From: Escherichia coli
GTDB lineage: Bacteria > Pseudomonadota > Gammaproteobacteria > Enterobacterales > Enterobacteriaceae
Reading direction: 5' to 3' (one strand)
DNA length: 64,000 nt
Assembly: GCF_016026235.1 (NCBI RefSeq)
Contig: NZ_CP065613.1
In this document: positions 1-64,000 of the stretch, piece after piece
How positions within the stretch are numbered: the first letter of the stretch is position 1
How the letters are laid out: every line of letters starts with the position of its first letter
The notes under the pieces: generated by a model
What the model was told of the DNA's origin: nothing
Databases searched by the model: none
Seen by the model: the letters and a program-made list of their open reading frames with translations, nothing else
Program-made: the position numbers and the translations under genes

Positions 1-864
1 GCTTCTCACCAACTGGCGCAGCAGTTCGCCGCCGAGGCGGTTGTCGTTGGGATCAGATGAACGTGTCAACGCTTCAGCATAACCCAGTGCGGCATCGCTG
101 TTTTTCGGATCGAGGCGATACGCAGTAGCGTATGCATCGGTGGCGATACTAGCGTTACCCAGCGCCATGCCAACGCGGCCCAACATAATCCAGCCTTCTA
201 TATCTCCCGGATTTTTTTGCAGTTGAGTACGCATCCCCAGCGCAAGACGCGACATCTCTTCTTCGTTGAGCGGATCGGCTTTCGGATCCAGCGCCCTGTC
301 CAGCAACGCCGGAGCCTGTGCCGTGGCCTGCTGCCAGATTTTCACCTGCTGATAATTGCCAGTCTGGTAGTAGCTGACGCCAGCCACAATTAACGCCACC
401 ACAATACCCGGCAGATAAACAATATATCCGGCACGCTTACCTTCCTGCACGCTTTGTTCAAGAAACGCTTCCGGCACTACGCGTACCCGACGCCACGAGC
501 GGGCGTATATGACCCAACCGCCAATGCCAATAGCCACTACCGGAAGCACCCACAGCAGCACGGTCAGCGGCGTTAACGGCGGATCGTAAGTGACGAAGTT
601 GCCGTAACGCGCCACCATATAATCGACAATCTCTTTTTTACTTTTACCTTCCTGCATCAGTTCATACACTTTCTGACGCAGGTCGGTGGCAATCATCGAG
701 TTGGAATCGGCAATGCTGTTGTTCTGGCATTTCGGGCAGCGCAGTTCTTCAGTGAGCTGACGGAACTGTTGTTCCTGTGCTTCATCTTTAAACTGCAACA
801 CGTCGATGGTCGCCAGTGCTGAGCCGGAGATCATCAGCATCAGCACGCCCAATAAAAACCTCAT
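1..864 (-). CDS. ccmH: Cytochrome c maturation protein CcmH, 5' portion only (3' end lies beyond window edge)
   Basis: Minus-strand frame open from window edge to ATG at 862-864 overlapping ccmG stop (ATGA); N-terminus MRFLLGVLMLMISGSALA matches E. coli CcmH; operon context. Confidence 0.85.
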   Translation of the reverse strand, partial: MRFLLGVLMLMISGSALATIDVLQFKDEAQEQQFRQLTEELRCPKCQNNSIADSNSMIATDLRQKVYELMQEGKSKKEIVDYMVARYGNFVTYDPPLTPLTVLLWVLPVVAIGIGGWVIYARSWRRVRVVPEAFLEQSVQEGKRAGYIVYLPGIVVALIVAGVSYYQTGNYQQVKIWQQATAQAPALLDRALDPKADPLNEEEMSRLALGMRTQLQKNPGDIEGWIMLGRVGMALGNASIATDAYATAYRLDPKNSDAALGYAEALTRSSDPNDNRLGGELLRQLVRS

Positions 865-1418
865 TGTGCGGCCTCCTTACTGTATTTCTCCCACAGCGGC
901 TTGATCTCTTCTTCCCAGACGCGAGGATTGAGATCGCCCGCATGGCGATAGCGAATGATACCGTTGCCGTCAATAAGGAAGGTTTCTGGCGCGCCATAGA
1001 CACCGAGATCCAGCCCTAACATGCCGTCGCCATCAAACAGGCTTAGCGCGTAAGGATTGCCCAGCTCTTTCAGCCAGCTGATTGCCTTCTGGCGATCGTC
1101 TTTATAGTTCATGCCGACCACGCGAATGCCCTGCGCTGAAAGCTGATTCAGATATTGATGTTCCGCACGGCAGGTCGGACACCAGGTCGCCCAGACGTTA
1201 AGCAGTACTGGTTTGCCCTGAGTCAGCATATCCGCCTGATAAAACTGCCCCGGATTGTCCAGTGATTCGAGACGAAACTTCGGCACAGGCTTGCCAATGA
1301 GCGCCGATTCCAGATTGGTCGGATCATCCCCTTCGGCATTACGCGCCAGCTGCCACAGCAGCGCCGCGGCAATCGCCAAGAAGATAATCAACGGAATTAA
1401 CAATACTTTGCGCTTCAT
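861..1418 (-). CDS. ccmG: Thiol:disulfide interchange protein CcmG/DsbE (185 aa)
   Basis: ORF track 185 aa; WCPTC thioredoxin motif; position between ccmH and ccmF. Confidence 0.95.
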   Translation of the reverse strand: MKRKVLLIPLIIFLAIAAALLWQLARNAEGDDPTNLESALIGKPVPKFRLESLDNPGQFYQADMLTQGKPVLLNVWATWCPTCRAEHQYLNQLSAQGIRVVGMNYKDDRQKAISWLKELGNPYALSLFDGDGMLGLDLGVYGAPETFLIDGNGIIRYRHAGDLNPRVWEEEIKPLWEKYSKEAAQ

Positions 1419-3358
1419 ACGGCCTCCGGCGCAGTTTTTTGCGGACTCACGCGCTTACGATAGCGAGGATCAAACAGACACAGCAGTCCGCCCAACGCCA
1501 TCATCAGCCCGCCCGCCCAAATCCAGCGAACAAATGGTTTGTAGTAAAGACGCACGGCCCACGCGCCGTTTTCCAGCTCTTCACCGAGGGCCGCGTACAG
1601 GTCACGCGTGATGCCGCCGTCAATTGCCGCTTCGGTCATCATCGACCCGGCAGTGTTGTAATAACGTTTTTCCGCATACAGCACCGTTTCCGGTTTACCC
1701 TCTCGCGTTACGCCGATAGTCGCCACACCGCCACGCCAGTTCGGGCCAGTCACCTCTTTGACATCACGGAAGGTGAAGCGATATTCATGAATATCGACGC
1801 TATCGCCGGACTTCATGCGCACATCACGCTCAACGCTATAGTTCTGGCTAAAGGCAATGCCAACAATTGTCACTGCCAGCCCCAGGTGAGCCGCCACCAT
1901 CCCCCAATAACTGAAGGTGGTTTTCGTGCCGCGTGAAATACGCAGCACAGCTTCCGCAATTGCCAGCACCGCAATCCAGCAGGCCATTGCCAGGCCGAGC
2001 ACCGTCATCGCCACCACTTTGCTTTCGAACAGCCACGGCAACAGCAGAGACAGCACCAACGTAGAGATAAATGCGAAAATCAATAAATTGCGGATTTTAC
2101 GTGGGCGATCGCGCCCCCAGCGCACCAGAGGACCGACACCCAGCAGTAGCGCAAACGGCACCATCAGCCAGGTAAACATGGTGTTGAAGAACGGTTCGCC
2201 AATCGAAATACTGCCCAGTCCCAGTTGCTTGTGCACCAGCGGCAGCAGCGTCCCCAGCAACACCACCAGCATCGCGGCGACCAGCAAAACGTTGTTCGCT
2301 AACAGCAAAGATTCCCGCGACCACAGCGCATTGTTTACGCGTGAGCGAACTTTGTGTCCACGCGCGGCAAACAGCAGCAGCGAACCGCCAATCACCAGCA
2401 CCATAAAGGCGAGGATAAACATACCGCGCGCCGGATCAGACGCAAACGCGTGTACCGATACCAGCACGCCGGAACGCACGAGGAAAGTCCCCAACAGACA
2501 CAACGAGAAGGCACTGATTGCCAGCAGTAATGTCCACGCTTTGAAGCTGGCGCGTTGTTCAGTGACCGCCAGTGAGTGCATCAGCGCAGTCCCCACCAGC
2601 CACGGCATAAACGAGGCGTTTTCTACCGGATCCCAGAACCACCAGCCACCCCAGCCGAGTTCGTAATAGGCCCATGCGGAACCGAGCACGATGCCGAGCG
2701 TCAGGAAGATCCACGCTGCCAGCGTCCACGGACGAGTAAAACGCGCATAAGTGCTGTCCAGACGCCCGCTCAACAAAGAAGCAATGGCAAAAGCAAACGC
2801 CACCGAGAACCCCACGTACCCCATATAGAGCAGAGGCGGATGGAAGATCAGCCCCGGATCCTGCAACAGCGGGTTAAGATCGCGCCCTTCAATCGGGAAG
2901 TTCGGCAGCGTGCGTGAGAACGGGTTAGAGGTAAAGAGAATGAACAGCAAAAAGCCGACGCTGACCATCCCCATTATCGCCAGTACACGGGCCACAATAT
3001 CCAGCGGAATACGCTGACTAAAAATCGCCACCGCAAAGGTCCAGCCGCTCATCAGCAGCACCCACAGCAGAAGCGAACCTTCATGCGCGCCCCAGGTAGC
3101 CGCCACGCGATACCATACCGGAAGCTGGGTATTAGAGTTGCTGGCTACATAGGTGACGGTAAAGTCGTTGACCACGAAAGCATTGACCAGCACCAGAAAT
3201 GCGCCAGCCACAGACATAAACAGCAGCCAGGCAAACAAGCGGGAAGACGCCATCATGCGCGCATCTCCGCGCGCCACGCCCCATAGCGGATACACGGACA
3301 GCAGCAGCGCAATTCCGAGCGCCAGACACAGCAGCCCGTTACCAATTTCCGGCATCAT
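1415..3358 (-). CDS. ccmF: Cytochrome c heme lyase subunit CcmF (647 aa)
   Basis: 647-aa polytopic membrane ORF, 4-bp overlaps with neighbours, operon context. Confidence 0.95.
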
Positions 3359-3834
3359 GATGCTGGGTCCTTATAAACACTCGCCGGGCGACGGTGGTTA
3401 GCTTCCATCGCTTTCTCAACTTCTGGCGGCGTGTAGTTTTCGTCGTGTTTCGCCAGCACTTCTTTCGCGAGGATATGATTGCCTTTTTCCAGCTCGCCCT
3501 GCACCACAACGCCCTGCCCTTCACGGAACAGATCCGGCAAAATGCCTTCGTAAGAGACATCCACTGAGCCTTCAGCATCGTAAATAGTGAAGGTCACTTT
3601 CAGCGAATTGGGATCGCGCTGCACACTACCCGGCATCACCATCCCGCCAACGCGCAGACGCTGACCGACTTCCGGCATTTGCTGAGTTTCACGCTTGCCG
3701 TAGAGAATTTCCCCCGGCGTATAAAAGAGATCGATATTCGAGCGCAGCGCATATAGCACCAGACCGATAGTCAGCGCCAGCCCTGCCAACACGGCACAGG
3801 CAATCCACAAGCGGTTTTTACGGCGAATATTCAT
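3355..3834 (-). CDS. ccmE: Heme chaperone CcmE (159 aa)
   Basis: 159-aa ORF with N-terminal membrane anchor; operon position. Confidence 0.95.
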
Positions 3835-4040
3835 GCAGCCTCCTGCTGTTGCGCAGCACGTAAACGCGCCTCACGCGCCCGCTGTTGCGCCACACCACGC
3901 AGAATTGCGCGATGTTGCATCACCGAGTGCACGACCAAAACAACCAGCGGAATAACGGTCATCACCACCGCCAGCCAGACAAAAAAGGCGTAACCGCCCA
4001 TTGCGAAAAATTCATTCCAGGAAGCAAATGCAGGGGTCAT
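3831..4040 (-). CDS. ccmD: Heme exporter protein CcmD (69 aa)
   Basis: 69-aa small membrane ORF between ccmC and ccmE. Confidence 0.9.
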
Positions 4041-4774
4041 TTACGGCCTCTTTTCAGTATCAGTTCACTCACCCACGGACGGCGTTTTTCCATCAGCAAA
4101 ATCAAATTACGCATCCGCATCAGCGTCAGCGTGGCAGACAGGAGCAGGAAGCCAAAAATCGACCAGCGCAGCGGCGAACGCATCGCCGGATCGATACTTT
4201 GCTGCATCCGCGTTGATCCCTGATGCAGGGTGTTCCACCACTCCACGGAGTAATGAATAATCGGCAGATTCACCACGCCAATCAGCACCAGGATACCTGC
4301 CGCACGGCCCGCCAGACGGCGGTCGTCGAAGGCGTGCCACAGGGCAATCACACCCACATACAAAAACAGCAGCACCAGTTCAGAAGTCAGACGTGCATCC
4401 CATACCCACCAGGTGCCCCACATCGGTTTTCCCCATGCAGAGCCGGTAACCAGGGCAATAAAGGTAAACACGGCACCAATGGGGGCCATCGCCGCCACCG
4501 CCAGGTTGGCCATTTTCATCTGCCAGACAAGGCCAATAAACGCTGCCACTGCCATTGATGCATAAATGCCCATCGACCAGATCGCCGCAGGCACATGCAG
4601 GTAGATAATGCGGTAGCTATTTCCCTGCTGATAATCAGCCGGAGCAAAGCCGAATCCCCAGATCCAGCCGACGGTAAGCACGACCACACTGGCAATTGCC
4701 AGCCACGGTATAAACCAGCCACAGATTTGATACAGCCGTGGTGGGATCGCCAGTTGATGCAGTGTTTTCCACAT
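4037..4774 (-). CDS. ccmC: Heme exporter protein CcmC (245 aa)
   Basis: ORF track gives 253 aa; start moved to internal Met (MWKTLHQL...) matching known 245-aa CcmC. Confidence 0.9.
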   Translation of the reverse strand: MWKTLHQLAIPPRLYQICGWFIPWLAIASVVVLTVGWIWGFGFAPADYQQGNSYRIIYLHVPAAIWSMGIYASMAVAAFIGLVWQMKMANLAVAAMAPIGAVFTFIALVTGSAWGKPMWGTWWVWDARLTSELVLLFLYVGVIALWHAFDDRRLAGRAAGILVLIGVVNLPIIHYSVEWWNTLHQGSTRMQQSIDPAMRSPLRWSIFGFLLLSATLTLMRMRNLILLMEKRRPWVSELILKRGRK

Positions 4775-4815
4775 AGTTTCGATACCAGACTCGAACAAAA
4801 ATCAGTAATCCAGCG

Positions 4816-5478
4816 TTATTGAATGCTGATTCGTAACGCTGCCGCCGTCGCAAAAGGACTTAATGTCGCGGTGCCTGCCAGCAACGCGCCTAAAATTGCC
4901 AGATACCCGTCAACGGGCAAATGCATGGAAGCCGCGTCCATCGCGGCGGTGGCGAAGATGAGTAATGGGATAGTCAGCGGTAACACCAGTATGCTGAGCA
5001 GCACACCACCGCGCTTAAGTCCCACTGTCAGCGCCACGCCCGGTGCACCGAGAAAGCCAAGCGTAGGCGTTCCCAGCAGCAGCGTCAGCGCCATCACTTG
5101 CCAGCCATAAACATCCATTCCCAGTAGCATTGCTACCAGTGGCGAAAGGATGAGTAACGGCAGACCGGTTACCATCCAGTGCGCCATCACCTTCGCCAGC
5201 ACAACGGCGGGCAAGGGTAACGGCAACAACATCAATTGTTCAAGACTGCCGTCCTGCAAATCGTCACGGAACAGTCGTTCCAGCGCCAGCAAGGATGAAA
5301 GCAGCGCAGCAACCCAGATAATGCCCGGTGCAATACGCGCCAGCAGTTGCGGCTCCGGACCGATACTGAGCGGAAAAAGGGTAATTACAATCAGGAAGAA
5401 CCACAGCGGGTTGGCGATTTCGGCGCTATGGCGAAACGCTACACGCAGCTCAAGACGGAAAATGCGCCAGAACATCAT
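4816..5478 (-). CDS. ccmB: Heme exporter permease CcmB (220 aa)
   Basis: 220-aa membrane ORF; operon position. Confidence 0.9.
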
Positions 5479-6098
5479 GCGGCCCTCGTTTGCGTCAGTG
5501 AAATGCGGCGAATTTTACTTTCAGCAACGTTGAGCGGCTGGTGGGTAGTCAGAATCACAATCCCCCCCTGCTCCGTATGCTGCGCCATACGCTGGGTCAG
5601 ACGATCGACGCCGTTAACGTCAATCGCGGTAAAAGGCTCGTCGAGGATCCATAACGTGGCACGGGTCAGCCACAGACGCGCTAAAGCGACGCGGCGTTGT
5701 TGCCCGGCCGAGAGCTGATTTACAGGAATATCTTCGAATCCGGCAAGCCCGGCCTGCGCCAGGGCTTCCAGACATTGTGCGGTATCGCCATCGCGATGAT
5801 AAAAGTGCAGATTTTCTAACGCCGTCAGCCGGGTTTTGATCCCCGGCTGATGGCCTATCCATAACAGGTTTTGATGGTAGCTGTCGCGTACCTGATGCAA
5901 GGGCTGCCCTTGCCAGAGAACCTCGCCTGCGTCAGGGCGAGACAACCCCGTCAGCAAACGGAGAAGCGTTGTCTTCCCCGCGCCGTTGCTACCGGTGATT
6001 TGTACCCACTCTCCTGCGTTCAGCGTAAATGACAAGCCACTAAATAAGGTTCGTTCATCCCGCTCACAAAGTAACTCTCTGGCTTCAAGCATACCCAC
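5475..6098 (-). CDS. ccmA: Heme exporter ATP-binding protein CcmA (207 aa)
   Basis: Walker [10 protein letters not shown] and ABC signature LSAGQQRR in translation. Confidence 0.92.
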
Positions 6099-6110
6099 GC
6101 AATAACCCTG

Positions 6111-6713
6111 TTAAAAACCTGGCTCGACTTCACGCATATCGGGCAGCTTGTGCGCTATCCCTTTATGGCAATCAATACAGGTTTGCCCATCTTTCACCGC
6201 CTGGTCATGCATCTTCGCGGCAACCGATTTCTGGGCGGTTGTATCCATATACTCGAAGTTGTGACAGTTACGGCACTCCTGCGAGTTATTGTCCTTCATG
6301 CGCCGCCACTCATTCTGTGCCATCGTCAGACGATGAGCTTCAAATTTCTGCGGCGTGTCAATAACGCCAAAAATTTTACCATACAGCTCTTTACTTGCTT
6401 TGAGCTTGCGTATCATCTTCGGCACAAACTCGTGCGGAACGTGACAATCCGGACAGGTCGCACGGACGCCGCTACGGTTGTTGTAGTGCACGGAATCCAT
6501 GTATTCCTGATACACCGTGTTACGCATTTCGTGGCAGCTAATGCAGAACTCTTCGGTATTGGCTTTTTCCATCCCAGTGTTAAAGCCGCCCCAGAAGACG
6601 ATGCCGCCGACAAAACCGATCAACAGCAGCGTCCCCAGCGCCAGACGGCTGGGGGTACGCCACCATTTCCACAGGCGCTTAATCAGACCAGGCTTACGGT
6701 CAGAATTTCCCAT
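6111..6713 (-). CDS. napC: Tetraheme cytochrome c NapC (200 aa)
   Basis: Multiple CxxCH motifs (CISCH, CPDCH, CRNCH, CIDCH); N-terminal anchor. Confidence 0.95.
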   Translation of the reverse strand: MGNSDRKPGLIKRLWKWWRTPSRLALGTLLLIGFVGGIVFWGGFNTGMEKANTEEFCISCHEMRNTVYQEYMDSVHYNNRSGVRATCPDCHVPHEFVPKMIRKLKASKELYGKIFGVIDTPQKFEAHRLTMAQNEWRRMKDNNSQECRNCHNFEYMDTTAQKSVAAKMHDQAVKDGQTCIDCHKGIAHKLPDMREVEPGF

Positions 6714-6722
6714 AATAACCTC

Positions 6723-7172
6723 TTATTTCCCGTAACCTTTTGATGGGGTAAAGGTATTCCCCACGATTGGCGCGGTATCGGCCTGCGGTACGTGACATTG
6801 CAGACAGAAATAACGACGCGGAGCCACTTCCGCGCCCACTTTGCCGTCGCTGTCCATAAAGTGAGTAGGACTGATACGCGGCGCGCCAGTGGTGCGATAG
6901 CTTTCGACACCGTGGCACTGCAAGCAGCGGTTGGTATTGGTCGTTACCTGATAACCTTCAACGCTATGCGGGATCATTGGCGGCTGATTCACATAGTTCA
7001 GCGGCATCCGATCCTGCTCTTTTGGCATCCGAATGGCCCCTTCCTGCGTCCCGGATACTTCCGGCGACTGGCTAAAATCGACGCCATTAGCCGCCCAAAC
7101 CGCGCCGCTTACCACCAGGGCCAGCATCGCCGTCCATTGACACAGCGCTTTCTTCAGGTCATGGCTTTTCAT
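6723..7172 (-). CDS. napB: Diheme cytochrome c NapB (149 aa)
   Basis: ORF track 156 aa; start moved to MKSHDLKK; two CxxCH motifs (CLQCH x2). Confidence 0.9.
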   Translation of the reverse strand: MKSHDLKKALCQWTAMLALVVSGAVWAANGVDFSQSPEVSGTQEGAIRMPKEQDRMPLNYVNQPPMIPHSVEGYQVTTNTNRCLQCHGVESYRTTGAPRISPTHFMDSDGKVGAEVAPRRYFCLQCHVPQADTAPIVGNTFTPSKGYGK

Positions 7173-8032
7173 GATTTCGCTCCCGAACTCCATCGTGTAG
7201 TTATTGTAAATACATCCTCAGAACAGACATCCACGCAGCGACCGCACGTCATGCAATCGCGGCTGGTGACCTGCACCGGGCTTTGTTCATCCAGCACCGG
7301 GGCACGTAGCACATGCGGTTCCGGGCAAACATGAAAACAATCCATACAGCGGTTACATTTCTGCCGATCGCTGGCCGCAACGGTAATCACACCTTTGCTA
7401 CCCAGCACGCCATACAGCGCGCCAACCGGACAAATGTGCCCGCACCAGCCGTGTTCAACGACCAGTAGATCAAATAAAAACAGCGCGAGAATAAGCAGCG
7501 CGCCGCTGCCGAAGCCCATTACCAGGCTACGCCCCATCAGAGAAACGGGGTTGATCCATTCCCAGATGAGCGTGCCAGTTAAGGCTGATCCCACCAGAAT
7601 GACCACCAACAGCACGTAGCGAATGTGGCGAGGGATCGTCGCAGACTGATTGAGGTCAAAGCGCCTGCGTAACCAGTTCGCTAAGTCGGTAATCGGGTTC
7701 AGCGGGCAGGCCCAGCTGCAAAATAATCGCTTTCCTGCCAGGGCGTAGAGCACGGTGATAATCACCGCACCGGTCAACGCCACCGTGGCAGGCAGATGAC
7801 CACTGGCAAGACTTTGCAGCGTCATCAGCGGATCGGTCAGCGGAACGGTGTCGAATAACAGGCTACTGCTGTAGTTGCCGTGCAAGATCCACACACCAAA
7901 CCACGGACCGCTCAAAAACATCCCCAGCACGAAGAACTGACAAAGGCGACGTAACACCAGCCAACGGTGACTGCGCCACCAGCCTTTTTTCTCCAGCGCC
8001 TCGCGCCCGGCGTCACGTTTACGATTTGCCAT
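7169..8032 (-). CDS. napH: Ferredoxin-type membrane protein NapH (287 aa)
   Basis: 287-aa ORF with TM segments and C-terminal Cys clusters; operon position. Confidence 0.9.
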
Positions 8033-8714
8033 TGTTCCCCTCCAGCCAGCCGAAGCGGTAATGGAGACCTAACTCCCCTTTCGCCAGTGACAGCGGTAAC
8101 ACCTTGATTGCCGGTTGTTCCAGCACGCATACTTTTTCGCACTTACCGCAACCGGTACAGGCGTCGCTGTGAACCGTCGGCAGAAAGCGGGCGTGCTTAC
8201 CGGTACGCGTGTTGCGCTCCAGCTCCAGGGTGATGGCCTCATCAATTTTCGGGCATTCGCGATAACAAACATCGCAGCGCAGCCCCTGAAAGTTGAGACA
8301 GTTTTCCTGGTCCACCAGTACCGCCAGCCCCATCCGCGCGTCGTCGATCGATTCAATCTCACGATCCAGCGCACCGCTCGGGCACACTTTGGCGCACGGA
8401 ATGTCCTCACACATTTCGCAAGGAATATCCCGTGCGACAAAATATGGCGTGCCCGCCGACAGACCAGAGGCCAGCGTCGCCAGTTTTAAGGTGTCGTAAG
8501 GGCAAGCCTGAACACACTGACCACAACGCACACAGGCACTGGCAAAGGCGTTCTCGTTTATGGCTCCGGGCGGGCGCAACCGCACGCCAGATGCGCGTGC
8601 GGTTTGCTGTTGTAACCCCAGCGCCACACCCACGGCAGCCAGCCCGCCTGCTGTGCGAACAACATCGCGCAGAAAGCGGCGGCGACCATTTTGAGGTTTC
8701 GCTGACCGGGACAT
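8019..8714 (-). CDS. napG: Ferredoxin-type protein NapG (231 aa)
   Basis: Tat-like RRRFLR signal and four CxxCxxCxxxCP clusters. Confidence 0.9.
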
Positions 8715-8720
8715 AATGGC

Positions 8721-11207
8721 TTACACCTTCTCCAGTTTGACTGCGCACTTCTTGAAGTCCGTCTCTTTCGAGAGCGGATCGGTCGCGTCCAGCGTTAGTT
8801 TGTTAACCAGCTGTGCGGCGTCGAAGAACGGCATGTACACCAGGCCCTGCGGCGGACGGTTACGACCGCGCGTTTCGACAATCGAGATCACTTCGCCACG
8901 GCGAGAAACCACTTTCACTTTGTCGCCACGACGCAGATCGCGCGCTTTCGCATCCAGCGGGTGAATAAACAGGACCGCTTCCGGGAAGGCGCGGTGCAGT
9001 TCTGGTACACGGCGAGTCATACTGCCGGTGTGCCAGTGCTCCAGAACGCGTCCGGTAGAGAGCCACAGGTCGTACTCTTCATCCGGTGCTTCCGCCGCCG
9101 GTTCGAATGGCAGTGCGAAGATCACCGCTTTGCCATCCGGTTTACCGTAGAACTTATAGCCTTCGCCCGCTTTCACGTACGGGTCGTTACCTTCGCTGTA
9201 ACGCCACTGCGTTTCTTTACCGTTCACCACCGGCCAGCGCAGACCGCGCGCTTTGTGGTAGTCATCGAACGGTGCCAGATCGTGACCGTGACCGCGACCA
9301 AACCATGCGTACTCTTCGAACAGCCCTTTTTGCAGATAGAAGCCCAGCTCGCGGGATTCATCGTTCAGCTGATCTTCCGCCAGTTCGGATACCGGGAATT
9401 TGCTCACTTCCGGGGTGGCATACAGAACCTCGTACAGCGTTTTGCCACGCAGTTCCGGTTTCTTCGCCAGCAACTCTTCCGGCCATACTTCTTCGGTTTT
9501 GAAGCGACGGGAGAACTGAACTAACTGCCAGAGATCCGATTTCGCTTCACTAGGTGCCTGTACTTGCTGACGCCAGAACTGAGTACGGCGTTCGGCGTTA
9601 CCGTAAGCGCCCTCTTTCTCTACCCACATTGCGGTCGGCAGGATCAAGTCGGCTGCCAGCGCACTGACTGTCGGATACGGATCGGAGACGATGATGAAGT
9701 TGCGCGGATCGCGCCAGCCCGGCATACGCTCTTCATTAATGTTCGGCCCGGCCTGCATGTTGTTGGTACACATGGTCCAGTAAACATTCAGCTTGCCGTC
9801 TTTCAGTGCACGGTCTTGTGCCACCGCGTGCAGACCGATTTTCGCCGGAATGGTGCCGCTCGGGATATTCCACTTCTTCTCGCAAATATCACGGTGTTTC
9901 TCGTTAGTCACCACCATGTCCGCAGGCAGACGGTGAGCAAAGGTGCCCACTTCACGCGCAGTACCACACGCGGAAGGCTGCCCGGTCAGGGAGAACGGAC
10001 CGCAACCCGGCTGGGAAATTTTGCCGGTCAGCAGGTGCAGGTTGTAGACCAGGTTGTTGGCCCACACGCCACGAGTATGCTGGTTGAAGCCCATCGTCCA
10101 GTAGGAGATGACTTTCTTGTTCGGATCGGCATACAGCTGCGCCAGTTGTTCTAACTGGTCTTTCGGCACGCCGGTCATTTCGGCAGTTTTTTCCAGCGTA
10201 TACTCGGCAACGAAGGCTTTGTAATCTTCAAAGCTCATCGGTTCGGAGGCGTCAGAACCCGGATTCTTCGCTGCTTTTTCCAGCGGATGGGTCGGACGTA
10301 AACCGTAGCCGATGTCCGTCGCCCCTTTGCGCAGGTTAACGTGCTTGCTGAAGAAGTCCTGATTTATCGCATTGTTTTGAATGATATAGTTGGCGATGTA
10401 GTTCAGGATCACCAGGTCAGACTGTGGCGTAAAGATGATGCCGTTATCCGCCAGCTCGAAGCTACGATGCTGGTAGGTAGAAAGCACCGCCACGGTGACG
10501 TTCTGATTAGAGAGACGACGGTTAGTGATGCGCGACCAGAGGATCGGGTGCATCTCCGCCATGTTTGCGCCCCACAGCACAAACGCGTCAGCCTGCTCGA
10601 TGTCGTCATAGCAGCCCATCGGCTCATCCATACCAAAGGTACGCATAAAGCCAACTACTGCCGACGCCATACAGTGACGCGCGTTCGGGTCGATGTTGTT
10701 CGAACGGAAGCCCGCTTTAAACAGCTTGGACGCGGCATAACCTTCCCAGATAGTCCACTGACCAGAACCGAACATACCGATCGATTCCGGCCCTTTTTCT
10801 TTCAGGGCGGTTTTGAATTTCTCTTCCATCACATCGAAGGCCTGATCCCAGGTGATTGGGGTAAATTCGCCTTCTTTGTCATATTGACCGTTTTTCATAC
10901 GCAGCAGCGGCTGCGTCAAACGGTCTTTACCGTACATGATCTTGGGCAGGAAATAGCCCTTAATGCAGTTCAGGCCACGGTTAACCGGTGCGTCCGGGTC
11001 GCCCTGACAGGCCACCACACGCCCCTGCTGCGTTCCGACCAGAACGCCGCAACCAGTACCGCAGAAACGGCACGGCGCTTTATCCCATTTGATGGCTTCC
11101 TGCTGACCAACAACGGCGCGGGCAACGCCCGGCACGCTGAGACCGGCAGCCGCCGCAGCGGCCGCAACGGCGTTAGCTTTCATAAAGCTACGACGACTGA
11201 GTTTCAT
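8721..11207 (-). CDS. napA: Periplasmic nitrate reductase catalytic subunit NapA (828 aa)
   Basis: Tat signal [19 protein letters not shown]; 828 aa as in E. coli NapA. Confidence 0.97.
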
Positions 11208-11467
11208 GGTGTTTCCTCACCTTGCTCTTCCTGCTGGTGATAAACCAGCGACACCGCCAGCACGCCCTCTACGTTGCGTACTGACTCAATGGTTTGGATC
11301 AGCGTTTCGCTGTCTTCTGCTTCCACCACCACAATCAACTGACCGCTCGGCGCGTCGCTGACAGCGACTTCACAGCCGAGAAAGGCGTTCAGTTGGGTGC
11401 TGATGTCTGAAATTCGTTCGCTTTTGGCCTGCACGACCAGGCTGCAAACTTGCCAGTTAGTGTGCAT
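11204..11467 (-). CDS. napD: NapA chaperone NapD (87 aa)
   Basis: 87-aa ORF overlapping napA start by 4 bp. Confidence 0.9.
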
Positions 11468-11951
11468 GGAGATACTCCGCAGTTATGGCTGATACCGGAC
11501 AGCTGGCTGCACATGCTCCACATCCGTTGCAAAGTTGGCTATTAAGTTGCGGCTGGTAGATCCCGGAGAGCGTCGGGCGAAAGATAATTGCCATTGGCTC
11601 ACAGCTATCCTGACAGCGGCGGCATTCAACTGACTGATACGCCAGGCACGCGTCCCCGATGGTGAACTGCAAATCCCAGGCCCTGGTGTGGCGCGGAGAA
11701 AATAGCGATTCGGGGCAAGCCTGCGCGCAGGCGTAACAGAAGCTGCACTCGTTATTTTTGAAATTAACGCTCGGATAGCCGCCCGCGCCGCGTTGCAGAA
11801 TGTTGTTTTCACAAGCATTAATACAGGCGTCGCAGCGGGTGCAATGGGTCAGAAAATGAGATTCATCACCGGACCAGGGCGGACGGATACCGTTACTGGC
11901 TTTGCGCCAGCGACCAGTGAGTATGCCCCGACGGGATGCATCAATCTTCAC
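11457..11951 (-). CDS. napF: Ferredoxin-type protein NapF (164 aa)
   Basis: 164-aa ORF with multiple CxxCxxCxxxCP motifs; first gene of nap operon. Confidence 0.9.
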   Translation of the reverse strand: MKIDASRRGILTGRWRKASNGIRPPWSGDESHFLTHCTRCDACINACENNILQRGAGGYPSVNFKNNECSFCYACAQACPESLFSPRHTRAWDLQFTIGDACLAYQSVECRRCQDSCEPMAIIFRPTLSGIYQPQLNSQLCNGCGACAASCPVSAITAEYLHAH

Positions 11952-12064
11952 ATTGACCTTCCATCATTAACGCGCTCTGAAAATTGAGAGCGACCAAATA
12001 AACCGCATAATTAATAAGCCATTTTTATAGCCGCTAAGATATTAAAGGATGTGTCAAAGATGCA

Positions 12065-12080
12065 TACCCCGATCGGGGTA
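12065..12080 (-). promoter_or_regulatory. NarP/NarL 7-2-7 heptamer pair (TACCCCG-AT-CGGGGTA) in napF promoter; a degenerate FNR-like site lies about 12085-12098
   Basis: Perfect inverted heptamers matching TACYYMT-nn-AKRRGTA read directly; position upstream of napF fits the known nitrate-responsive control of nap. Confidence 0.6.
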
Positions 12081-12358
12081 AAACCTGTAGCAGGATCAAA
12101 AGAGTGGCGGGAAGCGTGGCAAAAACGGGCTTTTGCTCACATTTCAAATGGTTATAAACATATTTATATAGCGATTAATTCACCAGAGATATTTCTGCTG
12201 GTTTGTTCTCTCACCAGAATTTAACACTAAAAGAGCAGGTAAAATTGTCTGAATGTTCTTTAAGTTATTCATAAAGCAAATTAATAAATCTGATGAATAT
12301 GTTAACCTTCAGCGACATCATCGGTGAAAACCTATAAATGAAGAAGGAAAGCAAAAAA

Positions 12359-12847
12359 ATGAAGACCATTCTACCTGCAGTATTGTTTGCCGCTTTCGCC
12401 ACCACTTCCGCCTGGGCGGCAGAGAGCGTCCAGCCACTGGAAAAAATCGCGCCTTATCCACAAGCTGAAAAAGGCATGAAGCGTCAGGTGATTCAGTTAA
12501 CCCCGCAAAAAGATGAATCTACCCTGAAAGTAGAACTGTTAATCGGTCAGACGCTGGAAGTCGACTGCAATTTGCATCGTCTCGGCGGGAAGCTGGAAAG
12601 CAAAACGCTGGAAGGCTGGGGCTATGATTATTATGTCTTTGATAAAGTTAGCTCGCCGGTTTCCACGATGATGGCCTGCCCGGATGGCAAGAAAGAGAAG
12701 AAATTTGTCACCGCGTATCTGGGCGATGCTGGAATGCTGCGTTACAACAGCAAGCTGCCGATCGTGGTGTATACGCCAGACAATGTAGATGTGAAGTACC
12801 GCGTCTGGAAGGCGGAAGAGAAAATTGACAACGCGGTAGTTCGCTAA
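12359..12847 (+). CDS. eco: Ecotin, periplasmic serine protease inhibitor (162 aa)
   Basis: ORF track 169 aa; start moved to [20 protein letters not shown] matching ecotin precursor. Confidence 0.93.
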
Positions 12848-13335
12848 ACTGCCGTGAAGTGCGGCACCCCGTAGGTTGGATAAAGCGGTCACGCCGCATC
12901 CGACATCTAACGCCCGAGCCGGTTGCCTGATGCGACGCTGACGCGTGTTATCAGGCCTACACCGCTGTGAAGTGCTCCACCCCGTAGGTCGGATAAGGCG
13001 GTTACGCCGCATCCGACATCCAACGTCCGAGCCGGTTGCCTGATGCGACGCTGACGCGTCTTATCAGGCCTACACCGCTGTGAAGTGCTCCACCCCGTAG
13101 GTCGAATAAGTCGGTTACGCCGCATCCGACATCTAACACCCGAGCCGGTTGCCTGATGCGACGCTGACGCGTGTTATCAGGCCTACACCGCTGTGAAGTG
13201 CTCCACCCCGTAGGTCGGATAAGGCGGTTACGCCGCATCCGACATCCAACGTCCGAGCCGGTTGCCTGATGCGACGCTGGCGCGTCTTATCAGCATACGC
13301 CACATCCGGCATACCATGCCGGATGTGGCACATCA
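12848..13335. repeat. Tandem REP/BIME array, four units of about 110 bp plus a terminal 14-bp-stem palindrome at about 13299-13329
   Basis: Repeated gccgcatccgacatc...gcctgatgcgacgctg...cttatcaggcctaca units; ORF track shows the same MRRNRLIRPTGWSTSQRCRPD peptide in several overlapping ORFs. Confidence 0.9.
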
Positions 13336-14994
<1,659 letters not shown>

Positions 14995-15197
14995 TTACTT
15001 TTAGTCGCTTTATTGCAGGTGAGATTTGCGCGGCATCAACGGTAACACTTAAGTAACAACATTTAAATAATGTTTATAAATTATATTCTAATTTTAGAAA
15101 CATTATAATTTCGTTGATTAATTATAAGGGCATTGCAAAGGCGGGATTTTCAGGATATTTACCTGGCGGCAGAACGCCGCCAGGCTGGAACAGAACA

Positions 15198-16841
15198 TCA
15201 CGCAGTACGTGCAACTGCGTCGCGGGAAGCTGCGTCACGCTCCGCACCAGTCAGTTCACTCAGTTGCCCACTGCGCATCTCCAGCAGGCGGTCAGCGTGG
15301 ATAAAGTAATGATCGTCATGACTAATGGCGAATATGGTTTTACCCATCTCCTGCATCAGCGGCAGCAACACCTGATAAAACTCACGACGGAAGTGTGGAT
15401 CCTGATCCGCCGCCCATTCATCCAGCAGGATAATATCGCGTTCTTCTGCCAGCGCCAGCAACAGCGCCACGCGTTTTTTCTGCCCTTTTGATAACTTCAG
15501 GTTAACAATACGCCCGTTGCTTAACTCAATCTTATGAGCCATTTTCAGCTGCGCCAGCCACTTCTCAACCAGTTGCGGGTTAGCGGGTTTACCCTCCGGC
15601 CCCAGCAGTTGATCAAACAGCCAGACATCGGTAAACACTGCCGAAAACAGTTTGCGATAATCTTCCGGTTGTTCGCCGCTGACAGGTTTGCCATCCAGCA
15701 AGATTTCGCCGCTTTGTGGCTGATACAAGCCCGTCAACAACATCGCCAGCGTCGATTTTCCGCTACCGTTGCCGCCAATCAGAAACAGCAGCTCGCCACG
15801 TTTGATGGTGAGATTAATCGGACCAACGGAAAACGCGTTATCCTGATAAGCAAACGTCACGTTACGCAGCTCCAGCGTTTGCCAGTTGGGAAACGCCTGC
15901 GGGCACGGAAACTCTGCTTTGAAAGGCGCGAGCGCGAATTTGTTCAGCTTGTTAAACGCCACCTGCGCCGTCAGCAGCGTCGGCAATGCGCCAACCGCCG
16001 AAAGCAGCGGCGTACGCAGGAATAAAAGCGTCAACGAATAGGTCGCAGCAACGTTGGTATCAGCCCAACCGAGACTGTTCGCCATCCAGAACACCAGGCC
16101 GATAGCGCCCAGCATCATGATGTTTGACCAGTTCACGGCACTAAGATGGAAGGTGTCTGCGCGGATAATATGATGGCGATACTCTTGCGCATCAGGAATG
16201 TAGAGGTTGTTAAACACATACTCGGCGCGTTCCCGGTTCAGAGTCAGCTCTTTGCGCCCTTCAAGTACAGTTTGAAAATCCGTGTACAGCTTGTCTTCGG
16301 TTTCACGCAGGGTCGCCATATGTTTGTACACCCGCGCCACCAGCAAAAAACCGCCCCAGATGGTGATCGCCATCCAGATAGCCGTTACCAGCAACATTTT
16401 GCCCGACAGCATCCACAGATACGCCGCGGAACCGATAGTGAGAATGATCCCCTGCACAAGTTCCGGCAGACGCACAAAAGCAATGGTGATATTGCGCACA
16501 TCGCTGGTTAATCCCGCCAGCAACGAGGCGCTACCGAGTTGTTCAATGCGCTCGACGTGGGTATCCAGAATCCGCTTGATAAATTCACTACGCAGTCGGT
16601 AAACGAAGTGATGCCCCAAAGTGGTGAGCGCCAGTTGCGATCCGAGAGTGACTGCCATCAACAGCAGCAATAATCCCAGAAACTCCGGCAACACCAGCAG
16701 ACTGGTATCCGCCGTTTCGATAAGGCGCTGATTGATAAAAGCAATTAAGCCAATGCCTAAAGCCGCACTGGCGAGGCTTAGCGCCATCACACTGATAAAT
16801 GGCCAGCGATACTGCCGCCAGACAAGTACAAGAAGTTCCAT
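15198..16841 (-). CDS. yojI: ABC transporter, fused permease/ATPase (microcin J25 efflux family, 547 aa)
   Basis: N-terminal TM domain plus C-terminal Walker [10 protein letters not shown] and LSKGQKKR signature; K-12 synteny. Confidence 0.9.
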
Positions 16842-16916
16842 GCAGAAAACCCGGACAATGAATTACAGCCCGCAGTTTAAACATCTTCGCGCGCACAGCA
16901 ATAATAATTCTTATTT

Positions 16917-17567
16917 TTATTCTTTTTTACCTGCCTGACGGAATGTCAGGTTGTAGCGGCAGTCGCCGGTGAGTGGATGAAACCCCGCTTTCAACGGTTG
17001 AATACCGTGATAAAACAGCCGCGATTCACCGCCCCATACCACCACATCGCCATGTTCCAACAACAAACGTTTGAGCGGATCATTACGTTTCAGGCCACCA
17101 AATTGAAAAATCGCGGGTAAGCCCAGAGAAACAGAAACAATTGGCGCGCGCAGATCCGGTTCGTCTTTATCCTGATGCAGCGACAGTTTCGCGCCAGGAG
17201 CGTAGCGGTTGATAAGACAAGCATCTGGCTGGAAATCTGGATAGCCCGCCGCCGTAGCCGCACGTTGACATAAATTATGAAAACTCTGCGGCATGGCGGG
17301 CCACGGTTTATTTGTTTGCGGATCAATGGGCGAATAGAGATAACCTTGCCGATGGGTCGTCCAGCCCAGATGCCCACAGTTGGTCATCGCCACCGACATG
17401 GTATATCCCCCGGGGGTAACCATCTGGCGAAACGGCGACTGGCTGGCAACGTCATTAATATCGCGGATCAGTTGCTCCGCAGCATTAAAAGCAAAACGCC
17501 GTAAAATTACCGCACCAGCCGCCAGTGGCTCTTGCCACGGTTCAGCATCGGCAAACAGATCCAACAT
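16917..17567 (-). CDS. alkB: Alpha-ketoglutarate-dependent dioxygenase AlkB (216 aa)
   Basis: 216-aa ORF directly downstream of ada with 1-bp overlap. Confidence 0.93.
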   Translation of the reverse strand: MLDLFADAEPWQEPLAAGAVILRRFAFNAAEQLIRDINDVASQSPFRQMVTPGGYTMSVAMTNCGHLGWTTHRQGYLYSPIDPQTNKPWPAMPQSFHNLCQRAATAAGYPDFQPDACLINRYAPGAKLSLHQDKDEPDLRAPIVSVSLGLPAIFQFGGLKRNDPLKRLLLEHGDVVVWGGESRLFYHGIQPLKAGFHPLTGDCRYNLTFRQAGKKE

Positions 17568-18631
17568 TACCTCTCCTCATTCTCAGCTTCGCGGCGCAGC
17601 AGTTGCGCTTTGCGCGACGCGCCCCAGCGGTAACCTGAAAGCGATCCATCACCGCGTACTACCCGATGACAGGGTATAACGATAGCCAGCTTGTTGGCGG
17701 CACAGGCACTTGCAACGGCCCGTACCGCTTTCGGTTTGCCGATGGCGTTAGCCAGTTGCTGATAACTGACGGTTTCACCGCAAGGTATCGTGCGCAGTGC
17801 CTGCCAGACTTGTTGCTGAAAAGCAGTGCCGCGAATATCCAGCGGTAACGTCAGCGGCGTATCGCGTTGATTGAGGCTGGCGATCACTTCACGCACATGT
17901 TGCTGAAACGTCAGATCGGCAGGCGCGTTGTCGGCAGCGGGAAACATCTGCTGCAACTCGCTGATTAGTGTCGCGTCATCATCGCCCAGCAATATCGCGC
18001 AAATCCCCCGCTCGCTTTCTGCCACCAGGCAACGACCCAGCTCACAATCAGCCAGCGCGTAACGCACCGCCAGATTTTCGCCACCGTGACGGAATTGTTT
18101 AGCCGTCATGCCCAGCGTTTCATCGGCTTTGCGGTAGTAACTGCTGCTGTCGGGGAATCCGGCGTTAAGAATAGACGTCGTCACGCTCTCCCCTTTCGCC
18201 AGCGATTCGCGCAAACGGCGAGCGCGCCAGGCCTGTTGCCAGGCTTTAGGCGTCATTCCGGTAGTCGCTTTAAACAACCGATGTAGATGAAATGGACTCA
18301 TCGCCACCTGGTCGGCTAAGGCTTCCAACGTTACAGGCGTTTCCTGTTCCAGCAGTCGACACGCGTGGGTGATTTTATCCAACCGATGTTGCTGGGCATT
18401 GGCTTTATCAGGTTGGCAGCGTTTGCAGGGGCGAAATCCGGCGGCGAGTGCCTCGCTGGCATTTGCGTAGAAGGAGACGTTTTCCCGCAAAGCATGTCTG
18501 GCGCGGCAAGACGGACGGCAAAAGATGCCTGTGGTGCGCACGGCGAAAACGAATTCGCCGTCGGCATTCGGGTCGCGGGCTAAGACAGATTGCCAGCGTT
18601 GATCGTCAGTTAAGCATGTGGCGTTTTTCAT
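17567..18631 (-). CDS. ada: Bifunctional regulator / O6-methylguanine-DNA methyltransferase Ada (354 aa)
   Basis: 354 aa; C-terminal PCHRV active-site motif; AraC-type HTH region. Confidence 0.95.
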   Translation of the reverse strand: MKNATCLTDDQRWQSVLARDPNADGEFVFAVRTTGIFCRPSCRARHALRENVSFYANASEALAAGFRPCKRCQPDKANAQQHRLDKITHACRLLEQETPVTLEALADQVAMSPFHLHRLFKATTGMTPKAWQQAWRARRLRESLAKGESVTTSILNAGFPDSSSYYRKADETLGMTAKQFRHGGENLAVRYALADCELGRCLVAESERGICAILLGDDDATLISELQQMFPAADNAPADLTFQQHVREVIASLNQRDTPLTLPLDIRGTAFQQQVWQALRTIPCGETVSYQQLANAIGKPKAVRAVASACAANKLAIVIPCHRVVRGDGSLSGYRWGASRKAQLLRREAENEER

Positions 18632-18704
18632 AATCAGCTCCCTGGTTAAGGATAGCCTTTAGTCTGCCCGGCCACCATCACGCAAAAACCAACAATCTTG
18701 CGCT

Positions 18705-19760
18705 TTAATTTTTTTCGCTGACAAGGAAGCTTTTAAACTGTGGTGACATCCAGGTTTTAAAGCTATCGCCTTCTTTGGTGATCATATAAACCGCCAGCCC
18801 TTCCCGGCGAACAACCTCTTTGGCTTTCTCCGGCCCGAGGACCATCAAGCCAGTATCCCAGGCATCGGCTTCCAGCGCCGTCGGAGCAATCACCGTCACA
18901 GATACCAGATTGTGTTCGATGGGACGCCCGGTTTGCGGATCGATAACATGGGAAAGACGTTTGCCGTCCAGTTCGTAATAGTTACGGTAGCTGCCAGAGG
19001 TGCTAATACCATGACCGTTGATATCCACCACGGCCTGAACCGCATTTTCTTTATCGGTTGGCTTTTGAATCGCTACCCGCCACGGCTGGCCTTCACCGTT
19101 CATACCACGGCTGTTCAGCGCGCCGCCCACCGACACCAGATAGCGGGAAATCCCTTCCTGCTCCATCAAGCGTGCCAGGTGATCCGCCGCATAACCTTCA
19201 CCGACGGTGGAGAGATCGACATATAAATCCGGCAGGTCTTTTTGCAGATATTGCTGATGCGACTGATTAATGACCGTCAGGTGCTGTAAGCCGGTTTTGG
19301 CTTTCATCGCATCGATCTGTTCCTGGCTCGGAATTTGAACCGGCTGTTGTTCCGGGCCAAAGCCCCACAGATTCACCAGCGGCCCGACGGTTATATCCAT
19401 CGCGCCATCGGTCTTCGCGCCAATGCGCAGCGAGGTAGTGACGATTTCGGCCATCGCTTCACTTATCGGCCACGGCGATAAACTTTGCGAATCGTTAAAG
19501 CGCATCAGCGCGGAATCTTTTTTATAGGTCGAAAGCAGCTGATCGTCGGCGTCCAGCTGGGTCTGAATCTTTTCTTTAAGTTCGGCGCTGCGTTTGGCGT
19601 CAATGCCCGGGATGCTGGCACGCCAGAAGGTACCCATAGTTTTGCCTTCAAGAACGGTAACTTCAGTAGCGTGGGTTTTGGCGGGTTGTGGTTTTTGATC
19701 GCAACCAACAAAGAAGAGCGCGGCAGCCAGCAGTGCCACGCGGGTAAAGCTTATTTCCAT
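18705..19760 (-). CDS. apbE: FAD:protein FMN transferase ApbE (351 aa)
   Basis: 351-aa ORF with lipoprotein-like signal (LFFVGCDQ); synteny. Confidence 0.92.
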   Translation of the reverse strand: MEISFTRVALLAAALFFVGCDQKPQPAKTHATEVTVLEGKTMGTFWRASIPGIDAKRSAELKEKIQTQLDADDQLLSTYKKDSALMRFNDSQSLSPWPISEAMAEIVTTSLRIGAKTDGAMDITVGPLVNLWGFGPEQQPVQIPSQEQIDAMKAKTGLQHLTVINQSHQQYLQKDLPDLYVDLSTVGEGYAADHLARLMEQEGISRYLVSVGGALNSRGMNGEGQPWRVAIQKPTDKENAVQAVVDINGHGISTSGSYRNYYELDGKRLSHVIDPQTGRPIEHNLVSVTVIAPTALEADAWDTGLMVLGPEKAKEVVRREGLAVYMITKEGDSFKTWMSPQFKSFLVSEKN

Positions 19761-19827
19761 ACGTGATTATCCTCATGCGAACGGTCGCAAGAGTACACCA
19801 AAAAACTGAGTTTGTACGCTGAAAACA

Positions 19828-19853
19828 ATGAAAAAAGGGCCCGCAGGCCCTTT
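19828..19853 (-). terminator. Rho-independent terminator of ompC
   Basis: 8-bp stem aaagggcc/ggcccttt with 4-nt loop, followed on the minus strand by a U-run; 19 bp downstream of ompC stop; position cross-checked against ORF-track frame. Confidence 0.8.
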
Positions 19854-19871
19854 GTTCGATATCAATCGAGA

Positions 19872-21014
<1,143 letters not shown>

Positions 21015-21099
21015 TTATATGCCTTTATTTGCTTTTTTATGCCACTGCATACTGATTAACCCTCATTAATCAGTCGGCAAGTCCATTCTCCCCAAAAAT

Positions 21100-21200
21100 G
21101 CAGAATAATCCAACACGAATATGATACTAAAACTTTTAAGATGTTTCATTCATCGCTATAGATGTTTCAAAATGTAAATGCAAGGGAACTTTTTAAGATT
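21100..21200 (-). promoter_or_regulatory. ompC promoter region with OmpR-binding repeats
   Basis: Minus strand reads TTTACATTTTGAAACATCTATAGCGATGAATGAAACATCTTAAAAGTT, the recalled ompC upstream OmpR-site region; coordinates approximate. Confidence 0.7.
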
Positions 21201-21333
21201 ATTACGGAATGGCGAAATAAGCACCTAACATCAAGCAATAATAATTCAAGGTTAAAATCAATAACTTATTCTTAAGTATTTGACAGCACTGAATGTCAAA
21301 ACAAAACCTTCACTCGCAACTAGAATAACTCCC

Positions 21334-21426
21334 GCTATCATCATTAACTTTATTTATTACCGTCATTCATTTCTGAATGTCTGTTTACCCCTATTTCAAC
21401 CGGATGCCTCGCATCCGGTTTTTTTT
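21334..21426 (+). ncRNA. micF: MicF antisense sRNA (93 nt)
   Basis: Sequence gctatcatcattaactttatttattaccgtcattcatttctgaatgtctgtttacccctatttcaaccggatgcctcgcatccgg + U8 matches MicF incl. terminator; divergent from ompC. Confidence 0.93.
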
Positions 21427-21737
21427 ACCCTTCTTTACACACTTTTCATTATTCTGTGCTACCACAGAAAAACTATAACGCTTGTTAACTATTTCACAAA
21501 TAATTAACATCAGCATAATTTCCAGCAATCTTTGTTTATTTGCAATTATTTTCGTTGGGCTTTTTGTAGGTTATTTGTACAGCAAAATGGCGCTTGTACA
21601 TCTATTTCCCCCAATGCAGGATGATAAATATCACTGGAGAATAGAGAATCATCAATCAGGTAAGAGTCTGGAATTTCACACTGTACCCTTTATACTGCCC
21701 TATCACTTCGCGAAGTTTTAACAGGTCATAAACACGA

Positions 21738-24410
21738 ATGCGTCAGAAAGAGACAACGGCCACGACCCGCTTTTCACTCCTACCGGGGAGCATTACCCGC
21801 TTCTTTTTACTGTTGATCATTGTGTTACTGGTGACGATGGGGGTAATGGTACAAAGCGCCGTTAACGCCTGGCTGAAAGATAAAAGTTACCAGATTGTCG
21901 ACATTACCCACGCTATCCAAAAGCGCGTCGATACCTGGCGTTACGTGACCTGGCAGATCTACGACAACATTGCCGCGACGACCTCCCCCTCCTCCGGCGA
22001 AGGTTTACAAGAGACGCGCCTGAAACAGGATGTCTACTATCTGGAAAAACCGCGTCGCAAAACGGAAGCGTTAATCTTTGGCTCTCACGACAACTCAACG
22101 CTTGAGATGACTCAGCGGATGTCCACCTATCTGGACACATTGTGGGGCGCAGAAAATGTACCGTGGTCAATGTATTACCTGAATGGTCAGGATAACAGTC
22201 TGGTGCTGATCTCAACCCTGCCCCTCAAAGATCTCACCTCCGGATTTAAAGAATCGACCGTCAGTGACATTGTTGATTCACGTCGTGCAGAGATGTTGCA
22301 ACAGGCCAACGCCCTCGATGAACGCGAAAGTTTTTCTAACATGCGCCGCCTGGCCTGGCAGAACGGTCATTACTTTACCTTGCGTACCACGTTCAACCAG
22401 CCGGGACATCTGGCAACGGTCGTGGCTTTTGATCTGCCGATTAATGATTTGATCCCACCGGGTATGCCGCTGGACAGTTTCCGCCTTGAGCCAGACGCGA
22501 CGGCAACGGGAGACAATGATAATGAGAAAGAAGGGACGGATAGCGTCAGTATCCACTTTAACAGTACGAAGATTGAAATCTCCTCGGCACTCAACTCTAC
22601 CGATATGCGACTGGTCTGGCAGGTTCCTTATGGCACCTTACTGCTGGATACGTTGCAAAACATTCTGCTGCCACTGCTGCTGAACATCGGTTTGCTGGCG
22701 CTGGCGTTATTTGGCTATACCACATTTCGCCATTTCTCCAGTCGCAGTACAGAAAGTCTACCCAACACGGCGGTCAATAACGAATTGCACATTTTACGGG
22801 CAATCAATGAAGAGATAGTCTCACTGCTGCCGCTCGGCCTGCTGGTTCACGATCAGGAATCGAACCGCACTGTCATAAGTAACAAAATTGCCGATCATTT
22901 GCTGCCGCATTTGAATCTGCAAAACATCACCACCATGGCGGAACAGCATCAGGGGATTATTCAGGCGACGATCAATAACGAGCTGTATGAGATCCGCATG
23001 TTCCGCAGCCAGGTCGCGCCGCGCACACAAATTTTCATTATTCGCGATCAGGATCGCGAAGTGCTGGTAAACAAGAAACTCAAGCAGGCGCAGCGTCTGT
23101 ATGAGAAAAACCAGCAGGGGCGGATGAGCTTTATGAAAAACATTGGCGATGCGCTGAAAGAACCCGCACAGTCCCTGGCGGAGAGCGCGGCTAAACTCAA
23201 CGCCCCGGAAAGCAAACAACTGGCGAATCAGGCAGATGTGCTGGTGCGGCTGGTCGATGAAATACAGTTAGCGAACATGCTTGCGGACGATAGCTGGAAA
23301 AGTGAGACGGTGCTGTTCTCCGTGCAGGATTTAATAGATGAAGTTGTGCCTTCAGTGTTGCCTGCCATCAAGCGTAAAGGTCTGCAACTGCTGATTAACA
23401 ATCATCTGAAAGCACACGATATGCGCCGCGGCGATCGCGATGCCTTACGACGTATTTTGCTGCTACTGATGCAATATGCCGTGACCTCAACGCAATTGGG
23501 AAAAATCACCCTTGAGGTTGATCAGGATGAGTCCTCCGAAGACCGCCTGACGTTCCGCATTCTGGACACCGGAGAAGGTGTAAGCATTCATGAAATGGAT
23601 AATTTGCACTTCCCGTTTATCAACCAGACCCAAAACGATCGCTATGGCAAGGCGGACCCGCTGGCATTCTGGCTGAGCGATCAACTGGCACGTAAACTGG
23701 GCGGTCATTTAAACATCAAAACGCGGGATGGGCTTGGTACACGCTACTCTGTGCATATCAAAATGCTCGCAGCTGACCCGGAAGTTGAAGAGGAAGAAGA
23801 GCGTTTACTGGATGATGTCTGCGTAATGGTGGATGTTACTTCGGCAGAAATTCGGAATATTATCACTCGCCAGTTAGAAAATTGGGGTGCAACCTGTATC
23901 ACACCCGATGAAAGATTAATTAGTCAAGATTATGATATCTTTTTAACGGATAATCCGTCTAATCTTACTGCCTCTGGCTTGCTTTTAAGCGATGATGAGT
24001 CTGGCGTACGGGAAATTGGGCCTGGTCAATTGTGCGTCAACTTCAATATGAGCAACGCTATGCAGGAAGCGGTCTTACAATTAATTGAAGTGCAACTGGC
24101 GCAGGAAGAGGTGACAGAATCGCCTCTGGGCGGAGATGAAAATGCGCAACTCCATGCCAGCGGCTATTATGCGCTCTTTGTAGACACAGTACCGGATGAT
24201 GTTAAGAGGCTGTATACTGAAGCAGCAACCAGTGACTTTGCTGCGTTAGCCCAAACGGCTCATCGTCTTAAAGGCGTATTTGCCATGCTAAATCTGGTAC
24301 CCGGCAAGCAGTTATGTGAAACGCTGGAACATCTGATTCGTGAGAAGGATGTTCCAGGAATAGAAAAATACATCAGCGACATTGACAGTTATGTCAAGAG
24401 CTTGCTGTAG
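21738..24410 (+). CDS. rcsD: Phosphotransfer intermediate protein RcsD (890 aa)
   Basis: 890-aa ORF with N-terminal TM segments and C-terminal HPt-like region; immediately upstream of rcsB. Confidence 0.93.
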   Translation: MRQKETTATTRFSLLPGSITRFFLLLIIVLLVTMGVMVQSAVNAWLKDKSYQIVDITHAIQKRVDTWRYVTWQIYDNIAATTSPSSGEGLQETRLKQDVYYLEKPRRKTEALIFGSHDNSTLEMTQRMSTYLDTLWGAENVPWSMYYLNGQDNSLVLISTLPLKDLTSGFKESTVSDIVDSRRAEMLQQANALDERESFSNMRRLAWQNGHYFTLRTTFNQPGHLATVVAFDLPINDLIPPGMPLDSFRLEPDATATGDNDNEKEGTDSVSIHFNSTKIEISSALNSTDMRLVWQVPYGTLLLDTLQNILLPLLLNIGLLALALFGYTTFRHFSSRSTESLPNTAVNNELHILRAINEEIVSLLPLGLLVHDQESNRTVISNKIADHLLPHLNLQNITTMAEQHQGIIQATINNELYEIRMFRSQVAPRTQIFIIRDQDREVLVNKKLKQAQRLYEKNQQGRMSFMKNIGDALKEPAQSLAESAAKLNAPESKQLANQADVLVRLVDEIQLANMLADDSWKSETVLFSVQDLIDEVVPSVLPAIKRKGLQLLINNHLKAHDMRRGDRDALRRILLLLMQYAVTSTQLGKITLEVDQDESSEDRLTFRILDTGEGVSIHEMDNLHFPFINQTQNDRYGKADPLAFWLSDQLARKLGGHLNIKTRDGLGTRYSVHIKMLAADPEVEEEEERLLDDVCVMVDVTSAEIRNIITRQLENWGATCITPDERLISQDYDIFLTDNPSNLTASGLLLSDDESGVREIGPGQLCVNFNMSNAMQEAVLQLIEVQLAQEEVTESPLGGDENAQLHASGYYALFVDTVPDDVKRLYTEAATSDFAALAQTAHRLKGVFAMLNLVPGKQLCETLEHLIREKDVPGIEKYISDIDSYVKSLL

Positions 24411-24426
24411 CAAGGTAGCCTATTAC

Positions 24427-25077
24427 ATGAACAATATAAACGTAATTATTGCCGATGACCATCCGATAGTCTTGTTCGGTATTCGCAAATCACTTGAGCA
24501 AATTGAGTGGGTGAATGTTGTCGGCGAATTTGAAGACTCTACAGCACTGATCAACAACCTGCCGAAACTGGATGCGCATGTGTTGATTACCGATCTCTCC
24601 ATGCCTGGCGATAAGTACGGCGATGGCATTACCTTAATCAAGTACATCAAGCGCCATTTCCCAAGCCTGTCGATTATTGTTCTGACCATGAACAACAACC
24701 CGGCGATTCTTAGTGCGGTATTGGATCTGGATATCGAAGGGATCGTGCTGAAACAAGGTGCACCGACCGATCTGCCGAAAGCTCTCGCCGCGCTGCAGAA
24801 AGGGAAGAAATTTACCCCAGAAAGCGTTTCTCGCCTGTTGGAAAAAATCAGTGCTGGTGGTTACGGTGACAAGCGTCTCTCGCCAAAAGAGAGTGAAGTT
24901 CTGCGCCTGTTTGCGGAAGGCTTCCTGGTGACCGAGATCGCTAAAAAGCTGAACCGCAGTATTAAAACCATCAGTAGCCAGAAGAAATCTGCGATGATGA
25001 AGCTGGGTGTCGAGAACGATATCGCCCTGCTGAATTATCTCTCTTCAGTGACGTTAAGTCCGGCAGATAAAGACTAA
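24427..25077 (+). CDS. rcsB: Response regulator RcsB (216 aa)
   Basis: ORF track 231 aa; start moved to MNNINVIIADDHPIVLFGIRKSLEQ matching RcsB. Confidence 0.95.
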   Translation: MNNINVIIADDHPIVLFGIRKSLEQIEWVNVVGEFEDSTALINNLPKLDAHVLITDLSMPGDKYGDGITLIKYIKRHFPSLSIIVLTMNNNPAILSAVLDLDIEGIVLKQGAPTDLPKALAALQKGKKFTPESVSRLLEKISAGGYGDKRLSPKESEVLRLFAEGFLVTEIAKKLNRSIKTISSQKKSAMMKLGVENDIALLNYLSSVTLSPADKD

Positions 25078-28012
<2,935 letters not shown>

Positions 28013-28286
28013 AGGGGCGAAGCTCCGCCTCAGGTGACCGATGGAGTGTGGTTAAGGTAGCGGTAAAAGCGTGTTACCGCAATGTTCTGTCACCATTGCA
28101 ATAATGCGTATCGCTTAGAAACCATTGCCTTAACCAGGAAAGCCGGAGTAAATGGACAGTTCTCAGTACGAAAAATAAGAAATGACCAATCTGCCGACGC
28201 TTGTTAATGGTTATATCCTGGCGTCGGCAGATCGCCCAGCAGTCTTATCTGAAAAAAGAAAGAGCCAGGTTGTGTGAAGGGATGGA

Positions 28287-46574: not shown

Positions 46575-48860
46575 ATGAATCAGAATCTGCTGGTGACAAA
46601 GCGCGACGGTAGCACAGAGCGCATCAATCTCGACAAAATCCATCGCGTTCTGGATTGGGCGGCAGAAGGACTGCATAACGTTTCGATTTCCCAGGTCGAG
46701 CTGCGCTCCCACATTCAGTTTTATGACGGTATCAAGACCTCTGACATCCACGAAACTATTATCAAGGCTGCCGCAGACCTGATCTCCCGTGATGCGCCGG
46801 ATTATCAGTATCTCGCCGCGCGCCTGACGATCTTCCACCTGCGTAAAAAAGCCTACGGCCAGTTTGAGCCGCCTGCGCTGTACGACCACGTGGTGAAAAT
46901 GGTCGAGATGGGCAAATACGATAATCATCTGCTGGAAGACTACACGGAAGAAGAGTTCAAGCAGATGGACACGTTTATCGATCACGACCGTGATATGACC
47001 TTCTCTTATGCTGCCGTTAAGCAACTGGAAGGCAAATATCTGGTACAGAACCGCGTGACCGGCGAAATCTACGAAAGCGCCCAGTTCCTTTATATTCTGG
47101 TTGCCGCGTGCCTGTTCTCGAACTACCCGCGTGAAACGCGCCTGCAATATGTGAAGCGTTTTTACGACGCGGTTTCCACATTTAAAATTTCGCTGCCGAC
47201 GCCAATCATGTCCGGCGTGCGTACCCCGACTCGTCAGTTCAGCTCCTGCGTACTGATCGAGTGCGGCGACAGCCTGGATTCCATCAACGCCACCTCCAGC
47301 GCGATTGTGAAATATGTTTCCCAGCGTGCCGGGATCGGCATCAACGCCGGGCGTATTCGTGCGCTGGGTAGCCCGATTCGCGGTGGCGAAGCGTTCCATA
47401 CCGGCTGCATTCCGTTCTACAAACATTTCCAGACTGCGGTGAAATCCTGCTCTCAGGGCGGCGTGCGCGGCGGTGCGGCAACGCTGTTCTACCCGATGTG
47501 GCATCTGGAAGTGGAAAGCCTGCTGGTGTTGAAAAACAACCGTGGTGTGGAAGGCAACCGCGTGCGTCATATGGACTACGGGGTACAAATCAACAAACTG
47601 ATGTATACCCGTCTGCTGAAAGGTGAAGATATCACCCTGTTCAGCCCGTCCGACGTACCGGGGCTGTACGACGCATTCTTCGCCGATCAGGAAGAGTTTG
47701 AACGCCTGTATACCAAATATGAGAAAGACGACAGCATCCGCAAGCAGCGTGTGAAAGCCGTTGAGCTGTTCTCGCTGATGATGCAGGAACGTGCGTCTAC
47801 CGGTCGTATCTATATTCAGAACGTTGACCACTGCAATACCCATAGCCCGTTTGATCCGACCATCGCGCCAGTGCGTCAGTCTAACCTGTGCCTGGAGATA
47901 GCCCTGCCGACCAAACCGCTGAACGACGTCAACGACGAGAACGGTGAAATCGCGCTGTGTACGCTGTCTGCTTTCAACCTGGGCGCAATTAATAGCCTGG
48001 ATGAACTGGAAGAGCTGGCAATTCTGGCGGTTCGTGCACTTGACGCGCTGCTGGATTATCAGGATTACCCGATCCCGGCCGCCAAACGTGGAGCGATGGG
48101 TCGTCGTACGCTGGGTATTGGTGTGATCAACTTCGCTTACTACCTGGCGAAGCACGGTAAACGTTACTCCGACGGCAGCGCCAACAACCTGACGCATAAA
48201 ACCTTCGAAGCGATTCAGTATTACCTGCTGAAAGCGTCTAATGAGCTGGCGAAAGAGCAAGGCGCGTGCCCGTGGTTTAACGAAACCACTTACGCGAAAG
48301 GGATCCTGCCGATCGATACCTATAAGAAAGATCTGGATGCCATCGCTAATGAACCACTGCATTACGACTGGGAAGCACTGCGTGAGTCAATCAAAACGCA
48401 CGGTCTGCGTAACTCCACGCTTTCTGCCCTGATGCCGTCCGAGACTTCTTCACAGATCTCTAACGCCACTAACGGTATTGAACCGCCGCGCGGTTACGTC
48501 AGCATCAAAGCGTCGAAAGACGGTATTCTGCGCCAGGTAGTGCCGGACTACGAGCATCTGCACGACGCCTATGAGCTGCTGTGGGAAATGCCGGGTAACG
48601 ATGGCTACCTGCAACTGGTGGGTATCATGCAGAAATTTATCGATCAGTCGATCTCTGCTAACACCAACTACGATCCGTCACGCTTCCCGTCAGGAAAAGT
48701 GCCGATGCAGCAATTGCTGAAAGACCTGCTCACCGCCTACAAATTCGGGGTCAAAACGCTGTATTATCAGAACACCCGTGACGGCGCTGAAGACGCGCAG
48801 GACGATCTGGTGCCGTCAATCCAGGACGATGGCTGCGAAAGCGGCGCATGTAAGATCTGA
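46575..48860 (+). CDS. nrdA: Ribonucleoside-diphosphate reductase 1 alpha subunit (761 aa)
   Basis: Full-length match to NrdA (MNQNLLVTKRDGSTERINLDKIHRVL...). Confidence 0.98.
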   Translation: MNQNLLVTKRDGSTERINLDKIHRVLDWAAEGLHNVSISQVELRSHIQFYDGIKTSDIHETIIKAAADLISRDAPDYQYLAARLTIFHLRKKAYGQFEPPALYDHVVKMVEMGKYDNHLLEDYTEEEFKQMDTFIDHDRDMTFSYAAVKQLEGKYLVQNRVTGEIYESAQFLYILVAACLFSNYPRETRLQYVKRFYDAVSTFKISLPTPIMSGVRTPTRQFSSCVLIECGDSLDSINATSSAIVKYVSQRAGIGINAGRIRALGSPIRGGEAFHTGCIPFYKHFQTAVKSCSQGGVRGGAATLFYPMWHLEVESLLVLKNNRGVEGNRVRHMDYGVQINKLMYTRLLKGEDITLFSPSDVPGLYDAFFADQEEFERLYTKYEKDDSIRKQRVKAVELFSLMMQERASTGRIYIQNVDHCNTHSPFDPTIAPVRQSNLCLEIALPTKPLNDVNDENGEIALCTLSAFNLGAINSLDELEELAILAVRALDALLDYQDYPIPAAKRGAMGRRTLGIGVINFAYYLAKHGKRYSDGSANNLTHKTFEAIQYYLLKASNELAKEQGACPWFNETTYAKGILPIDTYKKDLDAIANEPLHYDWEALRESIKTHGLRNSTLSALMPSETSSQISNATNGIEPPRGYVSIKASKDGILRQVVPDYEHLHDAYELLWEMPGNDGYLQLVGIMQKFIDQSISANTNYDPSRFPSGKVPMQQLLKDLLTAYKFGVKTLYYQNTRDGAEDAQDDLVPSIQDDGCESGACKI

Positions 48861-49041
48861 TATTGAGATGCCGGATGCGGCGTAAACGCCTTATCAGGCC
48901 TACGGCTCGGTTTGTAGGCCTGATTAGACGCGCCAGCGTCGCATCAGGCTCCGGGTGCCGGATGCAGCGTGAACGCCTTATCCGGCCTACGGCTCGGTTT
49001 GTAGGCCTGATTAGACGCGCCAGCGTCGCATCAGGCACAGG
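48861..49041. repeat. Two tandem REP/BIME units between nrdA and nrdB
   Basis: Direct repetition of gccggatgcggcgtaaacgccttatc(a/c)ggcctacggctcggtttgtaggcctgattagacgcgccagcgtcgcatcaggc. Confidence 0.85.
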
Positions 49042-49092
49042 ATGCGGCGTAAAATGCCTTATCCGGCATTAAACTCCCAACAGGACACACTC

Positions 49093-50223
49093 ATGGCATA
49101 TACCACCTTTTCACAGACGAAAAATGATCAGCTCAAAGAACCGATGTTCTTTGGTCAGCCGGTCAACGTGGCTCGCTACGATCAGCAAAAATATGACATC
49201 TTCGAAAAGCTGATCGAAAAGCAGCTCTCTTTCTTCTGGCGTCCGGAAGAAGTTGACGTTTCTCGTGACCGTATCGATTACCAGGCGCTGCCTGAACACG
49301 AAAAACACATCTTTATCAGCAACCTGAAATATCAGACACTGCTGGATTCCATTCAGGGCCGTAGCCCGAACGTGGCACTGCTGCCGCTGATCTCGATCCC
49401 GGAACTGGAGACCTGGGTCGAAACCTGGGCGTTTTCAGAAACGATTCATTCCCGTTCCTATACTCATATCATTCGTAATATCGTTAACGATCCGTCTGTT
49501 GTGTTTGACGATATCGTCACCAACGAGCAGATCCAGAAACGTGCGGAAGGGATCTCCAGCTATTACGATGAGCTGATCGAAATGACCAGCTACTGGCATC
49601 TGCTGGGCGAAGGTACCCACACCGTTAACGGTAAAACTGTGACCGTTAGCCTGCGCGAGCTGAAGAAAAAACTGTATCTCTGCCTGATGAGCGTTAACGC
49701 GCTGGAAGCGATTCGTTTCTACGTCAGCTTTGCTTGTTCCTTCGCATTTGCAGAACGCGAATTGATGGAAGGCAACGCCAAAATTATTCGCCTGATTGCC
49801 CGCGACGAAGCCCTGCACCTGACCGGCACCCAGCATATGCTGAATCTGCTGCGCAGCGGCGCGGACGATCCTGAGATGGCGGAAATTGCCGAAGAGTGTA
49901 AGCAGGAGTGCTATGACCTGTTTGTTCAGGCAGCTCAACAGGAGAAAGACTGGGCGGATTATCTGTTCCGCGACGGTTCGATGATTGGTCTGAATAAAGA
50001 CATTCTCTGCCAGTACGTTGAATACATCACCAATATCCGTATGCAGGCAGTCGGTTTGGATCTGCCGTTCCAGACGCGCTCCAACCCGATCCCATGGATC
50101 AACACCTGGCTGGTGTCTGATAACGTGCAGGTTGCTCCGCAGGAAGTGGAAGTCAGTTCTTATCTGGTCGGGCAGATTGACGCGGAAGTGGACACCGACG
50201 ATTTGAGTAACTTCCAACTCTGA
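49093..50223 (+). CDS. nrdB: Ribonucleoside-diphosphate reductase 1 beta subunit (376 aa)
   Basis: ORF track start lies in the REP region; start moved to [22 protein letters not shown] matching NrdB. Confidence 0.97.
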
Positions 50224-50477
50224 TGGCCCGCGTTACCCTGCGCATCACTGGCACACAACTGCTGTGCCAGGATGAACACCCTTCCCTTCTGGCGGCGCTG
50301 GAATCCCACAATGTGGCGGTTGAGTATCAGTGTCGCGAAGGTTACTGCGGCTCCTGTCGCACCCGTCTGGTTGCAGGTCAGGTTGACTGGATTGCCGAAC
50401 CGTTAGCCTTTATTCAGCCGGGGGAAATTTTGCCCTGTTGTTGCCGGGCAAAAGGCGATATTGAAATCGAGATGTGA
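50223..50477 (+). CDS. yfaE: 2Fe-2S ferredoxin YfaE (84 aa)
   Basis: 84-aa ORF with CxxxxCxxC...C pattern (CREGYCGSC ... CCC) directly after nrdB. Confidence 0.9.
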   Translation: MARVTLRITGTQLLCQDEHPSLLAALESHNVAVEYQCREGYCGSCRTRLVAGQVDWIAEPLAFIQPGEILPCCCRAKGDIEIEM

Positions 50478-50530
50478 ATTGGTTGTAGTGCCAGATACAA
50501 CGCTTATGCGTCTTATCTGGCCTACAACGA

Positions 50531-51181
50531 TTACATGGCGTAGTAATACGCTTTCACCTGCTCCCAGTCCGCTTTGGGGATTGGCTCCAGATATTTTTCC
50601 AGCTGGCGGAAGTCATGATTAATCGCTTTATCGCGACGCAAGCGGCGACGACTTTTCTCCAGGTCAAGAAAACCAGCTTCTGCATTACCTTCTGTTTTCA
50701 CATAGATATGGCGAACATAACAACAGCCATGCTGACGATTAATGCTATGCATTTTCTTAAACGCCAGCGCCACTGCTTTCAACATGGCTTGCCGTACTTC
50801 GTCAGAATAAGGCGATACTGCATGCTGGGCATACCAGTCAGCAATGCTGATGAACCCCGCCATATCTTCAGTCACCAGCAACGCTCGCCATTCACCCTCA
50901 ATTTTCACCGCTTCACCAAAAACGATCTTCGGCACGATGACACCGGCCCGTTCCAGTTCTTTAATTACCGCAACCTCACGGACAATCGTTGGTCGGCCGA
51001 ACGGATAACGTACGGAATGAAACAGATGATGCGTCATGCGCTTTACATATAGCTTTTTGCCGTTGCGCTCGACGCATTGCACCCCGCTCATACCATTACG
51101 GCGATAGTTAGGCTCTTCAACCCAGTCGCCCTCTGTTGCCCACCAGTGATTAAATTCGTCGTGCTTTGCTGAAACTGCCAT
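50531..51181 (-). CDS. inaA: Acid-inducible Kdo/WaaP-family kinase InaA (216 aa)
   Basis: 216-aa ORF; K-12 synteny after yfaE. Confidence 0.88.
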   Translation of the reverse strand: MAVSAKHDEFNHWWATEGDWVEEPNYRRNGMSGVQCVERNGKKLYVKRMTHHLFHSVRYPFGRPTIVREVAVIKELERAGVIVPKIVFGEAVKIEGEWRALLVTEDMAGFISIADWYAQHAVSPYSDEVRQAMLKAVALAFKKMHSINRQHGCCYVRHIYVKTEGNAEAGFLDLEKSRRRLRRDKAINHDFRQLEKYLEPIPKADWEQVKAYYYAM

Positions 51182-51261
51182 ACCCTATCGCCTGTCATTT
51201 TTTATTAACGACAATGACTATAGGTGGTTACCTGCGAAAAATCTTAATGAAACGTGTCGTA

Positions 51262-52314
51262 TTAATGAATTTCTTTTGCCACTACTAGCGCGACACCGCT
51301 TTTACCCTTCATTTGCAGCGCATAGACTCCACCAGCCACTACCACTAATAGTGCGCCCAGCAGATAAATCATTCGGTAGCCAGTATGTGCAACCATCATC
51401 CCCATCACACAGGCTCCCAGCGCCAGGCCTGCATCCATCGCATTGAAGAAGAGGGAGTTTGCGACACCGATTTTATGCGGTTCCACTGAACTGATAATCT
51501 GCGTCTGAAAAACTGGCGTCACGGAACCATACCCGATACCAATCAACGCGCCAGAAACAACCATCATTATGCTTCCCTGGGTGTAGCCGAGAACCACCAG
51601 TCCTACCGTAAAGAACACAAGGCAAGGGTAAACCACATATTTCGGTCCTTTTTTGTCGCAGACATTGCCGGTAAAGGTACGGCAGATCATCAGGAAGATG
51701 GCGTAGCAAAGCAGGAAATTACTGGCCGCCGACATCAGGTTAAGTTCGCGAGCATAAAGCGCCAGAAAAGCAGAAACCCCGGCATACGAAAAGGTCATAA
51801 AAAAGGTGACCATCGCAAATGGCAACGCCGCGCGATCGAACATGGCGGCAAAGCCCATTTTCGGCGTTGAACCATCAGCATGGCTGATAACCGGCGGCAC
51901 TGTCATAATCAGCGACAGAATAATCCCCACCGCTGCCACGCCGGTGCATAGCCAGAAAGCCAGATTAAAGGCTTCCCAGCGCGCCATATTCAGACCAATC
52001 CACGGCCCGACCACCATTGCCAGCCCCATTGCCAAAGAGAAAAAACTGATGCCCTCCCCACGTCGGGAGGCCGGGATCAGCCGCGCGGAAATCGTTCCTT
52101 TTACCGTAGTGATAACCCCGAAGGTAATACCATGAAGCACCCTAATAAAAAGCAGTGATTCTATTGAGTGGCAAAAAGGATACAGCGCAGAGACCACCAA
52201 AAAGGCCAGAGAAGAGAGCACCAGAATAGTTTTATTCGAATATTTACCCACCCATTGCCCGGCAAAGGGTCGAATAACAATCGCCGCAATTAAAAATAAT
52301 GTCACCAGCAGACC
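51262..52314 (-). pseudogene. MFS transporter gene, C-terminal part (about codons 51-396), interrupted by IS4
   Basis: Multi-TM ORF opening with an ORF-caller GTG inside the target duplication; continues the reading frame of the fragment at 53740-53889 once the IS4 and one duplication copy are removed. Confidence 0.8.
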
Positions 52315-53739
52315 TAATGCCAGTCAGTTAAGCAACTGACTGGCTCTTTTTCGGGGCTGTGGGGTATTTCCAGGGCCTCTCCTTTACCACTCTCGGGAAG
52401 GCCCTTCCCCTTCTCGTCGGTAATTTCACAAGTTGTCCCATACTTGCAAGATCGCGCATCAGCTCCGGTATACGTCCCGGTGAAGCGCCCTGCAATGTCA
52501 TCAGCATTCTCATCACCATTCCGCATGATTCTGAGAAACTCAGTTGATTCGGCCAGTAACCTTTCAGATGTTCCGCCATTTTAATCATCTGATATCTCAC
52601 CAGATTATAAGCCAGTAAGACACCCCACAGCTCTTGCTCCACAAGCTCCGGCTTTTTACTTCTCAGCGTCAGCCTGCTCAGTTGCATCGTCTGTTTTATC
52701 TCCCTGTATCCCAGTTCGATTTCCCAGCGATGACTGTACAGATCCGCCATTTCTCCTCCGGGGAAGCGCATGGCGTCCGTCATCGACGTCAGCAGATGGC
52801 AGACTTTTCCTTTGCGCGTCACGGTCAGCAGGCGGGCTGTCACTTCATTTCCCAGTCCCGGCCACTTTTTTCGTGCCTGCGGGCTGGTTTTCAGCTTCAC
52901 CAGATGATCGCCTTTACCCAGTTTTCTGAGCTCTTCATATTGCGCTCCCTTTCTGAGAGGTATCATCCAGTGGCGGTGTTCTCCCGCCAGGCTCCAGGCA
53001 TTTAACAGTCCCAGTGAGTAATAACCTTTATCCATTAACGTCAGAGTGTTATCGCCGGTTTGTTCTATAAGTTGCTCAGCAAGCTCATTTTCGCTGTTCT
53101 TCATCGTGCCGAAGGCTGCAGCCGTCAGCAGATGGCTGGTCAGTTCCATCTGGCAGACCATTTTGACCTGCGGGTAGAGCGCCGGGTTCCCGGCATGTGT
53201 CTGGCGGGGAAGGCTGCATCGTTCTCTGGTGTATCCGGTGTGCGCCAGAACACACCATCGATGGCCAGCAGGGTCAGGCCGCACCAGTGCGGATGCGGCG
53301 TGGCGTTATGCCAGAGCTGCGCTGTTTTCGTGAACACGCGGCGGACAGCCTCACTTCCCAGGCGCTGGCGGGCCTGAATAACGGCACTGGGGGCAACGAA
53401 GGGGCGATTGCCCGGCAGCATGATGTCCAGGCGATTCACAATCTGGTGAAGAGGTTCTTTACGCTCAAGCGCCATGCCAACAATACACCAGACCATCATT
53501 TCGAGGGGAAGACGGCGCTTGCGTAGCGTTACAGTACCTGATTCGGCAAGGCAACGAGAGATGAGTTCGGGGTCGAGGTAATCCCCCAGAGAAGTCAGTG
53601 GGTTACGCAGAGAATCGTAACGGGATACCAGATCAAGAGCCTGTCCAATGTGCATAAAAAAATCCGGAAACAAGTGAGCGTTTCCGGATTCTTACACAGC
53701 CACTGGATCGGTCAACTGATCCTTAACTGATCGGCATTA
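52315..53739 (-). mobile_element. IS4 (1425 bp) with imperfect terminal inverted repeats taatgccagtcagttaag / cttaactgatcggcatta and 12-bp target duplication caccagcagacc
   Basis: Transposase translation recognisable as IS4 InsG; the duplication sits at 52303-52314 and 53740-53751; ends cross-checked against ORF boundaries. Confidence 0.9.
52328..53673 (-). pseudogene. insG: IS4 transposase split into two overlapping frames (177 aa + 318 aa), apparent frameshift near 53196-53200
   Basis: ORF track shows 53140-53673 and 52328-53284 on the same strand in different frames; together they span a single roughly 442-aa transposase. Confidence 0.7.
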
Positions 53740-53889
53740 CACCAGCAGACCAGCTTTATCAGGGGATGCATGGAGACGATCGGAGATATAAATAGGTAAT
53801 AAGGTCAGCAACACATAAAAGACGAAAAAGATAATAAAGCTAATAATGGTGATTGCCCAAAAATCTTTCGTCCATAATTTTTCTTTCAT
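53740..53889 (-). pseudogene. MFS transporter gene, N-terminal part (about 50 codons), separated from the rest by IS4
   Basis: MKEKLWTKDFWAITIISFIIFFVFYVLLTLLPIYISDRL... first TM helix of an MFS protein; frame terminates at the TAA created by the IS4 end. Confidence 0.75.
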
Positions 53890-54053
53890 ACTAAACGACC
53901 CGTTCAAATGGCGCACAAGGACACCGCTCAGCATCACAGGCTGAACCACTACAGGTGCGTCAAAATGTGATTTACTCGATAGAAATAGAGTATAAATGGA
54001 TGCACTCTATAAGAGAAATTAATCGTTTTAATCATATTAATTAGATATTACTA

Positions 54054-54932
54054 ATGACACTAACCCAAATCCACACCCTGCTCGCCGTACTGGATTATGG
54101 CGGCTTTACCGAAGCCAGTAAGCGCCTGTTTATGACGCAATCCGCCGTAAGCCAGGCCATTGCCACCCTGGAGCAAGAGCTTGGCGTAGAGATCCTGATC
54201 CGCGAGCGGCGAAAAGCACTGCAGCTGACTGACGCCGGCTCACGCATCGCAAGCCATCTGCGGGCGATTACCCGTGAAGTGAACGCTGTGAAAGAAATTG
54301 CCGAGCAGGAAAAACATAACCCGACCAGAACGCTGCGCATCGGCTGCTTTCCCAGCGCCTGCGCGTGTATTTTACCGGGTATTATTCGCTATTTTGAAAC
54401 TTATCATCCGCAGATAAAAATCATTCCTTACGAAGAGAACAGCAGTGAAATTATTGATTCGGTGCAAAACGAAACTATCGATGCCGGTTTTGTCCATTTT
54501 CCGGTAACCGGAATGTATTCCGTCCCGGTATATCAGGATAAATTTACCGTGGTGCTGCCAGATGCTCATCCCCTGGCAAAAAATAACGCTATATCGGTGG
54601 AAGAACTGGTGGGAGAACCGCTCATTATCAGTAAGGGGCGTTATGAATTAAGCATTATGGCGTTATTTAAGGAAAAGAATATTACGCCGGTCATTAAATA
54701 TGAATTTAACCATCCAGATACGGCAATAAGTTTTATTCGCCAGGGATTAGGAATTGCTCTGTTACCGGAGCTGACGCTGAAAGCCGTCGCCGGTGAGTTA
54801 TGCTCTGTCCCGCTGGAGCCGACGTTTTATCGGCAAATTTCATTGCTGGTCAAAGAGGCGCCGGTAGAAGGCAGCCCATTGTTTTTATTGCAAATGTGTA
54901 TGGAAACCCTGGTGGTCAAAGGCATATTGTGA
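54054..54932 (+). CDS. LysR-family transcriptional regulator (292 aa)
   Basis: N-terminal HTH (LTQIHTLLAVLDYGGFTEASKRLFMTQSAVSQAIATLEQELG) and C-terminal substrate-binding domain; divergent from the MFS gene. Confidence 0.85.
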   Translation: MTLTQIHTLLAVLDYGGFTEASKRLFMTQSAVSQAIATLEQELGVEILIRERRKALQLTDAGSRIASHLRAITREVNAVKEIAEQEKHNPTRTLRIGCFPSACACILPGIIRYFETYHPQIKIIPYEENSSEIIDSVQNETIDAGFVHFPVTGMYSVPVYQDKFTVVLPDAHPLAKNNAISVEELVGEPLIISKGRYELSIMALFKEKNITPVIKYEFNHPDTAISFIRQGLGIALLPELTLKAVAGELCSVPLEPTFYRQISLLVKEAPVEGSPLFLLQMCMETLVVKGIL

Positions 54933-54976
54933 AAAGGGCATCCGGTCAGGTTTTGCCTTCCCGGATGCCTGTGTCA

Positions 54977-56056
54977 TTAATTATCTTTATGCAGGAATTT
55001 AACCGCTTTATCAGGGAAATCAGTAAACAACCCATTTACACCCGCTTTGTTATACAGAGCATCATATAACTGATTCACATCAGTTGTGTATTCAGGCAGT
55101 TTATCTGACCGCACGGTATAAGGATGCACTACCAGCTTGTTCTGCTGAGCATCTTGCACCATGCCAGTGAGTTTGATATTACCCGGCTGCGATGTCTCCT
55201 CAATCAACATATGGTAATCCGGACCAATACCATCTGCATATTCCGCCACCTGTTTCATGGCACCCGGCTTAAACATCCAGTCGTAGTTGTAATTAACCCA
55301 GCTTCCGTCCGGCTGTTTCTGCTGCGTTTCATTCCAGTCGGTATAGGCAATCAGCTGTACCAGATTGAGATCCATGCCCATTTTGGGTTCCAGCTCATTC
55401 TTAATACGCTTCAGCTCATCAGCATCAAAACATTGCAAATAAACTTTATCGTCTTTACCGGTGTAACCATATTTCTTCAGCACTTCCAGCGTTTTTGCCG
55501 CAATATCCTTCCCTTCCTGATGATGGAACCACGGCGCTTTGATTTCTGGATAGATACCGATATTTTTCCCGGTAGAGTGATTTAACCCCTGAACAAATTC
55601 AATCTCTTCTTCAAAGGTGTGCACCCGGAAGTCGGACTTACCCATTGGGAAACGCCCCGGATAAGTCTGCACTTTTTTACCGTTTTCAATATCGAAACCT
55701 TCGGTAAATTTCAACGACTTAATTTCATCCAGCGTGAAATCTATCGCGTAGTAACGACCGTCTTTGCGCGCCCGATCCGGGAAACGATCGGCAACATCAG
55801 TAACACGATCGAGGTAATGGTCATGCAGAACAACCAGATGGTCGTCTTTGGTCATCACCAAATCCTGTTCCAGATAATCCGCTCCCTGCGCATACGCCAT
55901 CGCTTTTGCTGGCAGCGTATGCTCCGGCAAATATCCACTGGCACCGCGATGGGCGATGACTATTTTTTCGTTGCTGTCCGCCGCCAGTGCACTGCTTCCC
56001 ATGACTATAGTGCTCATCATGATCGCCATGCTAAGGTTTTTCAGCGTCAATTTCAT
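54977..56056 (-). CDS. glpQ: Periplasmic glycerophosphodiester phosphodiesterase GlpQ
   Basis: Start moved to MKLTLKNLSMAIMMSTIVMGSSALAA; HRGASGYLPEHT active-site region. Confidence 0.95.
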   Translation of the reverse strand: MKLTLKNLSMAIMMSTIVMGSSALAADSNEKIVIAHRGASGYLPEHTLPAKAMAYAQGADYLEQDLVMTKDDHLVVLHDHYLDRVTDVADRFPDRARKDGRYYAIDFTLDEIKSLKFTEGFDIENGKKVQTYPGRFPMGKSDFRVHTFEEEIEFVQGLNHSTGKNIGIYPEIKAPWFHHQEGKDIAAKTLEVLKKYGYTGKDDKVYLQCFDADELKRIKNELEPKMGMDLNLVQLIAYTDWNETQQKQPDGSWVNYNYDWMFKPGAMKQVAEYADGIGPDYHMLIEETSQPGNIKLTGMVQDAQQNKLVVHPYTVRSDKLPEYTTDVNQLYDALYNKAGVNGLFTDFPDKAVKFLHKDN

Positions 56057-56060
56057 GCCA

Positions 56061-57419
56061 TTAGCCTCCGTTGCGTTTTTGCAGTAATTCCTGATGGCGA
56101 CGTTTTTCGCCAATCATCACAACAATCAACAAGATAACCGCCAGAATGCTGCCGCCAATCATTACCATAAAGCCGCCATCCCAGCCGAAGAAGTCCACGG
56201 TGTAGCCAACAATCGCGCTCGCCGCCACCGAACCGCCCAGGTAACCAAACAGACCGGTAAAGCCCGCTGCCGTTCCTGCCGCTTTTTTCGGTGCCAGTTC
56301 CAGCGCATGCAGACCGATCAGCATCACAGGGCCGTAGATCAGGAAGCCGATAACAATCATACAAATCATATCGACGGTTGGGTTACCTGCCGGGTTCATC
56401 CAGTAAACGATAGTCGCGATGGTCACCAGTGTCATAAAGAAGACGCCGGTTGCCCCACGGTTGCCACGGAAGACTTTATCCGACATCCAGCCGCACAGCA
56501 GGGTGCCCGGAATACCCGCATACTCATAGAAGAAGTAGGCCCAGGAGGATTTATCCAGCGCGAAATGCTTAACCTCTTTCAGATAAGTCGGTGACCAGTC
56601 GAGGATGCCGTAACGCAGCAGATAAACGAACACGTTGGCGATGGCGATGTACCACAGCAGTTTGTTCGGCAGCACGTACTGCATGAAGATTTGCTTCGCA
56701 GTCAGCTCCTGTTCCGCTTTTTCGTTATAGTCGTCCGGATAATCATTTTTGTACTCTTCGATCGGCGGCAGGCCACAGGATTGCGGGGTATCGCGCATCA
56801 TCGCAAAGGCGAATAATGCCACCAGAATGGCGCAGAAAGCGGGCATATAGAGCGCCGCGTGCCAGTCATTGAACCAGGCCATCCCCAGCAGGAACAGCAG
56901 CGGCGGAATACCACCACCGACGTTGTGCGCACAGTTCCACACTGACACAATGCCGCCACGTTCTTTCTGCGACCACCAGTGCACCATAGTACGACCACAC
57001 GGCGGCCACCCCATCCCCTGGAACCAACCGCAGAGGAACAACAGTACAAACATTACCGCAATGCTCGACGTCGCCCATGGCACAAAGCCCATAAACAACA
57101 TCACTGCCGCCGCCAGAATCAAACCTGCGGGCAGGAAAACGCGCGGATTCGAGCGATCCGATACCGAACCCATGATGAATTTCGAAAATCCATAGGCGAT
57201 CGAGATCCCAGAAAGCGCAAAACCTAAATCACCGCGTGAGAATCCCTGCTCCACCAGGTAAGGCATAGCGAGCGCAAAGTTCTTACGAACCAAATAGTAA
57301 GCAGCATAGCCAAAGAATATCCCCAGGAAAATTTGCCAGCGCAATCGACGATAAGTCGGATCGATCTCCGCGGCAGGTAAGCGCGCTTTGTGTGGCGCTG
57401 GTTTAAAAATACTCAACAT
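56061..57419 (-). CDS. glpT: Glycerol-3-phosphate:phosphate antiporter GlpT (452 aa)
   Basis: 452-aa MFS ORF ([31 protein letters not shown]...) upstream of glpQ. Confidence 0.95.
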
Positions 57420-57691
57420 TGATAGCCTCCGTGGCCCGTGGTCTTATTTATGATTAACAGCCTGATTCAGTGAGAGAACCTGCCGTTTCTTGAGTTGCCG
57501 CGATGTTAAGAAAACATTCATAAATTAAATGTGAATTGCCGCACACATTATTAAATAAGATTTACAAAATGTTCAAAATGACGCATGAAATCACGTTTCA
57601 CTTTCGAATTATGAGCGAATATGCGCGAAATCAAACAATTCATGTTTTTACTATGGCTAAATGGTAAAAAACGAACTTCAGAGGGATAACA
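57420..57691. promoter_or_regulatory. Divergent glpTQ / glpABC control region with a CRP-like site (about 57529-57550, aaatgtgaattgccgcacacat) and GlpR-operator-like repeats
   Basis: TGTGA-N6-GCACA motif read directly; AT-rich intergenic region between divergent glp operons; sub-positions +/-2 bp. Confidence 0.6.
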
Positions 57692-61756
<4,065 letters not shown>

Positions 61757-61769
61757 ACTCCTTTCTGAT

Positions 61770-61801
61770 GCCCGGTAAGCATGTGGTTACCGGGCATTTT
61801 T
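61770..61801 (+). terminator. Rho-independent terminator of glpABC
   Basis: 9-bp stem gcccggtaa/ttaccgggc, 8-nt loop, followed by attttt; 14 bp after glpC stop; cross-checked against glpC stop position. Confidence 0.85.
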
Positions 61802-61948
61802 GCGTACACGATTCCATGCCCAATGTATGCGTTGCAACGCAGTGAAAATTCCTCTGAAAACGTCTCGCAAAGGCTGAAACTGGCAGATGTCAAAGGCCTG
61901 GGATAACCGTAATGTCGCGTCATCATAAATATCAGGTGACGGACAACC

Positions 61949-62920
61949 ATGACCGAATCAACAACCTCCTCCCCGCATGATGCGGTATTTAAAACCTTTA
62001 TGTTCACACCCGAAACCGCACGGGATTTTCTCGAAATACATTTACCAGAACCACTGCGCAAGCTTTGTAACCTGCAAACCTTACGCCTGGAACCCACCAG
62101 TTTTATTGAAAAAAGTTTACGCGCTTACTACTCGGATGTTTTGTGGTCCGTGGAAACCAGCGACGGTGACGGTTATATCTACTGCGTGATTGAACATCAA
62201 AGCTCTGCAGAAAAGAATATGGCTTTTCGGCTAATGCGCTATGCCACTGCCGCCATGCAGCGTCACCTGGACAAAGGCTATGACAGAGTCCCGCTGGTGG
62301 TGCCGTTGCTGTTTTATCATGGCGAAACCTCGCCTTACCCGTACTCACTCAACTGGCTGGATGAGTTTGACGATCCGCAACTTGCCCGGCAGTTGTACAC
62401 CGAAGCTTTTCCGTTGGTGGATATCACCATCGTACCTGACGATGAGATCATGCAACATCGGCGTATAGCTCTGCTGGAACTGATTCAAAAGCATATTCGC
62501 GACCGCGATTTAATCGGTATGGTCGACAGGATCACCACGCTTTTGGTTAGAGGCTTCACTAATGACAGCCAGCTACAAACACTGTTTAATTATCTGCTGC
62601 AATGCGGCGATACCTCCCGTTTCACCCGTTTTATTCAGGAGATTGCCGAACGTTCACCACTACAAAAGGAGAGATTAATGACTATTGCTGAACGGCTACG
62701 GCAGGAAGGGCATCAAATTGGCTGGCAGGAAGGTAAATTAGAAGGTTTGCAGCAAGGTAAATTGGAGGGTCTGCAGAAAGGTAAATTAGAAGGTTTGCAG
62801 GAAGGCATGCATGAGCAAGCCATTAAAATTGCCTTGCGCATGCTGGAGCAGGGCTTTGAACGTGAGATTGTGCTGGCGGCAACCCAACTCACTGATGCTG
62901 ATATTCCGAACTGTCATTAA
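61949..62920 (+). CDS. yfaD: Rpn-family (YhgA-like) PD-(D/E)XK nuclease, 323 aa, with internal in-frame SD+ATG at 62667-62680
   Basis: N-terminal region with D63...E82-x-Q84 nuclease-like motif ([25 protein letters not shown]); C-terminal GKLEGLQ repeats; K-12 synteny after glpC. Confidence 0.85.
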
Positions 62921-62929
62921 AAGGAGAGA

Positions 62930-63154
62930 TTGATGACTATTGCTGAACGGCTACGGCAGGAAGGACATCAAATTGGCTGGCAAGAAGGTAAATTAGTAGG
63001 TTTGCAGCAAGGTAAATTAGAAGGTTTGCAGGAAGGCATGCATGAACAAGCTATTAAAATTGCCTTGCGCATGCTGGAACAGGGCATTGATCGTGACCAG
63101 GTGCTCGCGGCCACCCAGCTAAGCGAAGCCGATCTGGCAGCGAATAACCACTAA
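62930..63154 (+). CDS. ypaA: Small ORF duplicating the C-terminal module of YfaD (74 aa)
   Basis: [21 protein letters not shown]...[15 protein letters not shown] nearly identical to YfaD residues 244-303, preceded by the same aaggagagatt SD-like sequence. Confidence 0.65.
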   Translation: MMTIAERLRQEGHQIGWQEGKLVGLQQGKLEGLQEGMHEQAIKIALRMLEQGIDRDQVLAATQLSEADLAANNH

Positions 63155-63194
63155 TTAACACAGGCCCACAGCCGATCCCCATGGGCCTTTGATA

Positions 63195-63998
63195 TCAATA
63201 ACTACCTTTTATGCGTGGCCCATTTTTGCCTGATTTAAACATCGCCAGTCGTTGATCCAGGGCATCGCTGTAGAGCATCGTGTCAACGCCAACAGCGACA
63301 AAGTTCGCTCCCCACGCCAAGCATTGCTGCGCCATATCAGGAGCCACAGCCAGAAAACCAGCCGCTTTACCCGCAGCACGGATCCGCCGAATGCTGGTTT
63401 CAATAATTCGCTGCACTTCCGGGTGCCCGGCGTTATCCGGGTAGCCCAACGACGCAGAAAGATCCGCAGGTCCAATAAACACGCCATCAATCCCTTCGAC
63501 GTCGAGGATCTCGTCCAGGTTATCCAGTGCCGTTTTACTTTCCACCTGCACTAACAGACAAAGCGAATCGTTGACTTGCGCCATGTAATTCTCAATGCGT
63601 CCCCAGCGCGCAGCCCGTGCCACACTGGCCCCAACACCACGTTCACCGTAGGGAGGATAGCGCGTGGCAGACACCACCTGACGTGCCTGATCGGCAGTAT
63701 CGACCATCGGGATCAGTAGAGTTTGCGCGCCAATATCCAGGACTTGTTTAATCAGCGACTTACTGCCATCCACCGGACGGATCACGGGTTGGCTGGCATA
63801 GGGCGCTACCGCCTGTAGCTGGTGATAAAGATCCTGAATGGTGTTTGGCGCGTGCTCCCCATCAATCAGCAACCAGTCATAACCGGAAGTGGCGGCAATT
63901 TCTGCCATATAGGCAGTTGTTGAGCTTAACCACAGACCAATTTGCACTTCGCCCTTGCGTAAACGTTCTTTAAAGGGATTGGTTAATAATGCGTTCAT
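63195..63998 (-). CDS. rhmA: 2-keto-3-deoxy-L-rhamnonate aldolase (267 aa)
   Basis: 267-aa HpcH/HpaI-family aldolase ORF ([23 protein letters not shown]...); K-12 synteny. Confidence 0.9.
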
Positions 63999-64000
63999 CG

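Follow-up and report, generated by a model that had tools for sequence, protein, structure and literature searches.

REP sequences are a family of palindromic units that is associated with the RAYT (TnpA-REP) tyrosine transposase. Two types of element built from them are of interest for the present study. In BIME-2, a REP and an inverted REP alternate with short linkers, and the tandem copies are well conserved at each locus while their number varies between strains. BIME-1 elements consist of one y and one z1 REP, joined by a long L linker in which an IHF site is often found (Ton-Hoang et al., PMC3333891). The TnpA-REP protein cleaves sites of the TGCC|TGAT type (PMC3333891).

BIME-2 elements exceed the genome average on the DNA gyrase motif, their y REPs are cleaved by gyrase much more often than their z2 REPs, and their gyrase signal goes up when transcription is blocked by rifampicin (PMC6379681). 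For BIME-1 the Topo-Seq results given in the same source describe a depletion of gyrase sites (PMC6379681). Table DS3 of that study (Sutormin et al. 2019, PMC6379681) contains, for strain W3110, a BIME-2 entry named 'eco>-<mqo' with a length of 654 bp, 11 ciprofloxacin, 7 rifampicin + ciprofloxacin, 2 microcin B17 and 5 oxolinic acid cleavage sites and the remark 'Espeli, Boccard 1997: 6 cuts'. Among the Table DS3 entries examined it is the longest and the most-cut BIME-2. A supplementary table of Harris et al. 2026 (bioRxiv 10.64898/2026.03.23.713779) includes a K-12 hairpin at 2305063-2305108, with an 18-bp stem and −33.4 kcal/mol, among the previously mapped bidirectional terminators, where it is labelled eco:mqo, REP161 and convergent. 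We use the name REP161 from this table, because the annotation of NC_000913.3 contains no REP repeat_region features.

A second well-studied array, REP325, was found in published experiments to be a partly Rho-dependent terminator and an mRNA stabiliser. It has also been published that REPs between convergent genes accompany higher expression of both genes. Finally, REPs serve as insertion sites: the natural target of IS621 is the 11-nt ATCAGGCCTAC with a CT core (PMC11208160).

Here we describe the array that lies between the convergent genes eco and mqo in a stretch of 64,000 nucleotides of Escherichia coli DNA, referred to as the window. Judged by its sequence, the array is a four-unit allele of the known and experimentally studied K-12 array REP161, and as such it was already known. 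As a textbook BIME-2 array, in experimental use since 1997, the locus has little discovery value.

Structure of the array

Positions 12848-13335 are the complete 488-bp intergenic gap between eco and mqo, an exact fit according to both the list of open reading frames and the RefSeq annotation (Table 1). Tandem Repeats Finder reported a single tandem array at 12854-13293 with a period of 113, 3.9 copies, 93% matches, 0% indels and a score of 775, which is far above chance and makes it the strongest tandem repeat within the 64-kb window. An independent seed-and-extend search found the copies head-to-tail with start-to-start spacings of 113, 113 and 113, and the unit starts stand in register. The fourth unit is cut off at the foot of its z2 REP; it ends in …ATCAGCATACG where the other units have …ATCAGGCCTAC, and the CTAC foot of the last z2 REP is lost. 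All four units can be distinguished from each other, the closest pair being units 2 and 4 with 98.2% identity.

An earlier note on this DNA, made from the letters alone, had described the region between convergent eco and mqo as a tandem BIME/REP array, and the repeat, the REP positions and the gap coordinates all agree with it. Its four direct repeats of an approximately 110-bp unit were confirmed as tandem repeats, with the corrections that the unit measures 113 bp and that the last one is truncated. The same note had called the array unusually regular. This did not hold, as MG1655 has six units, some of them mutually 100% identical, and other strains have seven; "unusually" is unsupported because the four-unit allele is of intermediate length and found in a minority of genomes.

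Table 1. Coordinates of the eco–mqo array and its surroundings in the window. Energies are predicted values.
Feature	Position	Strand	Remarks
eco (ecotin) CDS	12359..12847	+	RefSeq start; ORF open from 12338; stop TAA 12845-12847
BIME-2 unit 1	12849..12961		113 bp; naRNA4 score below gathering
Small eco-proximal hairpin	12850..12866	+	UGCCGU/GCGGCA, 6 bp, -8.5 kcal/mol
y REP 1	12871..12905	+	GTAG-first; 29/35 to y consensus; -15.1 kcal/mol
z2 REP 1	12925..12960	-	GTAG-first on minus strand; IS621 target ATCAGGCCTAC at 12950-12960
BIME-2 unit 2	12962..13074		113 bp; Rfam naRNA4 75.3 bits at 12987-13070
y REP 2	12984..13018	+	GTAG-first; 32/35 to y consensus; -20.2 kcal/mol
z2 REP 2	13038..13073	-	IS621 target at 13063-13073
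BIME-2 unit 3	13075..13187		113 bp; y REP decayed
y REP 3	13097..13131	+	GTAG-first, degenerate; -6.9 kcal/mol
z2 REP 3	13151..13186	-	IS621 target at 13176-13186
BIME-2 unit 4	13188..13299		cut off at z2 REP foot; Rfam naRNA4 64 bits at 13213-13295
y REP 4	13210..13244	+	GTAG-first; -20.2 kcal/mol
z2 REP 4	13264..13299	-	foot mutated, CATACG for CCTACG; without IS621 target
Terminal perfect hairpin	13299..13329		arms 13299-13312/13316-13329; 14-bp stem, 3-nt loop
mqo (malate:quinone oxidoreductase) CDS	13336..14982	-	convergent with eco; stop 13336-13338

The E. coli y, z1 and z2 REP consensus sequences were taken from the methods of Durrant et al. 2024 (PMC11208160). Every unit consists of one y REP and one inverted z2 REP, with linkers of 19 nt from y to z2 and 23 nt from z2 to the next y, so that the two oppositely oriented REP palindromes per unit mentioned in the earlier note were located in all four units, y on the plus and z2 on the minus strand. 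The four y REPs agree with their consensus at 29-32 of 35 positions and the four z2 REPs at 34-35 of 36 aligned positions. When the z1 consensus was sought in the array, no match reached 60% of the maximum score. GTAG is present in all four y REPs, CTAC in z2 REPs 1-3 and CATAC in z2 REP 4.

The predicted REP hairpins contain internal-loop mismatches. Compared with the consensus, the y stems carry a compensated pair, GTCGGAT…ATCCGAC replacing GCCGGAT…ATCCGGC. As isolated RNA hairpins the z2 REPs are predicted at -15 to -21 kcal/mol. The weakness of y REP 3 (predicted -6.9 kcal/mol, versus -20.2 kcal/mol for y REPs 2 and 4) comes from two stem substitutions that disrupt pairing and are uncompensated, a sign that selection on the individual hairpins may be weak. 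The entire gap was predicted to fold with -218.1 kcal/mol on the plus strand (z = -5.7 versus dinucleotide shuffles) and −238.8 kcal/mol on the minus strand (z = −5.9). At the other edge of the array, the small eco-proximal hairpin is confined to unit 1, because the internal units have GTGCTCCA and not GTGCGGCA.

In all the sequence-level features by which the family is defined, the array is a BIME-2. It contains y and z2 REPs only, without z1; the REPs alternate in orientation, are separated by short linkers and form tandem copies; GTAG precedes imperfect palindromes whose stems contain a mismatch; the array is extragenic and fills the eco–mqo gap; and its copy number is strain-variable, with 1 to 7 units among 115 genomes. 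Because of a 226-bp higher-order repeat in the array and its location near 2.3 Mb, the replication risk sequences RRS/TRIP1 (222-bp GC-rich repeats 650 kb from dif) were also considered. These were rejected, as they are located near dusC and lysO (PMC10592627) and not at eco–mqo.

The terminal hairpin

The array ends beside the mqo stop in a hairpin, for which the earlier note had given a 14-bp stem. The stem was found to be perfect: its arms are 100% complementary, it starts 6 nt past the mqo stop, and its predicted energy is about -28 kcal/mol (-27.8) on either strand. Within the 64-kb window this hairpin was found once only. Its arms resemble the distal arms of the y REP at 14 of 15 and 12 of 15 positions, and by this resemblance it looks like a y-REP remnant that has been turned into a perfect palindrome.

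A scan of 12200-15300 with consensus promoters and terminators detected no intrinsic-terminator-like sites or T-runs in 12848-13335, and no promoter within the eco–mqo gap. Of the two parts of an intrinsic terminator the hairpin is present and a direct U-tract is absent, and because of the missing U-tract the terminal hairpin is not a canonical intrinsic terminator. Its K-12 counterpart is nevertheless the hairpin at 2305063-2305108 that Harris et al. 2026 include with the bidirectional terminators. According to Liang et al. 2015, as summarised in PMC12306157, REPs less than 16 nt from a stop codon lower translation. The terminal hairpin lies inside this <16-nt zone, and the first y REP, 23 nt from the eco stop, lies outside it. 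By analogy, translation of mqo may be lowered by the hairpin.

Copy number and allelic variation

Of 5426 complete E. coli genomes, 5421 have the eco and mqo flanks together. To count the units we used queries that contained the flanks only (700+700 nt, then 300+1100 nt), so that the match span gives the gap length. Two evenly spaced samples of 60 records were taken down the ranking of the 5421 genomes, and 115 were scored after de-duplication. As the census was systematic and not exhaustive, its proportions are approximate: one unit (gap about 149 bp) was found in 76 genomes (66%), including O157:H7, O55:H7, ST131, Nissle 1917 and APEC O1; two units in 2 genomes; three in 1; four in 5 (about 4%), including the window's own record; five in 7; six in 17 (15%), including MG1655, W3110, DH10B and ATCC 8739; and seven in 7. 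In one further record the locus is split by an insertion sequence. None of the 115 sampled E. coli genomes had lost the last unit or the terminal hairpin. The earlier note had named such arrays as hotspots of copy-number variation and had proposed to count the units at this locus across E. coli genomes; in our count they range from 1 to 7 in exact 113-bp steps, and four units is a minority, intermediate state.

Thirteen E. coli alleles were read unit by unit. The edges of the window allele are those of the one-unit O157:H7 allele, with an identical first y REP and linker on one side and an identical last z2 REP, hairpin and GGCACATCA on the other, and with three extra units between. Its flanks are closest to O157:H7 and O55:H7 as well (99.1-99.3%). 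In NCTC10444, a separate assembly, the gap is again 488 bp and units 1-3 are one base different from those of the window; in unit 4 the y half and the linker are replaced by a unit-3-type copy, with six further differences. The same private variants, GCTGACGCGTGTT and CGAATAAGTCGG, recur in YZMc3-1 with three units, in 23CRST030 with two and in the mosaic four-unit array of 100181.

The four units of the K-12 derivatives C600-p2-V and CY706 equal the MG1655 array minus 226 bp. This is a different allele from that of the window, and therefore "four units" arose more than once. In NCTC122 and BE2-5 the first repeat is 121 bp long, with a junction, …ACACCGCT|AAACTGCCG…, at which sequence from the eco stop-codon region is used again; this points to an exchange across the microhomology CGCT. 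The recombination interval between the one-unit O157 allele and the window allele contains plain homology and a TnpA-REP-type site, TGCC|TGAT. Compared in this way, the alleles show a continuing gain, loss and conversion of units in the 113-bp register.

Outgroups were found with a degenerate pattern of the Mqo C-terminus, which gave three non-coli Escherichia genomes. E. albertii NBRC 107761 has a gap of 772 bp with seven y REPs at spacings of 111-115 bp, Escherichia sp. E1V33 (cryptic clade) a gap of 376 bp with three units and the same terminal hairpin, and E. whittamii a gap of 307 bp with three y REPs. As an array with a 113-bp period exists in three other Escherichia, the array at this site predates E. 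coli, and the simplest view of the one-unit alleles is that they are contractions. The units of E. albertii have lineage-specific linker variants in common (CCAATCCCGGAGCCG) that do not occur in E. coli, which we take as a sign of homogenisation within the array; the mean identity differs little, being 89.5% within arrays versus 89.1% between species.

Proposed function

The reading that we prefer, with a probability of roughly 0.9, is that of a four-unit REP161 BIME-2 allele that would act as a gyrase cluster at the DNA level and as a terminator and stabiliser at the RNA level, and whose unit number changes by recombination or slippage. The structure, the family at the sequence level, the orthology with K-12, the presence throughout the genus and the polymorphism of the array come from the comparisons above; for its function we infer from the K-12 allele and from REP325.

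By analogy with the six-unit K-12 allele, the y REPs would be the preferred sites of DNA gyrase binding and cleavage. The gyrase hotspot that the earlier note expected is documented for the K-12 allele of this locus, with the 6 cuts of 1997 and the 11 Topo-Seq sites. At 6 cuts in 6 units K-12 shows about one cut per unit, which suggests a transcription-independent cluster of strong gyrase sites. Such a cluster would lie at the point towards which the convergent transcription of eco and mqo drives positive supercoils from both sides.

In the transcripts, stable hairpins would be part of both 3'UTRs. By analogy they may terminate or attenuate transcription in both directions and hinder 3'-5' exonucleases, and the terminal palindrome beside mqo would probably be the strongest and most important of them. 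Because there is no U-tract, termination would be partly Rho-dependent. The number of units would shift via unequal recombination or slippage between units, with a possible involvement of TnpA-REP cleavage at C|T.

Several observations limit this reading. Two of the four y REPs are weakened (y REP 1 at -15.1 and y REP 3 at -6.9 versus -20.2 kcal/mol), which counts against function. Two thirds of the E. coli genomes have one unit, and thus the extra units cannot be essential. In addition, as reported in the 2026 preprint, REPs do not uniformly lengthen mRNA half-lives genome-wide.

Alternative explanations

The array could instead be a neutral, selfish remnant of the REP/RAYT system, in which unit number drifts by slippage and the gyrase cuts and transcript ends are by-products. 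We consider this possible, though doubtful, for the array as a whole; for the extra units it is a serious alternative, because two thirds of the strains have one. One unit is the commonest state within the range of 1 to 7, the stems of y1, y3 and z2 in units 1 and 3 carry uncompensated substitutions, and laboratory derivatives of K-12 differ, with 6 units in MG1655, W3110 and DH10B and 4 in C600-p2-V and CY706. Published accounts also describe REP effects as context-dependent and often absent. However, E. albertii, E. whittamii and Escherichia sp. E1V33 have an array of the same 113-bp period at this site, and 0 of 115 sampled E. coli genomes have lost the last unit or the terminal hairpin. 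A neutral remnant is also harder to reconcile with the scan, which found no other terminator between convergent eco and mqo, and with the score of BIME-2 elements on the gyrase motif, which is above the genome average (PMC6379681).

That the number of units is a lineage-specific tuning dial and not the result of neutral drift seems improbable to us. If it were so, gyrase recruitment would change with contraction to one unit, as in O157:H7, ST131, Nissle and APEC O1, and likewise with expansion to 4-7 units, as in K-12, ATCC 8739 and the window strain. Unit number would then also influence how efficiently transcription of eco and mqo is terminated or their mRNAs are stabilised, and a TCA-cycle enzyme and a protease inhibitor would be expressed at other levels while promoters and coding sequence remain untouched. 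The persistence of the 113-bp period across several Escherichia species would in that case reflect selection.

The Rfam model naRNA4 (RF02564) derives from the y–z2 unit of REP325. It matches all four units on the eco-sense (plus) strand with 75.3, 64, 56.2 and 54.5 bits; relative to its gathering score of 59.5 bits, units 2 and 4 are above and units 1 and 3 (56.2 and 54.5 bits) below. One might conclude from these matches that the units are genes for naRNA4-like nucleoid-associated RNAs, which would bind HU, bridge REP cruciforms and condense the chromosome, especially as Qian et al. 2015 proposed a condensing role for the homologous REP325, for which homologous sequences may substitute. To us this is very improbable. 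The model also matches BIME-2 elements at 25087-25163 and 48917-48987 elsewhere in the window, and because of these two it is in effect a generic detector of y–z2 BIME-2 units. Moreover, an author of the original claim belongs to the group behind the 2026 preprint, in which nucleoid volume is reported to be unchanged after REP325 deletion or overexpression; in the experiments that the preprint describes there is no stable HU–cruciform–naRNA4 complex, and REP–REP pairs are without long-range contacts. The HU-binding, nucleoid-condensing RNA role is thus largely refuted for REP325, and its function is disputed.

Repeats may also be collapsed or expanded during assembly, and the unit count would then be an artefact. 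The 488-bp array of 113-bp units is longer than short reads, laboratory K-12 derivatives show differing unit counts, and the only 100% match is one record, FDAARGOS_943 (NZ_CP065615.1), which is probably the window's own source. Nevertheless, we give this explanation scarcely any credence. Collapse mainly hits identical copies, and the four units are mutually distinct (98.2% for the closest pair); the separately assembled NCTC10444 has a near-identical four-unit allele with the same 488-bp gap; and related alleles of 2, 3 and 4 units carry the same private variants. The genomes of FDA-ARGOS and NCTC3000 are presumably long-read assemblies.

According to the earlier note, arrays of this kind are also known for IHF binding, and a BIME-1 or RIB/RIP element acting mainly through IHF would fit that general statement, which is the one argument in its favour. 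We regard this as next to excluded. In the family definition the IHF site is a feature of BIME-1 alone (PMC3333891), and the y + z1 pair with a long, IHF-binding L linker that characterises BIME-1 was not found: there is no z1 REP in the array, the linkers are 19 and 23 nt long, and the IHF consensus WATCAANNNNTTR has no exact match in the array, the best candidate having 2 mismatches. IHF binding, being a property of BIME-1, was therefore not retained.

The array also contains four overlapping minus-strand ORFs, at 12539-13012, 12907-13125, 13002-13238 and 13133-13336, which share a ...RQRRIRQPAR..LDVGCGVT... core and of which the first three begin MRRNRLIRPTGWSTSQRCRPD, together with two identical 32-aa plus-strand ORFs. 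Searches of the array ORFs against Pfam and NCBIfam gave no significant match, only MetW with E = 0.05, below its cut-off, and the RefSeq annotation of the identical genome has no CDS inside the array. That they are phantom ORFs with near-identical peptides, as had been noted before, agrees with this shared repeat core. Genuine small repeat proteins can be dismissed, since in spite of minus-strand ORFs of 67-157 aa with ATG starts these are REP palindromes in translation, lack family matches and annotation, and change in number or vanish with the unit count, a one-unit allele being unable to encode them.

IS621 insertion and use of the locus

The 11-nt IS621 target ATCAGGCCTAC occurs three times on the plus strand of the window array, starting at 12950, 13063 and 13176. 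In strain 2017-02-2CC (NZ_AP027764.1) an IS621 element of the IS110 family is inserted into the first z2 REP of a four-unit array, with the junctions …TTATCAGGCCT | IS | ACACC…. The IS insertion that the earlier note had mentioned for such arrays thus occurs at this locus too, and the window array offers three ready-made natural targets for this bridge recombinase.

With 1 to 7 units in steps of 113 bp, the array is a VNTR-like marker, and short-read assemblies can miscount it. The alleles also form a natural series in which the length of a BIME-2 could be tested against gyrase recruitment or against termination of convergent genes. The four spurious ORFs of the array are worth suppressing by ORF callers.

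Comparison with known systems

IS621, as an IS110-family bridge-RNA recombinase, is related to the array through its targets: the 11-mers of the window correspond to the position occupied by IS621 in 2017-02-2CC, but all sites in the window are empty. BIME-1 (RIB/RIP) elements are members of the REP superfamily too, and like the array they lie outside genes at 3' ends, but they have a z1 REP, a long L linker and an IHF site, none of which is found in the array.

REP325 / naRNA1-6 (yjdM–yjdN; RF02564) likewise consists of tandem alternating y and z2 REPs, and by analogy the expected mode of action, as terminator and mRNA stabiliser, would be the same. In contrast to the present array REP325 has six units with another spacer, lies between tandem genes of one operon and is without a terminal perfect palindrome.

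The closest system is REP161 of K-12, which in MG1655 fills an eco–mqo gap of 714 bp (2304394-2305107). The locus, the flanking genes, the 113-bp y–z2 unit, the truncated last z2 REP and the terminal palindrome are the same, and the units of the window are on average 93.7% identical to those of MG1655. The two alleles differ in the number of units, six in MG1655 and four here, and in their edges, which are of the O157:H7 type in the window, with a first y REP of GTAGGTTGGATAAAGCGG versus GTAGGTCAGACAAGGCGG in K-12. The window allele furthermore has private variants, namely the GCTGACGCG loops, the CGCGTGTT stem change in units 1 and 3 and the decayed y REP 3, and its terminal stem is 14 bp long as compared to 18 bp (-27.8 versus -33.4 kcal/mol).

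Variation in the number of repeat units

Unit number at the eco–mqo array differed among K-12 derivatives: four units in C600-p2-V and CY706, and six in W3110 and MG1655 (three sequences), a difference of 226 bp. This reflects either an array change on laboratory time-scales or a collapse in some of the assemblies. In strains NCTC122 and BE2-5 the first repeat was 121 bp instead of 113 bp, with the junction (slash) …ACACCGCT/AAACTGCCG…, and the eco stop-codon region was present in duplicate. Because the junction duplicates this region, we infer that duplication of the unit took place across a 4-bp microhomology, CGCT, which extends into the eco end.

The open frame of eco extends back to an ATG at 12338 (169 aa), whereas the RefSeq start in the strain of the window is 12359 (162 aa). 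The longer form, 510 nt, is annotated in some other strains.

Insertion of IS621

IS621 is an IS110-family element with a bridge-RNA recombinase. In strain 2017-02-2CC (NZ_AP027764.1; positions 1-1768 of the gap between the two genes) the eco–mqo array had four units and IS621 interrupted the first of its z2 REPs; the junction, ATCAGGCCT/AC, was the known natural target of IS621. Three copies of the target 11-mer were also found in the BIME-2 array at 48869-49036 of the window, at 48893 (+), 48914 (−) and 49001 (−).

Other features and the terminal palindrome

Location of the terminal palindromes, further BIME-2 elements and other features (window positions except for MG1655; naRNA4 is the Rfam model of the REP325 y–z2 unit)
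Feature	Position	Strand	Details
Terminal palindrome, window	13295-13333		GGCACAT
Terminal palindrome, K-12 MG1655	2305063-2305108		GGCGTAT
BIME-2 element	25087-25163	(-)	Rfam naRNA4, 76 bits
BIME-2 element	48869-49036		Rfam naRNA4, 71.1 bits; 87-bp period, 1.9 copies
MicF antisense sRNA, full-length	21333-21426	(+)	Rfam RF00033, 116.8 bits
323-aa ORF	61949-62920	(+)	
24-bp tandem repeats	62725-62805		3' end of the ORF
24-bp tandem repeats	62985-63036		just downstream of the ORF

The repeats inside the 323-aa ORF encode (Q/K)GKLEGLQ repeats; its product resembles, we presume, an Rpn/YhgA-like recombination-promoting nuclease.

At the mqo end, the 5' arm of the terminal palindrome contained an inserted CC in other eco–mqo alleles, and the arrays of E. 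albertii and E. whittamii were without the terminal hairpin. The terminal stem of REP161, the MG1655 counterpart of the array, was 18 bp (−33.4 kcal/mol), compared with 14 bp (−27.8 kcal/mol) in the window.

Follow-up and report, generated by a model that had tools for sequence, protein, structure and literature searches.

The 274-bp spacer that separates rcsC from yfaP (28013–28286) in the Escherichia coli DNA studied here, a stretch of 64 kb referred to as the window, is very probably the scar of an old deletion of ~7.2 kb that removed the ato locus, and it corresponds to the common ato-negative allele of the species. The deletion would have taken atoS from about codon 50 onwards, atoC, atoD, atoA, atoE, atoB, and the convergent terminator between atoB and yfaP. 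What would have been left behind is a 76-bp rcsC-proximal segment, a decayed atoS upstream region with a 5' coding stub, and ~24 nt of filler. The allele would then have been passed on by descent, with homologous recombination in the flanking core genes moving it between genomic backgrounds. A carrier strain would be without the AtoS-AtoC two-component system and the AtoDAEB pathway, and would presumably be unable to use acetoacetate and short-chain fatty acids via AtoDAEB unless it had a second ato copy elsewhere.

Both genes that border the spacer are intact and were taken from the list of open reading frames. The rcsC gene (25163–28012, minus strand) starts with a TTG at 28012 and encodes the 949-aa hybrid sensor kinase of the Rcs phosphorelay, and rcsD and rcsB are located upstream of it. 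Its product is a full-length match to the NCBIfam RcsC equivalog NF008099 (1841.6 bits, with a cut-off of 920) and shares 99.8% amino acid identity with RcsC of K-12. On the other side, yfaP (28287–29063, minus strand, 258 aa) is the last gene of the yfaA-yfaT-yfaS(alpha-2-macroglobulin)-yfaQ-yfaP cluster. The amino acid identity of YfaP to its K-12 counterpart is 99.2%, and the Pfam domain YfaP_C has been found on the E. albertii orthologue. In the window, yfaP is now co-directional with rcsC and located upstream of it. Within the same cluster, yfaS (30718–35337) is an intact 1,539-aa ORF; in the K-12 record yfaS is a pseudogene with an internal stop, and in the O157:H7 record yfaQ and yfaS are both pseudogenes.

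The spacing of 274 bp, first reported in the initial annotation, is confirmed by the list of open reading frames and by the RefSeq annotation of FDAARGOS_943; being a matter of structure, it leaves no room for chance. This strain is the nearest complete genome to the window (99.9% identity across 20 kb); its rcsC and yfaP CDSs are 274 bp apart as well, and it is 100% identical to the window over 27700–28600. In K-12, the interval from the rcsC start to the yfaP stop measures 7,490 bp and contains atoS-atoC-atoD-atoA-atoE-atoB (b2219–b2224). The order rcsC-atoS-atoC-atoD-atoA-atoE-atoB-yfaP, as given in the initial annotation, therefore agrees with the K-12 chromosome annotation, and the comparison with K-12 bears out that the ato block is absent from this position in the window. 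The two loci share the flanking genes, an identical stretch of 76 bp adjoining the rcsC start, and, as homologous sequence, the region in front of atoS together with atoS codons 23–49, while the K-12 atoSC-atoDAEB locus has ~7.2 kb more, including the six genes and the atoB/yfaP terminator hairpin. The description of rcsC as abutting yfaP directly, with no ORF between them, needs to be amended. The gap is indeed short, but it is not a direct junction since the spacer holds an atoS remnant. Likewise, no sizeable gene is present in 28013–28286, although it contains a 41-aa ORF (28082–28207, plus strand) and the first part of an ORF of 77 aa that runs antisense to yfaP; these are the only ORFs in the gap.

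Alignment of the spacer to the two K-12 junctions, which had been put forward as a test, gives a clear answer on one side only. On the rcsC-atoS side, the match is exact up to 28088 and the alignment remains colinear beyond this position, whereas on the atoB-yfaP side the last 24 nt have no match. The rcsC-proximal segment (28013–28088) is common to ato-positive and ato-negative alleles. It is identical to K-12 at 76/76 positions, to E. whittamii at 73/76, and to E. coli E69 and Escherichia sp. MOD1-EC7003 at 74–75/76. This segment, which includes a hairpin with a 7-bp stem at 28060–28080, presumably comprises the rcsC leader and part of the rcsC control region.

The second segment (28089–28181, plus strand) was delimited in a five-way alignment and consists of the decayed atoS upstream region and the first codons of the gene. 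Its identity is 56% to K-12 and 84% to the E. whittamii scar, and conserved blocks such as GAAAnCATnnCCTTAACC hold the alignment in register. In place of the ATG with which atoS starts in K-12, the window has ACG (28168–28170). Compared with the K-12 type, the window remnant is short of 11 bp and of 52 bp (atoS codons ~6–22). The third segment (28182–28262, plus strand) is a remnant of atoS codons 23–49, reading MTNLPTLVNGYILASADRPAVLSEKRK in the window and MVIVPTLTIGYIVETEGRSAVLSEKEK in K-12. Over 28182–28257 the identity to K-12 is 74% and the alignment is still colinear. A blastn comparison of the gap with K-12 atoS gives 78% identity over 69 nt (E = 1.5e-9), and a tblastn search with AtoS residues 23–49 against the gap gives E = 1.5e-6. 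The latter value is at least four orders of magnitude ahead of the other K-12 proteins, the best of which reaches an E value of about 0.02.

The remaining ~24 nt before the yfaP stop (28263–28286) are filler that matches nothing in K-12. Comparisons with the K-12 atoB 3' end, the atoB-yfaP spacer, and the terminator hairpin of that spacer gave no match, and homology to K-12 restarts only at the base next to the yfaP stop codon (28286). The ~7.2-kb deletion would thus have its right-hand breakpoint somewhere within 28263–28286. As these last 24 nt match nothing, they give no clue to the deletion mechanism, whether based on microhomology or otherwise.

Between its syntenic flanks, the gap therefore retains residual atoS homology that is correctly ordered and oriented. 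The presence of this remnant indicates that the change was a loss and not that ato had never been held. An alternative in which the window represents an ancestral empty site, with K-12-like strains having gained ato as an inserted island, would account for the sharp allele boundary at 28088/28089, where identity to K-12 drops from 100% to 56%. Salmonella is not known to have ato at the rcsC-yfaP position, which also counts in favor of such an empty site. However, the two alleles are still alignable past the 28088/28089 boundary, the K-12 interval contains no annotated integrase, tRNA, or transposase of the kind that would mark an island, and E. albertii, a more distant relative, has the K-12-type sequence. 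We consider an empty site very unlikely, as it appears to be already contradicted by the correctly ordered and oriented atoS remnant. The chance that the junction is an assembly artefact, arising from a collapsed or mis-joined contig, is negligible given that the identical junction occurs in hundreds of independent complete genomes.

Several properties of the remnant point to pseudogene decay, as opposed to descent from a second functional atoS lineage. The start codon has been lost, two internal deletions are present, and conserved residues have been changed. The called AtoS proteins of E. coli, E. albertii, Klebsiella, and Salmonella share the sequence IGYIVETEGRSA(V/I)LSEKEK near the N-terminus. 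At the residues that are substituted in the remnant, E. coli, E. albertii, and Klebsiella AtoS show no variation, and Salmonella AtoS shows almost none. Changes at such conserved residues argue for decay. The divergence of the remnant from functional atoS is 26–44%, and its E. whittamii copy has acquired an in-frame TAG. Among the E. coli genomes, no intact atoS resembling the remnant was found, and all matches to the scar are either scars (95–100% identity) or ordinary atoS (~79%). A protein search for a source lineage with a hybrid AtoS N-terminus gave K-12-type sequences only, none of them closer to the remnant.

Coding capacity and unusual conservation of the remnant were also considered and rejected. 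A small protein made from the remnant (a 31-aa ORF from 28182) or from the 41-aa ORF at 28082–28207 was discounted because of the in-frame stop in E. whittamii. The similarity of the E. coli and E. whittamii remnants (76/79–81 positions identical) was not taken as a sign of function, as an identity of 96% or more is reached by 19% of all 80-nt windows along the locus. The flat identity profile across the junction also counts against a special conservation of the atoS remnant.

Among 5,426 complete E. coli genomes, 1,537 (about 28%) have rcsC and yfaP joined contiguously, and 3,878 have the K-12-type rcsC-atoS junction. Together, the two types account for 5,415 genomes; in the other 11, both the native junction and the scar junction are missing in their standard form. 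A full-length 198-bp scar with at least 95% identity was identified in 1,536 E. coli genomes, which are all the full-length scars found. Across the 198 bp of the scar core, O157:H7 matches the window at 100% identity, and B1 strains, O111:H8 and O91 among them, match it at 99%. O157:H7 and most strains of phylogroups B1 and E are ato-negative and have the same gene order and 274-bp spacer as the window, with nothing of substance different. The window flanks are also ~99% identical to those of ato-negative O157:H7 and B1 strains. The distribution of the scar fits the published prevalence of atoA, which is 98% in phylogroup A, 11% in B1, 100% in B2, 100% in C, 67% in D, and 0% in E (PMC9602453). 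The window junction is the common ato-negative E. coli allele, and the ato presence/absence polymorphism to which it belongs is already documented.

A linkage of the flanking genes to ato status was considered and rejected. Distance matrices of rcsC, yfaP, and yfaQ from three scar-bearing and three ato-positive strains show no grouping by allele. The window yfaP is closest to that of the ato-positive strain 38, and rcsC of O91 differs from rcsC of strain 38 at only 4 nt in 2850. As the flanking genes are not grouped by ato status, there is no extended haplotype block. Recombination has uncoupled the ato indel from the genomic background within E. coli.

A tblastn search with the K-12 Ato proteins against the whole 64-kb window returned only paralogous kinase and receiver domain matches inside rcsC. 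The window has no intact atoS sensor kinase ORF, with only codons ~23–49 being recognisable, and atoC, atoD, atoA, atoE, and atoB are absent from it. The initial annotation had proposed that the strain either lacks ato or carries it elsewhere. This two-way statement is correct, no Ato match being present within the window, and of its two branches an outright lack of ato appears much the likelier. Across the complete E. coli genomes, atoDAEB is found in 3,899–3,926, compared with 3,878 native junctions, which means that only about 21–48 genomes have ato away from its native junction. These genomes are explained by copies borne on the LAA pathogenicity island of LEE-negative STEC, module I of which carries atoSC and atoDAEB (PMC9729726, PMC10562709, PMC6174562, PMC13340028). 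According to these papers, LAA module I has the same six ato genes, but it is part of a mobile island located at tRNA-phe loci and not at rcsC-yfaP, and it is not present in the window.

The existence of this island, together with the 21–48 complete genomes in which atoDAEB is implied to lie off the native junction, makes it conceivable that the present strain also has ato at another locus, for example on a pheV-associated LAA island. On the other hand, genomes with ato elsewhere amount to at most about 3% of the scar-bearing ones, and the 64-kb window itself contributes no ato gene. We therefore give a second ato locus only a very small chance. Such a locus would bear on the phenotype only and is compatible with the explanation of the spacer as a deletion scar.

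The age of the scar can be approached through other Escherichia species, in which the locus was located by a YfaP scan of one genome per species. In E. whittamii Sa2BVA5 the rcsC-yfaP spacer is 273 bp long and shares with the window the atoS remnant as well as the two internal gaps of 11 bp and 52 bp. The two scars are 87% identical, compared with 84–85% for nearby intergenic DNA and 88–93% for genes, and the identity profile stays level through the junction. Since the identity of the scar is indistinguishable from that of the neighboring DNA, the scars of E. whittamii and the window are orthologous, and the allele is old, about as old as the divergence of the two species at this locus. The E. 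whittamii scar differs from that of the window by a divergence of 13%, the in-frame TAG, one mismatch in the inverted repeat described below, and a last stretch of ~24 nt that is only 50–70% alike.

At the four-fold degenerate sites of the flanking genes, E. coli and E. whittamii differ at 26–41% of positions, whereas the scars differ at only 11–13%. A purely neutral remnant would be expected to have diverged more than this. A scar divergence below that of four-fold sites means either that part of the scar is constrained or that the allele was exchanged after the species split, and both are compatible with the low divergence observed. The K-12-type sequence has been found in E. albertii and Escherichia sp. 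MOD1-EC7003 as well as in E. coli E69, whose ato cluster is complete. Its presence in these Escherichia indicates that, within the genus, having ato is the older condition. In E. coli E69 (CP089930.1), rcsC has only 88% nucleotide identity to that of the window, and the ato genes and yfaP are 97–99% K-12-like, which suggests a mosaic locus with an imported rcsC.

The initial annotation had also called the junction an indel hotspot. For this particular junction the term does not hold, because a single old inherited allele is observed (1,536 scars with at least 95% identity and the E. whittamii copy), but it is right insofar as ato has been lost elsewhere with other breakpoints. In E. albertii B156, atoS codons 1–61 are kept and joined to a point about 13–38 nt before the yfaP stop. 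A 96-aa AtoS stub is located between rcsC and yfaP in B156 (locus positions 5847–6232) and in many other assemblies. The E. albertii type strain (NBRC 107761) has the K-12-type atoB-yfaP spacer, which could be followed to the contig end, and E. albertii thus also appears to be polymorphic for ato. In Escherichia sp. MOD1-EC7003, the 3' end of atoB follows directly on about nt 300 of atoS. In E. coli NT1N28 the stretch from atoD' to 'yfaQ is deleted, and in strain LR-29-1 an IS is inserted in atoE/atoB.

As in the window, the ato block is gone between rcsC and the yfa cluster in E. albertii B156, MOD1-EC7003, and NT1N28. In E. albertii and MOD1-EC7003 the left breakpoint is also located in the first ~300 nt of atoS, so that the region upstream of rcsC is preserved. 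The breakpoints in the three strains are nevertheless unlike those of the window, and their remnants are of the K-12 type and little decayed (93–97% identical to K-12). These comparisons show that ato loss recurs in the genus; the window junction itself is still one inherited allele. A 918-bp public contig from a non-E. coli enterobacterium encodes an in-frame fusion of AtoS(1–~98) to the AtoB C-terminus (…AFPGIG|GGGQGIAMIVERMN). This fusion resembles the MOD1-EC7003 deletion, and both join after the PGIG motif, which may be a sign that deletions have repeatedly joined short, similar Gly-rich motifs in the two genes.

The separate deletions in NT1N28, MOD1-EC7003, and E. albertii B156, along with the IS insertion in LR-29-1, could be taken to mean that the window junction is itself a recent, strain-specific deletion at a mechanistic indel hotspot. 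This is extremely unlikely for three reasons. The window scar is common to 1,536 genomes of different lineages and to E. whittamii, the 26–44% divergence of the remnant from functional atoS would have needed a long time, and the genomes with neither standard junction number only 11 of 5,426. An old scar inherited by many lineages remains the preferred explanation.

The atoS remnant of this scar contains a perfect 12-bp inverted repeat (28189–28232), formed by ATCTGCCGACGC (28189–28200) and GCGTCGGCAGAT (28221–28232) with 20 nt between the arms. Among 2000 dinucleotide-shuffled versions of the gap, just 2 reached a repeat of this length. Folding of the whole gap as minus-strand RNA gives z = −4.4, and the inverted repeat, as a 13-pair stem, provides much of this signal. 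By eye, the substitutions relative to K-12 atoS in the five-way alignment cluster in the two repeat arms; in E. whittamii, the repeat has a single arm mismatch. A scan of the gap minus strand for intrinsic terminators, defined by a GC-rich stem, a loop of 3–8 nt, and a U tract within 2 nt of the stem, identified no site. The 28189–28232 hairpin fails this definition because its loop is 20 nt long and the minus-strand U-rich run begins 6 nt past the stem, and this run is not conserved in E. whittamii. No Rfam covariance model matched 27800–28500 at E values up to 1. Scans for sigma-70 promoters, covering both the gap and the K-12 spacer, were likewise negative and gave no candidate for the rcsC promoter.

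A more far-reaching scenario can be built on the E. whittamii copy and the inverted repeat, although we regard it as rather improbable. The scar would be a trans-species presence/absence allele that predates the split of E. coli and E. whittamii and has been kept beside the ato-positive allele by niche-dependent selection. The inverted repeat would have been built by substitutions in the dead atoS stub and, in place of the deleted terminator, would now end yfa transcripts or insulate rcsC from the yfa operon.

Other features of the window have been recorded outside the rcsC-yfaP region. An IS1 copy of 768 bp (45135–45902) has an InsA-like ORF (45572–45847), an InsB-like ORF (45150–45653), and a 9-bp target duplication. 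It is located 32 bp upstream of the intact yfaL/ehaC autotransporter gene (41350–45102). FDAARGOS_943, which is otherwise 99.95% identical, has no IS1 copy here, and in that strain an IS5-family element splits yfaL near window position 44663. An IS4-family element of 1,425 bp (52315–53739), with its transposase split in two overlapping ORFs (52328–53284 and 53140–53673), is also missing from FDAARGOS_943. In the eco-mqo intergenic region (12854–13293), a 113-bp unit composed of REP/BIME-like palindromes is present in 3.9 tandem copies.

The allele described here is real but ordinary, and it matters little beyond housekeeping. What the analysis adds to the documented polymorphism is modest: a datable scar anatomy, which speaks for loss and not for non-gain, the sharing of the scar with E. 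whittamii, and the independent ato losses in Escherichia. For the biology of the organism, the allele predicts that acetoacetate, butyrate, and valerate are not used via AtoDAEB and that AtoSC signalling is absent, and the same prediction applies to O157:H7 and most B1 strains. The loss of ato bears on ecology in the gut and rumen, and a statistical link between the ato genes and lactic acid resistance has been reported (PMC9602453). The deletion also puts rcsC directly downstream of the co-directional yfa operon with the original terminator gone. As a result, the expression of the Rcs sensor could differ between ato-positive and ato-negative strains.

Follow-up and report, generated by a model that had tools for sequence, protein, structure and literature searches.

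A perfect inverted repeat between yfaP and rcsC of ato-negative Escherichia coli lies within a decayed remnant of atoS

The window analysed here, a stretch of 64,000 nt of E. coli DNA, contains between the genes yfaP and rcsC an inverted repeat with perfect 12-bp arms (28189–28200 and 28221–28232; 100% complementary) and a 20-nt spacer. Judged by its homology, its synteny and its lost coding integrity, the segment around this hairpin is a remnant of the gene atoS. We consider it somewhat more probable than all other readings together that the inverted repeat is a lineage-specific palindrome, made by mutation in dead DNA, and we hold with moderate confidence that the hairpin has no selected function. 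The original prediction had described arms of 10 bp (28191–28200 and 28221–28230) around a 20-nt loop. These were present where it had placed them, but the arms are in fact 12 bp long.

The DNA around the hairpin matched E. coli O157:H7 genomes with 100% identity. The minus strand carries yfaS (30718–35337), yfaQ (29068–30717), yfaP (28287–29063), which is the last gene of the yfa operon, and rcsC (25163–28012), which has a TTG start; yfaQ and yfaS are annotated as pseudogenes in some O157 genomes. In ato-negative genomes, rcsC is co-directional with yfaP and no canonical terminator stands between them. The intergenic region measures 274 bp (28013–28286), and the hairpin is located in it, on the strand of yfaP, 54 nt 3′ of the stop codon of that gene and 176 nt 5′ of the rcsC start. 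The predicted gene context, with the hairpin between the yfaP stop codon and the rcsC upstream region and with the ato genes absent, was thus borne out.

Of 5426 complete E. coli genomes, 1536 had the whole intergenic region; the remaining ones matched only its first 73–79 nt, on the rcsC side. K-12 was identical to the window up to position 28088 and again from position 28286, which immediately precedes the yfaP stop codon. In between, K-12 carries 7.4 kb with atoS, atoC, atoD, atoA, atoE, atoB and a canonical bidirectional terminator. In the ato-negative genomes, a specific segment of 197 bp (28089–28285) replaces K-12 positions 2319958–2327365 (atoSCDAEB and the atoB/yfaP bidirectional terminator). 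The rcsC-proximal upstream region (28013–28088, minus strand) is the same in ato-positive and ato-negative haplotypes, and 73 of its 76 positions are identical in E. whittamii. It is followed by the diverged remnant of the rcsC–atoS spacer (28089–28167; roughly 55–60% identity to K-12); a patch in it (28111–28138) has been conserved in E. whittamii and, in part, K-12. At the other end of the segment, the stretch from the atoS remnant to the yfaP stop codon is a junction filler (28262–28285) for which the alignments detected no homology to K-12 and no recognisable origin; no other part varies as much between E. coli and E. whittamii.

As judged from these alignments, an ancient deletion demonstrably took atoSCDAEB, from about codon 52 of atoS to just beyond the yfaP stop codon, and left behind the rcsC–atoS spacer and an atoS stub, both of which decayed afterwards. 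The left breakpoint (28088/28089) is 100 nt away from the hairpin, and the right breakpoint (28285/28286) 53 nt. As it is internal to the 197-bp segment, the hairpin does not strictly count as a junction feature. The suggestion that it might be a scar at the ato indel boundary was correct in that the hairpin lies inside the gene remnant left by the deletion, but not as to its position at the boundary. Neither is the palindrome a product of the junction itself, as it is colinear with atoS codons ~24–40 and would have been created later by substitutions.

The atoS remnant (28168–28261, the 5′ limit being approximate; plus strand) represents the first ~52 codons of the gene and was traced by blastn, by global and multiple alignments and by peptide comparison. 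In a sensitive blastn search of the segment against complete E. coli genomes, positions 28194–28261 matched annotated atoS with 78% identity in ~3880 ato-positive genomes. Synteny and orientation are as in K-12, with rcsC, the spacer remnant and then the stub on the plus strand. Arms and loop align with atoS base for base and ungapped; in the atoS frame, the codons for (V)PTL fall on the left arm, those for LTIGYIV on the loop and those for ETEG on the right arm. The remnant peptide MTNLPTLVNGYILASADRPAVLSEKRK resembles AtoS 24–50, and a 31-codon ORF on the plus strand (28182–28277; MTNLPTLVNGYILASADRPAVLSEKRKSQVV) is the old atoS frame (AtoS 24–52: IVPTLTIGYIVETEGRSAVLSEKEKKLSAVV). The remnant has lost its start codon by a change of ATG to ACG. 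It has three internal deletions of ~31, 8 and 13 nt, which took most of TM1 and whose summed length is not divisible by 3, and a further 1-nt deletion near its end, and it is truncated at about codon 52.

The left arm (28189–28200, ATCTGCCGACGC) is homologous to atoS codons ~24–28 (..V P T L), from which it differs at 4 of 12 positions. The spacer or loop (28201–28220, 20 nt, TTGTTAATGGTTATATCCTG) is homologous to codons ~28–34 (L T I G Y I V) and differs from atoS at 5 of 20 positions. The right arm (28221–28232, GCGTCGGCAGAT) stands where atoS has GAAACGGAAGGA, which encodes the universally conserved E-T-E-G; 6 of its 12 positions differ from atoS, and five of these differences create pairing with the left arm. 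Eight of the 12 pairs of the stem are G–C. Folded alone, the hairpin gave −21.2 kcal/mol in the yfaP sense (minus strand) and −22.6 kcal/mol for the plus strand, and the 20-nt loop had no stable internal structure. Compared with shuffled sequences, the 141-nt region around the hairpin gave z-scores of −4.2 (minus) and −2.2 (plus).

For perfect stems of at least 12 bp with loops of 3–30 nt, the expectation by chance was 0.11 per 64 kb, or ~9 per 5.5-Mb genome. At least one such stem was contained in 10% of first-order Markov resamplings of the window, which approximately preserve the dinucleotides. In the window itself, only two other such repeats were found (13299–13329 and 25088–25119), the second of which is a REP-like element between rcsB and rcsC. 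A 12-bp repeat by chance is, on these numbers, unlikely but not impossible.

A terminator pattern scan of the region did not call the hairpin. Its d-score, a discriminant of the type described by d'Aubenton-Carafa et al. (1990) in our own implementation, was −42 in the yfaP sense and −67 on the plus strand, compared with +9 and +7 for the K-12 atoB/yfaP terminator in its two directions. The T-scores were 1.56 (minus) and 0.01 (plus). Past the stem, the minus-strand tail (UGGUCAUUUCUUAUUUUU, also given as UGGUCAUUUCUUAUU) is U-rich only from 6 nt onwards; the tail on the plus strand is CGCCCAGCAG. We rejected a Rho-independent terminator: a GC-rich stem after a stop codon is present, but the loop has 20 nt and neither strand has a U-tract adjacent to the stem. 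Both the missing U-tract and the resulting verdict that this is not a canonical intrinsic terminator had been anticipated correctly. For EHEC Sakai, a dRNA-seq and Term-seq data set is available (GSE143631; Sy et al. 2020).

No promoter-like sites were found by a pattern scan of positions 27900–28400, and positions 27800–28500 had no Rfam match at E≤10. The O157 small RNA Esr41/EcOnc14 was rejected as a candidate for this locus, as Esr41 lies in OI-43/SpLE1. We also rejected a dispersed repeat of the REP, BIME or MITE type: the element occurs at a median of one place per genome, and the arm has no more matches within the window than expected by chance. When metagenomes were scanned for the relic-specific loop, this locus alone was recovered, in two E. 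coli-type copies, apart from two fortuitous matches to unrelated DNA. The 31-aa ORF on the plus strand was dismissed as a small-protein gene, being the atoS frame itself and cut to 14 codons by a stop codon in E. whittamii; it was not found in portions of the Sakai ribosome-profiling supplements, which is a weak negative result. A 28-aa ORF on the minus strand (28204–28290), whose GTG start overlaps the yfaP stop codon, is open in E. whittamii, but was ruled out as a gene by 8 nonsynonymous versus 1 synonymous changes.

Over the 68-nt ungapped block, the atoS gene of K-12 does not differ from the atoS stub of E. albertii, which served as outgroup. At the 12 pair positions, intact atoS has five Watson–Crick pairs and one G·U pair only. 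In place of the relic's GYILASADRPAVLSEK, N-terminal AtoS fragments all have GYIVETEGRSAVLSEK, whether from Escherichia, Salmonella, Citrobacter or more distant relatives; since all orthologues agree, LASAD in the relic is a change on the relic's own lineage. At the level of sequence comparison, these findings demonstrate that the palindrome arose on the relic lineage and that functional atoS is without a palindrome at this place.

The substitutions that separate the relic from atoS are unevenly spread. In addition to the 4/12 in the left arm, 6/12 in the right arm and 5/20 in the loop, there are 2/24 in the next 24 nt. The arms were changed at 10 of 24 positions and the rest of the block at 7 of 44 (one-sided Fisher test, P=0.02), and the right arm alone at 6 of 12 compared with 11 of 56 for the rest (P=0.04); both tests were post hoc. 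Because time-reversible point mutation predicts no excess in the arms, this modest post hoc excess points to a multi-nucleotide copying event or to selection for pairing. Perfect 12-bp inverted repeats exceed the null expectation 38–49 times in non-coding DNA of E. coli, and part of this excess has been put down to the correction of imperfect repeats by template switching (Lavi et al. 2018, PMC5941160). One template-switch event can make a perfect stem (Monttinen & Loytynoja 2022, PMC8794818).

We propose that, once the coding constraint was gone, the right arm would have been rewritten on the relic lineage so that it complements the left arm exactly. The most parsimonious history would begin with three substitutions in the left arm. 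A single replication template switch (quasi-palindrome correction) would then have copied 11 nt, and an independent A>T change would have occurred at the outermost position of the right arm. Finally, and in E. coli only, 28189 T>A would have added the twelfth pair; the A at 28189 is E. coli-specific, and T is found in E. whittamii and in atoS. The relics of E. coli, E. whittamii and strain BS-04 all carry the derived right arm already, and scans of genomes and metagenomes found no pre-palindrome or earlier-branching relic lineage. From the pattern of substitutions, we judge the chances about even that the palindrome was born by a template switch as opposed to stepwise change or selection.

The element was found in ~1541 E. 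coli genomes, 1440 of which were identical over 72 nt; the overall diversity of the ato-negative segment in E. coli is low too. Arm variants in E. coli were rare. They were 28194 C>T and 28199 G>A, for each of which no more than 4 genomes had the exact variant 72-mer, and a further one (28222 C>G) came from a metagenome. The two transitions keep a wobble pair on opposite strands, so that neither strand is favoured. E. whittamii is ato-negative and has the same segment, with a loop identical at 20 of 20 positions. In its stem, one internal pair is mismatched (right-arm C>A) and the terminal pair is missing, both without compensation. Strain BS-04 has a shortened junction and a degraded right arm; it is a singleton and possibly an assembly artefact. 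We rejected it as a pre-palindrome intermediate, as the derived right-arm bases are already present and its deletions are secondary. Covariation for the stem was not detected among the arm variants seen, all of which were single-sided. One double change was observed, at the terminal pair (l1–r12), which went from T–A to T·T and then to A–T. The single-sided, uncompensated changes argue against selection on pairing, a point that bears on the earlier suggestions of a protein-binding palindrome and an RNA-processing site, and the variants compared here give no sign that pairing in the stem is maintained by selection.

E. albertii has an independent and much younger ato deletion, in which atoS codons 1–62, in K-12 sequence, are fused near the yfaP stop codon. 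No comparable hairpin was found at this junction; a 7-bp inverted repeat there is at chance level (~0.9 expected). As this deletion is without the hairpin, the hairpin belongs to one old relic lineage and not to ato scars generally. The comparison of ato-negative junctions that had been proposed earlier thus has a divided outcome: essentially all E. coli junctions and that of E. whittamii have the element, because one ancient deletion is common to both, and it is absent from the E. albertii deletion.

The conservation of one block of the relic (28182–28249) was unexpected. Between O157 and E. whittamii, only 3 of its 68 sites differ (2 of 44 in the hairpin), compared with 24 of 129 in the rest of the ato-negative-specific segment (P=0.005). 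At fourfold degenerate sites, the same two genomes differ by 33% in yfaP, 28% in yfaQ and 41% in rcsC (pooled, 35.5%). The divergence of the block is therefore ~4–5 times below that of the surrounding segment and ~8 times below that of fourfold sites, which would be surprising for neutral DNA unless there was later exchange between the species. The loop is better conserved than the stem between E. coli and E. whittamii, and neither small ORF accounts for the conservation of the block. Among polymorphic sites in E. coli, 4 of 12 are located in the block, which is not a significant depletion; the sample was partly picked for block variants, and the comparison has no power.

Two readings of this conservation may be considered. 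The block may be constrained and have some function. It may also be a short recombination patch whose shared ancestor is younger than the species split, and two things favour the patch. The 25% distance of the relic from atoS is about that of neutral decay since the species split, and the breakpoints at 28088 and 28286 are as sharp as recombination between ato-positive and ato-negative E. coli would make them, because recombination cannot homogenise the flanks beyond the point where the non-homologous segment starts. Over 900 nt into rcsC, O157 does not differ from K-12. No leftover introgression was found in the 3-kb flank on each side, where O157 was no closer to E. whittamii than K-12 is. 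That the atoS stub was recruited, and that the block, which has the hairpin in its middle, is under purifying selection in ato-negative Escherichia as a cis-acting RNA element or a small RNA where the yfaP 3′ end adjoins the rcsC upstream region, seems to us quite unlikely; on this recruitment reading, the perfect stem may have been made in one template-switch step and then retained.

Because the deletion took the only canonical yfaP–rcsC terminator, a role for the strongest remaining structure is conceivable. Stable stems block PNPase and RNase II, and 3′-UTR stem-loops reportedly block exonucleases and define processed 3′ ends after Rho-dependent termination. A yfa-operon transcript that reached the stem would fold a hairpin of −21 to −26 kcal/mol, which would passively impede 3′-to-5′ exonucleases, and the stem base would, as a side effect, be a likely site for a processed 3′ end. 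It is a rather doubtful proposal, though one to be taken seriously, that the hairpin is a selected 3′-UTR RNA element of the yfa operon that guards the yfaP 3′ end or dampens read-through into rcsC. The 3′ end would then result from Rho-dependent termination and subsequent trimming to the stem, an arrangement favoured after the bidirectional terminator was lost. The position shortly after the yfaP stop codon on the transcribed strand, the strength of the stem (z=−4.2) and the loss of the canonical terminator together with ato are all consistent with such an element. Its near invariance in ~1540 E. coli genomes and the conservation of the block in E. whittamii fit as well, and the excess of arm substitutions, all of which create pairing, would also be expected under positive selection. 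However, there is no U-tract, and the 20-nt loop and the d-score of −42 do not suit a terminator. On the minus strand, the internal mismatch of E. whittamii is an uncompensated C·U, and 28194 C>T gives an A·C mismatch. Conservation of the loop above the stem is the opposite of what constraint on structure only would produce, nothing comparable evolved at the independent E. albertii deletion, and the yfaQ and yfaS pseudogenes in some O157 genomes weaken selection on the 3′ ends of the operon.

Other explanations do without a 3′-UTR element. The repeat or the whole block 28182–28249 might be a DNA-level regulatory site for rcsC, with two half-sites 32 bp apart (three helical turns) for a dimeric or tetrameric regulator, or part of a small RNA or small-protein gene derived from the atoS stub. 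The location 176–220 bp upstream of rcsC, the reduced divergence of the block and the invariant loop would fit, but to our knowledge the half-site ATCTGCCGACGC is not a known regulator motif, and neither the promoter scan nor Rfam gave a match at this locus. A small-protein gene is countered by the plus-strand ORF being shortened to 14 codons in E. whittamii, by the 8:1 ratio of nonsynonymous to synonymous changes in the minus-strand ORF, and by the missing ORF in those portions of the Sakai ribosome-profiling supplements mentioned above. We regard this whole group of explanations as very unlikely. The chance that the repeat is a terminal inverted repeat or footprint of a mobile element (MITE or IS scar), or a REP, that mediated the ato deletion is close to nil. 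Its perfect arms and its place in an indel-specific segment would suit a mobile element, but arms and loop align ungapped to atoS coding sequence and are thus not foreign DNA. Moreover, the copy number is one per genome, arm matches in the window do not exceed chance, the metagenome scan returned this locus only, and the element does not resemble the REP at 25088–25119. Independent point substitutions may instead have produced a 12-bp repeat by chance, with no special mechanism and no function. About nine such repeats are expected per genome (0.11 per window), an unconstrained relic can drift anywhere, six of the 12 pairs (5 Watson–Crick and 1 G·U) were already there in atoS, and later lineages lose pairs freely. 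We nevertheless consider pure chance unlikely: 12-bp inverted repeats are ~40 times more frequent in E. coli non-coding DNA than chance predicts, so that chance would explain a few percent of them (PMC5941160), and reversible point mutation does not predict the concentration of substitutions in the arms (P~0.02).

If the preferred reading of a palindrome made by mutation in dead DNA is right, the locus is a cautionary case for annotation, in which a striking perfect hairpin would be debris of a deleted gene and not a regulatory device. The homology to atoS became visible only by a sensitive search against genomes that still carry atoS. The ato-negative haplotype appears to be old, with a remnant ~25–40% away from the ato-positive sequence and present in E. 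whittamii too, and with flanks made identical to K-12 by recombination. The ato locus would thus be a clean example of a long-lived presence/absence polymorphism. Since the terminator was lost and yfaP and rcsC are co-directional and 274 bp apart, read-through into rcsC could differ between ato-positive and ato-negative strains; rcsC is a key envelope-stress sensor, and EHEC O157:H7 is ato-negative. The cluster of arm substitutions is a candidate for a natural perfect stem made by template switch in bacterial non-coding DNA. The feature that could raise the importance of the element is the conservation of the block in E. whittamii; were the recruitment reading true, this would be a bacterial functional hairpin born from pseudogene debris.

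The element can be compared with several known systems. With intrinsic terminators, such as that of K-12 atoB/yfaP at the equivalent position, it shares a GC-rich stem after the last gene of an operon and a comparable stem energy, whereas their loops have 3–8 nt and that of the relic hairpin has 20 nt. Exonuclease-barrier stem-loops of 3′ UTRs (REP-stabilisers) are likewise stable hairpins without a U-tract shortly after a stop codon. Unlike these, the relic hairpin is single-copy and non-REP, shows no covariation, and in related lineages has lost pairs with no compensating change. Gene remnants at deletion scars resemble it in their colinear and syntenic homology in the same orientation, here beside rcsC, in the lost start codon, in the frameshifting deletions and in the raised level of substitution. 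The stub differs from them in being ~25% (plus indels) away from atoS, compared with a divergence of 0–2.7% between the haplotypes in the flanks. Because the stub is far more diverged than its flanks and is common to E. whittamii, it belongs to an old haplotype and not to a recent strain-specific deletion as in E. albertii. Template-switch or quasi-palindrome-correction mutations (Ripley-type model) are characterised by dense changes in one arm that turn it into the exact reverse complement of nearby sequence, and the relic is like them in this and in its prior complementarity of 6/12. It differs in that three left-arm substitutions must come before the switch, and in that the statistical support for a single event is modest (P~0.02–0.04). 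Taken together, these comparisons place the element among known kinds, as a gene remnant of an old deletion with a perfect inverted repeat that was probably born by template switch.

The canonical bidirectional terminator that separates atoB and yfaP at the K-12 locus (L001:13300-13336) is gone with the ato deletion. Consequently, ato-negative genomes carry the minus-strand genes rcsC and yfaP in co-directional arrangement, spaced by 274 bp (window 28013-28286), and no terminator-like site was called between the two genes in this interval. Because the terminator is lost and the genes are co-directional, ato-positive and ato-negative strains may differ in how much yfa-operon transcription reads through into rcsC. 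In several lineages the operon itself appears to be degenerating: yfaS (30718-35337) is an intact ORF of 1539 codons in the window; K-12 has it as a pseudogene, and the O157 strain PV15-279 has it with an annotated frameshift, together with an internal stop in yfaQ.

On the minus strand, a 28-aa ORF (28204-28290) starts with a GTG overlapping the yfaP stop codon (GTGA) and ends in the loop of the hairpin. It has equal length in Escherichia whittamii. The changes relative to that species are, however, eight nonsynonymous to one synonymous, and the ORF is therefore probably not a gene.

The atoS-relic block that contains the hairpin (28182-28249) differs from E. whittamii at only 3 of 68 sites, compared with 24 of 129 in the remainder of the ato-negative-specific segment and 35% at the 4-fold degenerate sites in neighbouring genes. 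This low divergence could be explained by constraint or by a short patch of inter-species recombination. Besides the hairpin, the window holds only two stems that pair perfectly over 12 bp or more. One (13299-13329; GCCACATCCGGCATACCATGCCGGATGTGGC) has 15-bp arms separated by a single central nucleotide; the count of perfect stems recorded it through its 12-mer seeds, whose loops are 3-7 nt. The other (25088-25119) lies between rcsB and rcsC. It is a REP-like hairpin, a non-terminator by score, which differs from E. whittamii at 5 of 32 positions and adjoins a REP insertion/deletion.

Upstream of rcsC, ato-negative and ato-positive haplotypes are 100% identical over the proximal 76 nt, as they are over the first 900 nt of the gene itself, whereas identity falls to ~55-60% in the rcsC-distal half of the upstream region (28089-28167 versus L001 5954-6043). 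The drop is a sharp recombination boundary. Within the divergent half, E. whittamii retains a patch (28111-28138), as for the most part does K-12, and this conservation may point to a shared regulatory site. Adjoining the left arm of the hairpin, TAAGAAATGACCAA (28174-28187) matches the RcsAB-box consensus, TaAGaatatTCctA, at 9 of 14 positions, which is a weak and tentative match.

The junction exists in further forms. E. coli BS-04 has a third haplotype, a singleton with a 199-bp intergenic region (NZ_CP172819.1 2284285-2284483), in which the right arm of the hairpin is degraded and several internal deletions are present; this could reflect either genuine secondary decay or an artefact of assembly. 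In some strains of E. albertii, ato was deleted independently and recently (GCA_002109845.1; L020 2347-2732), which left K-12-like atoS codons 1-62 fused close to the yfaP stop. The fusion is called as a chimeric ORF of 92-96 aa (P0061, P0068) extending into yfaP in antisense orientation. Escherichia has therefore lost ato repeatedly, and the end points are similar. Our search of E. coli genomes also found ~55 genomes with two atoS-like places, and two papers on STEC report homologues of atoSC/atoDAEB within the LAA pathogenicity island or close to it (PMC10562709, PMC9729726). The ato genes can thus have a second, mobile location besides the usual one.

Follow-up and report, generated by a model that had tools for sequence, protein, structure and literature searches.

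The IS4 family of insertion sequences, and the IS4 subgroup within it, have been delimited by a set of structural criteria (De Palmenaer et al., 2008; PMC2266710). Members are 1400-1650 bp long, have ends of the form -AATR--------WTW----, are flanked by direct repeats of 10-13 bp, and encode the transposase in a single ORF with a DDE spacing of D(60-110)D(100-150)E and the motif Y(2)R(3)E(6)K. IS4 is also one of the five IS elements which have expanded in the Shigella/EIEC lineages, where genes have been lost by insertion (Hawkey et al., 2020; PMC7373316). The type element, the IS4 of Escherichia coli K-12 (insG, b4278), is flanked by a 12-bp target duplication, there ATCTTGGTTCTG. K-12 also offers a close parallel for the gene studied here: at its yfaH locus a deletion of about 1.9 kb took most of an MFS transporter gene together with the first two-thirds of the adjacent LysR-family gene, leaving 106 bp of the 3' end of the former and a C-terminal remnant of the latter, yfaH. 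In the 64-kb stretch of E. coli DNA analysed in this work (the window), by contrast, both genes are retained in full, the MFS gene being only interrupted, by a copy of IS4. This is a textbook IS4 insertion with target duplication, the biology of which is already known and which is nothing new in kind; the only new detail is a one-base deletion in the transposase gene of this copy.

The interrupting element is a 1425-bp copy of IS4 flanked on both sides by the 12-mer CACCAGCAGACC (Table 1). Aligned to the K-12 MG1655 feature that carries the annotation 'insertion sequence:IS4', it is 99.5% identical, with six mismatches and one gap over 1426 aligned positions, and it shares with the K-12 element the 18-bp ends and the gene layout. 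We consequently regard it as IS4 proper, i.e., the type element and more than an IS4-like one; IS186 or another member of the IS4 family was considered and ruled out by the identity to the annotated IS4. The sequence-only reading, made before any database search, had recognized an IS4-type transposase, which was right as to the element, IS4 itself, and missed the frameshift that the gene carries in this copy. The best matches to the element were copies in EIEC-type strains and in their roughly 290-kb plasmids, and with respect to the copy in the chromosome of the EIEC-type strain CFSAN029787 one missing base is the sole difference. The allele of the window is thus nearest to EIEC copies, which is consistent with the Shigella/EIEC subpopulation of IS4 (PMC7373316). 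Matches to IS4 were found in 2,686 of the 5,426 complete RefSeq E. coli genomes, annotated as 'IS4-like element IS4 family transposase'.

The terminal inverted repeats, TAATGCCAGTCAGTTAAG and (reverse-complemented) TAATGCCGATCAGTTAAG, are 18 bp long and match at 16 of 18 positions; the earlier description of a 1425-bp element with imperfect inverted repeats thus proved accurate. Just inside one end of the element, at 52319-52344, lies a hairpin with a perfect stem of 11 bp and a loop of 4 nt, and TCTTTTT comes directly after it. On the plus strand this looks like an intrinsic terminator, possibly for transcription entering against the direction of the transposase; the hairpin is without a T-run on the transposase strand. 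An exact search of the 64-kb window returned exactly two copies of CACCAGCAGACC, one at each end of the element, and no match on the opposite strand; the probability of a 12-mer matching by chance at both ends is about 4^-12. The duplication lay outside the 20 largest direct-repeat families of our repeat search and was verified by the exact search. Gene coordinates could not be found for the exact intact allele, the protein WP_152027504.1; as the empty-site reference we used FDAARGOS_943, the closest complete genome, where the site reads ...AATGTCACCAGCAGACCAGCTTTATC... and the 12-mer occurs once, and the repeat in the window is therefore a target duplication, perfect in both copies as the first reading had claimed.

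Table 1. Features of the interrupted MFS transporter locus. Positions refer to the 64-kb window; TM, transmembrane segment.
Feature	Position	Strand	Basis or remarks
inaA, next gene downstream of the MFS gene, intact	50531..51181	-	NF007383, 511.7 bits against a cut-off of 235
MFS gene, 3' part, codons 47-396 and stop	51262..52314	-	Begins with four duplicated codons (GLLV)
Target-site duplication, left copy, CACCAGCAGACC	52303..52314		Exact search; single-copy in the empty site of FDAARGOS_943
IS4 insertion sequence	52315..53739	-	Transposase gene co-directional with the interrupted MFS gene, both on the minus strand
Terminal inverted repeat, transposase 3' end, TAATGCCAGTCAGTTAAG	52315..52332		Repeat pairing, 16/18 complementary
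C-terminal transposase fragment	52328..53284	-	318 aa; native frame from about 53204 downward; D209, E314, Y307-R310-E314-K321
N-terminal transposase fragment	53140..53655	-	171 aa from ATG; D133, then 21 out-of-frame residues
Frameshift site: 4 G (coding-strand C4), 5 in intact IS4	53206..53209		Alignments to CFSAN029787 and GCA_900449985.1
Terminal inverted repeat, transposase 5' end, CTTAACTGATCGGCATTA	53722..53739		Repeat pairing, 18 nt
Target-site duplication, right copy, CACCAGCAGACC	53740..53751		Exact search; single-copy in FDAARGOS_943
MFS gene, 5' part, codons 1-50 (TM1 and start of TM2)	53740..53889	-	Sequence, ORF list and hydropathy
LysR-family regulator, divergent, intact	54054..54932	+	Syntenic with WP_000176730.1 of FDAARGOS_943

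When set against the family criteria, the element falls within the ranges for size (1425 bp) and direct repeats (12 bp), and both of its ends fit the consensus, with TAATG at positions 1-5 and TTA at positions 14-16. Catalytic residues were assigned through conserved local motifs and the match to NF033592, the NCBIfam model of IS4-family transposases; in the repaired transposase they are D133, D209, and E314, separated by spacers of 75 and 104 residues, inside the family ranges, and the Y(2)R(3)E(6)K motif is present at residues 307-321 (Y307-R310-E314-K321). A single transposase ORF, the remaining criterion, is absent from the window copy and present in the copy of the same insertion in GCA_900449985.1 (442 aa). 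On sequence grounds we take the single-ORF organization to be ancestral, and the window copy is a defective or mis-sequenced member of the family and no different kind of element.

The target also resembles those of other IS4 copies. At eight independent IS4 sites in other genomes the duplications were of 11, 12, or 13 bp, and in this small sample the duplication was usually preceded by an A-run and followed by a T-run, each a few bases away. In transposase orientation the window site reads ...ataaagct[GGTCTGCTGGTG]acattattttt..., with AAA 3 bp before the duplication and TTT 6 bp after it. A target consensus of AAA-N20-TTT has reportedly been published for IS4; the literature searched yielded no confirmation of this consensus. 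Three IS4 copies in the assemblies CP026824.1 and CP026845.1 were without target duplication, as would be expected if IS4 copies had recombined with one another or adjacent deletions had occurred; one of the three is flanked by two similar hairpin-like sequences and no repeat. The IS4 site of K-12 MG1655 (4502090-4503515, duplication ATCTTGGTTCTG) is occupied as well in the unrelated assembly BPVM01000001.1, and this suggests either an old common insertion or a site preference.

The sequence-only reading had placed codons 1-50 of the MFS gene at 53889-53740 and the rest at 52314-51262, coordinates which agree with the ORF list and the sequence. In the 5' stub, a short ORF that ends at 53737, translation is stopped by a TAA which the first bases of IS4 supply, while downstream of the element there is a 347-aa membrane-protein ORF (51262-52305, minus strand) the GTG start of which, at 52305, lies inside the duplication. 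Excision in silico of 52315-53751 (1437 bp; equivalently 52303-53739) gave a 1191-bp, uninterrupted minus-strand ORF of 396 codons starting from the ATG at 53889, the continuous frame of about 396 codons that had been foreseen. The homology check that had been proposed for this ORF also came out in favor of a split gene: the restored protein is colinear with intact MFS homologues, matches WP_152027504.1 exactly, and differs from WP_001718552.1 of FDAARGOS_943 by the single residue S88T.

For a product identical to the 347-aa ORF, the Pfam families MFS_1 and Sugar_tr are recorded. Among the NCBIfam MFS models, 41 matched the restored protein at E<=0.001, with NF003477 (residues 10-379) the best of them. 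All of these matches fall far short of the equivalog or subfamily cut-offs, so that the transporter cannot be assigned to a particular substrate family. In a Kyte-Doolittle scan TM1 (residues 13-31) and TM2 (46-64) were clear, and there were many overlapping peaks across residues 13-379.

The whole window is colinear with FDAARGOS_943, in the order ccm-nap-eco-mqo-...-ompC-rcsDBC-gyrA-ubiG-yfaL-nrdAB-yfaE-inaA-MFS-LysR-glpQT-glpABC-rhm. The divergent LysR-family gene, presumed to be the regulator of the MFS gene, has a C-terminus that matches NF007272, the model of the K-12 YfaH remnant. The locus is ordinary E. coli chromosome, with the fixed order inaA-MFS-LysR-glpQ, and is neither an island nor mobile DNA. 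Of the 5,426 complete E. coli genomes, 1,227 have the full MFS gene, in every case as a chromosomal and not a plasmid-borne copy, and in the loci inspected it sits between inaA and glpQ; about 3,100 of the genomes have only a 107-bp remnant of its 3' end, the form also seen in K-12, and the rest lack the gene. The surmise that the transporter belonged to an accessory module thus stands in the pangenome sense only and does not extend to a mobile island, given the fixed chromosomal site; the phrase should rather be read as a variably retained chromosomal gene pair. Orthologues of the MFS protein at least 90% identical are found in Salmonella and Citrobacter, which together with the frequent loss indicates that the MFS-LysR pair is old and dispensable in E. 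coli. With the MFS gene only interrupted, its loss in the window strain is in principle reversible by precise excision. In strain DSM 103246 an ISVsa5 transposase is among the features under the match to the 4.5-kb locus.

IS4 was found at this site in none of the 5,426 complete RefSeq E. coli genomes, the criterion being that no genome covered the 4.5-kb query in one piece. The 347-aa junction ORF was nevertheless recovered, with identical junctions, on at least 21 public contigs (NCBI and Logan assemblies), and the four of these which were read have 99.98-100% identity to the window. The insertion is thus fixed in one E. coli clone or lineage and not private to one isolate, and it postdates the split of that clone from FDAARGOS_943-like strains, at about 0.05% divergence. 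To call the insertion recent, as the first reading did, is reasonable, given that neither FDAARGOS_943, the nearest complete genome, nor any of the 5,426 complete genomes has it, and given the lack of substitutions in the element relative to copies elsewhere. Between the window and FDAARGOS_943 there are 34 differences over about 61 kb, all of them substitutions and 32 of them transitions. Seven of the 34 fall on the inner C/G of CCAGG (Dcm) sites (e.g., 1379, 9551, 27188, 35474, 35910, 44031, and 63320), the expected signature of 5-methylcytosine deamination.

Taken together, the proposed sequence of events is as follows. A copy of IS4 entered a chromosomal MFS gene, located between inaA and the divergent LysR regulator, at codon 50; its DDE transposase would have cut the target with a stagger of 12 bp, and repair of these cuts would have produced the 12-bp direct repeat. 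The MFS gene was thereby split into a 50-codon stub, ended by the TAA at the tip of IS4, and a promoterless 3' piece without TM1. The insertion has become fixed in one E. coli clone, and a later 1-bp deletion in a C5 run would have split the transposase of the window copy between the first and the second catalytic Asp. We put the probability of this account of the insertion at roughly 95%.

That the junctions are real is hardly in question. IS copies are a common cause of misassembly, and the junctions might stem from an element misplaced by the assembler; against this, a perfect 12-bp duplication flanks the element and is made of a sequence which is single-copy in the empty site, the junction between IS4 and the 3' part of the MFS gene was recovered independently in NCBI and in Logan short-read contigs, and both junctions were found in one 4.56-Mb contig, all of which makes an artefact extremely improbable. 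It is only slightly less far-fetched that the transporter still works through expression of the 347-aa ORF by read-through from IS4. The ORF does exist and is annotated as an MFS transporter by gene callers, and the transposase is co-directional with the MFS gene, its 3' hairpin having no T-run on that strand. The product, however, would be missing TM1 and the initial residues of TM2 from an MFS fold of the 12-helix type, and the ORF has no promoter of its own. MFS proteins without their N-terminal helices are not known to insert into the membrane or to function. From the 50-codon stub and the promoterless 3' piece without TM1, we infer that the transporter is almost certainly non-functional.

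The status of the transposase is less settled than that of the insertion. In the window its gene is split into two overlapping minus-strand ORFs, 53140-53673 (177 aa) and 52328-53284 (318 aa), and the element is 1425 bp instead of the canonical 1426 bp because of a 1-bp deletion in the G-run at 53206-53209; compared with K-12, it is this missing base that causes the frameshift, the other differences being six substitutions. The base is the sole difference in both the CFSAN029787 and the GCA_900449985.1 alignments. It falls after Pro150 of the transposase, so that D133 is cut off from D209 and E314, the other two catalytic residues; NF033592 is accordingly matched at its positions 3-131 on the N-terminal ORF and 133-332 (190 bits) on the C-terminal one. 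Programmed frameshifting as the origin of the two ORFs was rejected, as intact IS4 has a single ORF and the base is missing relative to otherwise identical copies. C4/C5 runs are also not known to act as slippery sites. If the deletion is real, the window copy would no longer make its own transposase. We read the frameshift tentatively as a biological event, although the odds that the insertion is the same and the missing base a homopolymer error of sequencing or assembly, the element being in truth an intact, autonomous 1426-bp IS4, come not far short of even. In UGFA01000002.1 (GCA_900449985.1), which carries the same insertion and is otherwise identical over 9,044 bp, the run is C5 and the transposase is 442 aa long. 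The sequence collection lists this very frameshift product of 171 aa in 200 blocks, and in the chromosome-scale assemblies which were read the C4 allele occurs at many unrelated IS4 sites; three of these C4 copies have further indels (lengths of 1424, 1424, and 1422 bp), a pattern which has the look of homopolymer error, and it is in repeated IS copies that polishing most often fails. In the other direction, the comparison with FDAARGOS_943 shows zero indels over about 61 kb, all 34 differences being substitutions, so the window is apparently not prone to indels, and one allele recurring at different loci could reflect a genuine variant that has spread in trans or through gene conversion. An improbable extension of the latter idea is that the change from C5 to C4 is both real and recurrent, the C-run being prone to slippage which switches copies off and possibly on again, with the frameshifted copies spreading in trans. 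A slippage-prone tract combined with transposase supplied in trans would explain the presence of the exact allele at many unrelated sites in many genomes.

A second insertion sequence is present in the window, a 768-bp IS1 at 45135-45902. It is flanked by a target duplication of 9 bp (TAAGACGGC) and lies 32 bp upstream of the yfaL start codon. The yfaL autotransporter ORF itself is intact (1250 aa, 41350-45102, minus strand), and the IS1 probably separates it from its own promoter. FDAARGOS_943 is without the IS1 at this position and has an IS5-family insertion inside yfaL, and the gene appears to have been struck independently in the two strains. Elsewhere in the window, at 12854-13293, a 113-bp unit is repeated in tandem 3.9 times (93% matching); the array is composed of REP/BIME-like palindromes and is placed by synteny between mqo and eco. 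With two IS insertions in 64 kb, the window recalls the IS-made pseudogenes of Shigella/EIEC (PMC7373316); the relatives of the window strain are labeled E. coli.

For annotation, the MFS gene should be recorded as an IS-disrupted pseudogene and the IS4 transposase as frameshifted, the latter pending confirmation at the level of the reads. The insertion also lends itself well to use as a PCR marker of one E. coli clone. For the biology of E. coli, it adds one more route of inactivation to those by which the frequently lost MFS-LysR pair is disposed of.

Follow-up and report, generated by a model that had tools for sequence, protein, structure and literature searches.

The region between inaA and glpQ in the window (the whole 64-kb stretch of Escherichia coli DNA analysed here) contains a real but ordinary gene pair, old and widely conserved in enterobacteria, in which a LysR-type regulator faces a membrane transporter of the MFS type. 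The pair is already known: its orthologue in O157 has been published as O-island 97 (OI-97; z3494/z3495; PMC10819331). We consider it likely that the region is the orthologue of OI-97 (MFS z3494, LysR z3495), that the pair is ancestral to enterobacteria and not acquired, and that the LysR protein binds two dyads between the genes and activates a likely exporter. In the strain studied here, the transporter gene is interrupted by IS4.

Architecture of the locus

The divergent LysR/MFS layout with a common promoter region, as described earlier, was recovered with all ORFs, coordinates and strands. The LysR ORF (54054-54932, plus strand) and the MFS gene (51262-53889, minus strand) are separated by 164 bp (53890-54053), in agreement with the roughly 165 bp given before. 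The locus is composed as follows.

50531-51181, minus strand: inaA, flanking gene
51262-52314, minus strand: 3' part of the MFS gene, codon 47 to stop, called as a 347-aa truncated 'MFS transporter'
52303-52314: left copy of the 12-bp target-site duplication, CACCAGCAGACC, MFS codons 47-50
52315-53739, minus strand: IS4 element, 1425 bp, split transposase, 99.4% identical to IS4
53740-53751: right copy of the 12-bp target-site duplication, CACCAGCAGACC, a perfect direct repeat
53740-53889, minus strand: 5' part of the MFS gene, codons 1-50, with the ATG at 53889-53887
53890-54053: intergenic control region common to both genes, 164 bp
54054-54932, plus strand: intact LysR-type regulator, 292 aa, a rare divergent allele of OI-97 Z3495 / K-12 YfaH
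54937-54969: 9-bp inverted repeat, GGCATCCGG ... CCGGATGCC, between the convergent LysR and glpQ stops
54977-56113, minus strand: glpQ, flanking gene

The inverted repeat behind the regulator, read from the sequence, may be a terminator hairpin.

IS4 disrupts the transporter gene

IS4 is characterised by a length of about 1426 bp, 18-bp terminal inverted repeats, an 11-13 bp target duplication and a 442-aa DDE transposase. The inserted element shows the first three of these features, with 1425 bp, 18-bp terminal inverted repeats matching at 16 of 18 positions and a 12-bp duplication. It splits the MFS gene, as previously proposed, with the break at codons 47-50, and excising IS4 together with one repeat copy in silico restored an uninterrupted 396-aa MFS_1 protein. 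In place of the intact 442-aa DDE transposase, the element carries two ORFs (53140-53673 and 52328-53284). This split arises because one G is absent from the G-run at 53206-53209, as judged by the reference IS4 and by the same insertion in GCA_900449985.1, where the 442-aa transposase gene is intact; the missing G is possibly a homopolymer sequencing error. Except for this G, GCA_900449985.1, an independent assembly, equals the window over 9044 bp. As it has the same IS4 insertion, the insertion is not an assembly artefact. The truncated 347-aa MFS ORF is present on about 21 public contigs. A Shigella source of the window, suspected from the IS4 insertion, was dropped, as assemblies labelled E. 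coli contain both the identical truncated ORF and the complete 9-kb region.

The earlier view of an inactivated cassette thus applies to the transporter, which is broken by IS4, and not to the regulator and the intergenic region, which are entirely intact. By landing at codons 47-50, IS4 destroyed the transporter. With its operator and its own gene intact, the regulator is therefore now an orphan, which may still act on other promoters.

The regulator faces conserved operator-like dyads

The regulator shows the sequence features of an LTTR. Its 292 residues comprise an HTH_1 domain (PF00126, residues 3-62, 70.1 bits with the cut-off at 26.6) and a LysR_substrate domain (PF03466, residues 89-268, 123.8 bits), it has the usual length of about 300 aa, and T-N11-A dyads lie in the region that it shares with the divergent gene. 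The YfaH model PRK09729 matches its C-terminus (residues 226-290, E = 7.5e-40), with a score of 134.9 bits that falls just below the model cut-off of 139. The scores for NCBIfam equivalogs of characterised regulators were all far under their cut-offs.

Ten intergenic sequences from eight genera were aligned. The T-N11-A box suggested in the preliminary description is present and conserved, in the form of two dyads. The elements discussed below are:

53956-53971: conserved block, TGCGTCAAAATGTGAT, with TGTGAT at 53966-53971 invariant in 10/10 aligned sequences
53989-53994, minus strand: putative MFS -10 hexamer TATACT, from conservation and sequence reading
54012-54017, minus strand: putative weak MFS -35 hexamer TTCTCT, 17 bp from the -10, leading TT invariant
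54018-54032: dyad 1, ATTAATCGTTTTAAT, ATTAA-N5-TTAAT, containing T-N11-A, centre about -43 from the predicted MFS start
54040-54055: dyad 2, ATTAGATATTACTAAT, ATTAG-N6-CTAAT, containing T-N11-A, overlapping the LysR ATG, centre about -65

Dyad 1 is kept in all ten aligned sequences except for one half-site base in Pluralibacter, and dyad 2 is perfect in eight of the ten. Each dyad is the sole match to its pattern in the 64-kb window, where 0.05 and 0.02 matches were expected, respectively. The only invariant positions of the -10 are T1, A2 and T6 of a minus-strand TAnnnT. Because these mark the minus-strand -10, the dyads would be centred at about -43 and -65; position and transcription start of the MFS promoter are inferred in this way, and the model predicts the start near 53982. 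The proposed promoter went undetected in a scan for consensus promoters, as its -35 matches the consensus at 3/6 positions only. The scan instead returned a promoter-like match on the minus strand (GTGTCA-18-TATGAT, 54060-54031), which we did not adopt as its -10 lies in a non-conserved stretch.

Several further candidates in this region were considered. TGTGAT as a CRP half-site lacks a good second half (2-3 of 5). TTGACG in the conserved block was rejected as the -35 of the transporter, having no -10 at 16-18 bp in any allele and a variable downstream spacing. An apparent GGCGCAC / GTGCGTC inverted repeat had hinted at an RNA structure conserved in the leader of the transporter gene; this was also rejected, as RNAalifold returned -0.02 kcal/mol for ten orthologues, without any covarying pair. 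For the LysR gene itself, none of several plus-strand promoter candidates (TATAAA at 53991-53996; a leaderless start) fits the conservation pattern.

We propose that both conserved T-N11-A dyads between the genes would be binding sites of the LysR protein. They would lie at about -65 and -43 relative to a transporter promoter whose -10 (TATACT) is good and whose -35 (TTCTCT) is weak. Upon sensing a small molecule, the LysR protein would activate the transporter gene, and it probably limits its own expression as well, since dyad 2 overlaps its start codon. The placement of the dyads fits both activities; activation, autoregulation and the existence of a ligand are predicted from the sequence. 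This arrangement resembles classical LysR-type activators with divergent targets (e.g. BenM/benA, CbnR, CysB, OxyR), which share HTH_1 and LysR_substrate domains, a length of about 300 aa and T-N11-A dyads spaced by about 22 bp close to -65 and -43, with one site lying over the start of the regulator itself. In contrast to these proteins, the regulator studied here has no close characterised relative, and the best solved structures match it only at E = 1e-21 to 1e-19.

The transporter is probably an exporter

The reconstituted 396-aa protein matches MFS_1 (PF07690) over residues 14-347 with 202.7 bits, across both six-helix halves, and a crude Kyte-Doolittle scan gave about 10-12 hydrophobic segments. 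At residue 88 it shows the substitution T88S, whereas all six orthologues compared have Thr there. Its best NCBIfam matches are YfcJ-like, YhhS-like and CntE, and its nearest solved structures are NorA and SotB. These YfcJ/YhhS-type and DHA1-type MFS exporters, with CntE, NorA and SotB, share the MFS_1 fold and a length of about 396 aa and are the best-scoring relatives with a named function. However, the scores lie far under the subfamily cut-offs (PRK05122, 110.6 against 374 bits; PRK12382, 84.7 against 364 bits), which places the protein outside the YfcJ/YhhS subfamily. Judging from these scores, the transporter resembles the YfcJ/YhhS subfamily without being a member and belongs to a separate, uncharacterised subfamily. 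As all subfamily matches are far below curated cut-offs, direction and substrate of transport are guesses. Our best guess is an exporter: a 12-helix-type MFS protein, distantly related to YfcJ/YhhS, CntE, NorA and SotB, that most likely pumps out the inducer or a metabolite related to it.

An importer, taking up a nutrient or signal sensed by the LysR protein, is the less probable reading, albeit the most credible of the alternatives considered here. MFS_1 comprises importers as well as exporters, and the protein has weak matches to Sugar_tr and to aromatic-acid, galactonate and sialate symporter models. Against this stand the best-scoring characterised relatives, which are exporters, and the distant relatives of the regulator (33-36% identity), which also face an exporter-type gene, EamA. 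Moreover, in none of the eight genera examined is the pair accompanied by metabolic or catabolic genes. The neighbours thus give no clue to the substrate in any of these genera.

Relation to OI-97 of O157

In O157 Xuzhou21, the pair is found at the corresponding site, and the z3495 and OI-97 deletion primers of PMC10819331 match the O157 locus sequences that we retrieved and aligned. OI-97 (Wang et al. 2024, PMC10819331; z3494 annotated MFS_YfcJ-like) shares with the window the order inaA / MFS <> LysR / glpQ, the divergent layout, the operator dyads and a predicted recognition helix that is identical apart from T38A. The MFS proteins are 99% identical, whereas the LysR proteins are only 84% identical (77% at the nucleotide level); the position is orthologous and the allele deeply divergent. 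Further differences are the length of the intergenic region (164 bp in the window, 151 bp in O157), the transporter split by IS4 in the window, and an extra 356-aa orphan ORF before glpQ in O157, for which we found no Pfam, NCBIfam or PADLOC match.

In the only study published on the pair, Wang et al. reported that deletion of z3495 lowers LEE transcripts, adherence and mouse colonisation, that the Z3495 regulator is bound at the rcsF promoter by EMSA and ChIP-qPCR, and that deletion of z3494 has no such phenotype; the effect of the regulator was ascribed to rcsF and LEE (PMC10819331). The real job of the regulator might accordingly lie elsewhere, in activating rcsF and, via the Rcs system, LEE, with the adjacent transporter not being a target. 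Survival of the regulator beside a dead transporter in the window is consistent with such a role. Nevertheless, we regard this as unlikely. Genera without LEE also conserve both the pair and its operator dyads, and neither dyad occurs in the MG1655 rcsF-metQ intergenic region, even allowing two mismatches. The published ChIP signals show enrichments of just about 2.3- to 3.5-fold, for the most part in genes with high expression (PMC10819331). In addition, the ChIP-seq table is in K-12-like coordinates, with glpQ at 2.35 Mb as in MG1655, while the O157 locus lies at 3.00 Mb; consequently, the OI-97 intergenic region could not be scored. Finally, a role at rcsF and LEE and control of the transporter are not mutually exclusive.

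Two divergent alleles of the regulator

The regulator allele of the window is rare, being present in 104 genomes, among them O145:H28 EHEC, O169:H41 ETEC and the window strain. With an unbroken transporter, the window-type pair occurs in FDAARGOS_943 and F9792. Relative to the common allele, the rare one shows saturation at synonymous sites, at the level seen between E. coli and Salmonella, and a dN/dS of about 0.05. The divergent block spans about 1.2 kb and consists of the regulator and operator-proximal DNA. No closer donor was found among 5.8 billion proteins. For both genes of the pair dN/dS is 0.02-0.13, which shows purifying selection on both. Two deeply diverged, equally constrained versions of the regulator and operator-proximal DNA would occupy one E. 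coli locus. Rather speculatively, this dimorphism could represent a long-maintained functional polymorphism, e.g. in effector specificity or regulon, or an import from an unsampled Escherichia-like lineage. On this speculative reading, the orphan regulator would have outlived its transporter by recruitment to other targets such as rcsF and LEE.

A probably ancestral pair that was repeatedly lost

The same divergent pair occupies the yfaE / MFS <> LysR / glp position in Salmonella, Citrobacter, Klebsiella, Kluyvera, Scandinavium and Pluralibacter; the regulator is also present in E. albertii. In Leminorella, the two genes remain a divergent pair although their neighbourhood is unrelated, which supports a functional coupling between them. 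The refuting case named earlier, a regulator from a family with another adjacent gene as its known target, was not borne out. A search for literature on STM2280 and STM2281 found none.

In K-12, the locus is reduced. The inaA-glpQ interval of MG1655 contains the 207-nt pseudogene yfaH (b2238) alone, as stated in the preliminary description, and not an intact pair, which would have spoken against strain variability. This yfaH is a C-terminal remnant of the regulator's family at the same locus; according to the RefSeq annotation of a K-12 derivative, the last 105 nt of the MFS gene abut the last 243 nt of the LysR gene. The remnant is explained by a 1.87-kb deletion between 8-bp CAGATAAA repeats, by which K-12 lost both 5' ends and the control region. 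It derives from the common, O157-like allele type, being 92-95% identical to O157 and only 70-78% to the window allele. In papers mentioning yfaH, it appears only as a neutral marker site or table entry.

The suspected strain variability is borne out by a survey of 5426 complete E. coli genomes: 1215 (about 22%) have the full-length cassette, about 3100 a K-12-type remnant and about 1050 nothing. Because it was lost repeatedly there, the pair is dispensable in E. coli. The term "accessory module", if taken as a gain, does not describe it: as six other genera share the position and the 3' ends of both genes survive in K-12 on either side of a microhomology deletion, the comparison indicates a pair that is ancestral and repeatedly lost, not acquired.

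A horizontally acquired island that entered certain E. coli lineages between inaA and glpQ is the least probable of the readings considered, even though about 78% of complete genomes lack the pair or have it in reduced form, the regulator has a G+C of 44-48% compared with 50-56% for nrdAB, the hyperdivergent regulator segment of the window strain indicates recombinational import of a 1.2-kb piece, and OI-97 has been called laterally acquired (PMC10819331). Position and orientation are identical in the six other genera, a synteny that already favours vertical descent of the MFS gene in Enterobacteriaceae. The 3' ends flanking the microhomology deletion in K-12-type strains indicate loss and not an empty site, and B2 strains still have about 19 nt of the MFS 3' end. 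Neither mobility genes nor a tRNA or flanking repeats were found around the cassette, and the MFS protein diverges between genera (84-86% aa) to an extent comparable with the adjacent core gene yfaE.

The practical value of these findings is modest. They correct the label of OI-97 (K-12 yfaH), which is best viewed as an ancestral enterobacterial locus and not, as published, as a laterally acquired virulence island, and they reveal at least three routes by which E. coli has lost it: microhomology deletion, complete replacement and the IS4 insertion of the window. As the O145:H28 EHEC allele of the regulator is deeply divergent, conclusions on O157 Z3495 may not transfer to O145:H28. The published Z3495 ChIP-seq has a gap in which the native site could not have been seen, and the operator/promoter model proposed here makes the native function of Z3495-type regulators, i.e. 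control of the adjacent transporter, directly testable.

Organization of the inaA-glpQ interval

Between inaA and glpQ, the window carries a complete LysR-type regulator gene that is divergently arranged with an MFS transporter gene split by an IS4 element.

Features of the locus and its surroundings
46575-48860, plus strand, nrdA
49042-50223, plus strand, nrdB
50223-50477, plus strand, yfaE
50531-51181, minus strand, inaA
51262-52314 and 53740-53889, minus strand, interrupted MFS gene in two pieces
52315-53739, IS4 element splitting the MFS gene, 1425 bp
53890-54053, LysR/MFS intergenic region, 164 bp
54054-54932, plus strand, LysR gene, complete ORF of 292 aa
54977-56113, minus strand, glpQ, followed by glpT and glpA

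The regulator matches the HTH_1 (70 bits) and LysR_substrate (124 bits) domains. The preliminary description had noted a 292-aa LysR protein, a divergent IS4-split MFS gene and a short intergenic region between them, and every detail of it was borne out. The LysR and glpQ genes are convergent, and the 9-bp inverted repeat (GGCATCCGG ... CCGGATGCC, 15-nt loop) that lies between their stop codons at 54937-54969 may be a shared terminator. The nrdA-nrdB intergenic stretch at 48869-49036 contains two tandem 81-bp copies (48869-48949 and 48956-49036, 96% identity) whose translation gives repeated peptide strings, and looks like a REP/BIME-type repeat array.

IS4 interrupts the transporter gene

The element shares 99.4% identity with IS4 and ends in 18-bp terminal inverted repeats (16/18 matching). 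A perfect 12-bp direct repeat, CACCAGCAGACC, lies on both sides of it, with the left copy of this target duplication at 52303-52314; the insertion is in codons 47-50 of the MFS gene. Excision of the element and one repeat copy in silico gave an open reading frame of 396 aa without interruption, and its product has a full-length match to MFS_1 (203 bits). None of the 5426 complete RefSeq E. coli genomes has IS4 at this site; the exact 347-aa truncated MFS ORF is found on ~21 public contigs labelled E. coli. Over 9044 bp, GCA_900449985.1 is identical to the window save for one G in a G-run of the transposase gene, where the window has four (53206-53209) and both the reference IS4 and GCA_900449985.1 have five. 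The missing base divides the 442-aa transposase, intact in GCA_900449985.1, into two ORFs, and could be a true frameshift or a homopolymer sequencing error.

FDAARGOS_943 carries the same locus without IS4, with 2 base differences from the window over 6941 bases. One of these differences gives T88S in the window transporter (codon 88, 52191), where all six orthologues used for comparison (three E. coli alleles and those of Salmonella, Klebsiella and Kluyvera) have Thr; this change may represent drift after transporter inactivation. The earlier view that the cassette is currently inactivated holds for the transporter, which is pseudogenised by IS4, but was wrong in treating the whole cassette in this way.

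The pair predates E. coli and has been lost repeatedly

Only the 207-nt pseudogene yfaH (b2238) lies between inaA and glpQ in MG1655, so that K-12 indeed holds a short remnant and no intact pair, as the preliminary description had stated. Against NCBIfam, residues 226-290 of the window regulator match the YfaH model (E = 7.5e-40). In the RefSeq annotation of a K-12 derivative, the final 105 nt of the MFS gene directly adjoin the final 243 nt of the LysR gene. An alignment with the O157 locus puts this junction in an 8-bp repeat, CAGATAAA, which is found at both deletion ends. The K-12 state therefore derives from a single 1.87-kb microhomology deletion, which took both 5' ends and the control region.

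State of the locus in 5426 complete E. coli genomes
At least 80% of the cassette present: 1215 genomes
Common (O157-like) regulator allele, full length: 1119 genomes
Window-type regulator allele, full length, O145:H28 and O169:H41 among them: 104 genomes
K-12-type 3' remnant only: ~3100 genomes
No match, B2 strains such as Nissle and PMV-1: ~1050 genomes

The proposed strain variability is evident from this survey. In B2 strains only ~19 nt of the MFS 3' end are left. In further variants an additional orphan ORF of 356 aa separates the regulator from glpQ; it is AT-rich, intact in O157 (Xuzhou21 locus, L002:3947-5017), frameshifted or IS1-disrupted in other E. coli (loci L011 and L012) and absent from the window. 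The O157 ORF had no match in Pfam, NCBIfam or PADLOC.

MFS orthologues with 84-86% amino acid identity occur in Salmonella, Klebsiella (oxytoca group) and Kluyvera, and regulator orthologues in E. albertii, Salmonella, Citrobacter, Scandinavium, Klebsiella, Pluralibacter and Leminorella. The same divergent pair occupies the yfaE-to-glp position in Salmonella, Klebsiella, Kluyvera, Citrobacter, Scandinavium and Pluralibacter. This shared position in six genera, together with the K-12 remnant, shows that the pair is older than E. coli. Neither the term accessory module, with the acquisition that it implies, nor the literature label "laterally acquired" for the whole cassette is therefore supported. 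Within E. coli the pair has been lost in at least three independent ways, namely microhomology deletion, complete replacement in B2 and the IS4 insertion in the window.

Regulator and transporter as a probable unit with a conserved control region

In Leminorella the pair lies among unrelated genes (dsbB, fadR, tusA) and keeps its divergent layout. Distant relatives of the regulator (33-36% identity; Pseudomonas and a metagenomic contig) face a gene for an EamA-type small-molecule exporter. Both genes show dN/dS values of 0.02-0.13 in all comparisons, indicating strong purifying selection.

We aligned the control region from ten sequences of eight genera, three being E. coli alleles. The T-N11-A box expected of a LysR-controlled intergenic region is present in two conserved dyads. 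Dyad 1 (54018-54032, ATTAATCGTTTTAAT) reads ATTAA-N5-TTAAT and dyad 2 (54040-54055, ATTAGATATTACTAAT) ATTAG-N6-CTAAT; each contains T-N11-A and is the sole match in the 64-kb window, with 0.05 and 0.02 expected, respectively. Dyad 2, perfect in 8 of the 10 sequences, extends into the LysR ATG. In the variable stretch left of dyad 1, the sole invariant positions are A53989, T53993 and A53994, which on the minus strand form T1, A2 and T6 of a -10-like hexamer (TATACT in the window; TATAAT, TATTAT, TACTCT or TAGAAT elsewhere). This hexamer is likely the MFS -10. A weak candidate -35, TTCTCT with an invariant leading TT, lies 17 bp upstream; as it matches the consensus at only 3/6 positions, a consensus promoter scan did not report the proposed promoter.

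We infer that MFS transcription would start ~7 nt past the -10, near 53982, which would centre the dyads at about -43 and -65. Sites near these positions are the textbook activation and recognition site arrangement of LysR-type activators. The regulator would also be likely to autoregulate its own gene, since dyad 2 covers its start codon. The LysR gene's own promoter could not be placed. A further block, TGCGTCAAAATGTGAT (53956-53971), is conserved, and its TGTGAT (53966-53971) is invariant in all ten sequences; it was considered as a CRP half-site, as part of a LysR promoter and as a third binding site of the regulator, and no function could be assigned. A leader RNA structure was also suspected, tested and rejected.

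The window carries a deeply divergent regulator allele

Divergence between the window and O157
MFS gene overall: nt 94%, aa 99%, pS 0.22, dN/dS 0.02
MFS codons 1-45: pS 0.77, pN 0.009, dN/dS not computable as dS is saturated
LysR gene: nt 77%, aa 84%, pS 0.71 (saturated), dN/dS ~0.05

For scale, the E. coli-Salmonella LysR gene comparison gives a pS of 0.63-0.75. The divergent block of ~1.2 kb (window 52300-52314 and 53752-54936; locus L001:3301-4500) takes in roughly MFS codons 1-45, the intergenic region and the LysR gene up to its stop, and the adjoining glpQ is 99.5% identical. The K-12 yfaH remnant, unlike the window regulator, is of the common allele type. No relative of the window regulator closer than 84% was found among 5.8 billion proteins. 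The predicted recognition helix is the same in both types save for T38A and both dyads are conserved, so that the two alleles probably share their DNA specificity; ~10% of the effector domain residues differ. A few bases at most separate the left block edge (52300-52314) from the IS4 target site, probably by coincidence, as the IS4-free FDAARGOS_943 carries the same allele.

The pair is the orthologue of OI-97

A locus-tag search led to Wang et al. 2024 (PMC10819331), in which O-island 97 (OI-97) is a 2006-bp O157 region with z3494 (MFS_YfcJ-like) and z3495 (LysR-type). The deletion primers of that study match the O157 locus sequences aligned here: the z3495 primer is O157 intergenic sequence including both dyads, and the OI-97 primer runs up to the CAGATAAA junction. 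The window pair is thus orthologous to OI-97. Deletion of z3495 lowered LEE expression, adherence and mouse colonisation, Z3495 bound the rcsF promoter, and deletion of z3494 had no phenotype (PMC10819331). In other papers yfaH is no more than a neutral marker site or a table entry.

The Z3495 ChIP-seq peaks (PMC10819331, Supplementary Table S4) have K-12-like coordinates: glpQ and glpA stand at 2.35 Mb, their position in MG1655, unlike the O157 locus at 3.00 Mb. As K-12 lacks OI-97, its native site is unscorable in this table, and O-island sequences, the OI-97 promoter region included, appear not to be assessable. The enrichments are only log2 1.2-1.8, many in highly expressed genes (PMC10819331), and neither dyad occurs upstream of rcsF in MG1655 with two mismatches allowed. 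The coordinates, low enrichment and missing dyads limit the weight of the published target assignment. The Z3495-rcsF link may be real but secondary, and would not exclude control of the transporter by the regulator.

The transporter as a candidate efflux pump

Among NCBIfam models the transporter scores best against the YfcJ-like and YhhS-like subfamilies and against CntE, the staphylopine exporter, in each case far below the cut-off; the solved structures closest to it are those of the efflux pumps NorA and SotB. No metabolic genes travel with the pair in any genus examined. Small-molecule efflux is our best guess for its role, and import seems less likely.

Taken together, the feature is real and correctly described but ordinary: the pairing of a LysR activator with a divergently transcribed MFS gene is a system of a known kind, the OI-97/yfaH locus is itself known, and IS4 has pseudogenised the transporter side in the window. 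To this, our analysis adds an argument for the ancestry of the pair, an operator and promoter model, a critique of the published ChIP-seq and a deeply divergent regulator allele.

Follow-up and report, generated by a model that had tools for sequence, protein, structure and literature searches.

The window analysed here, a stretch of 64,000 nucleotides of Escherichia coli DNA (contig NZ_CP065613.1), carries a classical IS4 element whose transposase frame is disrupted at a short homopolymer by a single base, an ordinary feature of a kind already known. On balance, we lean towards the missing base being a consensus or base-calling error in the window's assembly. A standard IS4 has inserted into an E. 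coli MFS-transporter gene, and the text of the window lacks one G:C pair of a five-base run (G5 to G4, 53206-53209). A ribosome translating the sequence as written would leave the InsG frame after P150 and stop 21 codons on, whereas the real element would have G5 and an intact 442-aa transposase, as in a sister assembly, G4 being a homopolymer miscall.

The element is located inside the MFS-transporter gene, between inaA and a LysR-family regulator/glpQ, and is complete from end to end, with the following features of the insertion:

51262..52314, minus strand: remainder of the interrupted MFS-transporter gene, a 347-aa ORF with Sugar_tr/MFS_1 domains, collinear with the intact FDAARGOS_943 gene
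52303..52314: copy 1 of the target-site duplication CACCAGCAGACC, a 12-bp direct repeat with 100% identity
52315..53739: complete IS4 with the transposase gene on the minus strand, 1425 bp versus 1426 bp in the reference, aligned over its full length to K-12 IS4
52315..52332: terminal inverted repeat on the stop-codon side of the transposase gene, 18-nt arm, identical to K-12 IS4
53722..53739: terminal inverted repeat on the start-codon side of the transposase gene, 18-nt arm
53740..53751: copy 2 of the target-site duplication CACCAGCAGACC, a 12-bp direct repeat with 100% identity
53740..53889, minus strand: first 50 codons of the interrupted MFS-transporter gene (MKEKLW...AGLLV), which then reads into a TAA formed by the IS4 end

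The two inverted-repeat arms (TAATGCCAGTCAGTTAAG / CTTAACTGATCGGCATTA) are 18 nt long and 89% complementary in a repeat search, and within the window the IS4 end sequence was matched at 52315..53739 only. Members of the IS4 subgroup measure 1400-1650 bp, have ends of the form -AATR--------WTW---- and generate direct repeats of 10-13 bp (PMC2266710, Table 1). The window copy, with its 1425 bp, its TAATGCC... ends and its 12-bp duplication CACCAGCAGACC, falls within these bounds, and 1419 of the 1426 alignment columns are identical to K-12 IS4. The family is also defined partly by a transposase gene without a frameshift (PMC2266710), and on this point the window copy differs, its ORF being split at 53206-53209. 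Apart from the broken frame, the element has every feature by which the IS4 subgroup is recognised. Since the reference, ~99% of copies and the sister assembly all have one ORF, the split is a lesion or an error in one copy rather than a different design, and IS4 membership by descent is not in doubt.

The consequences for the host gene are clear from comparison with an empty site. In FDAARGOS_943, the locus holds an intact 396-aa orthologue (WP_001718552.1) and a single copy of the 12-bp target sequence, the alignment blocks overlapping by 12 bp at 13741-13752 of the FDAARGOS_943 locus. A LysR-family regulator gene (54054-54932), itself intact, is transcribed divergently from the MFS-transporter gene. 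The truncation of the transporter gene is common to only ~18-21 public contigs, all of them labelled E. coli, and matches to the 50-aa N-terminal stub were confined to short contigs that break off there and vary in their neighbours. The same IS4 insertion was found in none of the 5426 complete RefSeq E. coli genomes, among which the best match is FDAARGOS_943, with flanks 100.0% identical (rounded) and the site empty. Thus, by its insertion, IS4 has inactivated the MFS-transporter gene in a small lineage of E. coli, irrespective of whether the transposase is intact.

The window and FDAARGOS_943 are collinear, without gaps and with 34 substitutions over ~62.8 kb, and differ structurally by three IS insertions only. 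An IS1 of 768 bp occupies 45135-45902, flanked by the 9-bp target duplication TAAGACGGC (45126-45134 / 45903-45911), and sits 32 bp upstream of the start codon (at 45102) of yfaL, which encodes an AIDA-type autotransporter; it probably cuts yfaL off from its promoter. This IS1 is present in the NCTC assembly discussed below and absent from LSGL01, NJWF01 and FDAARGOS_943, the last of which has a different IS inside yfaL. The window also contains three repeat arrays: a tandem array with REP-like palindromes in the mqo-eco intergenic region (12854-13293; 3.9 copies of a 113-bp unit with 93% matches), found in FDAARGOS_943 as well; 1.9 copies of an 87-bp REP/BIME-like unit just after nrdA (48869-49036); and 3.4 copies of a 24-bp unit near the window end (62725-62805).

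We aligned the window IS4 with that of K-12 MG1655 (NC_000913.3 4502090-4503515; annotated as 1426 bp, with a 442-aa insG) and with an IS4 copy from an O121 strain. Six mismatches and one gap in 1426 columns separate it from the K-12 element (99.5% nucleotide identity). The sole length difference from the K-12 and O121 copies falls at IS position 892, where both references read G5 and the window reads G4 (GGCGGGGGAAGG in both references versus GGCGGGGAAGG in the window). The comparison is made base for base with a reference of 99.5% identity, and chance is therefore of no concern. The remaining homopolymer runs of the window IS4 are intact, and its ends and 12-bp duplication are perfect. An ORF of 442 aa is recovered if one C is inserted on the coding strand; it differs from K-12 InsG at four residues (I243L, G304A, R326L and E417G). 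The reading frames around the break are arranged as follows:

53140..53673, minus strand: ORF of 177 aa from an upstream TTG, or of 171 aa from the canonical insG ATG at 53655
53140..53655, minus strand: N-terminal transposase fragment of 171 aa, consisting of InsG 1-150 and 21 out-of-frame residues, then a stop
52328..53284, minus strand: ORF of 318 aa, the open frame reaching up to a GTG at 53284
52328..53206, minus strand: C-terminal transposase frame, InsG residues 151-442 and the stop codon
53206..53209: G4 run (C4 on the coding strand), the frameshift site, comprising the last base of codon F149 and codon P150; position of the single alignment gap

The preliminary description had reported two overlapping minus-strand ORFs of 177 aa and 318 aa, together spanning one IS4 transposase of ~442 aa. 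These are present as described, and the frame contexts that it quoted (..PRQTHAGNP.. and others) and its ctggcgggga string, which lies at 53201-53210, are correct. The single gap against the references also bears out the proposed 1-bp change in a short G/C run; however, its placement at 53196-53200 was 6-10 nt off, the run being at 53206-53209. The two-ORF organisation, which had been considered as a possible property of reference IS4, occurs in neither reference, the K-12 and O121 copies both having a single ORF and G5.

The break separates the functional parts of the protein. The Nterm_IS4 domain (Pfam PF13006; residues 18-109, E = 7.6e-34) is wholly contained in the N-terminal fragment, whereas DDE_Tnp_1 (Pfam PF01609), which covers residues 126-352 of the repaired protein (profile positions 3-200, E = 7.7e-32), is recovered in the downstream ORF as written over profile positions 27-200 only. 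The putative first catalytic Asp, D133 (motif LLAID), is upstream of the break, and the putative D209 (motif LMDKGYY) is downstream of it together with E314, in the C-terminal frame; a PDB sequence search with the repaired transposase gave no match at E <= 1, so that D133 and D209 are assigned by motif resemblance only. A DDE transposase with a Y-(2)-R-(3)-E-(6)-K signature in region C1 is a criterion of the IS4 family (De Palmenaer et al. 2008, PMC2266710), and this signature (YREK) is found in the C-terminal frame as Y307-SH-R310-WEI-E314-LGYREI-K321. No single predicted product of the window copy as written would have a complete catalytic triad. With the DNA-binding Nterm_IS4 domain and D133 separated from D209 and E314/YREK, the copy as written is predicted to be unable to make an active DDE transposase.

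The most informative comparison is with another assembly that carries the same insertion. An exact look-up of the 347-aa MFS stub yielded 21 contigs sharing the truncation, including the 4.56-Mb UGFA01000002.1 (NCTC assembly GCA_900449985.1), which has a single 442-aa Nterm_IS4+DDE_Tnp_1 ORF between the LysR gene and the MFS stub. A second look-up, via the exact YfaL protein, gave access to 23,753 bp of this contig, which include IS4, the IS1 preceding yfaL and a further 14 kb. All aligned bases match the window (23,753/23,753, 0 mismatches), and the sole difference is an extra base at 53206 in UGFA01000002.1, whose IS4 has G5 and no indel relative to K-12 IS4. Other members of the lineage differ from the window by 2, 6, 12 or 14 substitutions over 20-24 kb, and some are without IS1 or without both IS. 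With these members at 2-14 SNPs and the NCTC contig at 0, the NCTC assembly and the window represent the same strain or nearly so, the former being at least the closest relative of the latter. It is very unlikely that an erroneous insertion would restore the consensus ORF exactly, and G5 is therefore genuine in the NCTC stock; the G4 of the window is the derived state, either a miscall or a private mutation.

We reject an old inactivated copy fixed in the lineage, given the intact gene of the sister assembly. The earlier idea that inactivation had fixed the insertion in place is accordingly unsupported for the lineage, in which the sister copy of the same insertion is intact. The preliminary description offered an inactivated copy or a homopolymer sequencing error as alternatives, and the alignment and reading-frame analysis supports this framing. 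The extra base that restores a single frame is seen by proxy, in the independent sister assembly otherwise identical over 23.7 kb, which tilts the choice towards an error or a very recent private mutation. In a further relative, GCA_901482675.2, which has the same alleles of YfaL and YfaS and differs by 14 SNPs in 24 kb, at least 5 intact copies of the same IS4 variant (G417) are present, and IS4 thus appears to have expanded in the window's lineage.

Other loci were less useful for tracing the strain. The OmpC allele of the window is too common for this purpose (3096 blocks, the NCTC contig not being among those returned), and a YfaS look-up found other lineage members, with the NCTC contig grouped into similar places. 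The product of yfaA (DUF2138; window ~35300-37000) has 551 aa in the four closest-relative loci, including that of the NCTC assembly, and 562 aa in three slightly more distant ones, including GCA_901482675.2, and one end of the gene may thus have changed specifically in this lineage.

To place the window copy among its relatives, we surveyed IS4 in public genomes. An 81-nt query detected ~4857 IS4 copies in 2521 of the 5426 complete RefSeq E. coli genomes. With a 50-nt query designed so that only seeds of the G4 state match, G4 at IS position 892 was found in 37 of the ~4857 copies (~0.8%), distributed over 18 of the 5426 genomes, with no more than 7 per genome. The same query design applied to two other 5-base G/C runs of IS4 gave exact contracted copies in 6 and 9 records versus 17 at the focal run, which is contracted 2-4 times more often than these two runs. 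Five of the 18 genomes with the focal contraction are also contracted at another tested run (B-2207, SCU-313, 2452, ECO_2_R and 23CRST013); 7 copies of B-2207 show contraction at both sites, and a single IS4 copy of SCU-313 has the two contractions, 380 bp from each other. Such co-occurrence points to an assembly-level cause. Furthermore, in 34 other IS4 copies from public assemblies, all indels relative to K-12 IS4 are 1-bp homopolymer deletions, up to 4 per copy, with 0 insertions, and one-sided homopolymer deletions are the known error direction of long-read consensus. Co-occurrence and one-sidedness together indicate that a good part of the public G4 state is technical. At the same time, the exact 171-aa truncated product is found on 131 contigs from several sources, short contigs included, and the G4 allele is therefore probably real in some genomes. 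Among the GTDB species representatives, neither the exact G4 pattern nor the G4-or-G5 pattern had a match, although the E. coli type strain carries a G5 IS4; the representative genome may differ, or the pattern may be handled differently.

How did the window copy come to lose its base? We find a technical rather than a biological origin of the difference somewhat the better supported, and a technical difference is also likelier a priori because the divergence from the NCTC assembly is so small. The near-identical NCTC assembly reads G5; the contraction recurs at IS position 892 in public assemblies, often with other homopolymer deletions; the difference is in the deletion direction; and the window copy is otherwise pristine, with perfect ends, a perfect 12-bp duplication and its other runs intact. 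However, the window is clean in unique sequence: alignment with FDAARGOS_943 shows 34 SNPs and 0 gaps over ~62.8 kb, alignments with three further assemblies are each free of gaps over 24.4 kb, and the NCTC contig has no second indel relative to the window. This excludes an assembly prone to errors throughout, and any error would have to be confined to the repeated element, which would be plausible if short-read polishing skipped multi-copy IS. The lack of other indels in ~62 kb of flanking sequence against five independent assemblies speaks instead for a real, very recent deletion, in which replication slippage in the sequenced stock after IS4 insertion would have abolished the transposase and left the ends intact, producing a non-autonomous IS4. 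We regard such a deletion as a serious possibility, if a little short of an even chance. Deletions of 1 bp in short G/C runs are the commonest spontaneous frameshift, homopolymer contraction being the expected spontaneous mutation, and an IS transposase gene is not under host selection; related genomes of the lineage have the same IS4 variant in several intact copies, so that the loss of one would cost nothing. The higher frequency of contraction at the focal run than at the two others (17 versus 6 and 9 records, 2-4 times more) and the presence of the truncated 171-aa product on 131 contigs in several data sources can be read in the same way. Yet the G5 sister assembly is identical at all other bases of 23.7 kb, and without a SNP over this distance a real mutation must be extremely recent, not an old feature of the lineage; moreover, in public genomes the contraction is in large part accompanied by further homopolymer deletions within an assembly. 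Were the deletion real, the window copy would depend for its movement on transposase from IS4 copies elsewhere, and transposases of the IS4 family, those of IS10 and IS50 for example, act inefficiently in trans.

Two further readings grant the split frame a function. In a functional two-ORF arrangement, the 171-aa N-terminal protein, which keeps the whole Nterm_IS4 domain, would act as a DNA-binding regulator or inhibitor, and full transposase would arise via -1 slippage of tRNA-Pro on U UCC CCG (C_CCC). Indeed, if the P-site tRNA-Pro slipped by -1 on the C4 run, at UUCCCCGCC, it would re-pair perfectly and yield the wild-type FP-RQ. Against this stand the single uninterrupted ORF of ~99% of IS4 copies (~4820/4857), of the K-12 reference and of the sister copy, and the definition of the IS4 family partly by a frameshift-free transposase gene (PMC2266710). 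The site, which reads UUC CCC GCC, contains no canonical X XXY YYZ slippery heptamer, and the 106 nt examined for a downstream stimulatory RNA structure (53215-53110) fold no better than shuffles (z = -0.14). The two-ORF layout is conserved in elements that use frameshifting of the IS1/IS3 type, whereas G4 is present in only 37 of the ~4857 IS4 copies of complete E. coli genomes, and we consider programmed frameshifting here extremely improbable. It is scarcely less doubtful, though still very unlikely, that the C5 run (InsG codons 149-151) is a slippage hotspot that reversibly switches IS4 copies off (C5 to C4) and on, with low-level -1 slippage giving traces of wild-type transposase; were this so, dead copies such as that of the window would form a reserve, dormant and able to revert, and would be neither fossils nor errors.

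Under the preferred reading of a consensus error, as under that of a recent deletion, the split frame carries little weight for biology, since transposase genes of IS elements commonly show single-base frameshifts, whether from real decay or from assembly artefacts. Annotation of the window IS4 copy as a pseudogene is best regarded as provisional because a near-identical assembly shows the gene intact. At IS4 position 892, homopolymer problems recur in public assemblies, and the site could be used as a quick indicator of quality or a marker of unpolished repeats.

Finally, the window copy can be set against known systems. IS1 (InsA/InsAB') and the IS3 family (OrfA/OrfAB) likewise have two overlapping frames, of which the upstream one encodes the DNA-binding part and the downstream one the catalytic part. 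In these elements, however, the layout is conserved and comes with an A-rich slippery motif and often a downstream structure, whereas the window IS4 is an exception among thousands of single-ORF copies and has neither motif nor structure. Its likeness to K-12 IS4 (insG, b4278) is far closer: the 18-bp inverted ends are the same, the size is equal but for 1 bp, and the window duplication is within the 10-13 bp range; the K-12 element has G5 and a single ORF at another genomic site, whereas the window copy, with G4 and a split ORF, is in the MFS gene between inaA and glpQ. Frameshifted IS4 copies in many public assemblies of E. coli and Shigella (CP026824, CP026845, CP026810, B-2207 and SCU-313 among them) share the contraction at position 892 and the 171-aa product, but many such copies have further homopolymer deletions and occur several to a genome, whereas the window copy has one deletion only. 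The nearest counterpart of all is the IS4 of GCA_900449985.1, which shares with the window the insertion site, the duplication, the IS-internal SNPs and the neighbouring IS1, and which, in contrast to the G4 and split gene of the window, has G5 and an intact 442-aa transposase gene.

Follow-up and report, generated by a model that had tools for sequence, protein, structure and literature searches.

The locus analyzed here is very probably the chromosomal rpnE (yfaD)–ypaA (rpnE_Ss) locus of Escherichia coli, which belongs to the published Rpn family of gene-within-a-gene toxin–antitoxin and phage defence systems. A short reading frame is nested in-frame at the 3′ end of rpnE and is present a second time directly downstream as the free-standing gene ypaA. 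This is a correct rediscovery, as the arrangement was already described between 2019 and 2023 for this very locus. The locus illustrates an antitoxin that is translated inside its own toxin gene and tuned by a variable helix repeat, a principle that is established experimentally for the Rpn family. No new biology is added to it, since rpnE–ypaA is named in the work that established the principle; what is new, and modest, is a population survey of copy and repeat numbers. All features are listed in Table 1 with their positions in the window, i.e., the whole stretch of 64,000 nucleotides that was analyzed.

Table 1. Features of the rpnE–ypaA locus (positions in the window).
Feature	Position	Strand	Basis or remark
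rpnE (yfaD) CDS, product RpnE_L, 323 aa	61949..62920	+	ORF list; NF007418
PD-(D/E)XK nuclease / Transposase_31 domain, residues 8-209	61970..62575	+	Pfam PF04754, E 8.8e-88
Internal Shine-Dalgarno sequence AAGGAGAG for in-frame start	62666..62673	+	Read from sequence; context match
RpnE_S ORF, Met244 to stop, 80 aa, nested in-frame in rpnE	62678..62920	+	Sequence
Repeats in the first helix of the RpnE C-terminal module: six units of 4 aa (three GKLEGLQx)	62735..62806	+	Tandem Repeats Finder
"E-type" tail and stop	62855..62920	+	In the sample, only in rpnE of two-copy loci
Second Shine-Dalgarno sequence AAGGAGAG	62921..62928	+	Directly after rpnE stop; left edge of duplicated unit
ypaA (rpnE_Ss), free-standing C-terminal module, 73 aa from ATG	62933..63154	+	ORF list; NF007418
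Four 4-aa units in ypaA	62990..63037	+	Tandem Repeats Finder and classification script
"Y-type" tail IDRDQVLAATQLSEADLAANNH and stop	63086..63154	+	Sequence comparison
GC-rich hairpin	63162..63188	.	Between convergent ypaA and yfaU (rhmA); probable shared terminator

Identification of the Locus and Published Background

The names RpnA to RpnE were introduced by Kingston et al. (2017), who reported nuclease-dependent toxicity, SOS induction and RecA-independent recombination for RpnA to RpnD (PMC5350276). Ribo-RET peaks at in-frame internal starts were subsequently found in all five rpn genes of K-12; in the same work the likeness of the internal product of rpnE, RpnE-C, to YpaA was noted, as was a raised synonymous-site conservation near the internal start of yfaD (Meydan et al., 2019; bioRxiv 10.1101/520783). 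Zhong et al. (2023, PNAS; PMC10400941) described the RpnS proteins as intragenically translated antitoxins of the RpnL nucleases, renamed ypaA as the second copy rpnE_Ss and detected RpnE_L, RpnE_S and YpaA in K-12 by SPA tagging and immunoblots. They further described that all RpnS and RpnSs proteins differ from strain to strain in how many 4-aa repeats they contain, and that deletion or fusion can remove the downstream copy. In the literature after 2023 we found nothing further on the locus beyond this paper and its commentary. The gene identities and the general model given in the earlier note, namely Rpn nucleases with antagonistic short isoforms, match these publications (bioRxiv 10.1101/520783; PMC10400941, main text).

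The flanking genes are glpC on one side and yfaU (rhmA) on the other, and both are also found in K-12. The gene identities and the gene context in the RefSeq and K-12 records agree with the window; the K-12 genes are b2244 (rpnE) and b4543 (ypaA). Of 5426 complete E. coli genomes, 5420 gave a match to the locus with its gene order glpC–rpnE–ypaA–yfaU, in each case chromosomal and never on a plasmid. At most 46 of the 5420 loci were at least 99% identical to that of the window, the closest being strain FDAARGOS_943 with 99.9%. The rpnE–ypaA tandem was also detected in contigs which encode a protein that its source attributes to E. fergusonii; there it carries five repeat units in rpnE and two in ypaA.

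Full-Length RpnE and Its Nuclease Domain

The earlier note had read yfaD as an ORF of 323 codons with a PD-(D/E)XK-like N-terminal region, and both statements hold (Table 1). The ORF ends with a TAA codon (62918-62920) and exceeds the cut-offs of the NCBIfam equivalog NF007418 (721.7 bits vs 583) and of TIGR01784 (178.7 bits vs 52.1). All residues required in RpnA, i.e., D11, D63, E82, Q84, R94 and the PDDE sequence at 163-166, are kept in RpnE at the same positions; the requirement was defined by mutagenesis of RpnA (PMC5350276). A search of PDB sequences with full-length RpnE gave no relevant match. Matches to FliH (NCBIfam) and Yae1_N (Pfam) lie on the repeat region and were treated as repeat-driven cross-hits, not as homology.

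By analogy with the other Rpn proteins RpnE_L may be toxic, and the rpnE system may defend against phages. Phage defence has been demonstrated for the plasmid-borne RpnP2 (Zhong et al., PMC10400941, main text). PADLOC 2.0 had no matching Rpn model and gave no relevant defence hit at the locus. For RpnE_L, RpnE_S and YpaA themselves, Zhong et al. describe no test of toxicity or antagonism in their main text (PMC10400941).

RpnE might instead be an inactive nuclease-like protein, and RpnE_S and YpaA, being HTH-like, might serve another role such as DNA binding or regulation. We regard this as rather improbable. It would agree with the behavior of K-12 RpnE, the one paralogue which was negative in all three assays, without toxicity, SOS or recombination effect upon overexpression (PMC5350276), with the RefSeq name "inactive recombination-promoting nuclease-like protein", with the similarity of RpnS to HTH motifs in HHpred (Zhong et al., PMC10400941, main text) and with the name "Rpn/YhgA-type helix-turn-helix domain-containing protein" which NCBI gives to some copies. 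Against it, the catalytic residues are all retained, and according to the main text of Zhong et al. the overexpression construct co-expressed RpnE_S, which confounds the inactivity result (PMC10400941). Moreover, RpnE of MG1655 carries two private substitutions, L107Q and P155L, which occur in none of 29 other loci compared and are absent from the RpnE of the window, so that the K-12 result may not represent the window allele. At these two positions the full-length homologs, which are only 10-27% identical, gave uninformative alignment columns.

RefSeq records carry the same ORF as rpnE with the product name "ISNCY family transposase", and a 13-nt imperfect inverted repeat flanks the unit (61886-61898 / 63184-63196). 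That rpnE is the transposase of an ISNCY-type insertion sequence is nevertheless hardly conceivable: the site is chromosomal and fixed in the 5420 genomes with a match, an inverted match of 12 in 13 positions is about the level expected by chance in 1.8 kb (own estimate), and the right arm of the repeat lies within the terminator hairpin. The main text of Zhong et al. likewise describes the rpn genes as devoid of terminal inverted repeats and target duplications (PMC10400941). A single fixed site and an inverted pair at chance level thus argue against membership in an insertion sequence, and the annotation is still wrong for both genes, with rpnE listed as a transposase and ypaA as a pseudogene fragment.

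The Internal Start and the RpnE_S Module

An internal Shine-Dalgarno sequence in front of the in-frame Met244, as noticed in the first inspection of the sequence, was verified. The motif AAGGAGAG precedes the ATG at 62678-62680 within the context AAAAGGAGAGATTAATG. The 30-nt context from the Shine-Dalgarno sequence to the start occurs exactly twice in the window and gave no such match in 100 shuffles of the window, which corroborates the claim that it is repeated downstream. In all 38 two-copy loci examined the context AAAAGGAGAGATT is kept.

The first 11 residues of RpnE_S are identical to those of the crystallized RpnA-S (PDB 7TH0). On the sequence level the 80-aa module aligns with 7TH0 in two stretches, residues 1-13 and 47-76, with the repeat units in between, and this match is weak (E 0.19). 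For structure prediction an alignment of 35 small homologs was used, which were obtained from a search of 1.84 billion proteins. The AlphaFold2 model of RpnE_S (pLDDT 89.8) comprises helices at residues 3-57, 62-69 and 73-75, and the 55-residue first helix is predicted to be continuous and to hold all six 4-aa units. The top Foldseek match of the model in the PDB was again RpnA-S (7TH0; probability 1.00, TM-score 0.71 normalized to the target, E only 0.083). The modeled fold of RpnE_S is hence most similar to RpnA-S and fits the published description of repeats which lengthen helix 1.

The Free-Standing Copy ypaA

The duplicated unit extends exactly from the Shine-Dalgarno sequence to the stop codon, and the SD-to-start context of the second copy covers positions 62921-62950. 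The product of ypaA matches positions 244-308 of NF007418 (E 1.6e-33), and proteins nearly identical to it carry the Pfam domain PF27070 (HTH_Rpn_C). A start at 62930 and a length of 74 codons had been proposed earlier and have to be corrected: the ATG of the 73-aa ORF lies at 62933, and position 62930 is an in-frame TTG one codon upstream. This TTG results from an A-to-G change, the start region being ATTGATG in the window and ATTAATG in K-12, where the ATG is the sole start.

In the window, 12 nt separate the rpnE stop from the ypaA ATG, and the same spacing was seen in all but one of the 38 two-copy loci. This short gap and the exact SD-to-stop unit leave no room for a promoter of its own; ypaA therefore most likely shares a transcript with RpnE_S, driven by the internal promoter that the literature describes. 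A strict scan of 61700-63300 found no sigma-70-like promoter, and a relaxed scan gave a single poor candidate (62424-62451). Because the internal promoter of rpnE was not located in the sequence by these scans, it was taken from the literature. The GC-rich hairpin between the convergent genes was flagged on the minus strand by the terminator scan; in the plus-strand fold it has -12.1 kcal/mol (z -2.6) and is followed by UUUGAUAU. To judge from these features, both convergent transcripts probably end at this hairpin. Two antisense ORFs (62713-62892 and 62968-63114) mirror the repeats and were rejected, as they are without support.

Outside the repeats the two copies share 95% identity over head and core, where five synonymous and no non-synonymous changes separate them. 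In the last 21-22 codons the identity drops to 62% with saturated dS, and the tail of YpaA differs from that of the resident RpnE in nine of 21 aligned positions and by an indel of one residue. The statement that the tail of yfaD is repeated "almost exactly" is consequently right for the first two thirds and wrong for the end, and the wording "duplicated and diverging" describes the pair correctly.

In PGAP annotation ypaA is "incomplete; missing N-terminus", and in the K-12 record it carries a pseudogene flag. We consider it highly improbable that ypaA is a decaying fragment of an rpn gene. Free-standing copies are intact ORFs in 45 of 46 cases; they span 57-89 aa in increments of four, and every change in length is by a multiple of 12 nt. 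The Shine-Dalgarno sequence and the 12-nt spacing are conserved, and the variant codons (15 synonymous vs seven non-synonymous, mean dN/dS about 0.22) indicate purifying selection. It was on the basis of the intact copies and the low dN/dS that ypaA was not regarded as a pseudogene, and its protein was moreover detected in K-12 (PMC10400941, main text).

Repeat Numbers and Tails Across E. coli Genomes

Tandem Repeats Finder reported a period of 24 nt for both genes, with 3.4 copies in rpnE (62725-62805) and 2.2 copies in ypaA (62985-63036), in line with the previously stated difference of one 24-bp GKLEGLQx unit (three vs two). Among strains the number changes in steps of 12 nt, corresponding to 4 aa. 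We therefore counted n as the number of 4-aa units from GWQEG to MHEQ, designated nE for rpnE and nY for ypaA. The state (nE,nY) of the window is (6,4).

A comparison of the locus across E. coli genomes, of the kind which the earlier note had suggested, revealed that repeat number and copy number both vary. A systematic sample of 60 genomes, with the copy state derived from spans and representatives verified by sequence, contained 34 two-copy loci, 25 single-copy loci and one disrupted locus; thus about 57% of the genomes are two-copy and 42% carry a single fused copy. Complete genomes were sampled because an exact-pattern scan of metagenome contigs yielded only 13 loci, many of them truncated. 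Two partial metagenome contigs were of the state (1,3) in one case and had eight units in rpnE and a very divergent second module in the other.

The 38 sequenced two-copy loci comprise 14 (nE,nY) pair types (Table 2). Unit counts of 0, 1, 2, 5, 6 and 8 were found in rpnE, with seven units in addition among single-copy alleles, and counts of 0-6 and 8 in ypaA. With these, natural alleles with 0-8 units and one pair of equal number are now identified.

Table 2. Pair types of repeat numbers in the sequenced two-copy loci.
nE	nY
0	1, 3, 5
1	4
2	5
5	0, 1, 2
6	2, 4, 5, 6
8	4, 6

The two copies differ in repeat number in 37 of the 38 two-copy loci, and 13 of the 14 pair types are unequal. A stricter rule, according to which the copies are never equal, is refuted by L059 (GCA_045758665.1), which is (6,6); its ypaA corresponds to that of the window plus one KLVGLQQG unit. 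Under a crude null of random combination, zero equal pairs among 12 types are expected about 11% of the time (own arithmetic, which ignores phylogeny). The deficit of equal pairs is accordingly not significant and no selection can be claimed from it. A synthetic (0,0) query, which covers one combination, was run against the 5426 complete genomes; none of the top-ranked matches spanned it at full length in one piece.

Two types of tail were distinguished. The E-type tail starts with FEREIVLA(A/T) and is always on rpnE in two-copy loci. The Y-type tail IDRDQVLAATQLSEADLAANNH is always on ypaA in two-copy loci and also ends all 11 single-copy rpnE alleles examined, including that of O157:H7. Such single-copy alleles with a ypaA-type tail are what a fusion between the two copies would leave.

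Proposed Mechanism and the Role of ypaA

RpnE_L consists of a PD-(D/E)XK nuclease domain and a small helical C-terminal module. Ribosomes very probably also initiate at the internal Shine-Dalgarno sequence and ATG of Met244, yielding the C-terminal module alone as RpnE_S, and ypaA is a tandem duplicate of this SD-to-stop unit, 12 nt downstream. According to the proposed mechanism, the free module would pair via its long first helix with the module of RpnE_L and keep the nuclease off, in analogy to RpnA, RpnB, RpnC and RpnP2, the only systems for which Zhong et al. show in their main text that RpnS binds or blocks its cognate RpnL (PMC10400941). By the same analogy RpnE_S may block RpnE_L. The number of 4-aa units in the first helix would decide which partners fit.

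The earlier note had proposed a toxic nuclease with two antagonist copies, one within the gene and one duplicated. As far as ypaA is concerned this is an extrapolation, and the closest precedent speaks against it: the RpnC toxin was blocked only by a partner with an equal number of repeats, and one extra 4-aa unit in just one of the partners abolished the antagonism (Zhong et al., PMC10400941, main text). YpaA is two units shorter than the resident module and has a diverged tail. It is therefore doubtful, judged by analogy, that ypaA acts on the resident RpnE_L, since its helix is two units shorter. On the whole the first interpretation of the locus is partly supported.

YpaA may rather be a non-cognate module, with another helix length and another tail, and not an antagonist of the resident nuclease; its only partners would be YpaA itself or other alleles of RpnE, or else it would represent a spare cassette. 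We hold this to be possible, with some reserve. The 6 vs 4 units of the window, the prevalence of unequal pairs in the sampled loci and the one-unit rule of RpnC (PMC10400941, main text) are consistent with it. So is the Y-type tail of all 11 single-copy alleles, as expected from a fusion of copies, which is also mentioned by Zhong et al. in the main text, and so is the mosaic nature of the two copies, with a head and core that differ by synonymous changes only and a tail with saturated dS. On the other hand, the (6,6) pair in L059 is equal, the deficit of equal pairs lacks significance under the crude null, and what holds for RpnC need not hold for RpnE.

In the cassette form of this reading, recombination with the intragenic copy would re-tune the specificity of RpnE_L and RpnE_S together. 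A further step would be that ypaA is deliberately kept mismatched to the resident module in repeat number and tail; instead of neutralizing the resident RpnE_L it would hold an alternative specificity in store, and recombination between the copies would switch the specificity of toxin and antitoxin jointly. We deem this unlikely; if true, it would give a defence nuclease a simple means of generating diversity.

Comparison with Known Systems

The rpnE–ypaA locus of K-12 MG1655 is orthologous to that of the window and has the flanks, the internal Shine-Dalgarno sequence and ATG, the 12-nt spacer and the two tail types in common with it. It differs in its repeat state, which is (0,1) as opposed to the six and four units of the window, in L107Q and P155L and in the start region of ypaA.

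With RpnA_L/RpnA_S (PDB 7TH0) RpnE shares the domain order, the first residues of the small protein, the helical fold, as predicted by the model, and the catalytic positions. Unlike the rpnE locus, RpnA_S as crystallized is without repeat units, and it lacks a second copy that stands free. For RpnA, antagonism, formation of a complex and nuclease activity have been demonstrated; for RpnE they would follow by analogy.

RpnC/RpnC_S/RpnC_Ss resembles the rpnE locus by its 4-aa repeat variation and by a downstream free-standing copy in some strains. However, RpnC is another paralogue, its downstream copy arose independently, and it is the only one in which the rule of matching repeats was tested (Zhong et al., PMC10400941, main text). 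Free-standing proteins with HTH_Rpn_C (PF27070) or DUF4351 (PF14261) have many representatives of 65-90 aa which start with MTIAE and contain (xxxG)n repeats. The ypaA-like proteins belong to the carriers of PF27070, but most of the small HTH_Rpn_C/DUF4351 proteins derive from other taxa.

In type II toxin–antitoxin systems a protein antitoxin neutralizes a protein toxin by direct binding, as published for RpnA (PMC10400941, main text). Unlike in these systems, the putative antitoxin frame of rpnE is nested in-frame within the toxin gene and accompanied by a separate duplicated copy. Zhong et al. drew in their main text an analogy to the TAEL repeats of HsdS in EcoR124I/EcoR124II, where the number of 4-aa units in a helix likewise sets specificity (PMC10400941). 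HsdS is a restriction specificity subunit, and its TAEL repeats set the spacing of the DNA site and not the choice of the partner as in the Rpn proteins.

Copy Number and Integrity of the rpnE–ypaA Locus

About 42% of the sampled complete genomes, O157:H7 among them, carry one gene only at the locus, and BL21 appears to be single-copy as judged by the alignment span. The sequences of 11 single-copy rpnE alleles were checked (including L023, L026, L028, L029, L037, and L039); all 11 end in the ypaA-type tail, which otherwise closes the free-standing downstream copy, and their numbers of the four-residue unit in helix 1 of the C-terminal module are 0, 1, 2, 7 or 8. Judged from these sequences, the combination of tail and unit numbers is consistent with a fusion between the two copies.

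Disruption of the locus is occasional. Strain UTME-10 (L031) bears an IS2 insertion within rpnE, and in strain CX21 (L038) a Tn7-like element (TnsA and transposase) adjoins a remnant of the locus in which the small ORF alone was kept. The glpC–rpnE–ypaA tandem is arranged as in E. coli, with five and two units, on two contigs (L076 and L077) of a protein which its source names E. fergusonii; yfaU is absent downstream of this tandem, its place being taken by a short IclR-like ORF and a MoCF_biosynth gene.

Aberrant free-standing copies were observed in two metagenome contigs. Contig SKEH01015850.1 (L009, 441-614) carries the very divergent module MTIAERLQEVGRRKGKREGQHAEALRIAQRMLDDGIARETVVKITGLTADEIAALAH in place of the free-standing copy, downstream of an rpnE with eight units; only the Shine-Dalgarno sequence and the first seven residues are shared with ypaA. 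The copy on the minus strand of contig OEQM01000798.1 (L013) comprises 140 aa and reads through past ...EQGI into an unrelated sequence of 80 residues, which may reflect a rearrangement or a chimeric assembly.

Annotation and the MG1655 Allele

RefSeq/PGAP lists rpnE under the product name ‘ISNCY family transposase’ and treats ypaA as a fragment of a pseudogene, with the remark ‘incomplete; missing N-terminus’ (window 61949-63154; loci L002 and L017-L036), and ypaA is likewise marked as a pseudogene in the K-12 record. These labels are contradicted by conservation and by the published detection of the protein.

Compared with the window (61949-62920), RpnE of K-12 MG1655 (L003) carries L107Q and P155L, both of which are absent from all 29 other loci compared. 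The sole functional test of RpnE, with the outcome ‘inactive’, was done on the K-12 allele; distant homologues gave no decision on the weight of the two substitutions.

Repeats and Further Features of the Window

The arms of an imperfect inverted repeat lie on either side of the whole rpnE–ypaA unit (Table). Over 1.8 kb, a pair of this kind is about what is expected by chance, and its right arm shares sequence with the probable terminator hairpin. There is no evidence for the two antisense ORFs as genes, which are mirror images of the coding repeats, and the FliH (NCBIfam) and Yae1_N (Pfam) matches on the same stretch look repeat-driven.

Table. Coordinates of repeats, ORFs and RNA matches in the window.
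Feature	Position	Strand	Remarks
naRNA4/CssrE	12987-13070	+	Rfam gathering-level match
naRNA4/CssrE	13213-13295	+	Rfam gathering-level match
MicF sRNA	21333-21426	+	Rfam gathering-level match
naRNA4/CssrE	25087-25163	-	Rfam gathering-level match
949-aa ORF	25163-28012	-	
258-aa ORF	28287-29063	-	~270 nt beyond 949-aa ORF
naRNA4/CssrE	48917-48987	-	Rfam gathering-level match
MFS-transporter ORF	51262-52305	-	starts at profile position 63; adjoins IS4-family fragment
IS4-family transposase fragment	52328-53284	-	profile positions 133-332 of 332
LysR-type regulator	54054-54932	+	intact; within region 51262-54932
13-nt imperfect inverted repeat	61886-61898 / 63184-63196		GATGTCAAAGGCC / GGCCTTTGATATC
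Antisense ORF	62713-62892	-	59 aa; ...CKPSNLP... repeats
Antisense ORF	62968-63114	-	48 aa; ...CKPSNLP... repeats

The window contains no tRNA genes, and its four naRNA4/CssrE matches are taken to be REP-like elements. The 949-aa and 258-aa ORFs may be rcsC and yfaP, as suggested by the K-12 gene order, in which the ato operon sits between these two genes; if so, the operon would be absent from the region 25163-29063. The LysR-type regulator agrees over its last 65 residues with the model NF007272, which is 68 aa long and named ‘hypothetical protein’.

Follow-up and report, generated by a model that had tools for sequence, protein, structure and literature searches.

The last 2 kb of the 64,000-nucleotide stretch of Escherichia coli DNA analysed here—which whole stretch we call the window—correspond to the E. 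coli interval glpC / yfaD / ypaA / yfaU, where both of the middle genes carry an in-frame tandem repeat of the same kind, though in different numbers. The question that this locus raises is what such a repeat might do in the two proteins, and how its length comes to differ between genes and strains. We consider it very probable that the tract is the hypervariable 12-bp, four-amino-acid repeat of the Rpn proteins, setting which short form pairs with which long form. The repeat, its variability, and that functional logic have already been published in 2023, at this very locus (Zhong et al., PNAS 2023; PMC10400941).

The protein encoded by yfaD combines an N-terminal YhgA-like PD-(D/E)XK nuclease domain with a C-terminal Rpn helix-turn-helix-like domain. 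The Pfam family PF04754 (Transposase_31/YhgA-like) matched residues 8–209 with an E-value of 6.1e-88 and 294 bits against a cut-off of 21. Two NCBIfam models were matched in addition: the equivalog NF007418, with 721.7 bits for a cut-off of 583, and TIGR01784, a model of the Rpn family. Over positions 62600–63200 the window matched the glpC–yfaU interval of E. coli FDAARGOS_943 with 100% identity, and the order glpC / rpnE / ypaA / yfaU was found in 5420 of 5426 E. coli genomes, the K-12 rpnE included. The matches to PF04754 and NF007418, together with the RefSeq gene name—which is rpnE—and the identity of the locus, therefore establish yfaD as rpnE, a paralogue of the recombination-promoting nucleases. 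The same RefSeq entry bears the product label 'ISNCY family transposase'; and ypaA, for its part, appears in most E. coli genomes annotated by RefSeq/PGAP (L014, L016–L021, L025, L027, and L066–L073 among our loci) as a pseudogene fragment 'missing N-terminus', with the wording 'hypothetical protein; incomplete; partial in the middle of a contig'. According to the consulted text of Zhong et al. (PMC10400941), YpaA is an expressed small protein and the Rpn proteins are nucleases and toxins, which known biology is hidden by both labels, the 'pseudogene' and the 'transposase' alike.

The surroundings of the locus were themselves variable. In several strains the rhamnonate genes yfaU and yfaV are truncated or deleted, with the result that rpnE adjoins yfaY; yfaU is truncated in L028 and L074, and the pair yfaU–yfaV is absent from L030. 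As judged from the compared sequences, the rpnE locus has a deletion hot spot at its right-hand border. In E. coli CX04 (L075, NZ_CP081713.1, positions 1–1731) rpnE has lost its N-terminal nuclease part, and a Tn7-like element, with genes for a TnsA endonuclease and a transposase, adjoins the remaining short-form module, which carries zero repeat units.

Within rpnE a ribosome-binding site followed by an in-frame start codon was read (Table 1), which allows the C-terminal 80 residues of RpnE to be produced as a protein in their own right; this SD–ATG motif of the short form had 112 occurrences in 75 related loci. We infer that RpnE_S is translated from this start in the strain of the window, as it is in MG1655, for which strain translation from the internal site was shown by ribosome profiling and SPA tagging (PMC10400941). 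The downstream gene ypaA, whose ORF was listed from the TTG at 62930 and whose ATG we take as the start, has an N-terminus identical to that of RpnE_S and aligns with positions 244–308 of the NF007418 profile; in MG1655 both RpnE_S and YpaA, which latter was renamed RpnE_Ss, are expressed (PMC10400941). The family PF27070 (HTH_Rpn_C) figures in the precomputed annotations of short-form homologues and of neighbouring rpnE genes; in our Pfam search it was not reported for the proteins of the window. A simple sigma-70 scan found no promoter site for an internal or a ypaA transcript. Between the convergent ypaA and yfaU, the GC-rich hairpin of Table 1 is terminator-like on the minus strand only and is a possible terminator of yfaU.

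Table 1. Positions in the window of the rpnE–ypaA features and of the units of the two repeat tracts.
Feature	Position	Strand	Basis
rpnE (yfaD), long form RpnE_L, 323 aa	61949..62920	+	ORF list, Pfam and NCBIfam matches
Internal SD AAGGAG (62666-62671), 6-nt spacer, in-frame ATG (62678-62680)	62666..62680	+	read from sequence
RpnE_S, 80 aa, predicted intragenic antitoxin, frame shared with RpnE_L	62678..62920	+	translation and 7TH0 similarity
Full (G-x-x-x)9 tract of rpnE: GHQI GWQE, six variable units, GMHE	62708..62815	+	glycine spacing
rpnE variable tract, 3 x 24 bp = 6 x 12 bp	62732..62803	+	in-frame reading
rpnE unit 1, GGTAAATTAGAAGGTTTGCAGCAA (GKLEGLQQ)	62732-62755	+	in-frame reading
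rpnE unit 2, GGTAAATTGGAGGGTCTGCAGAAA (GKLEGLQK)	62756-62779	+	in-frame reading
rpnE unit 3, GGTAAATTAGAAGGTTTGCAGGAA (GKLEGLQE)	62780-62803	+	in-frame reading
SD AAGGAG of ypaA, directly after the rpnE stop codon (62918-62920)	62921..62926	+	sequence
ypaA (RpnE_Ss), 73 aa, free-standing second RpnE short form	62933..63154	+	ORF list
ypaA variable tract, 2 x 24 bp = 4 x 12 bp	62987..63034	+	in-frame reading
ypaA unit 1, GKLVGLQQ	62987-63010	+	in-frame reading
ypaA unit 2, GKLEGLQE	63011-63034	+	in-frame reading
GC-rich hairpin, 10-bp stem, between convergent ypaA and yfaU	63162..63188	-	consensus scan, pattern match only

In the rpnE tract Tandem Repeats Finder reported a period of 24 at 62725–62805 (3.4 copies, 84% matches, score 127), and in the ypaA tract the same period at 62985–63036 (2.2 copies, 92% matches, score 90). 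The preliminary description of this DNA had already recorded three 24-bp units in the former gene and two in the latter; read in frame, both counts stand at the positions of Table 1, each set of coordinates having been 3 bp too wide at either end. At 62719 lies the window's one self-match of at least 80% at period 24 over 48 positions; 30 shuffles produced no such match. Four tandem arrays in the 64 kb scored at least 50, and those of rpnE and ypaA were the only two coding ones; the remaining two, non-coding in appearance, lay at 12854–13293 (113 bp x 3.9 copies, 93% matches) and 48869–49036 (87 bp x 1.9 copies, 96% matches), with units (GCCGGATGCGGCGT... and GCCTGATGCGACGC..., respectively) that look like REP/BIME-type palindromic elements. 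The open reading frames antisense to the tracts, 62713–62892 and 62968–63114, in which a 'CKPSNLP' repeat can be read, were considered as genes and rejected, being the mirror image of the repeat with no gene-like homologues or features.

The period of 24 bp is real, although it is not the elementary one. In RpnE_S, glycines occupy residues 11, 15, 19, 23, 27, 31, 35, 39, and 43—nine in all, at every fourth residue and uninterrupted—of which nine G-x-x-x units the six central ones form the recognisable repeat; this repeat therefore starts at residue 19, and counting the degenerate units as well moves the start to residue 11. The glycine spacing means that each 24-bp unit consists of two alternating four-residue units, GKLE and GLQx; and, since odd numbers of units (1, 3, and 5) are common among strains, the elementary unit is 12 bp or four amino acids rather than the 24 bp originally described. 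Identity from unit to unit was 83%. Of the four nucleotide differences between the first two rpnE units, three are synonymous, which bias we count, on the strength of the sequence comparison, as a likely sign of selection on the peptide.

To describe the variation we used 75 loci: 27 from complete E. coli genomes, 13 from metagenomes—obtained in a scan with a conserved 32-mer, with one match each—and 35 contigs carrying particular YpaA variants. The rpnE tract contained 0, 1, 2, 3, 4, 5, 6, or 8 four-residue units in these loci, and the ypaA tract 0, 1, 2, 4, 5, 6, or 8. Every allele was in frame, kept the four-residue register, and differed by multiples of 12 bp; insertions or deletions of 3, 6, or 9 bp in the tract were absent from the alleles of the 75 loci. 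Far from being invariant, the number thus ranged widely in both genes, in E. coli genomes and metagenome contigs alike, and the proposal of a variable-number, in-frame repeat within the short-form 'antagonist' domain is borne out at 0–8 units. When the 80-residue short form was used as the query, the number of units separating GHQIGWQE from GMHEQAIK ranged from 0 to 9 in the 120 matches listed, the hosts among those matches being E. coli, Shigella, E. fergusonii, E. marmotae, and the cryptic Escherichia clades. Sixty of the 5420 genomes that have the locus were sampled systematically. Their rpnE numbers, deduced from the lengths of the matches and checked against the loci retrieved, were approximately 0 (55%), 5 (15%), 8 (12%), and 2 (8%), with 6 (3%), 1 (3%), and 3 (2%) being rarer; the commonest rpnE allele in that sample accordingly has zero variable units. 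Expressed as (rpnE, ypaA) units, the window is (6,4) and K-12 is (0,1). The window haplotype is rare, at most 28 genomes being at least 99% identical to it over both modules. One aberrant form was also encountered, in the metagenome contig OEQM01000798.1 (L009) and in the protein P0106, where a YpaA-like N-terminus with five units runs on in frame into some 85 residues of unrelated sequence, in an ORF of 140 aa; this fusion could be either a real rearrangement or an assembly chimera.

How the number changes can be read most directly from pairs of closely related loci. L045 and L054 had one mismatch in 3222 bp along with a single 24-bp in-frame indel in the ypaA tract, so as to be (6,4) and (6,6), respectively; in the ypaA of L054 the GKLVGLQQ unit is duplicated, giving GKLVGLQQGKLVGLQQ. 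Independently of that pair, L016 and L017 had one mismatch in 3625 bp and one 24-bp in-frame indel in the ypaA tract, being (8,4) and (8,6), with identical protein accessions for GlpC, RpnE, YfaU, and YfaV. More distant haplotypes, such as L020 compared with L019 and L021, revealed steps of 12 bp. This pattern of recent changes fits a slippage-prone array, and slippage would accordingly seem to be the mechanism. The slipped-strand origin put forward in the preliminary description thus holds as far as the recent 24-bp gains and losses are concerned, while slippage itself stays at the level of the plausible and recombination or gene conversion may contribute. Zhong et al. (PMC10400941) refer to the DNA units as dodecamer repeats and, in the consulted text, leave the mechanism of expansion open.

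The best-surviving alternative concerns this mechanism, and holds that the differences in copy number arise mainly not from slippage but from recombination or gene conversion between the tail of rpnE and ypaA, or from the horizontal exchange of alleles. The two modules are indeed close relatives: the third rpnE unit and the second ypaA unit have the same sequence, the first units of the two genes differ by 1 nt, and the 5' part of the module—from the SD to GWQE, 62664–62731 versus 62919–62986—is identical at 65 of 68 positions, versus 87 of 117 in the 3' part from GMHE to the stop codon (62804–62920 versus 63035–63151), the rpnE module ending in ..DADIPNCH and that of ypaA in ..ADLAANNH. Such a mosaic is typical of conversion, and suggests either a gene conversion of the 5' half or a separate origin of the two tails. 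Many genomes, moreover, contain a single rpnE with the ypaA-type ...ADLAANNH tail—that is, a fusion or deletion between the modules—and Zhong et al. (PMC10400941) likewise describe the downstream copy as derived from RpnE, and report that a deletion, or its fusion to the N-terminal domain, can remove it. Against a leading role for such exchange, however, in each of the two clearest recent events a single 24-bp unit was simply duplicated or deleted beside its own copy; the unit duplicated in L054 does not occur in the rpnE tract of that haplotype; and the loci with a single gene vary too, with 0, 1, 2, 4, or 5 units. We therefore regard exchange as rather unlikely to be the main source of the copy-number differences, though from the resemblance of the modules gene conversion between them probably also contributes.

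The position of the tract within the fold was approached through the crystal structure of RpnA_S (PDB 7TH0), in which two three-helix bundles form a dimer whose interface contains the long first helix (PMC10400941). A phmmer alignment placed residues 1–13 of RpnE_S on residues 1–13 of RpnA_S, and residues 47–76 on 15–44, with an E-value of 0.19; it follows that the tract inserts 33 residues into helix alpha-1 of the three-helix domain. The first 13 residues of the two proteins are nearly identical, and the C-terminal half of alpha-1, alpha-2, and alpha-3 are homologous, whereas the K-12 RpnA_S has no repeat units and RpnE_S has 33 extra residues between RpnA_S residues 13 and 15. AlphaFold2 modelled the RpnE_S monomer as one continuous helix from residue 3 to residue 57, the tract included, followed by a short helix at 62–69, with a mean pLDDT of 73.5, which value was only 61–63 within the tract. 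In a Foldseek search of the PDB with that model the top match was again 7TH0 (probability 0.99, E-value 0.11); the weakness of both E-values reflects the shortness of the domain. A continuous helix and an insertion in alpha-1 thus make the segment a predicted extension of the helix rather than a flexible linker, and of the 'coiled, linker-like segment of the putative antagonist domain' of the preliminary description we retain the location in the short-form domain and replace the loose linker by a predicted dimerisation helix.

Glycine runs of this kind have been described elsewhere. The GxxxG segments of FliH/YscL (Trost and Moore, 2009; PMC2674601) and the deca-GX3 of Yae1/Lto1 (Paul et al., 2015; PMC4523923) are likewise long runs with glycine at every fourth residue in a predicted helix, serving helix–helix association; species differ in the length of the FliH run, and strains in that of the RpnE_S run. 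The likeness is one of motif and not of homology: the NCBIfam FliH models gave RpnE 25–37 bits against cut-offs of 180–293 (NF004267: 37 versus 293) and Pfam Yae1_N gave 21.1 bits versus 27.5, which sub-threshold matches are due to the G-x3 periodicity. The nine-fold glycine stripe at RpnE_S residues 11–46, as a possible analogy in helix packing, is absent from the consulted text of PMC10400941.

The closest comparison is with the published RpnL/RpnS systems (PMC10400941), from which the locus differs in nothing essential, the allele here being (6,4) versus the (0,1) of K-12. The rpn genes are genes-within-genes in which RpnL is a toxic DNA endonuclease and RpnS, the C-terminal domain translated from an internal start, is its antitoxin. 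The rpnE–ypaA locus between glpC and yfaU is the same, as are the internal SD and ATG and the position of the repeats, which start 8–20 residues past the initiating methionine, in helix alpha-1; the 12-bp unit and the variation of its number among strains of one species are shared as well. Strain-variable four-amino-acid repeats are reported in all the E. coli RpnS and RpnSs proteins, with similar variation in Rpn proteins of distant phyla. RpnC_L is neutralised only by a short form with an equal repeat number, which rule was tested for RpnC only, and neutralisation is lost when one unit is added to only one of RpnC_S and RpnC_L. In the consulted text, neutralisation is shown for RpnA, RpnB, RpnC, and RpnP2, and not for RpnE. 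The same authors draw a comparison with the four-residue TAEL repeats in the HsdS subunit of the type I restriction enzymes EcoR124I and EcoR124II, where an in-frame 12-bp repeat also lies in a helical spacer and its number (2 versus 3) alters specificity through helix length and rotation; there, by contrast, the protein is unrelated, the readout is the spacing of DNA half-sites instead of protein–protein pairing, and far fewer alleles are known.

On these grounds we propose that rpnE would encode a toxic PD-(D/E)XK nuclease, RpnE_L, whose C-terminal 80 residues, made separately, would act as the antitoxin RpnE_S, and that ypaA would be a duplicated, free-standing short form. The repeat would lie within the long first alpha-helix, which is the helix of the dimer interface, so that each G-x-x-x unit gained or lost would change the length of that helix by about 6 Å and rotate the downstream part by about 40 degrees, and thereby alter which short form pairs with which long form. 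Replication slippage or unequal recombination between the near-identical 12- or 24-bp units would change the number in frame, so that strains of one species would carry many alleles. The toxin and antitoxin roles, the expression of RpnE_S and YpaA, and the repeat-matched neutralisation of RpnC are taken from the literature (PMC10400941); by analogy with RpnC, we infer that the number of units tunes the pairing specificity of RpnE.

A different account would accept the slippage and deny the function, the tract being a neutral, low-complexity insertion in a helix that tolerates any length, with the number having no functional consequence. Such neutrality would agree with the zero-unit allele being the commonest and with the published functional data, in the text consulted, covering other Rpn proteins and not RpnE specifically (PMC10400941); and it would also agree with the numbers within a genome being uncorrelated, since those of rpnE and ypaA were equal in only 2 of 17 distinct haplotypes, compared with the 1.7 expected if they were independent. 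The pattern G-K-[LIV]-E / G-[LW]-Q-x is nevertheless kept, with the differences between units mostly synonymous; the four-residue register is preserved throughout the alleles, as noted above; and both the loss of RpnC neutralisation upon the addition of a single unpaired unit and the recurrence of the same kind of variation in distant phyla (PMC10400941) argue in the same direction, which considerations lead us to regard a neutral insertion as improbable. That the tract might be a phase-variation (contingency) locus, in which slippage toggles the gene on and off by frameshift, may be suggested by a tandem repeat of strain-dependent length in a defence-related gene, but is refuted—to the point of being scarcely conceivable—by the in-frame length of the unit, 12 or 24 bp being a multiple of three, and by the finding of 0 frameshifted tract alleles in the 75 loci, where the downstream domain is always in frame.

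Returning to the reading in which the repeat number sets the pairing of the two forms, the agreement between rpnE and ypaA at no more than the chance rate means that the two tracts vary independently, on which point—whether the numbers of RpnE and YpaA agree within a genome—the main text of PMC10400941 makes no statement. A stricter rule, that the numbers never match within a genome, was true for the first 11 pairs and was then refuted when contigs carrying YpaA were added to the sample, with (4,4) in L047–L053 and (6,6) in L054. The numbers were unequal in 15 of the 17 haplotypes, that of the window (6 versus 4) included; therefore, if the same-number rule of RpnC applies to RpnE, YpaA would usually not be the cognate inhibitor of the adjacent RpnE_L. 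Should that rule hold, YpaA might be not a back-up antitoxin but an archived cassette of alternative specificity, or else a decoy or sensor for a phage factor or for another Rpn paralogue, which suggestion we offer as speculative and doubtful. Under the cassette alternative, recombination between the direct repeats of about 255 bp would put the YpaA module onto the nuclease domain, so that the type of tail and the length of the helix would change in one step. Beside the stored cassette and the decoy, YpaA could also be simply a decaying duplicate.

To what was published for this locus the present analysis adds the (6,4) rpnE–ypaA allele; the direct evidence, from haplotypes identical in other respects, that single 24-bp changes have occurred very recently; the independence of the rpnE and ypaA numbers, which sharpens the question of the purpose of YpaA; and the recognition of the tract as a nine-fold G-x3 glycine run, as in FliH and Yae1/Lto1. 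For the biology of the Rpn proteins, the repeat would represent a protein 'ruler' that diversifies a toxin–antitoxin interface inside one overlapping gene, which diversification probably proceeds under the pressure of phages.
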